Shown here piece by piece: positions 1 through 64,000 of a stretch of 64,000 nucleotides of DNA. Source of the stretch: Macrostomum lignano (Eukaryota); contig NIVC01001165.1 of NCBI GenBank assembly GCA_002269645.1, forward strand, positions 1 through 64,000, written 5' to 3'. Numbering within the stretch: position 1 is the stretch's first letter; every line of letters starts with the position of its first letter. A model generated the notes under the pieces. The model was not told the origin of the DNA, did not search any database, and saw only the letters and a list, made by a program, of their open reading frames with translations. Both the position numbers and the translations under genes were made by a program.

Positions 1-239
1 GATCCTTACGAAAGACCATAGACATACGAACTTTTCGAGAAAAAGTCTTTTGTGCAAAGTTACGAACTCGTAAAGTTGCGATCAATCTTACGCATAGCTA
101 ACACTTGCGAGTCCTTCGAGCAACCCGTAAGTGTAGCTTACCCACTTACGTCTATGGCCGATCGTAAGTTGCTTCAAGAAAGACCCCCACATGCCGAAAT
201 TGAATGTGGTTCGCTGAAATGGAATGGCAAGCATGCTTA

Positions 240-1288
240 TGAAGTACTGTGTCTTGCTGCTTCCAATCAGTTGCGAGAGCTGGCCCACCTTGAGCTCCCC
301 TGGGAAGTCTCCAGGTTGATCTAGTAGCGTCGGTAGTGCTGCACCAGCTTCGCAGAGTCGCAGCCTTCGGTGAGGTGCTGAGCTCGTAGAAGCAAATAAC
401 TAAGACGAGAGAAAGAGACTCGCACTCCGTGCAGATTTAGCAGTCTCGCGCAGAGGTGCCCCCCGTCAGCAGTCCCCGCCGGGCTGTGCGGGGCGAGAGC
501 GAAAGTGCTAGCCGGGCGATCCGAGCTGGCCTGCTAGCTGATAGCAGGAACAATCAGAGGCAGTCACGCGCAAAGTCGGGAGCTTGGAGTTCACTTGAAG
601 CGCAAACTTGGCACACAAACTTAGAGTTCGCTAGAAACGAAAACGGGAACGCGGAAAACGCTAGAAACGGTAGGAACGGAAGGAACGAAAGGAAACGCAA
701 GGAAAACGCGCTTGTCTGAGCCAAGCCAGGAGAGGGGCTGCATTTATAGGAGGATCGATTGCACCATAGCACGAAAGGCCCCCGCTGAGAGTCATAAGTG
801 ACTCTGTTGCTATTTTTAGCAACAAACAAGCGGGCCCTGCCTCAGAGGAGGCAAGGGGGGGTCCGGGCGCACGTGATCTCCCCATAAACACGAGCCCAGC
901 GTACAATGATGAAATCATTGCACTTTGGACTAAAGAAGGAAGAGGGCCTTGTCATGTGACTGACTCACATGACAAGGGGAAAAGGCCCACAAGTGAAGGC
1001 ACTCGTGACCGTGGGACCGGAAAACAGGAAGGCACTCCAAATTTGGAGATGCCTGACAGAGAACGAAACAGAGGCAGGCCAGACCAAGCTGTCTGGGCAC
1101 TGCAAAAAGGGAAAGCGAGACAAAAGGGGCAAACGAGGACAAACAGACAGACAGACAAACGGGCAGAGGACAGGCCAGGGACAGGCGGGAGGGACAGGCA
1201 ACTGCCCAGCGGCAGACAGAAACCTGGGGAGAAGGCGAGGGCAACAGCTGACTAGTGCGGCGCCTAACTAAACTAGCGACTCACTACA
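240..1288 (-). repeat. 3' LTR of element A
   Basis: Near-identical to 9235-10293 (scattered 1-bp indels and substitutions); sense strand begins TGTAGT and ends ACTTCA; TATA-like TATAAA at 743-748. Confidence 0.95.
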
Positions 1289-1300
1289 CTCTCCCCGTTC
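1289..1300 (-). promoter_or_regulatory. Polypurine tract of element A
   Basis: Sense GAACGGGGAGAG directly before the TG of the 3' LTR. Confidence 0.85.
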
Positions 1301-1689
1301 AAATAAAGAGGCGGAGTGAAGCGGCGCGCGCTTTATTTAAAACAAAGTAAACGTGAATTTACTGACAAAAGAAAACACACAAAATTTCAAATGCGCTCGT
1401 GAAATTGCGCGACTGGCCAGGTCGTAAAGATAGTGGCCTGATACCGCGGGGCGCCAACCCGCTAATAGCCTGCGCCTAACTATTCCTCGTGCTCCAGCCC
1501 GCAAAATTAGTGCTCGAATTTGGTGTGGGGGCGCCGGCCCACCCTAGAAATGGCGCCTAAATATTGCGCGGGCGATACCTGAATACACAAGCCAACCGGC
1601 TTAAAATTCCTGCATAAGGGCGCTTAACTAGCGCGGCAAACGGGGCAACTTCATTGTCAACAGGGCGTACATCAGCGTACGGCCGCCAA

Positions 1690-2791
1690 TCAGTCAAAAT
1701 AGCACAGACGCGGAGTCATCAAGAGCATCGGCAGGTCTTCTTCCCCGCCGCCCATGAATCGGGCAACGCGGACGGCCGCCAGGTGGAGAGCGTACGGCCG
1801 GTTCGGCCGCTCCAGGTCGGGGCCGGCCAGGCCGACCGCCTCCGCGAATAACCGGCTCCTCCCTCGGCCGTGGTTTGACGGAGCTCCGCCCAGATCGGGC
1901 CACCGAGGTCAACGATTTCTCCGCCTTGCCGAGCCGCTCTGACGAGTACAGCGCTTATCAGGTGGGCGCCGGCAGCGATGACGGTAGCTCGGTATTCCGG
2001 TATTGGCGACTCCGTTTGAGTGCCGGTATCGAGCGTTTCCGCCGGACGTTCGGGCGATGGTGGCGGGGCCCTGGGCAGGGTGCGGCGCAGCGACGCGGCC
2101 AGGTCGGTCCAAACAGCTGAGGAGCATGCGGCCGCTCCCTGAGTGTCATCGGTCCAAGACATCGGAGACGGGGCCGCGTCGGGATGCCTGGCGTCGTCGA
2201 GATCCCCTCCGCGTTCATCTGTTCCGCCGGGCCTGCCGTGGTGCTCCGACCCGACTCGCTCACGGGCCGCCGGCCGAGCCCCGTCGATGTCTGGAAGGGA
2301 ATTGCGGACTTGGAGGCGGATGTCCGCCAAGCCCGCATCACCTGCTGTTCCAGCTGCACGTAAGCCAAAGCGGCCGCGATCCGGTCGACCATGAGTGTCC
2401 GCGCAGTCGCGTCTGGCGATGGCGAGTCGCGCGTGAGGTCGATGACTTCGGCGAGTGTCGTTGACCCCGACGGGGTGTTGAGCTGCATGGCTCTCCAGAA
2501 CGGGCGAAGGGCTTCGCCTGGGTGCCGATGTTCGGAGTGGCCTCCCATTCCGCCTCTGGGGCTCGGGAGACGGCGTGCGACGGTGAGGGCGCCGATCAAC
2601 CTGGCGCGTCGGCCTCGCCGAGCCGTTGCCTTCAGCCCTGAGTCTCCGGTTAATTGTCTCCAGCGGGCGCCGCGGGATCCCCATGGTCTCTGGCGAGACC
2701 GGGTACCAGGTCGGCGCCGGCTACGGCTAGGCCGCCCTTGCTCCGCATCGGACGAGGAGCTTGAGCTCACGTGGAGCGGACGCTTGTGCAT
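1690..2791 (-). CDS. Putative accessory ORF3 of element A (non-env, unknown function), reconstructed across two frameshifts
   Basis: GC-rich coding-like sequence between IN and the PPT. ATG at 2791 follows a 3'-splice-like CCTTGCAG (AG at 2800-2799). The most protein-like path is MHKRPLHVSSSSSSD...EVIDLT...DRIAAALAYVQLEQ, then DAGLADIRLQ...IWAELRQ, then LFAEAVGLAG...PRLCYFD* (stop at 1692-1690). Confidence 0.55.
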
Positions 2792-2849
2792 TTCTGCGCT
2801 GCAAGGTTTTAATTTGTGCACACGCATGCGGGCGGTGCGACTAACGTAC

Positions 2850-5800
2850 GTTTTGGCCCTAGGATCGCTAATCAGAAGCCTCTCCGGCGGCCTCCGATCC
2901 CTAACTGGCCTACCTACCACTACTGGTATGGGAGACGCTTCCACCTGAGTGGTGCAAGGAGGTGGCGCAGGAGACTGCACCGCCGAAAAAGGTTCGGGAA
3001 GGGGGACGCATGGACAGGTGAAAAAGAAGCAGCAGGTGCAGACGCATTCAAACCAGGCACACCATCATGGCGATCACCATACGGCAGTGGCTCACGCCGA
3101 AATGCACTTGCCTGGTTCGCTGGTGTCGTGACCGGTCCACCTCCTGGCTGCACATCCGGGATCGCCAACGGCCGGAAGCGCCACCGGAAGGCCGGCCATG
3201 CGTCATCGTCATCATCATCATCAGGATCGTCCTCCGGATCGGTGTCAGGGTCGCGGGTCCTGCACCGTCCGGGGCATCAGTCAACCTGCAGCGCTTCTTG
3301 GCCTGGTCGACTTCTGGATCCGAAGTCAGCTGGTAGTCGGCATCAGGGACGAGTAGCAGATTCCGGCGATGGACTACTAGCTCGTCGCGCCTGGCCCGCG
3401 GGTTTGGCACTCTACGGCGAATCTTGTAGACGACCTCGCCCTTGGGTTCGACTACCTCGTACAGCGCTTTGCGAGGTCGATGGAACTTCGCCGCTTCATC
3501 CGGTTCGAGCACCGGGTTGTTGAGGAAAACCAGGTCACCAGGTTGGAGCTTCTTGGCAGCGGGCAGGTTCGAATAGTGCTCGTCGCGCAGTTGCTGATGC
3601 AGATGCAGGCGTTCTTTAGCTAGCTCAGTCGCTTCGTCTAAACGGCGCTGGAAGTCCTTGACATAGTCAGGCAGATTGGCATACTCCGGCAGCTTCTTGA
3701 TCGCGTTGTCGATTGGTAGTCGAAAGTCTCGACCAAACACCAGGTAGTGAGGCGTGAAACCTGTCACCGGTGTACACTAGAGCGGAGCGCCATCAAGCAG
3801 GCTGGGAGGAAGGTGTCCCAGTCGTTATGGTTGCGCTCGAGGAGGCAGGTGAGGACACTCTTCAGCTGCTTGTTGAGGTTCTCGACTTGCCCATTAGAAG
3901 CTGGGTTGTACGGTGTTGTCGTCGTATGCCGGATGCCAAACAGGTCGCAGAACTTCTTGAAAGCTGAGCCAGTGAAATTGGTTCCTTGATCAGTGTGTAT
4001 CCAGCATGGTACACCAAAGTCAGGGATCAAGCGCTCCTGCAGGATCTTGATGACCGTCTTGGCTTTCTGGTTCCTCATCGGATAGGCGAACGGGTACTTC
4101 GACGTCGCGTCGCATAGCGTCAAGATGTAGCGGTTCCCGCTCTTGCTCTTCTGGGCATAGGGCCTACTACATCGCAATGTACTCTTCCCAGGACTTCGCA
4201 CACAGGGAAGCTCTGTACAGGTACTCGGTCTCGTCTTCGGGATTTACTTTCAAGACAGGCGCGGCACTTACTGATAAAGTTCTCGGTGACACGGGCTAAT
4301 CCGGGCCTCCAGAATCGTTCACGTAGCCGCTTCAACGTCTTCGTCTGGCCGAGGTGTCCACACAGTGGCGAACTGTGGAGCTCCTGGAGCACCTGGGCAT
4401 CTAGAGCTTCGGGCAGGACAACCTTCGGGGCTGCTGGCCATCAGTCAGATCGATCATCAGCAGGCCGTTGTCCTCTCGCAGATTATCATAATATCCGAGC
4501 AGATTCCGCTGCTCCTTCGTCAGTCGCAACCGGGCGTCGAACTCAGGCTTCGGGCTTTGTTCTCGACCAAGTTGAGCACGTAGCTGATTGCTCGGTCGGC
4601 GCGCTGCGCGTCGACAAACTGTTGCCGCGTCATCGGCAACCTCATAAAATCAGTGAGCACTGCGCGGCATGGCTGAGGGTTCCGGATTTCCTCAGTCTCC
4701 GCTTCTGTGGCTCGCAGTTGATCACACGACTCCGTCTTGTCGGCGTCAGGATTAGGTCGCTCCGAGGGACTTTGTCTCACAACGTCGGCGTACGATCGCT
4801 GATCTCGTTTCGAAGTTCTCATCGTCGCTCTCTTGACAGGAATTTCCGCAGCTGGAGCAGTGCACTTGCCTCCACTGCACAGCCCAGGCGACTCTTGGCT
4901 GTAGGGCGAGACGCAACACGTGAAGCACGCCTCGTCGCAGGCAGCCGTAGCCGTCGGCTCGATCATCGTCGTCATTGGGTGAGTCTTCTCCAGCACTGGG
5001 CGGTGTCGCAAAGGGGGACTCGACTTTCCGCACAGGCGATGAGCAGCTGTCTGTCGGCTCGGGGGACAGAGCGTTGACCTTGCAGCCGTCGCGAGAGTCT
5101 GGCCTCTGTCAACACGGCGAGAACTCTCAGCGCAAAACTCCGGGGAGTTGAACTTACATTGCTGGTCTGGATTCGCGTTGTGGGCTGTCATCAGAAGGGC
5201 TGCTTGTTCAGTGGCCTCTGAGTCGTGGTCCATGGGCGTCTCCAGATTCCGAGACCCGCAGTCTTGGACATCATCAAGGAGGTCTACGTCAGCAGTGGCC
5301 TCCGAGGGTTTGTCCGGGCGAATCTCCAAGTAACGGCAGTCGGCGTGGGCGTCGCTGCGGAGGGCTGAGGTGTCAGTGGCCTCCGGGTTGGTGTCCAAAC
5401 CGGTCTCCAGGCGTTGACTGCAGCGATGGTCGTCGTGCTGAAGGACTGCTGGCGCAGTGGCCTCCAGGTCTTCGGCCAGGGCAGTTTCGGCCTCCTTGTT
5501 GCGAGTGTGGACCTTCTTCGTGCGGGCTGCTCTCGCAGTGGCCTCACGTGTGGTGTCCAATTCCGGCTCCAGGCTGGTGTCATCACCGGGTCGGGCTGCA
5601 GAACCGGGGTGCTCAGCAGTCGGCCATGCTCGAAGTCAACCGGTGGTGTCTCCGGGCGTCTTGACAGGGCGTCAGCGTTGGCGTGGTCCTTGCCTTTGCG
5701 ATGGTGAAGCTGGAAGCGGAACTCGCTTAATCGCTCAATCCAACGGCCCAAGATGCCTGTGACCTGCGTCTGGTTCAGCAGCCACAGCAAGGCCCGATGG

Positions 5801-8047
5801 TCAGAACGAACTTCAAACTTCTTGCCGATTAAATAATGACGGAAATGTCGCATCGCGTCCACGATTGCAAGCAGCTCTTTCTTCGTGACCGTGTAGCGCT
5901 TCTCAGGATCACGAAGCTTCCGGCTAAAGAATGCAATTGGGCGCTCGACGCCGTCGGATTGCCGTTGTCCAAGACAAGCGCCTATGCGAATGTCTGAGGC
6001 ATCCGTGTCTAGGACAAACTTCACATTAGGATCTGAGTTAAACTCAGGCAGAGCGAGAACTTCAGTCGAACACAACTTCTTCTTCAACGTGTCGAACGCT
6101 ACCTGGTGCTCATCAGTCCAATGCTGCCGCAGGCTGCCGATGTCCTTTCGAGTCAGGGCATGTAGCGGCGCAGCAAATCCAGCGTAGCCGTTGACAAACT
6201 TGTGGTAGTAATTGGCGAGGCCTAGGAATTGTCTCAGTTGAGTAACGTGATTGGCACGGGCCAATCACGGATCTGCGCAATCTTGTCCTCACAGGTCTTC
6301 AGGCCGTCGGGAGTCACGACGTGGCCTAGATAATGCAGCTCCTTGAGGAACAAATGGCACTTCTTCGGCTTGACCTTGAGGTTGGCTGCGATAATCCGCT
6401 GGAGTACAGTCCGCAGGTTGTCCAGCTGCTCCTCGAAGGTCACAGAGTGCACCACGATGTCATCCATGTAGCCAAGCGCAGTCTTTGGCGTCAGGCCGTC
6501 CAGGAGCTTATTGATGCAACGCTGAAAGCTGCCTGGACTATCGTGGAGACCCATCGGTAGAACATTGAAACAGAATTGTCCGCGGTCAATCACAGAGAAC
6601 GCCGTCAGGTGCTGATCGCAGTCGCGCAGCGGGATCTGCCAGAATCCTTGAGCGAGATCCAAGCTAGAGTACCACTGGGCACCACGCAGCTTCGCGAAGG
6701 TCTCCTGAATGTGCGGCAGCGGGTACGGGTGGTACACACACTTGTCGTTGAGAGCTCTGAAGTCATGCACCAGCCTGATGTTGCCGTCCTTCTTGGGCAC
6801 TATCAGCATTGGCGAGTTGTAGCTAGAATAAGCCGGGCGAATGATGTGCTTCGCCAGCATCTCGTCTAGCAGGGCGTCTAGCTTGTCCTTCAGATGAGGC
6901 GGGATCCTGCGCGGTGGTAGCGCAACTGGTGTCCGATCCTTCAGGATGATCTCGTGGGTCACCAAGTGTGTCAGGCCAGCGTCTAGCAGATGCTTCGAGA
7001 AGGCTGCTTGACACTCAACTAGTAGATCTCGCACTCTCTGTCGTTGATCTTCGGACAGCTCGCTGTTGATCTCGACTTCCTCTAGCCAAGCTGTGCTGGA
7101 CTCTTCAGGGCTCCTTGGCAAATGTCGCACTTCAGGTTCCGGCGTCTCTTCCAGGTACATCAGGTCGGCAGTTCTAAGTGGTGTCGCAACCCAACGCGGA
7201 TGCCCGACTGCAGGAACACCTCGCAGTCAGCAGTGTTGACGACCTCGATGTAGCCTCGACCTTCAGGCATCGTCATCAGAGCTGGAGCTGCTTCCAGAGT
7301 GTTGCAGCTGGGGTGCAGTCTCGACTTCACCAGCTCGACGATTGATGGCGATCCTCGGTTCTCGGGGTGGCCGACATCCAACTGGACGGCCAACAGCGCT
7401 GAGCTTCTCGGCGGCAGAGTGCACTTCTCGGAGGTGTACACCCGGCATGATTGAAGCTCACGGCGCGAATAGCGAACGGGAATGCACGCGCCATTGTTGA
7501 ACTTTAACATTCCTTGCGCAAAGTCCAAGTTTTGGCAGTGTTCACGCATGAAATTAATACCAAGCAAATTTTCACAATCGGTGACCGTGACCAGGAATTC
7601 GGTGTCCGCGACGACATCACCAAACTCCACCGGGATGATCACCTTACACGCAAGGGGTAGCTGCGTACCGTCGTACATGGTCACGCAATCCGGGATAGCA
7701 TGCGATATGATACAACGAGGCATCCGACGTCTAACATTGGCCCAGGTCGACGCTCCAAGAAAGTTTTTCCGACTGCCGCTGTCTAGTAGGAAAGGGACTT
7801 CTCGGCCCGCCAATCGGCCGGTGACGTACGGATCAGCCTCACGCGCATGGATTTTTTTATCATCGGAGGTGTCCACGAAACCTCCGCACTCAGCCTCACT
7901 TACTGATGAGCGACTGTCGGACTGGGCATTGGCGTCTGCGCAGCCGACATCCTCTTCTTCTGGTGAGCGTTCGGAGTCTGCCAAGTAGCCGGGGCTTGGG
8001 CTCTGCGGAGGGCGTTGCCGTGGGCGCTCTCCGTCTCGCCGTTTCCC
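2850..8047 (-). CDS. pol: Pol of element A (PR-RT-RNase H-long linker-IN), broken by several frameshifts as assembled
   Basis: PR FLLDSGS (7160-8068); RT SPMLIVPKKDG, DLAQGFWQ, GYMDD (6234-7160); RNase H LDTDAS, KKELLAI, SDHRAL (5284-6264); IN HSSPLCGH...CRAC, HCDVVG, HTDQGTNF, SNGQVE (3764-4392); GPY/F-like tail and RPVRDRRPPERL at about 2880-2910. Confidence 0.92.
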
Positions 8048-9069
8048 TGGTTCTGGCGTAACGGGCACTGTGCATTGCGATGACCAGGCTGACCACAGCC
8101 ATAGCAGATCATGGCTTTCGCCGGCGGACTCGTTTTCTGCTGCTGGTCACGCTGCACCAGGTTGTCTAGCAGTCGCTGCTGTTTCTCTAGCAGATCAGTC
8201 AGAGCTAGGAGAGCTTGAGCGGTGGCGTCGGGCGTCGGGTCACCGTCGCGCTCCCCGTTCAGCATGCGAACCGGGGGTTGAGCAGAGCGCTGCGCCAGTT
8301 CCTTGGCGCCTTCCAGACGATGGAGTTCTCGAATAGCGGCCAGCAGATTGTTCGGGCGGACCCAATAGAGCCGCTCGCGCAGATCTGGTGTCGTCCTGAT
8401 GCCAGCTAGGAACTGATCAGCCAGCTCCCGCTCTCGATCCTCAGGGTGCATTCGAGGGTACGCTCGCTCTCCCAAGGTGCGCAGGGCATCAGCGTACTCT
8501 TCTGCTGACTCATTCTTGCCTTGCTGACGGCGCCTCAGCAGCTCTCGATATTCATCCGCGCCACCGTGGCGGGCGAATCTCTCGATCAGTCGCTGCCTGA
8601 CCTCCTCGTAGCCAGCATAGCGTGGGAGGTGCATACTGAGCAGAGCCGGGTAAGCAGTAGCCAGATCTAGACTCGCAACGAGGTGCTGCTTCATCTCGAT
8701 CGGGTCTTCAATACGCTCCATCTCGCAGCGTTGCTCGAACGCGGCGAGCCAGACATGGATGTCCTGGCTGGGCGTGTACTTTACAATCTTAACAGACTTG
8801 CTTACCGGCCGCTCCATCTGCTGCTGCAGAGCTGCCATCATCGTTCTCACATCCTGGGGCCTGATGTTCTGGCCGAGGTCGTCCAAACCTGGCAGAAGCT
8901 CGTCTGGCGGGTCTTCGGACACTTCGCTTCTCGCACTTCGCCGCGGCATCTGCTGACCAAGGTCGTTGACCGCTGCTGCTGCGGCAGCCGATGCTGCTGC
9001 AGGTCTCGAACTGCTGATGTGCTGATCCAGCCGGCTGCTGCACCGGCTCTCTTCTCTCTCGTTAAACAT
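7900..9069 (-). CDS. gag: Gag of element A (capsid plus CCHC zinc knuckle)
   Basis: 389-aa ORF with Gypsy capsid-like motifs (DIHVWLAAFE; QQGKNESAEEYADALRTL) and CYGCGQPGHRNAQC (CX2CX4HX4C). Confidence 0.92.
   Translation of the reverse strand: MFNEREESRCSSRLDQHISSSRPAAASAAAAAAVNDLGQQMPRRSARSEVSEDPPDELLPGLDDLGQNIRPQDVRTMMAALQQQMERPVSKSVKIVKYTPSQDIHVWLAAFEQRCEMERIEDPIEMKQHLVASLDLATAYPALLSMHLPRYAGYEEVRQRLIERFARHGGADEYRELLRRRQQGKNESAEEYADALRTLGERAYPRMHPEDRERELADQFLAGIRTTPDLRERLYWVRPNNLLAAIRELHRLEGAKELAQRSAQPPVRMLNGERDGDPTPDATAQALLALTDLLEKQQRLLDNLVQRDQQQKTSPPAKAMICYGCGQPGHRNAQCPLRQNQGNGETESAHGNALRRAQAPATWQTPNAHQKKRMSAAQTPMPSPTVAHQ
8006..8047 (-). promoter_or_regulatory. Predicted -1 ribosomal frameshift signal (G GGA AAC plus hairpin)
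   Basis: Heptamer at 8047-8041 is phased X_XXY_YYZ in the gag frame; the -1 frame is the protease ORF (PGKRRDGE...); after a 7-nt spacer comes the stem CGGAGAGCG/CGCCCTCCG (8033-8025 / 8014-8006). Confidence 0.8.
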
Positions 9070-9209
9070 TTCAAATTAGTAGAATAGCCGAATTCTTACT
9101 CGAAAGAGCGGTTGTCTTGGGTGTAGTAGTAGTCGAATCTTGACTTGTCGGATCCCAGATAGTCGTGTCGTTGACTCGTCGAATCCCAGATAGTCGTGTC
9201 GTTGACTCG

Positions 9210-9233
9210 TCGAATCCCACCGCTGAGTCACCA
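9210..9233 (-). promoter_or_regulatory. Primer binding site, tRNA-Leu-like
   Basis: Sense sequence TGGTGACTCAGCGGTGGGATTCGA, 1 nt from the LTR; complementary to a tRNA-Leu 3' end (recalled as ...TCGAATCCCACCGCTGCCACCA) apart from ACT in place of G. Confidence 0.8.
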
Positions 9234-9234
9234 A

Positions 9235-10293
9235 TGAAGTACTGGTGTCTTGCTGCTTCCCAATCAGTTGCGAGAGCTGCCCACCTTGAGCTCCCCTGGG
9301 AAGTCTCCAGGTTGATCTAGTAGCGTCGGTAGTGCTGCCACCAGCTTCGCAGAGTCGCAGCCTTCGGTGAGGTGCTGAGCTCGTAGAAGCAAATAACTAA
9401 GACGAGAGAAAGAGACTCGCACTCCGTGCAGATTTAGCAGCTCTCGCGCAGAGGTGCCCCCCGTCAGCAGTCCCCGCCGGGCCAGTGCGGGGCGAGAGCG
9501 AAAGTGCCAGCCCCGGGCGGTCCGAGCTGGCCTGCTAGCTGATAGCAGGAACAATCAGAGGCAGTCACGCGCAAAGTCGGGAGCTTGGAGTTCACTTGAA
9601 GCGCAAACTGGGCACACAAACTTAGAGTTCGCTAGAAACGAAAACGGGACGCGGAAAACGCTAGAAACGGTAGGAACGGAAGGAACGAAAGGAAACGCAA
9701 GGAAAACGCGCTTGCCTGAGCCAAGCCATGAGAGGGGCCGCATTTATAGGGAGGATCGATTGCACCATAGCACGAAAGGCCCCCGCTGAGAGTCATAAGT
9801 GACTCTGTTGCTATTTTTAGCAACAAACAAGCGGGCCCTGCCTCAGAGGAGGCAAAGGGGGGGTCCGGGCGCACGTGATCTCCCCATAAACACGAGCCCA
9901 GCGTACAATGATGAAATCATTGCACTTTGGACTAAAGAAGGAAGAGGGCCTTGTCATGTGACTGACTCACATGACAAGGGGAAAAGGCCCACAAGTGAAG
10001 GCACTCGTGACCGTGGGACCGGAAAACAGAAAGGCATTCCAAATTTGGAGATGCCAAACAGGGAACGAAACAGAGGCAGGCCAGACCAAGCTGTCTGGGC
10101 ACTGCAAAAAAGGGAAAACGAGACAAAAGGGGGCAAACGAGGACAAACAGACAGACAGACAAACGGGCAGAGGACAGGCCAGGGGACAGGCGGGAGGGAC
10201 AGGCAACTGCCCAGCGGCAGACAGAAACCTGGGGAGAAGGCGAGGGCAACAGCTGACTAGTGCGGCGCCTAACTAAACTAGCGACTCACTACA
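9235..10293 (-). repeat. 5' LTR of element A
   Basis: Direct repeat of 240-1288; followed on the sense strand by the PBS. Confidence 0.95.
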
Positions 10294-10604
10294 CTTAAAT
10301 TAAATGAATATTTGGTTGGCTAAATTTAGATTGCCGATTTTGAATGCCAGCTTGCTGAAATTGAATGCCACTTTGGTTGAAATTGAATGCAAAAAGGTGT
10401 ACTAGCTGCACGTGTATGTTATTTGTATGTCTGTAATGTATGCTTTTATGTATGTACCAGGCTCAAAGCAGCATTGTACGATGCATATACCCCTCGTACG
10501 TATGTTTTATGTACATGTATGTATACCCATGTAAATGCTGTGTACATTTTTGTTTCGATGTATGTATGAATGTATTTTTATGTATTCAGAGTCGTAAGAC
10601 TAGT

Positions 10605-10729
10605 TGTAGTCGCTGACGCGGCATACATGTAGTTGTACTTGTGGTAGTCGTATTTAGACTTTCTATATAAGAGGCTCGTATACTTGAGGAAATGTATTGA
10701 CTGATGGACTGAGAAGCAATATTACTACA
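10605..10729 (+). mobile_element. Possible short solo LTR
   Basis: TGTAGT...ACTACA inverted ends, internal TATATAA, and flanks TAGT/TAGG (3 of 4 matching as a TSD). No partner LTR is visible. Confidence 0.3.
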
Positions 10730-11115
10730 TAGGATTGATTGTTCTGAACACACTCTCCAGGGGTAAAACTATAAAGCGACAGATTTAAGACTTAGCAAAA
10801 ACGAATGTTTTTTACATTCCCACAGTCAACTGCGTGGGAGATTCGTAAAACGAGCATACAGTCATGCGTTTGTGAACATCAAAAAAACAATGAGATACAA
10901 GCTTAAATGGCATAAATATGGGATTTACAGCTTCAACTGTCATATACGAGCTACTTTTTCTTATAATGCTTTTCTTACATTAAGCCGAAATGCTACGACA
11001 GGACATTCTAGCTGCAACAGCTTTCTTGGGCGTCTTAAGCACCGAGTGACTTTGCTTGTTGCACGTGCCTTCTGAAAGACTGCCATCAGTCCTGCTTGAC
11101 ATACGAGCTATTCGT

Positions 11116-16538
<5,423 letters not shown>

Positions 16539-17689
16539 TCTCTGCGCCGGAAACTGCGCCGCTGCAGTCTTGCTGAACTGTCAAGCAGCTCCTGCCTTTC
16601 ACGACACATTAATTTATTGCCTGCACTGCTACCATATAAAAGGTTATTCTTCAAGCACGGCGTTGAGGTGTGGGGGTGGGGAGGTTGGGGTCTGCAGCCC
16701 TACGTGAAATTGAGCTAGCTGTACGTTGATATTTGAATGTACATGCTTTTGACAAGCCCTACTGGTGTCTAACCGCCAAGCCAGCCCCCCCCCAGCAGCC
16801 GCTGTGCTGTACACTGATATGATAGCGTGCGCGAAAATTCGTATGGTGTAGAGGAAGCTACATATAGTGTTATTTTTCTGTCCAACTGCAATCGCTATTC
16901 TGATTTATAATAGCCGTGCCATGAAAAAGCAGCATGCACTGCACTGCTTTGCTTTCTATTAAAAAGGGGCACACGATGCGTGACAGTTATGGAATCTTAT
17001 GAATTATTGTCACAGATCATGCAGTGATCTGCTTAAAGTTCCTAACCTAAACCAAACCTAATTTCCTTTTGCTTTTGAACTAGTCATGATCACTTTTGTA
17101 GTTTTTTTAGTTGAGTTTCTTATTGAAGATGAAGTTTAAAGAAAAAAAGAATCAGTCCTGAAAGCCATGCAGCTATCAGGACGGCCTAAGATATCAGCAT
17201 CCCTTTTGAGCCTCCCTTAAGCCATAGCTGAATCCTAGTAGCTCTCCTTTAAGTTGATGGCTCAATCGCCTAAAATATGTTGTAAATTCCCCGCTTTGTC
17301 AGCCTTGTATAACTTGTATAACAGCCTTCTTGCGAAATTCTACATATGTACCTGTGCTATTTGTACACGTACTACTGTGGTAAATGTACATCTTTATACA
17401 AGTGCTGACTGTACATTCTGCAGCTGCCCCAGTCCTTGGCAGGCGCAAATACTGCATGGCCCTCGCAGGGTCAACCAAGGGATGTTACATGTAGATGCGT
17501 AGGTCAATTCTGGTTATTGTCTTTGTATAGATTTCGAGAAAGGCAGCACACCTTCCACAGACTACAATTTAACAAAAATTAGAGATAAACGTCACAATAA
17601 ATTTTAGGAATGCTACTTCGCTTTAGGAATGCAAAGAATAAGAATATAATTGCAAACATTTGCATTCTTTACAATTTATATTGTTGACG

Positions 17690-18610
17690 AATATTATGAC
17701 GAAAATATTTTATTTATTTTATTCACATGTTTCGCTGTAACTTTCAGCATCGTCAGGTGACAATATTTTGTAATAATTTGAAGGTAATAAAATGAAAGTA
17801 CGGGCCAGGAGTTTAAAATGAGGTTTAAGTAGCCGTAGAATAGTCAAAAAATTCTAAGAATAGAACTAGCCCCCCTTCCTGTCAGTTGTACATTCAGGGT
17901 ATGCTTTAACTGCTTGATGTACAGGGCTTCCAACACATTTAGTTTGTGGTGGTGTTGAATCCGATCAATAATTTTAAACTTTTTATCATGTTTGATGTCG
18001 GCACACGCGTTACACATTAGCAGATGGTCATGAATCGCGCTAGCCTTCTTGCGGTGTTCCTCGATCCTAGTGTACAGGTGTCGATCAGTCTTACCGATGT
18101 ACGATCTGGCTCTGCTCGCAGCAGGGCAAACAGATTGATAGACGACACCAGCACACATGGAGGGTAGTTTGCTTTTTAGGCTTGTCACAAAATTGGCCAC
18201 CTTTTGAGTAGTGAAGATAACATCAATGCGCGTATCGAGACAGTCACGGCAGATATCAGTCAGCTTTTTTTAAATTTAGTACTTGGCATTCCTATGTACG
18301 GAATACTGATGGTTGGTTTCCTTTCGGTAGAGTTAGAGTTAGTAACATTCTGTTCTTTGGTAACTTTCTTATTGATGAAGGCATTAATCTCTGAGTTGAT
18401 CAGGTCGTTTGGGTACTGGTTTTTGTCAGGATCTTTGATCTTAGTTAATTCCTGGTGTAGCTTAGACCAGTTGCTGCAAATGTTGTAGGCACGATGCAAC
18501 ATGCCTCGGATCAATTACTCAGCTTCCAGCTTTTCGGGCACAGCGCCTGGAAATTTAGCAGTGCACTCCAGTAAACGTAGGTTTTCTGTAGACCGTTCAC
18601 CAAACGTCAC
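17690..18610 (-). mobile_element. 5'-truncated Penelope-like retroelement (RT thumb/linker plus GIY-YIG endonuclease)
   Basis: VYRKPTFTG remnant at about 18570-18595; IRGMLHRAYNICS...YP (18260-18514); GVVYQ...SYIGKTDRHLYTRIEEH...LEALYIK...LN (17844-18200). Confidence 0.88.
17721..17765 (-). ncRNA. Minimal type I hammerhead ribozyme-like motif (degenerate at the cleavage site)
   Basis: CTGACGA-T-GCTG-AAAGTTA-CAGC-GAAAC-ATGT in the 3' UTR of the Penelope-like element; the cleavage triplet reads GUG as assembled. Confidence 0.6.
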
Positions 18611-19179
18611 AATAGTTGCTTGATTTTCTTTTTTATCGATTTATTGATCTGAATAAATTTGTATCTGAAATTTCCTACTTAACAGTAGAAGCAGTAGTTT
18701 ATGTAAATTTTCAGTCTTTAATTGGTGATTTCTTGAAGATGTCTTAAACATGACATCTCACAAAAGTCAATTTTAAGTCATCTTGAAGACAACTTCGTCA
18801 GGATGGCTTGTGGAAGCAAAGTTAAAGATACTTTGAACTTGTCTTGAAGTGTCTTTAGCCATCTTAAGACAATTATAAGATGTCTTAAGACAACTTCTTT
18901 TTGATCGGGCCCCGGCCCCTTGGTAGTTCGACGGACGGAAAACTACTGCTATTACATGTAAACATTTTTTTGTTTAGAGGCAGGGGGTTGTGTGCACCCT
19001 GGCGCACTTTAAGCGACATAGGCACACAACCGGCGAGAGGCATTATACTGCCCATTCCGCCGACTCCCCTGAGCAGGCACACAAGCGCGCGGATACGTAC
19101 ATGTACGCAGGCACACACTCACACAGGAGTGTATACAGCGGCCCTAACTAAATTTTATCGTTAGGCATGTACACTTCAC

Positions 19180-19336
19180 TGCGCCTTGGGGGGTTGGCTC
19201 TCAAGGCCGTTAATTGCACGAGCAGAGCCAAGCCGAGATTCCAATTCAGCCCCAAATTAATGTGACTGCACTTGGAATCGAGCCTGGGTCGCTGGCACAC
19301 CAGAGCCTGCGCTAGACCGCTGGGCTACGGCCTCCC
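19180..19336 (-). mobile_element. tRNA-derived SINE
   Basis: GGGAGGCCG-TAGCCCAGCGG (A box) ... GGCTCGATTCC (B box), followed by a non-tRNA tail. Confidence 0.6.
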
Positions 19337-19389
19337 AATTACATGTAAACATAGTTTCGAAGCGACCTGCTACTGCTACTCCGTCGATG

Positions 19390-19480
19390 GATCTTGCTGG
19401 ACCTCTGCACCCGTCGTGACCGGGAGTCAGTCGACAGGTTGAAGCCGGCAGTTATCGATGCAGCCGGCCTGGTCGGCCGT
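19390..19480 (+). pseudogene. Gypsy integrase C-terminal remnant
   Basis: Reads RRDRESVDRLKPAV, matching the common SIDRLKPA integrase tail motif; short and isolated. Confidence 0.35.
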
Positions 19481-22400
19481 CGCTAGGGCTTCGACCGAAA
19501 GGCCGTCCACCAAACGAGACGCATCCAGTGGCGATTCCTGCCCCATCCGATGACTCTCAGTCCTCCACTCGACGTGCCGCTTCGCCGGTGCCGTCCGACT
19601 TTCTTCACATGGCTTTCGGTGCTGGGGGAGCTCTGTGGCGGTGCACAGCCGGGATCGAGAACTTAGGGCGTTCGCACGCAGGCTCCAGCACGCCTGGCTG
19701 GTGGGGTGACGATCCACCCAGCCAGCCAGCTTGATGTGTCGTCTAGGGAAATGACTCACGCTTCTGTGTGCGCACCTCCCTACGAGTGCTATGCCTGATT
19801 TCCCATTACAATGTAACGATCTATAAGAACTTTGTCCGACAAAATAAACGGTACCCTTTTCTCTCGCACCCTTCTCTTGATAGCCTCTAAAATATATATA
19901 TATATATATACTGTATATATATATATTAAATTTTATGCTCGTTCATAACAGCTAGGTTTCATTACGATCTTGTGCCATTAATTTTGCTAGGCATTTTTCG
20001 CTTGATAGAAAACGATTATTATTACATGCATACCCACATGTAATGCAGATCGATGTTGTAATATTTGACCTTGTCACGTTATTGGCGTAGCGGCCAGCTA
20101 TGCGACGACCCTTAAAAGGGCCGTTTTAGTCCCAAAATAAGTTGAAGTCAATTCTTGTAAAGCGGATTTTGTAGCGGAGCACTTGGCGATAAGGCAGGAA
20201 CTGCCGTAGTTGGTTTTATTGGTAGTATATCAATACGGGGCTTGGTTAGAAGTTATATCAATAAACAAACGATAGCTTTCTGGGCACTGGCGGCTGCAAC
20301 AATGGTTTCTTTGAAGATAAACGGTCGCGAGAGAGGATAGCAAAATATACAGTGAATTAGAAATTGCCACAAAATCGTTGGGCATTACTACAAGTAAACG
20401 TCGCAATAAACAAATGGAAAAGTTTAGTTGAAACGGTGAAACTGAAGGGTTGAAACTATAGGGAAACAGCAGTCCAATGGCCCTTTTCGGGACCACCTTA
20501 AACTGACAACGTCACAACCTGTTTTGGATAAATGACAATTTTTCGTGTCCCAGGTACCTGGGTTTAAAAATTCTAAATTGTAGCCAATCAAAATATAGCC
20601 AACGTGCATGTAACGCGCTGTTGAGAGGTTTATTAAAGTTCGTCTCGATCGAAAACATCTAAAACATCTTGAGCCGCTTTACGCTTTTGCAGGGTAAATA
20701 GTCAAGTCACCCTTGAAATAAAAGGTTTGAGCTGCACGTTGCGCGTAAATTCGATCAGGTACGAGCCTCATTCGAGCTGCAGCGATCTCGCCCTTGCTTT
20801 TTTCAATTAACGAATATGTGCGACTGTGTTGTTAATTCTAATTTTTTGGCAATAAATGTTTTTTTGGATGTGTATCGATCAGTAGAAGTATTTAAGATCA
20901 GTCCATGAAATTGCATTCTGTGTTTGTTATTACTCGATCCTGCCTGATTCATTCAAATTGTATACATGTAACTCTCTTGTAGTTTAAAATGTTCTATTTG
21001 GTTTGTAAATATATTATAGACTAAATATATTGTTCTAATATATTAATCCACACGCAACCATATGCACCCTCCCCACCAGCCGCCAACCCCGACACGCAAA
21101 GGCTAAACAACACATGATGCTTATTTATTTCTAAATCGCATTTTTCATTGCGTGGCATATAGAATTTTCTGTTCTAAAAACCCGAACCAATGGGCCGGTA
21201 TAAAGTACAAATAGAGTTATTTCTTTATAGTTAAACCCTCAAATGGTTATTTTTTAGCGCGGATAATCTGGTTGACTAGATTTTCGCAGATTTGTCCGGC
21301 TTTTCAATGTCCTCGTAGTTTCGTTATTACATTTAAAAAGTTTTTTAAACACACTTTTTTCTGCGAACTGTTCACGTGGCTGAGTCAGACAGAAGGCTGA
21401 CACATCGATTTAACTATAGTCCAGTTCTTCTCGCTACTGCAAAGCGTTTGGTTAATAGATTAGCTTGTTACTTTAATAAATGTACTAATTAATGTACAGT
21501 GCTTCTTTAAACTCATGCGAATCCATTTACCGCCGTCAAGCTTTTAGTGGCATTGGGAAAATTTTATTCAACTGCTCAGAGCCTCAGTGCTCACTCTCAG
21601 TTCTTTCACCTGCGTTCAGCTCAGGGAAGGGCCAGAATCGAGACCTACGCTCCGCCGGAACACTTGCCTGTCGTATATTGAGCGTTTTGGACAGCATTAG
21701 GGGTCTATAAATCCATAGAGATTTCGATATGCAATTTTTCGTCATACAAAATCTGCTTATTTTTCTTAGTGTATATTCTATTGCAGCGAGAGTAACAACT
21801 ACAAATGTTAATTTTTTTAATGACTACTACTTTGTTCTCACTTCCAATGCAAATGAAAGCTTTGGATTCTCTATGGCACCATATGAGAAAAATGGAATAA
21901 TTTCGTGAGTTTATTTATTTATTTATTGCTTTCTTTTCCTACATACTAAAAATTCTGGACTAAATGCCTTTATGTGGTAATTTGATTTTAAATTTAATGT
22001 TAGTTAGCCTAGATATTATTTAACTCTTCTTTCACTACATTTTTATGAAATTAAGCATGGATTGACAATGCTTCATACACATCAAATAGGCATTCCTTCA
22101 GTTTATGATAATTGAAAATTGGGATAATCCTCATTAAAAAAGATATAAATAAGAAAACAAAACATGTATCATTTTCATCATATATCAAACCAATAATCCA
22201 AAGTCACTAAAATCTCTATTTTTCAGTTATCAAAGGATCCAATGTCAAATACATATAGAATGAAATGATACAAAGAGATAGTAAAATGTTTATATTGTGC
22301 AAGTGTTTGTTGAAAAGGATCCTATATATCCAGTTCAGTTTACGATCATTTAATTTAAATGAGATAAATATATATAAATAATTTTATCTTTTACAATAAT

Positions 22401-23912
22401 TTTTTAGTGAAAGTCAATAATTGTAAAATACTTTTGCAGTGACCATTTTGTCTAAATCTAGCCATTTTGGCAAACAATTGTTGATATATTAATCTAACCT
22501 TTATTAGCAAAGAAGGAAGAGTTTTTTGTTGTTTTAGAAAAAAATCAAATTGAAAAGAGACAAAATTTAAAAAGACTATATTGTCATATGTTTTTTGTGG
22601 CAAATTTATTATTTGATTAGTAAACTTTGTTTTATTAGGTGCCATTTTGTTATAGTAGGTTTTCAAAGTACAATTTAGGAGCTGGAACTGAAAGACCCCA
22701 CCATCATTTATAGTCTATTGATTGCACTTTGCATTTACATAACATAGCTATTAGCTAAGTTGTAAGGTTTTTAATTTATAAACTGAAAAACTGAAAAGCA
22801 AGGTAGTCAATGAATAATTTTTTAAAAGCTACAGTTACCATAGTGATATATTTGCAATTATAATTTAATAAATAGCCTACTATTTTTGCCAAACTGGTCA
22901 TGTTCTTTTGCTAAAATGTACATCTATATGAACTAAAATTTCACTTTCACCAAAGTATCTTTTGCCAAAAATTCCTTTTTCAAAATGGGCCACACCTGAT
23001 TATAAAATGGCAAATGGCAAAATGACTAAGAACCCTTAAGCTGACAATAATTTATTCTTATAGAGGAATAAGAATCCTTTTAGGCAAGCTATTGATATAT
23101 TTTATATATTAAGTTTTTGTATTAGCTCTATATTATTTGTTATATTTTATGGTTTAATAATTAAATATAATGGATAACTAATAATTAGTAGATATGTAAT
23201 TTTATGGAAATTATTTAAAATGTAGAAGCCGATAAACACTTTATATGCTATACTATATACTATATATAATGCCAATAAAAACCTTAATATTTGCTAGGAT
23301 TTTTTAATAAAACTCTGTCTTGGTATACTAAGGCTAAAGTGTCTAAAGGAGAAAAGAAGATTGGCTTTATCAGGCATGCCAACAGATATACTTTTGCATT
23401 TTGTCTAATATACATAACAAAACCATTTAGACCACCTACTGCAGTTATTTCTTGGCTATAATAGTAATGAAAGTATTAAAAAACATATTCTAAAAGCAAG
23501 TCATGTCAGACTAGTTTAGTTAATTAGTTACTTAGTGAGTAAGCTAGTTAGTTACTAGCAATCTATACTCTTATTGGGGAGCAAACAAAAAAGGAATTAA
23601 TATTTTATAGTAGTTATCTGGCCTTATAGTACTTAAAAACTTAAGAGCCTCCTTTGCTTTTGCTCCTAGTGCAATTTTAAAAATAAGAAGAAATAAAAAA
23701 GTGTAGTAATTTCCCAGTTGTGTCTAAAACAAGTTTATATTTGGTTTTAATAGTGTGGGTTCACATTCCTAAACTGCTATTCCAATTAGTAAATGTATAC
23801 ATAGGGGAATGCTTATTTCTTAGTTTCGACATGTTGCATATTTTTTTACTACAAATTATGTTGGTTGGTCATGCAATGTTGTAAAGTCTCAACCATTCAC
23901 CCCCACACAAAG

Positions 23913-44747
<20,835 letters not shown>

Positions 44748-44756
44748 GAGCTGCGG

Positions 44757-45180
44757 CTGACCCACCGCCTGACTCACTGACCCCTGTCTGACTCACCGAC
44801 TGATCCCGGCCTGACTCACTGACCCAGTCTGACTCATCAGCTGACCCAGTCTGACTCATCAGCTGACCCAGTCTGACTCATCAGCTGACCCAGTCTGACT
44901 CATCAGCTGACCCAGTCTGACTCATCAGCTGACCCAGTCTGACTCATCAGCTGACCCAGTCTGACTCATCAGCTGACCCAGTCTGACTCATCAGCTGACC
45001 CAGCCTGACTCATCAGCTGACCCAGTCTGACTCATCAGCTGACCCAGTCTGACTCATCAGCTGACCCAGCCTGACTCATCAGCTGACCTAGTCTGACTCA
45101 TCAGCTGACCCAGCCTGACTCACTGATCGACCCATGTTTGACAAACCGACTCAATCCGGTCTGACTCATCAGCTGACTTC
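44757..45180 (+). repeat. 22-bp minisatellite in the integrin 3' region (~15 copies)
   Basis: Unit CTGACTCATCAGCTGACCCAGT, starting about 10 nt after the stop codon. Confidence 0.93.
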
Positions 45181-45393
45181 CCAGCTTCACCTGAGCTAAT
45201 TAGGTCAGCCGCCGTCGGTGACGCAGCCAGTCGCGGCCTCATCAATGTCAGCCAATTAGTTTTTCAGATGAAATTCTACATTTGAATGCAGTTCAAATCG
45301 CATCAGTTTCAGTCAGTCAAGTGCAAATGCAAACTTTCCTAGTGCTTATTACACATTACCGGCTCTTTCCATATTAATATTAATTTATTATAA

Positions 45394-46151
45394 TCTATAT
45401 ATAAATAAAGCTGCTGCTTCTGTGGAGAACAGCAACTCCGCTAGCGCTTGCTGCTTTCGCTGCATTTCCCGCTCTCTTCTGATAGCTTTTAATTCCAAGT
45501 CTGCGCAGTCCCAGTCACGTTTAGCACAATTTCATGTGGTTTTTTTGTGTGAAATGCTATTTTTACAGGTATTCTGTGGGCCTATGTGCCTACAGTACTA
45601 CTTGTAGCCGATTGTGTGAGTAGTAGTATTATTTGCTAAATTCATGCCAAACTAATCTAAAGCAGTACCTGCCGCTTCTTTGCACTGTCCGCTTCGCACA
45701 GTCCCGAGCAGCAAATTGAGCTCAGCGCTTTGGCGGCTGAGAGAGCCGGCTTGAGCAGCTAAATTGGTGAAATCAGTCAGCTGTTTGCATGCCAATAGAG
45801 TCCCGAGTCAGGTCCCATCTAGCCTGTGCAATATCAACCATGTGCTCGATTGTTTTGCATTCAATTTTTTAATTTGCTTGTTTTTAGTCTGGCCCAGCGG
45901 CCTCAAACTGTGCTGTTGCTTTCCCTTGCCCGCCTTCTTGGATAAATTTATCCTTAGTAGCAATACTGTGCTGTTGTGCTGATTGCAGTAATGCGTCTGC
46001 AATACTCCATGCCGATCCTTCAGATTCTAAACTCATCTCTTCTCATCTGTCTGTCTGTATGCCTGCCTGCCTGCCTGCCTGTCTATCTGTCTGTCTGTCT
46101 GCCTGCCTGTCTGTCTGTCTGCCTGCCTGCCTGCCTGCCTGTCTGCCTGCC

Positions 46152-46184
<33 letters not shown>

Positions 46185-46318
46185 GCCTGCCTGCCTGTCT
46201 ATCTGTCTGCCTGCCTGCCTGCCTGCCTGTCTGTCTGCCTGCCTGCCTGCCTGCCTGTCTGCCTGCCTGCCTGCCTGCCTGCCTGTCTGTCTGTCTGCCT
46301 GCCTGCCTGCCTATCTGT

Positions 46319-46355
<37 letters not shown>

Positions 46356-46455
46356 TGTCTGCCTGCCTGTCTGTCTGCCTGCCTGTCTGTCTGCCTGTCT
46401 GTCTGCCTGCCTGTCTGTCTGCCTGCCTGCCTGCCTGCCTGCCTGTCTGCCTGCC

Positions 46456-46490
<35 letters not shown>

Positions 46491-46643
46491 GTGTCTGTCT
46501 GTCTGTCTGTCTGTCTGCCTGCCTGCCTGCCTGTCTGTCTGTCTGTCTGTGTGCCTGTCTGTCTGTCTGTCTGTCTGTCTGTCTGCCTGCCTGCCTGTCT
46601 GTCTGTCTGTCTGTCTGTGTGCCTGTCTGTCTGTCTGTCTGTG

Positions 46644-46678
<35 letters not shown>

Positions 46679-47549
46679 GTCTGCCTGTCTGTCTGTCTGT
46701 CTGTCTTTCTGTCTGTCTGTCTGTCTGTCTGTGTCTGTCTGTCTGTCTGTGTGTCTATCTCTCTGCCTCCCATATCACTTTCATGATTCTATTTGCAGAA
46801 TGAATAGCAATTTTACAACCAATAATTCAATCAAAGTTACTTGTGCTAAAGTGCGCAAAAGTCACCGCAGTGTTAATTGTGCCGTGCAATTTCAATACAG
46901 AAGCATTGTCGGCTGCTTGTATTTATTTTATTTTAAAATTAAGGAGCGCAGTGTACTCAATAGTGATTGGCATGCACCAGCTTTCACAGCGGCATTCCAG
47001 TGTTGACATGTGCAGACAAATGGTCCCTCTGTATTCCCGTGTGCTGCTCCTGGCCCTGTGGCTTCTGTCTGTGTTGCTGAATGAATTTGATTCATTTTGT
47101 AAATCATTTTATAAACTAAGCATGTATTTGTTTAGGACCTGTTTTTTAATATCTAAGATGGAAAATGTGAAAATGTGAAATATGTCACTTGAATAGTTAT
47201 TGCTTTTGCAGCATTCAGTTACATGTAAAATATTTTATCAATGCCAATTGTGCTTGCAGTTATAACATATGCATATATAATTATGTAATTATACCGGCAC
47301 TGTTCGGCTTTTCAACCTACTCCAGCCTTGTGCAGGCTCCGTGTCTGTCTGTACATTCTATTCGCGGAATACATGGCATGAGACTGTGCTGCTTGCTGCC
47401 TCAAACTTTGATTTTATTCTATTCGACAGCCACTGTTTGGGTAATAAATATTGCTCAAGTGTGCCACCGCTTTGCTGAGTTGTTGTGTAGATTTTTCTAC
47501 TTCAGATCGATCGTATCGTCAGGGTAGACGGGGTTGAATGGATTGCTAG
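45394..47549 (+). mobile_element. Candidate non-autonomous Helitron
   Basis: A|TCTATATATAAATAAAG 5' end and GATTGCTAG|T 3' end (same last 9 nt as Helitron H1); weak CGTC/GACG hairpin upstream of the end; internal microsatellite. Confidence 0.4.
46045..46760 (+). repeat. (CTGC/CTGT)n microsatellite
   Basis: Long tetramer run. Confidence 0.95.
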
Positions 47550-47607
47550 TCTAGCCCATGAGTACATGTGAGGAGCACCTGAACTTCCCGCTAAATAGTA
47601 TAGCTTT

Positions 47608-47668
47608 TCTGTCTGTCTGTCTGCCTGTCTGTCTGTCTGCCTGTCTGTCTGTCTGTCTGCCTGCCTGT

Positions 47669-47713
<45 letters not shown>

Positions 47714-47869
47714 TGCCTGCCTGCCTGCCTGCCTGCCAGCCTGCCTGTCTGTCTGCCTGCCTGTCTGTCTGTCTGCCTGCCTGCCTGCCTGTCTGTCTGC
47801 CTGCCTGTCTGTCTGCCTGCCTGCCTGTCTGCCTGTCTGCCTGTCTGTCTGTCTGTCTGTCTGTCTGTG

Positions 47870-47901
<32 letters not shown>

Positions 47902-48043
47902 AGTGTCTGTCTGCCTGCCTGCCTGCTTGTCTGCCTGTCTGCCTGCCTGTCTGCCTGTCTGCCTGCCTGCCTGCCTGTCTGCCTGCCTGCCTGCCTGCCT
48001 GCCTGTCTGCCTGCCTGCCTGCCTGCCTGCCTGTCTGTCTGCC

Positions 48044-48100
<57 letters not shown>
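47608..48100 (+). repeat. (CTGC/CTGT)n microsatellite
   Basis: Long tetramer run. Confidence 0.95.
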
Positions 48101-48104
<4 letters not shown>

Positions 48105-48789
48105 CTTTCTGTGTAACAAGCCGGCAGTGAACTGATGCATGTCAATTCTTCGGGATTTTTGTTTGAGAAAAAATGATTAGGAGTCTGGGTACATCAGAGA
48201 GTCATGCAATGACGCTGTGGCCCCTAACATAGCTTAATCTCCCTAAGTGTTGACTAAGGATTGCGGTCGCGGGATTCCTTGATTATGAACTACGAGCGTA
48301 TAAGCTTGCATATTAATATTGTACAGGTGCAACTTATCATTACAAAGAGACCGAGAGAAAGTGAACTTTACAATGAGATCCTTTTGAAATCTAGGAGTAT
48401 AAAGTAAGGATGGATTGCACGATTGGCGGCATGATTCAGCAAAACAACTCAGCCGCTTCTAACTCGCCCGTACTGACTTGCATGAGCAGACATATGAAGA
48501 AATTAAATTCAGCCAATCAGAGGCGGCAAGGGGTTGTGCAAAATTCAGCTTGTGGTCTGCGTGACTTGCGGGGCTTAAATTAGGGGTGGTGGGTGTGACA
48601 GCACGCAGTGAAACGGCACGGTTGGACGGCTTATCATCCCATATCCCTAACCCTTATCTTGAATCTGATTGGCTGAAAAAACTGCAGTCCGTTGAGCATG
48701 CTGTGTGACATTTTCCATTTAGCCCGACTGGCCTCAGAACCGAAGTAAGCCGAACTTCTGTGGAACTGGATTGCACTGTATGGCAAATT

Positions 48790-49225
48790 CACGCCATTTA
48801 AATCCAGCCCGGCCCCCATAAATAGGGCCGCTCTCAGTTCCCACACCAACTGGAGACAGAGACTGCCCTGGCGGCAGGCTGGTCCGGGGCATTGGGCCAC
48901 GAACGACCGCCTTTTTCTACACTCTGTGTGGCCTGATGGCTGGGTCACGGAGAGCTCCGAGTAGAGACATGCTCAGCTGTTTCTTCCCTAAATCCCCGAC
49001 CCAGCAAGACCCGCCTGACTACACTGTGGGAGGGCGCAAGGCCTAGCGAAGTCTATTATCGCCAAAGACCGCACTACTAGCGCGGCAAGGTCCTTAACCT
49101 GTTCAAGGCGCCTGGGCCCGGCGATGCATCTACCCAGAGTTCTTCCACGGGGCCGTGAAAAAGCATCAATTGGACCTCCTTGGGCTATGTACCAGTTGCA
49201 TGGAGAGAGGCCTGAGTGGTCTTGT
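48790..49225 (+). pseudogene. Degenerate non-LTR (LINE) ORF2 fragment upstream of RT
   Basis: NLFKAPGP, then after a frameshift IYPEFFH...LLGLCTSCMERG, matching the KAPGPDGIxPEF pre-RT motif. Confidence 0.5.
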
Positions 49226-49420
49226 ATCCTGAGGTGAAAAGAAATTTACTTTTAATAGAATTCGCATTTTACCAGGCTAATTTTTTCAATTTTCAACTAC
49301 AGTGTCGCGAGACACCGTTTTCGCTCGCCAAAATTACTCGAAGTATCCAGAGGATTGAAATCAAATGTTCAAGTTTTAAACCTGCAACGCATAAAATTAT
49401 CAACTACGAGCGTATTAGGT

Positions 49421-49893
49421 CGTATGAATAAACTGAGCAAATGCTCTGAGTCCGAGCAAATGCAACAATTCAGTATGAATAAGCAAAAAACTCAGACTCA
49501 GAGTAATTGCTCAGCCGCTTGAGCAGCAGCTTGACTGCTTTAGGCTTGAGTTCACTTGAATCTTGACCATAGACTAGGACTTCCATGTGAAAAGAAGAGC
49601 CTGATTAAAGCAATAGCAAGAGATTTCTTACAAGAGAAAAAATGGAAACAGTGGCTTTTACCGGCTGAGTCAGCTTTAGAGCTGCCTCAGCGTTTTTTGA
49701 GCAAATGCTCCGCTCTTTTGTCTATGACCATGTTTTTATTCTTACTGACTGGAGCAATTGCTCTGCAGCCGAGAACTTTCTCAGGAATCTGAGAAAATAC
49801 TCTGGAGTATTTGCCTCTGAGTAAGAGCTCAGCTTATTCTTACTGACCTGAGCATTTGCTTGAGTTTGAGCATTTGCTTAGTTTATTCATACG
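49421..49893. mobile_element. MITE with ~27-bp TIRs
   Basis: CGTATGAATAAACTGAGCAAATGCTC at the left; its reverse complement GAGCATTTGCTTAGTTTATTCATACG at the right (1 mismatch); internal GAGCAAATGC subrepeats. Confidence 0.65.
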
Positions 49894-50195
49894 GATAGAT
49901 AGAGTCAATTATTTTTATTCAAAGAAGATCGCTATAAATGCAGAATTTTTAGGCAAGGGTGTCGCGGCTACGCGGGCGGCGCGCGCGATTGGTTTATACA
50001 GATGTGTCCAGATCGAGAGGATTGTATGTCCAAGAAAAGCAGCGCCCCTACAAGTACGGCCAGCAGTCCCTATTGGTTGTCTCTCCTTATGAAGATGAAT
50101 TAAAGTTTTACAGGCCGTCAGTCTCCTACAAGACTGAAATCGAGACACCCGATACTGCCCTGCACTGCACTGTTAAAAACAGATTTTAAGCGACC

Positions 50196-51401
50196 ATGCG
50201 ACCTCTACTCGGCGCCTGTCGAGTCAAGCCACTTAAAATAGGGATTTTTGTAGGCGCCATGGCAATGGGAGCAGCCCTCTCCTTCCTGCTGTGCAGCCTG
50301 CAGCTGACGCACTCCAACGCGGTCATTGGAATGACTCACATTTCGCCGCCCACCGGACCTCCAGCCTTGGTGGAGGGGAAAGAGCTGATTCCACCGAACA
50401 TTTACACCGGGCAAAACGGCGCCTTTCAGAGGCACTACGACCGGCTGGTCCGCGGCATGCGCGAGTCGCTGTACCGCTTCGACAGGCCCGGCCTGCTGCT
50501 GCCGCTCATGCGGCTCTCCAAAGCCGAGAGGAGCCGCTCGCGCCGAGCAGCGGCCGGCAGGGCGTGGCTCCGCAGCCAGTCGGCGGTGGTGGCAGCCACC
50601 GTACGCAACGGCATGGACGGCCTGCCGAGCACCATGCACAATGTCCAGCGCCTCAGAGCTCTGTTCAACGATTCCTGGCTGGTGCTGGTCGAGAACGACT
50701 CGACGGACTCGACTCGCAGCTTCCTGTACAACATGACGCTGACCGACCCGAATGTGCGGCTGCTGGGCTGCGGCCGGGACGTCAACTTCCCGCTGCCGTG
50801 CGAAATCAACGTCCGCTACGGCAGCGGCCGCCAGCACCTGCCAGGTGTCGAAATAAACCGCACCTTCTCCGAGGAGGTCGAGCGCGGCCTGATCATGTCC
50901 GCCCTCCGCAACCTGTACCTGGACTACATCTACGAGCACCTGGCCGACCGGGCATCGCTCCTGCTGATCGTGGACCCGGACATCACCTGGCAGGACTGGG
51001 ATCTGGACAGCATCGCCCAGGGACTTTACTACATGTATTTTGCGGCCAAGCCCAAGCTGCAGCAGCTGTGCGCCCACACTACTCAGGACAGCCACCTCTA
51101 CGACCCGTGCACGCTGAGCTTCCACCTGAACAAGCGCTTCGGCGAGGACACCAAGTACCCGGTGGTCAGCTACGAGAGATCGCTTCGGGACGCACCGCGC
51201 AGCCTGCCGCCGGTGAAGGTGGAGAGCTGCTTCCAGGCCGTGTCGTTCTACCGGATGTCGGCTCTGGCGGCCCGCAGGCTGCGCTATCGACGCAGTCCAG
51301 GAGAGTGGATTTGCGAGCACAACACGCTCTCCCGGCAGCTGGACGAGGTGTACATCGACCCGCAGATGCGGCTGCGAGTCACGTCAGGAAATATTGGCTG
51401 A
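50196..51401 (+). CDS. Intronless type II membrane GT-A-fold glycosyltransferase-like protein (GT2/CAP59-GT69-like), 401 aa
   Basis: ATG-to-stop ORF with strong G/C-ending codon bias; N-terminal hydrophobic anchor (IGIFVGAMAMGAALSFLLC); VVAATVRN, LVLVENDSTDSTRSFL, SALRNLYL, LLIVDPD (DxD-like), SCFQAVSFY, CEHNTL...VYIDP. Confidence 0.75.
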   Translation: MRPLLGACRVKPLKIGIFVGAMAMGAALSFLLCSLQLTHSNAVIGMTHISPPTGPPALVEGKELIPPNIYTGQNGAFQRHYDRLVRGMRESLYRFDRPGLLLPLMRLSKAERSRSRRAAAGRAWLRSQSAVVAATVRNGMDGLPSTMHNVQRLRALFNDSWLVLVENDSTDSTRSFLYNMTLTDPNVRLLGCGRDVNFPLPCEINVRYGSGRQHLPGVEINRTFSEEVERGLIMSALRNLYLDYIYEHLADRASLLLIVDPDITWQDWDLDSIAQGLYYMYFAAKPKLQQLCAHTTQDSHLYDPCTLSFHLNKRFGEDTKYPVVSYERSLRDAPRSLPPVKVESCFQAVSFYRMSALAARRLRYRRSPGEWICEHNTLSRQLDEVYIDPQMRLRVTSGNIG

Positions 51402-52420
51402 TGGTGCTGGCGGACACTCGCAGATGTACTTTTAAAACCGCGAGTCTCGTAGGGAAGTGTAGCTTTGGGCAGTCTACGTTTTTCTTTATAAATTTTTTCC
51501 CACTCGTCGGAATAATCCCTCCAGAAATCCAACCGCACTCAATATTCTCAAGATTCTTGATATTATCAATATAAACCAGTTAGCATTATCTATTGCTGTT
51601 TGGTATCAACGAAGCTTTGTTAAATCATTAAACATCAAATTTTGACGCAATCTTATTTCACATCTTAAAATTTCATCCAACTGACTTTATGAATGATCCA
51701 GATTTCTTACCCAGACCCCCAAGTTTCGCGGCAGGCTGTTTTCATTCACTCTGAAGTTGCATTCGAGTGTAAGCAGCTTGGTAGGCAATGTGTGAGCATC
51801 GCATTTACACAGCTCAATTATTTGCTGTTGATGGACAAAATGGCTGCCAGCCGCTGTAACCGTTTCCCTTGATCGTGACGATGCGCATATTTTTCACGCG
51901 GCTGCGGTGGCAGTGTCACTAATAACTTCTCTGTTGTCATTCTATTGAGATTCCTGAGGTGCTGTGTGAGTCTGCAGTATTTAATCAGTCAAATAGTTAC
52001 ATCTGTAGTAGAATTTCACTGATTGTGTGCTTATCTACGTGGAGGTCGCCACTGAGCGTTCAAGCACAAATATGCAGAAACGGAGTGATAGATTGTCTGC
52101 AGTGTTAGACATTTGTCTGGTTCAGTCGATGCCTAGAAATGCACTAGAAATGCATGGTCTTGAGACAACAGTGAAGTGACAATGTGAGGCATTTTATGAA
52201 TTTTGGAATTTTACTGTTTTCGAGTATGTGAACTTTCGCAAGGACCACTGTAGTATATGATGTTCTCTTGGAGCAAGAAAGCATGTTGTTTTTGCATGCA
52301 ACTTTATAGTTTCTGTTGATTTTCAACTTCGTGCGCACTCGTCATTCATTGAAGCTTTTGGACATGACAGTTAATATTTAATTACACTATTTTACCTCCT
52401 GCAAGCTCAAAAAAATAAAT

Positions 52421-52586
52421 ATGGTATATATTCCCCATTTATACCAGTGCTAGGGCAATAAATGGTATATATTCCCCATTTATACCAGTGCTAAGGCAAT
52501 AAATGGTATATATTCCCCATTTATACCAGTGCTAAGGCAATAAATGGTATATATTCCCCATTTATACCAGTGCTAAGGCAATAAAT
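52421..52586 (+). repeat. 41-bp tandem repeat (4 copies)
   Basis: Unit ATGGTATATATTCCCCATTTATACCAGTGCTAAGGCAATAA. Confidence 0.9.
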
Positions 52587-53485
52587 GCCTGAGTGACTGA
52601 GCGAAGCCGAGGTCAATAAGCGAGGCACTCAAGCATTTTTGCCCTAGACACTTGGTATTAACGGGGAATATGTATTTAATCTCTCCCGTATTCATTTATC
52701 TGTGGCCTCTATCTGAAACAAGTTCTCAGTCGTTCAGGCCATAGACGAATGAATAAACGGGAGAGATATTATTTTTCCACAACTTGGCTCGGTCTAAATA
52801 AATATTTCTTCGTCCCGGACAAATAAATGCTTCAACACTAGACCATAGACTTATTTGACCGGGACAAGTGGGGGATAAACCGTTTATCTGCACCGATGCA
52901 AATAAATGAAATTTACACTGAGACCACAGACGTTCGCCCGGAGCAAGTGGGGGATACATAAGCAGAACTTCAATTCAAACGAAGTCCCTTTCTATTGAAA
53001 CAGATGAAATTTAATTCAGACTGTCTGTGGCCAAAACTGTATCCGAGTGACGCGCTTTGAAATTCAAAAGAAGAAAAGGTTAAATTCTATTTCGAAAAAG
53101 AGATGAGACACAACATGTCAACGAACATAAGAATAAAATGTAGAACAGGAATAAGTCAGTACCAGCAGGTATCACAGCCATCCCACCTAAAAAGTGGAAC
53201 GCACCCCGTGAGCTGCTTCCTCTGGCGGCTTACAAATCAAAGGGATTCATTAATAGTACGAGCTGCTTCTTGAGTCCTTAAGGACTACCCGTGGTCCTTG
53301 CTTTGTCAGAGTGAAATAACGGTGCACGCAGTACATACGAGTACATGTACATTTGAGATTGACGATAGCAGGTGCTGCCAACATGTGACGTGACTCAGTC
53401 AAATTTCATGACCAGCCTAGAGTCATCTGGTCAGGGGTTTCGTGTGCAAGTTCACCTGCGCTGCACCAATCACTGATCGGCGGGG

Positions 53486-54288
53486 CATGCCACACAGCTC
53501 CCCCAGCACCGAGCTGCATGCCACACAGCTCCCCCAGCACCGAGCTGCATGCCACACAGCTCCCCCAGCACCGAGCTGCATGCCACACAGCTCCCCCAGC
53601 ACCGAGCTGCATGCCACACAGCTCCCCCAGCACCGAGCTGCATGCCACACAGCTCCCCCAGCACCCTGCTGCATGCCACACAGCTCCCCAGCACCGAGCT
53701 GCATGCCACACAGCTCCCCAGCACCGAGCTGCATGCCACACAGCTCCCCCAGCACCGAGCTGCATGCCACACAGCTCCCCCAGCACCCTGCTGCATGCAA
53801 CACAGCTCCCCCCAGCACCCTGCTGCATGCCACACAGCTCCCCCAGCACCGAGCTGCATGCCACACAGCTCCCCCAGCACCCTGCTGCATGCCACACAGC
53901 TCCCCCAGCACCGAGCTGCATGCCACACAGCTCCCCCAGCACCGAGCTGCATGCCACACAGCTCCCCCAGCACCCTGCTGCATGCCACACAGCTCCCCCA
54001 GCACCGAGCTGCATGCCACACAGCTCCCCCAGCACCGAGCTGCATGCCACACAGCTCCCCCAGCACCGAGCTGCATGCCACACAGCTCCCCCAGCACCCT
54101 GCTGCATGCCACACAGCTCCCCCAGCACCGAGCTGCATGCCACATAGCTCCCCCAGCACCCTTCTGCATGCCACACAGCTCCCCCAGCACCCTGCTGCAT
54201 GCCACACAGCTCCCCCAGCACCGAGCTGCATGCCACATAGCTCCCCCAGCACCCTGCTGCATGCCACACAGCTCCCCAGCACCGAGCT
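53486..54288 (+). repeat. 31-bp minisatellite (~26 copies)
   Basis: Unit GCATGCCACACAGCTCCCCCAGCACCGAGCT. Confidence 0.95.
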
Positions 54289-55200
54289 GCGCGCTGATCG
54301 AGGTGGCGGTGCAGACTGCGAGATGTGCGAGCCGCGACGGTGGCAGTAATTTACGTGCTGAGGTGACCGGGTGGACTGAGACGGCAGGGGAAGCTGCGGG
54401 GCGCCGAACGAGCACGAAAGCGGCCGCCCATGCAGACAACTGAATTTTTCTCTTGAAGAATAACTTTCGTGATCGCTCTGCGATGCAGGACCTGACAGAT
54501 TTTCTGTAGCAATTTTGATTTTAATGCGTATAATTTTGATAGTTTTTATGCGTTCTAAGATTTAAAATTACATGTACGCTTGCATTACCAAGCAACGAAC
54601 TTCCTTTAAGCAGTTCATAATGTATTTTATTACAGCCCAATTCCTTTTCCCTTCAGATTTATTTCATACTGTCCTACTTTTTCAGATGAGCTTTCAACTG
54701 AGGAGAGTTCTCAGCTCGTACAGGTAGTCTTTGTTACAGAATTTAGTCAAACCGACCGAGAAGAATAAGAGTCCGCAAAGTACTTTGTGCACACTCCGAA
54801 AGTATACGGTCAAAACAACATGAAGCATCAACCAGCAGCGGTACTGAGGAAATTGCTGAGTGATGTGGATGAGTCACATCAAACTGCGTCTTGTGATGAC
54901 AGCAAAATATTAGCAAGCTTTTTATACTTGTCATAGAGAATTAGATTAAATATTTCATAGTCAGGAGGTGAGAGCTAACGAGATTTTTCCAACGCCAAAA
55001 AAGAAAAAAAGATGGCTTTAGTAGGTTATGCGACATCGACACCAAAAACTGTCTTCCAACGATCTGAGCCGCAAGTCATGGGTGCCCAGCACTGCCTAAA
55101 CCGATCGGGGTTGAGAAAGTAGAGGAGAAAGTAGACAGACATGAAAGCAGTTTCAGTTTCCGGAACAATGCATGCACCAATGCCCGGCTCTGCAGGAGAT

Positions 55201-55746
55201 TCAGGCCATGCACACGGCGCAGCAGACCAGCCCGCAGCAGACGCACACCGCGACAACCAGAGTGGCGACGATGAGCGCCAGCCGGATGAACACCATCACC
55301 AGGGCGAACAGATACAGATTCGGGTTGCAGTACTGCGAACTAGAGGAGTCCGCGCTCACGTTGCCGCGCACATGCAGAACCCAGTACATGCCGATGATCA
55401 TCCAGATGAAGGCGAACAGAGTCAGGAGGCTGCGGATGCCGGACCAGCACTTCTCACCGGCGCTCTGCTGGTTCATCTCCTCCATGCCGCCCTGCAGCCG
55501 GTCGCTTTCGCCGCCTTCGTTTGCCGATGCGTCGCGCGACTTCTTGTGCGTCTTGTGCGCGTCCGAGCCGTTGGTCAGCGCCAGGATCACCCCAACGCCG
55601 CCGCTGACAACCAGGTAAATGGGAATGTAGTGCTCTATAGGGCAGCGGTTGAAATACATCGCGCCCATGACGATCTCGGCTATGCTGAGGCAGAAGGACA
55701 CGATGGCCAGAAAGGCCATGCAGACCACCATGCAGATGGCGCCCAT
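55201..55746 (-). CDS. Intronless TMEM272-like four-TM protein, 181 aa
   Basis: Four hydrophobic helices; CPIEHYIPIYLVVSG, FAFIWMIIGMYWV and YCNPNLYLFA match the TMEM272 family pattern as I recall it; Cys-rich C-terminus. Confidence 0.78.
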   Translation of the reverse strand: MGAICMVVCMAFLAIVSFCLSIAEIVMGAMYFNRCPIEHYIPIYLVVSGGVGVILALTNGSDAHKTHKKSRDASANEGGESDRLQGGMEEMNQQSAGEKCWSGIRSLLTLFAFIWMIIGMYWVLHVRGNVSADSSSSQYCNPNLYLFALVMVFIRLALIVATLVVAVCVCCGLVCCAVCMA

Positions 55747-56653
55747 TTTTCAGCGCTTGTGGCTTACTCGGAAAATATTCCAATCTGGTTTTCTCTTCCA
55801 GAGAAAAAGCAAAATAATTGTGTCTCTATTGCTTGCGAAGGTCACCTGCTTGCTCGCCTACAAGGTAGTTTATAACGCGGTCTTATATCGAGCGAAGCAA
55901 ATTCATTTAGCGCCAATGTACGCAACTTTGCGAGTGTACAAGTGAGTCCAGAGGGACAGAGAGGTTTATGGCGGAGTGTAAACAGTGAGTGTCCCACTCG
56001 GCGCTGCGGCTGTGCTGTTTTCCAGTGCAGCCAGGCACAATGCAGCCGCGACGGAGCTGCACGCGTTCGGTTCACGTGTTTCTCGGGGTTGGCGCTGGCA
56101 GTTTTGTATCTGAGTGGGGGTAGGGGGGGGGAGCAGCGCTGCGACAGTTGCTCTGGCAGAACTAAGTGAGACATGCATATCATATATACTAAAAATGAAA
56201 TGTCTGTAACTATCTAGCTATGCGATAGATTTCAGAAAAAGTGGCTCAACCGATTTTCTTCAAACTTGCACCATTTGATCAGAAATTTTCCTGGGACGGT
56301 ACATGCATCTTGGCTAAGAAATTGCTCAATTTTAAAGGGATTAAATATTCGAAAACATGCTTTTTTGCAAAGGTCAAGCAGCTCTTTCGACCTGAAATGA
56401 ATTGTAAAAATGCGAAAGAAAAAACTGACTGACTGAATTTCAATTGTGATAAAGATTGCATCACAACAAGATGAAAACAGTGTCGAAAAAATGCACACAA
56501 GACTTGATTGTAATTGCGTAACCATATTGCTAACTTGAATTGAGACTGATACTGGCTGACTGAGAAATTGATTATGTCATAACTTTTTACTCTAACTGAC
56601 TTGCTATAAGAATTGAATTATAAGGGCCACAATACATGTTCTCCAATTGAAAA

Positions 56654-56720
56654 GAGATAGCCAAGATGGGAACAGACTGGACTGCTAATGTAGCGACCTG
56701 GGTTCGAATCTTAGTAGTGC
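56654..56720 (+). other. tRNA-like/SINE-head fragment inside Helitron H1
   Basis: A-box-like TAGCCAAGATGG and B box GGTTCGAATC; the acceptor stem does not pair, so it is not a functional tRNA. Confidence 0.5.
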
Positions 56721-56769
56721 AAAAACATTTTTTTATTAAAACACTTTAAAACACAAAATGCTAAACATA

Positions 56770-58590
56770 AAAGAAGCGCAATGTCAAATATAAAAGAGCC
56801 ACCATGCCAAACAAAAAAAGTGCCACCATGTAGAACACAGAAGAGACACCATGTCAAACATAAAAGAGCCACCATTTCAAACATAAAAGAGCCACCATGT
56901 GAAACATATACGTGACTCAATGTCAAACATTAAAGAGCCACCATGTCAAACATTAAAGAGCCACCATGTCGAACATAACAGAGACAACATTTCAAACATA
57001 AAAGAGCCATCATGTCAAACATAAAAGAGCCACCATGTCGAACATTAAAGAGCCACTATGTCAAACATAACAGAGACAACATTTCAAACATAAAAGAGCC
57101 ATCATGTCAAACATTAAAGAGCCACCATGTCGAACATTAAAGAGCCACCATGTTGAACATTGAAGAGCCACCATGTCAAACATTAAAGAGCCACCAAGTA
57201 AAATATAAAAGAGCTACCATGTCAAACATAAAAGAGCCACCATGTCGAACATAACAGAGACAACATTTCAAACATTTAAGAGCCACCATGTCAAACATAA
57301 AAGAGCCACCATGTCGAGCATAAAAGAGCCACCATGTCAAACATAAAAGAGCCACCATGTCAAACATTAAAGAGCCACCATGTCAAACATTCAAGAGAAA
57401 CCATGTCGAACATAACAGAGACAACATTTCAAACATTTAAGAGCCACCATGTCAAACATAAAAGAGCCACCATGTCGAGCATAAAATAGCCACCATGTTG
57501 AACATTAAAGAGCCACCATGTCAAACATTAAAGAGCCACCATGTCGAGCATAAAAGAGCCACCATGTCGAACATAAAAGAGCCACCATGTCAAACATTAA
57601 AGAGCCACCATGTCAAACATTCAAGAGACACCATGTCGAACATAACAGAGACAACATTTCAAACATTTAAGAGCCACCATGTCAAACATAAAAGATCTAC
57701 CATGTCAAACATAAAAGAGCCATCATGTCAAACATAAAAGAGCCACCATGTCGAACATTAAAGAGCCACCATGTTCAACATTAAGGAGCCACCATGTCAA
57801 ACATAAAAGAGCCACCATGTCAAACATTAAAGAGCCACCATGTCAAACATTAAAGAGCCACCATGTCAAACATTCAAGATCAGCCATGTCGAACATAAAA
57901 GAGCCACCATGTAAAATATAAAAGAGCTACCATGTCAAACATAAAAGAGCCATCATGTCAAACATAAAAGAGCCATCATGTGAAACATATACGTGACTCA
58001 ATGTCAAACATTAAAGAGCCACCATGTCAAACATATACGTGACTCCATGTCAAACATTAAAGAGCCACCATGTCAAACATATATGACTCCATGTCAAACA
58101 TATATGACTCCATGTCAAACATATATGACTCCATGTCAAACATTAAAAATAAAAAAGACACCATGTCACACATAAGGGAGCCACCATATCAAACATAAAA
58201 GAGCTACCATGTCAAAACATTATTGAGCCATTATGCCCAATATAAAAAGACACAATTTCAAATGTAAAAGGGCCGCCATGTCAAACATAGAAGAGCCACC
58301 ATGTCAAACATAGAAGAGCCACCATGTCAAACAACTAAGCCACCATGTCAAACATAACAGAGACACCATTTCAAACGTAAAAGGGCCGCCATGGCAAACA
58401 TAGAAGAGCCACCATGTCAAACATTAAAGAGCTACCATGTCAAACACAAAAGGGCCACCACGTCCAACATTAAAGAGCTATCATGTCAAACACAAAAGAG
58501 CTACCATGTCAAACATTAAAAAGCCACTTTTTTAAACAAAAAAGAGACACCATTTCAAACATAAAAGAAGTGTCATGCCAAACAAAATGA
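56770..58590 (+). repeat. 23-bp satellite (~79 copies) inside H1
   Basis: Unit GAGCCACCATGTCAAACATAAAA. Confidence 0.95.
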
Positions 58591-58629
58591 AACCATTATA
58601 AAGCTAAGGAAATTGTTGCACTAGCTACT

Positions 58630-59150
58630 TGTTTTCTGGTGGATGCTTGCTATTTAAGGATGGATACTTGCTATCAGGGGGATGCTTGCTCTTGGGGGTG
58701 GAGAGTACTTGCTATCTGAGAGGGGGTTGCTAGATATCTATAAGGTATCTTTGTATCCAGGTTATGCTTGCTATCAGGGGTTGCTTGCTGTCTGGGGGAT
58801 GCTTGCTATCTGGGGGGGGGATGCTTGCTATCTAGGGGATGCTTGCTATCTGCGGGATGCTTGCTATCTGGGGGATGCTTGCTATCTGCGGGATGCTTGC
58901 GATCTGGGGGATGCTTGCTATCTGAGGAATGCTTGCTATCTGGGGGATGCTTGCTATCTGCGGGATGCTTGCTATCTGGGGGATGCTTGCTATCTGGGGT
59001 CTGGGGAATGCTTGCTATCGGGGGATGCTTGCAGTCTGGGGGATGCTTGCTATCTGGGGATGCTTGCTATCTGGGGGATGCTTGCAGTCTGGGGGATGCT
59101 TGCTATTTGGGGATCAATGCTTGAATGTTGTCTGAGGATGCTTGCTGTCT
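58630..59150 (+). repeat. 18/19-bp minisatellite inside H1
   Basis: Unit GGGGGATGCTTGCTATCT. Confidence 0.92.
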
Positions 59151-59869
59151 TGGGATGTTTTGTTTTTAAGAGGGAATGTCTGTTGTTTTTTCTGAAGGCT
59201 TTATTTCGCTGTCTATTTGTTATTTGTAAAAAACAAGGATTCTATCCAGATGTCCCCCATCGGGGGGCAAAGATTGCTAGTCCAATATACTAAAAATGGT
59301 CTGTCTGTGTCTATCTATCTATCTATCTATCTATCTATGTGATCGATTAGAGAAAAAATGGCTGGACCGATTTTGTTCGAACTTGCACTGTTCGATCAGA
59401 AATTTTCCCGTGACGGTACATGCATCGTGGCTAAGAAATTGCTCAATGCTAGAGGCATTAAATATTCGAAAAACATGCTTTTTTGCAAAGGTCAAGCAAA
59501 CTTTTTGACTTGAAATGCATTGTAAGAATGCTAGAGAAAAAACTGACTGGTTGAATTCTGACTCTGAAATAGATTGCATCATAACTGAATTGTAACTCTG
59601 ACTTGAATTGAAAATGCAGTGTGGAAGCCTAGCACCAGACTTGATTTAAATTGCGTAACCATATTGTTAACTGATACTGACTGACTGAGAAACTGATTAT
59701 GTCATAACTGCTTCGTGTGATTTACTCTATGCTTGGATTTTAAACTGTTGAATTATATATATATGTGCAAAATTTGATAAATGCAGCGACGATGGTTCGA
59801 ATTTTCATAGAATATAATTTTTTCAATTAAAGCTTTTCAACGTCAGGAAAACTAAAAGACTTTTTAAAA

Positions 59870-62800
59870 AGAAGCGTCATGTAAAAATCATAGAAGCGTC
59901 ATATAAAAATCATAGATGCGTCATTTAAAAAATCATAGAAGCATCGTATAAAAATCATAGAAGCGTCATGTAAACAATCATAGAAGCGTCATGTAAACAA
60001 TCATAGAAGCGTCATGTAAACAATCATAGAAGCGTCATGTCAAAATCATAGAAGCGTCATGTAAACAATCATAGAAGCGTCATGAAACAATCATAGAAGC
60101 GTCATGAAACAATCATAGAAGCGTCATGTAAACAATCCTAGAAGCGTCATGTAAAAAATCATAGAAGCGTCATGTAAACAATCATAGAAGCGCCAAGTAA
60201 AAATCATAAAAGCGTCATGTAAACAATCATAGAAGCGTCATGTAAACAATCATAGAAGCGTCATGTAAACAATCATAGAAGCGTCATGTAAACAATCATA
60301 GAAGCGCCAAGTAAAAATCATAAAAGCGTCATGTAAACAATCATAGAAGCGTCATGTAAACAATCATAGAAGCGTCATGTAAACAATCCTAGAAGCGTCA
60401 TGTAAACAATCATAGAAGCGTCATGTAAACAATCCTAGAAGCGTCATGTAAACAATCATAGAAGCGTCATGTAAACAGTCATAGAAGCGCCAAGTAAAAA
60501 TCATAAAAGCGTCATGTAAACAATCATTCAAGCGTCATTTAAACAATCATAGAAGCGTCATGTAAACAATCATTCAAGCGTCATTTAAACAATCATAGAA
60601 GCGTCATGTAAACAAGCATAGAAGAATGTAAACAATCATAGAAGCGTCATGTAAACAATCATTCAAGCGTCATTTAAACAATCATAGAAGCGTCATGTAA
60701 ACAAGCATAGAAGCGTCATGTAAAAATCATAGAAGCGTCATGTAAACAATCATAGAAGCGTCATGTAAACAATCATAGAAGCGTCATGTCAAAATCATAG
60801 AAGCGTCATGTAAACAATCATAGAAGCGTCATGAAACAATCATAGAAGCGTCATGAAACAATCATAGAAGCGTCATGTAAACAATCATAGAAGCGTCATA
60901 TAAACAATCATAGAAGCGTCATGTAAAAATCATAGAAGCGTCATGTAAACAATCATAGAAGCGTCATGAAACAATCATAGAAGCGTCATGTAAAAATCAT
61001 AGAAGCGTCATGTAAACAATCATAGAAGCGTCATGTAAACAATCATAGAAGCGCCATGTAAAAATCATAAAAGCGACATGTAAAAATCATAGAAGCGTCA
61101 TGTAAAATCATAGAATCGTCCTGCCAAAATCGTAGAAGCGTCATGTAAAAAATCCTTGAAGCGTCATGTAAACAATCATAGAAGCGTCATGAAACAATCA
61201 TAGAAGCGTCATGTAAACAATCATAGAAGCGTCATGTAAACAATCCTAGAAGCGTCATGTAAACAATCCTAGAAGCGTCATGTAAACAATCATAGAAGCG
61301 TCATGTAAACAATCCTAGAAGCGTCATGTAAACAATCATTCAAGCGTCATTTAAACAATCATAGAAGCGTCATGTAAACAATCATTCAAGCGTCATTTAA
61401 ACAATCATAGAAGCGTCATGTAAACAAGCATAGAAGAATGTAAACAATCATAGAAGCGTCATGTAAACAATCATTCAAGCGTCATTTAAACAATCATAGA
61501 AGCGTCATGTAAAAATCATAGAAGCGTCATGTAAACAATCATAGAAGCGTCATGTCAAAATCATAGAAGCGTCATGTAAACAATCATAGAAGCGTCATGA
61601 AACAATCATAGAAGCGTCATGTAAACAATCATAGAAGCGTCATGTAAAAATCATAGAAGCGTCATGTAAACAATCATAGAAGCGTCATAAAACAATCATA
61701 GAAACGTCATGTAAAAATCATAGAAGCGTCATGTAAACAATCATAGACGCGTCATGTAAACAATCATAGAAGCGTCATGTAAACAATCATAGAAGCGTCA
61801 TGTAAACAATCATAGAAGCGCCATGTAAAAATCATAAAAGCGTCATGTAAACAATCATTCAAGCGTCATTTAAACAATCATAGAAGCGTCATGTAAACAA
61901 GCATAGAAGAATGTAAACAATCATAGAAGCGTCATGTAAAAATCATAGAAGCGTCATGAAACAATCATAGAAGCGTCATGTAAAAAATCATAAAAGCGTC
62001 ATGTAAAAATCGTAGAAGCGTCATGTAAAAATCATAGAAGCGTCATGTAAAATCATAGAAGCGTCATGTAAAAATCATAGAAGCGTCATGTAAAATCGTA
62101 GAATCGTCCAGCCAAAATCGTAGAAGCGTCATGTAAAAAATCATAGAAGCGTCATGTAAAAATCATAGAAGCGTCATGTAAAATCATAGAATCATCCTGC
62201 CAAAATCGTAGAAGCGTCATGTAAAAAATCATTGAAGCGTCATGTAAACAATCATAGAAGCGTCATGAAACAATCATAGAAGCGTCATGTAAACAATCAT
62301 AGAAGCGTCATGTAAACAATCCTAGAAGCGTTATGTAAACAATCCTAGAAGCGTCATGTAAACAATCATAGAAGCGTCATGTAAACAATCCTAGAAGCGT
62401 CATGTAAACAATCATAGAAGCGTCATGTAAACAATCATAGAAGCGCCATGTAAAAATCATAGAAGCATCATGTAAACAATCATAGAAGCGATATATAAAA
62501 ATCATAGAAGCGTTATGTAAAAATGATAGAAGCGTCATATAAAAAATCATAGAAGGGTCATGTAAACAATCATAGAAGCGTCATATAAAAATCATAGAAG
62601 CGTCATGTAAACAATCATAGAAGCGTCATGAAACAATCATAGAAGCGTCATGTAAACAATCATAGAAGCGTCATGAAACAATCATAGAAGCGTCATGTAA
62701 ACAATCATAGAAGCGCCATGTAAAAAATCATAGAAGCGTCATGTAAACAATCATAGAAGCGTCATGTAAAAATCATAGAAGCGTCATATAAAAATCATAG

Positions 62801-63330
62801 ATGCGTCATATAAAAATCATAGATGCGTCATGTAAACAATCATAGAAGCGTCATGTAAACAATCATAGAAGCGTCATGTAAACAATCATAGAAGCGTCAT
62901 GTAAAAAATCATAGAAGCGTCATGTAATGAATCATAGAAGCGTCATGTAAACAATCATAGAAGCGTCATGTAAACAATCATAGAAGCGTCATGTAAAAAT
63001 CATAGAAGCGTCATGTAAAAAATCATAGAAGCGTCATGTAAACAATCATAGAAGCGTCATGTAAAAAATCGTAGAAGCGTCATTTAAAAATCATAGAAAG
63101 CGTTATTTAAAATAATCATAGAAGCGTCATGTAAACAATCAGAGAAGCGTCATGTAAACAATCATAGAAGCGTCATGTAAAAAATCATAGAAGCGTCATG
63201 TAAACAATCATAGAAGCGTCAAGAAAAAATCATAGAAGCGTCATGTAAAAAATCATAGAAGCGTCATGTTAAAATCATAAAAGCGTCATGAAAAAATCAT
63301 AGAAGCCTCATTTAAAAACTAAGGAAAGTG
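59870..63330 (+). repeat. 22/23-bp satellite (~150 copies) inside H2
   Basis: Unit GAAGCGTCATGTAAACAATCATA. Confidence 0.97.
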
Positions 63331-63429
63331 TCATTTAAAAAATTAAGAAGCATCATGGTAGAATAAAAGAAGCGTCATGTCAGACATGAAGGGTGTCATG
63401 TAAAAATAAATGCAGCTATAATTCTGTGC

Positions 63430-64000
63430 TGGGGAGAAAAACTGAGACGTTAAGGCTCTCAGAGAATAACTGAGATTACGGGGGGGGGGTTGCTGAGATG
63501 TCAAAGCAAAAGTCAGAAGCTACTTCAAAGTTCATGTACTTTACTCAATTTTTTTATTACATTCTTTGTTGGCTCGCCACGGGGGGGGGTCGCTGATAGA
63601 AGAAGAGTCATGTAAAAAATAAAAGTAGCACTATGTATACATAAAAGAAAAGTCATGTCGAAGTTAAAAGATTCATTTGGGAATTGCTATGATGTCAAAG
63701 CTTGGAGGGAATCGTTACAGTGCTGTGATTCTTAAAGAAGGAATCACTAAAATGTCAAGGCTTAGGGGAGAAGAATTGCTGAGATTCAAGGCTTTAGGTT
63801 GGGTTAAAGTTAGGTTTAGGTCAGGTGTGGGTTGAGGGTTATATTTTATCGGGTTTCAAGGTTAACGGGGGATTTTTCAGATTTCAAGGTTTATGGAGGC
63901 CATCGCTGACATGTCAAGGCTTACGGGGGGAATAGCTGAGATGTCAAGGCTCACGGGGGTATAAATGAGATTTCAAAGCTAAAGTCAGAAGCTACATGTA
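63430..64000 (+). repeat. Degenerate ~30-bp repeat after the H2 satellite
   Basis: Recurring GGGGGAATAGCTGAGATGTCAAGGCTTAC-like units. Confidence 0.6.

What the first reader, a model, noticed from the sequence alone, without database searches (positions are those of the whole stretch)
1690..2800. Non-env accessory ORF3 in a Gypsy element, with its own splice acceptor and a PIAS-type SUMO-interacting motif
Seen: about 1.1 kb of coding-like sense sequence between integrase and the PPT; CCTTGCAG 8 nt before an ATG (2791); a basic/Ser-rich N-terminus; EVIDLTRDSPSP at 2449-2432 onward; a helical-looking C-terminal ~110 aa; no signal peptide or TM segment. Known: errantivirus env genes are expressed from spliced subgenomic RNA, and V-I-D-L-T followed by acidic/Ser residues is the PIAS-type SIM; SUMO is used in transposon silencing. 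Inference: ORF3 is a spliced, nuclear accessory protein, possibly an anti-silencing factor. The protein is rebuilt across two frameshifts, so its exact sequence is uncertain.
Basis: partly seen in the sequence, partly recalled or inferred. Interest (0 to 1): 0.75.

Follow-up and report, generated by a model that had tools for sequence, protein, structure and literature searches.

The report
Flatworm retrotransposon's orphan SUMO-motif protein
A young jumping gene of the flatworm Macrostomum lignano very likely encodes, where retroviruses keep their envelope gene, an extra protein with no detected relatives and a SUMO-binding-type motif; it likely runs on from the integrase and may also be made alone from a leader-spliced RNA, and it would act in the nucleus to help the element's own RNA.

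Summary
It lies in a young, complete Ty3/Gypsy element of Macrostomum lignano. Contigs of four runs show five one-letter differences in the ORF, not two. They put ATG 2791 in phase with TGA 1692 (369 codons). Read with X at the breaks, the frame is stop-free and outscores 400 of 400 shuffles, so it is very likely coding. It is not Env and has no detected homologue. VIDLT is rare by chance (2 of 20,000 shuffles) and probably in frame (0.26-0.98 by model). New: the motif that usually ends Pol lies in the ATG's frame with no stop between, so ORF3 is probably continuous with Pol, as in Cer1/CERV. TTGCAG matches the host's top spliced-leader trans-splice motif, and a GTAAGT donor at the gag stop would give an in-frame Gag fusion. 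No splice junction was seen, one putative-RNA contig crosses the acceptor unbroken, conservation could not be tested, and anti-silencing is untested. Extra non-Env ORFs in this slot are known and common in relatives. Verdict: new variant of a known kind.

The parts
9235..10293 (-). 5' LTR (TG...CA), TATAAA at 9748; target-site copy TAAG at 10297-10294
   Evidence: 13 substitutions and 14 gap letters against the 3' LTR, 12 of the 14 next to the same letter
9094..9099 (-). candidate splice donor GTAAGA just upstream of the gag ATG (leader route to ORF3 alone)
   Evidence: use not shown
7900..9069 (-). gag with one CCHC knuckle; GGGAAAC at 8047-8041 in the gag/pol overlap (likely -1 slippery site, recalled)
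   Evidence: no gaps in contigs over 7932-8836
7898..7903 (-). consensus donor GTAAGT overlapping the gag stop; phase 2, in frame with ORF3 if joined to 2798
   Evidence: use not shown
2876..8146 (-). pol: PR, RT, RNase H, long spacer, integrase; broken in the window by one-letter differences from the read contigs
2876..2911 (-). RPVRDRRPPERL, the R-[SP]-x-R-x4-P-x-[RKYN]-[YLF] motif found near the end of Pol in relatives; same frame as ATG 2791, no stop in the 28 codons between
   Evidence: motif in 10 of 35 relatives' integrase tails, in 12 of 20,000 shuffles
2799..2806 (-). candidate 3' splice or trans-splice acceptor CCTTGCAG behind an AT-rich patch
   Evidence: 10 of 15 upstream letters A/T, highest of 19 such hexamers; host motif in PMC8629364
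1690..2791 (-). ORF3, 368 residues if open; broken at five places in the window (four in 2295-2799, one in 1911-1761)
2500..2791 (-). basic, Ser/Pro-rich, likely disordered N-terminal part; exact frame uncertain
2414..2449 (-). EVIDLTRDSPSP, PIAS-type SIM core with acidic and Ser flanks
2342..2395 (-). helix-like segment after the SIM, same frame (by eye; not folded in this frame)
1693..2003 (-). predicted helical C-terminal region, split over two window frames; no family or fold assigned
1332..1337 (-). AATAAA upstream of the polypurine tract; the only AATAAA on the element's sense strand
1289..1296 (-). polypurine tract
240..1288 (-). 3' LTR; target-site copy TAAG at 239-236

Best explanation
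The stretch is very likely a real, non-envelope protein-coding ORF of about 368 residues in a young Macrostomum lignano Ty3/Gypsy element; it is likely in frame with Pol, is likely also made alone from an RNA processed at TTGCAG 2799 (spliced-leader trans-splicing being the likeliest route), and would work as a nuclear regulator that docks on SUMO-modified complexes through VIDLT to favour the element's own RNA. Steps and odds: coding 0.9 (computed); not Env 0.95 (computed); VIDLT in frame 0.8 (computed, model-dependent); continuous with Pol 0.75 (inferred from contig gap counts and a motif); acceptor used 0.5, and by the spliced leader if used 0.55 (inferred); nuclear, SUMO-binding regulator of the element's transcription or RNA export (inferred by analogy with Cer1 CERV; untested).
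For: Coding: five extra single letters in contigs of 4 of 4 runs put ATG and TGA in phase, 1102+5 = 369 codons. Under those gap limits a stop-free path exists; 43 and 45 of 400 shuffles have any open path and 0 of 400 reach its score (codon 21.4 against a best 16.1; amino acid 16.2 against 1.1). The window's breaks look like sequencing error: 12 of 14 LTR-LTR gap letters sit next to the same letter. Not Env. SIM: VIDLT is the PIAS1 SIM (PMC4907222 passages); chance 2 of 20,000; in-frame probability 0.85-0.98 by an amino-acid model. Pol run-on: contigs show four extra letters in 3124-3528 and one in 2806-3132; codon model 0.91 for run-on; end motif in the ATG's frame; Pol runs 47 and 174 residues past the motif in L012 and L026, and L014 has an 800-residue tail. 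Trans-splicing: top host trans-acceptor motif [T/C]TNCAG, leader ends in ATG (PMC8629364 passages); one putative-RNA contig (X10) begins exactly at 2799, where a partner exon ending in G but not AG would branch in. Precedent: Cer1's post-integrase ORF is in the polyprotein frame, is expressed from a spliced RNA found with and without SL1, and encodes a nuclear export factor.
Against: No junction to 2798 among the 15 of 27 joints shown; X5 has one contig across 1300-3132 and X4 one through 2810, so 2 of 3 putative-RNA runs show no branch; ORF3 depth is not above the upstream part in any putative-RNA run; the runs are only guessed to be RNA and may hold DNA. The X10 end can also come from a variant 30 letters inside, and DNA contigs break nearby at 2810. 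The hexamer occurs 19 times. A nucleotide codon model gives only 0.26-0.41 for VIDLT in frame. Total stops in three frames are not depleted (17 against 18.2 +/- 3.3). The exact break places were among the 33 hidden rows, so an open frame in the population is inferred; 12% of random placements are open. None of 13 extra ORFs and none of 35 integrase tails of relatives holds the SIM pattern. Nothing here tests location, binding or function.
Confidence: 0.4

Rival explanations
1. ORF3 is only a long C-terminal extension of integrase within Gag-Pol, in the place where chromoviruses carry a chromodomain (recalled), and VIDLT would steer integration to SUMO-rich chromatin; the acceptor is incidental.
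For: Run-on frame; long integrase tails in L008, L012, L014, L026; no junction seen and one contig unbroken across the acceptor.
Against: The most AT-rich acceptor context of 19 sits 7 letters before an in-frame ATG with a purine at -3; the X10 contig end at 2799; in 8 of 10 relatives with the motif Pol stops within 2-15 residues.
Confidence: 0.22
2. Cis-splicing supplies ORF3, either alone from the leader donor at 9099 (errantivirus-like, recalled) or as a Gag-ORF3 fusion from the GTAAGT donor at the gag stop (CERV-like).
For: Both donors match GT[G/A]AG, the host's donor motif; donor 7903 is in phase with ORF3; no ATG lies between 9729 and gag.
Against: Both exons end in A and would branch at 2798, not 2799; contigs end at 7932-7936, not 7904; no such joint is among those shown. 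The one G-ending donor, 8805, is out of frame.
Confidence: 0.15
3. The ORF is coding, but VIDLT is out of frame or incidental, and the protein does something unrelated to SUMO through its helical C-terminal part.
For: Codon model 0.26-0.41; motif picked after the fact among many possible short motifs; no SIM in relatives' extra ORFs; conservation untestable here.
Against: Amino-acid model 0.85-0.98; exact PIAS1 core with acidic/Ser flanks, 2 of 20,000 by chance.
Confidence: 0.16
4. A non-coding or decayed GC-rich 3' region whose long frames are by-products of 68% G+C.
For: A frame of 277 codons or more arises in 1329 of 20,000 shuffles and stops are not depleted; no homologue; a DNA contig joins 1805 to 3628, so copies lacking most of it exist.
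Against: 0 of 400 shuffles reach the constrained path's score under either model; phase match of ATG and TGA; 10 of 17 relatives with enough 3' sequence have a sense ORF of 120 residues or more after pol.
Confidence: 0.07

Closest known systems
CERV of C. elegans Cer1 (PMC10309623: Introduction and passages; PMC3315495: passages)
   Same: Ty3/Gypsy element; non-Env orphan ORF in the env position; in the polyprotein's frame; acceptor TTTCAG or TTGCAG; host with spliced-leader trans-splicing, and the 2.4-kb spliced RNA is found with and without SL1.
   Different: CERV is a five-exon Gag-sharing protein with a pseudo-GTPase domain and a proven export role; 'SUMO' does not occur in that paper's main text. 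Here there is an own ATG behind the acceptor, a SIM core, no detected homology, and no proven splicing or function.
Errantivirus env (PMC13524379: passages)
   Same: Position after integrase; a candidate leader donor upstream of gag and an acceptor before the ATG.
   Different: No hydrophobic leader in the ATG's frame, no strong membrane segment, no fusion-protein family; the paper reports flatworm errantiviruses with gB-type env in the order gag-env-pol.
Non-Env ORF3s of bdelloid rotifer LTR elements (PMC5408684: passages)
   Same: [quoted passage not shown]
   Different: Those are GDSL esterases, DEDDy nucleases, coiled-coil or membrane proteins; this one has no Pfam domain.
PIAS1 SUMO-interacting motif (PMC4907222: passages)
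   Same: Identical core VIDLT, preceded by E and followed by acidic and Ser residues.
   Different: No ligase domains around it; binding untested; frame probable, not certain.
Zinc-finger extra ORFs of metagenome Gypsy elements
   Same: Sense, non-membrane ORFs of about 200-300 residues just after pol, with basic and disordered parts.
   Different: They start with a C2H2-like finger, lack the SIM pattern, and show no sequence similarity to this ORF.

Membership tests
Ty3/Gypsy LTR retrotransposon | gag, then PR-RT-RNase H-integrase, between TG...CA LTRs with a target-site copy | tested here: met
Ty3/Gypsy clade (Gmr1/Osvaldo, Mdg3, Mag, CsRN1) | RT tree position against reference elements | not tested
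errantivirus env | signal peptide and C-terminal membrane anchor | tested here: not met
   highest 19-residue hydropathy 1.69 in 5000 of 5000 open X-reads, in an internal Ala/Val helix; hydrophobic share 0.10 over 2791-2705; no dedicated predictor run
errantivirus env | F-type or gB-type fusion domain | tested here: not met
   no Pfam family at E<=1 for any frame piece; no solved-structure sequence match for the two C-terminal pieces
errantivirus env | subgenomic RNA spliced from a leader donor | tested here: inconclusive
   donor candidate 9099; no joint among 15 of 27 shown
Cer1 CERV-type regulator | post-integrase ORF in the polyprotein's frame | tested here: met
   probable only (0.75):
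Cer1 CERV-type regulator | spliced or leader-spliced messenger | tested here: inconclusive
   motif match
Cer1 CERV-type regulator | homology, pseudo-GTPase domain | tested here: inconclusive
   no direct comparison with CERV was made; no relative among 1.84 billion representatives for 2342-1845; predicted all-helical at low confidence
Cer1 CERV-type regulator | nuclear, needed for export of genomic RNA | not testable with these tools
   bench work
PIAS-type SIM | core VIDLT with acidic/Ser flanks in a low-complexity region | tested here: met
PIAS-type SIM | in the translated frame | tested here: inconclusive
   0.26-0.41 against 0.85-0.98
PIAS-type SIM | conserved in homologues and binds SUMO | not testable with these tools
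   no homologues found; the contigs laid over ORF3 differ from the window by at most one substitution
bdelloid-type enzymatic ORF3 (GDSL, DEDDy) | catalytic domain match | tested here: not met
   no Pfam hit, whereas L053's extra ORF hits GDSL in the same scan type

The most novel reading that the evidence does not exclude
A flatworm Gypsy element uses the host's spliced-leader trans-splicing at an internal acceptor to cut a SUMO-reading nuclear protein out of its own Pol frame, so that one ORF serves both as an integrase extension and as a free counter-silencing or RNA-export factor: a SUMO-directed, trans-splicing-fed accessory gene, convergent with Cer1 CERV.
Probability: 0.17. Interest if true: 0.82.

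Novelty: new variant of a known kind. Interest (0 to 1): 0.52.

Why it matters
Non-Env ORFs in the env position are common and mostly unexplained; CERV is a rare case with a function. This one sits in a transgenic, RNAi-tractable flatworm, in a young element, and carries a specific, testable handle (a PIAS-identical SIM core) and a specific, testable RNA junction. If the SIM is real it would link a transposon protein directly to the SUMO layer that hosts use for transposon silencing (that use is recalled from Drosophila work, not checked here). If the leader junction is real, trans-splicing would be a way for an LTR element to express a downstream gene from an internal acceptor. In my searches (listings only) no listed title reported a SIM-bearing retrotransposon accessory protein; subscription journals are not covered.

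Tried and rejected
No whole genome is held, so sister copies, dN/dS and motif conservation could not be examined. No run is on record as RNA: 'no RNA holder listed', no evidence either way. Homologue searches were blank: 2720-1722 (8000 candidates), 1908-1693 among longer proteins (250 candidates), 2342-1845 in metagenome contigs (482 pattern matches, none confirmed) and in the Atlas. The two hits among 1.84 billion representatives are tandem-repeat proteins whose scores sum weak repeats: rejected. The SIM-bearing frame (2791-1961) was scanned only against Pfam and the 80 loci, not the large protein sets. The Atlas feature hit of 1860-1693 to aminoglycoside-phosphotransferase-like clusters (0.93, recognition 2176, 100 of 256 shared) is weak, has no Pfam or solved-structure support, and is not adopted. 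Fold search of that piece: best Z 4.4, no Z of 5 or more; the other model (pLDDT 47) was not searched. A by-eye likeness to L043's C-terminus gave E 0.75, and an X-read of the C-terminal half against 51 tails and ORFs gave no hit better than E 0.75. A first, narrower end-motif pattern matched 1 of 35 tails; I widened it after seeing those tails, so the 10 of 35 is fitted to them. The element has no canonical heat-shock element and its LTR differs from the one family whose alignment I saw in PMC12801592 (text parts 1-2 of 6, passages, supplement 1, part 1 of 8 of supplement 5; 'ORF', 'accessory' and 'splic' have 0 hits in its main text); the unseen parts may bear on family naming. The X4 contig end at 1313 is explained by sister variants converging near 1342, not by a poly(A) site. 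Earlier scan notes held nothing on this stretch.

Full report
Setting. The finding lies in a complete Ty3/Gypsy element on the minus strand: LTRs 10293-9235 and 1288-240 (TG...CA), target copy TAAG, gag, then PR, RT, RNase H and integrase. A protein named from Macrostomum lignano is 100% identical over 37% of the RT query, which gives the host. The LTRs differ by 13 substitutions and 14 gap letters, 12 of them next to the same letter: the insertion is young and the window carries one-letter errors of the long-read kind (inference).

The observation. No membrane segment stands out, and helices are predicted in the last ~110 residues at low to middling confidence. The count of frameshifts is wrong. 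I laid contigs of four runs (three guessed RNA, one guessed DNA; 4 of 24 listed) on 1300-10295. Over ORF3 they differ from the window by at most one substitution but by five extra single letters: four in 2295-2799 and one in 1761-2248. The exact places were among 33 rows not shown. One more lies in 1402-1750 and could touch the last 20 codons.

Is it coding? 1102+5 letters make 369 codons, so ATG 2791 and TGA 1692 are in phase. With five one-letter shifts confined to those intervals and X at each, a stop-free path exists; 43 and 45 of 400 shuffles have any open path and none reaches the observed score under a codon or an amino-acid model trained outside ORF3. The other-start, wrong-direction and antisense controls had no open path, partly by construction. 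Against this: total stops are not depleted (17 against 18.2), and only 12% of random placements leave the frame open, so openness in the population is inferred. I put coding at 0.9.

The motif. VIDLT is the PIAS1 SIM (PMC4907222, passages). It arises in 2 of 20,000 shuffles, the wider class in 111, though it was chosen after the fact. Whether it is in the true frame depends on where the four upstream breaks fall: 0.34 for uniform placement, 0.26-0.41 with a nucleotide model, 0.85-0.98 with an amino-acid model. With the motif's own rarity I put it at 0.8. Conservation could not be tested: no homologue was found and no genome is held. DNA contigs over ORF3 have depth 98-103 against 282-429 for several gag/pol contigs; the tool warns that this is no copy number, but it fits sister families with another or no 3' region, as do the loose ends at 1340 and a 1805-3628 joint.

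ORF3 is probably not separate from Pol. The ATG's frame is open from 3064 and holds RPVRDRRPPERL at 2911-2876. A motif of this form lies in 10 of 35 integrase tails of relatives, in 8 of them 2-15 residues before the stop, and in 12 of 20,000 shuffles (the pattern was widened after seeing those tails). The contigs show four extra letters in 3124-3528 and a single one in 2806-3132; that single one is needed to bring Pol into the motif's frame, and a codon model prefers this at 0.91. No stop then lies before ATG 2791. The escapes are a stop hidden by one of two unseen substitutions, or Pol ending at 2922 with the motif out of frame; the 3124-3528 contigs may also belong to sister copies. Relatives show both layouts: separate ORFs after pol in 10 of 17 loci with 1.2 kb or more of 3' sequence (L010/L011 and L039/L053 are pairs of one family, L051 looks like a LINE piece, L080 is doubtful), and run-on tails in L012, L026 and L014.

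How could it be made alone? The host trans-splices 30% of its genes; its 35-letter leader ends in ATG and the top trans-acceptor motif is [T/C]TNCAG (PMC8629364, passages), which TTGCAG fits. The hexamer occurs 19 times in the internal region, but this one has the most AT-rich upstream (10 of 15) and an in-frame ATG 7 letters on. The leader's own ATG would be out of frame, so the ORF's ATG would have to be reached by leaky scanning (inference). Two cis routes exist: a donor at 9099 before gag, and GTAAGT on the gag stop, which is in phase with ORF3. The read evidence is thin. One contig in X10 begins exactly at 2799, the branch expected for a partner ending in G but not AG (the leader, or the out-of-frame donor 8805) and not for the two A-ending donors; a variant 30 letters inside explains it too. 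X5 and X4 cross the site without a branch, no junction is among 15 of 27 joints shown, and depth does not rise over ORF3. I put use of the acceptor at 0.5.

Mechanism. Anatomy: basic, Ser/Pro-rich N-terminal part, SIM core, a helix-like segment, an acidic Pro-rich linker, and a helical end. That fits a nuclear scaffold rather than an enzyme or a fusogen (inference). The nearest worked-out case is Cer1: an orphan ORF in the env position, in the polyprotein's frame, expressed from a spliced RNA found with and without SL1, whose product CERV is nuclear and needed to export genomic RNA (PMC10309623, Introduction and passages; PMC3315495, passages). I therefore favour a separately made nuclear regulator that would use VIDLT to reach SUMO-modified chromatin or RNA-protein complexes (0.4), ahead of a pure integrase-targeting tail (0.22), a SUMO-unrelated role (0.16), cis-spliced forms (0.15) and non-coding DNA (0.07). 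Anti-silencing, export and targeting cannot be told apart from sequence.

Known or new. It works like CERV in layout, is not an env, and is not shown to be a CERV homologue. Non-Env ORFs in this slot are known from bdelloids (PMC5408684, passages) and were common among the 80 relatives fetched, several with zinc fingers, one family with GDSL. PMC13524379 and PMC12582326 were seen as passages. What is new is an orphan protein, a PIAS-identical SIM core absent from 13 of 13 extra ORFs of relatives, and a possible trans-splice route. All three functional steps are untested, so the score is 0.52; the bold case has probability 0.17 and would deserve 0.82.

Noticed in passing
window 5635-4520 (-): About 370 codons of coding-like spacer between RNase H and integrase; about 1500 letters from RNase H to the integrase core against 481-1399 in relatives. 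A named host protein runs into it in frame. No credible Pfam family.
   Followed up: partly
window 8047-8041 (-): GGGAAAC in the gag/pol overlap, with no gaps in contigs there: likely a programmed -1 frameshift (site type recalled).
   Followed up: partly
window 7903-7898 (-): Consensus donor GTAAGT overlaps the gag stop codon and is in phase with ORF3: a possible Gag-ORF3 fusion.
   Followed up: partly
window 1337-1332 (-): The only AATAAA of the sense strand lies upstream of the polypurine tract, outside the LTR; sister variants converge on the window's sequence at about 1340.
   Followed up: partly
window 1805-3628: A DNA contig joins these places: a derivative lacking the integrase tail and most of ORF3.
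   Followed up: no
window 2030-2010 (-): DTGTQTE just before the C-terminal helices resembles a dynein light chain LC8 anchor (recalled; chance not computed). L011's extra ORF has NSTQT.
   Followed up: no
window 947-977 and its copy in the 5' LTR: A 31-letter near-perfect palindrome inside the LTR.
   Followed up: no
L011:7845-8678, L010:2746, L043:3518-4129, L035:6284-7195, L032 about 7770: Gypsy relatives from metagenomes carry 200-300-residue extra ORFs with an N-terminal C2H2-like finger right after pol; L014 has a similar-looking finger inside an 800-residue integrase tail (by eye). Possibly a widespread, little-described class of nuclear accessory ORFs.
   Followed up: partly
L039:5172, L053:7295-7780: GDSL-like extra ORF after a pol that ends in a chromodomain-like tail (tail by eye; GDSL), as in bdelloid Vesta elements.
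   Followed up: partly
window 11350-14650 (+): A second, unrelated, broken Gypsy-type gag-pol right beside the first element.
   Followed up: no
window 15250-16600 (-), 17844-18269 (-), 23800-25200 (+): By eye: exons of a MAP-kinase-like gene, a GIY-YIG-like (Penelope-type) frame, and exons of probable membrane-protein genes; from about 25000 on, mostly tandem repeats.
   Followed up: no
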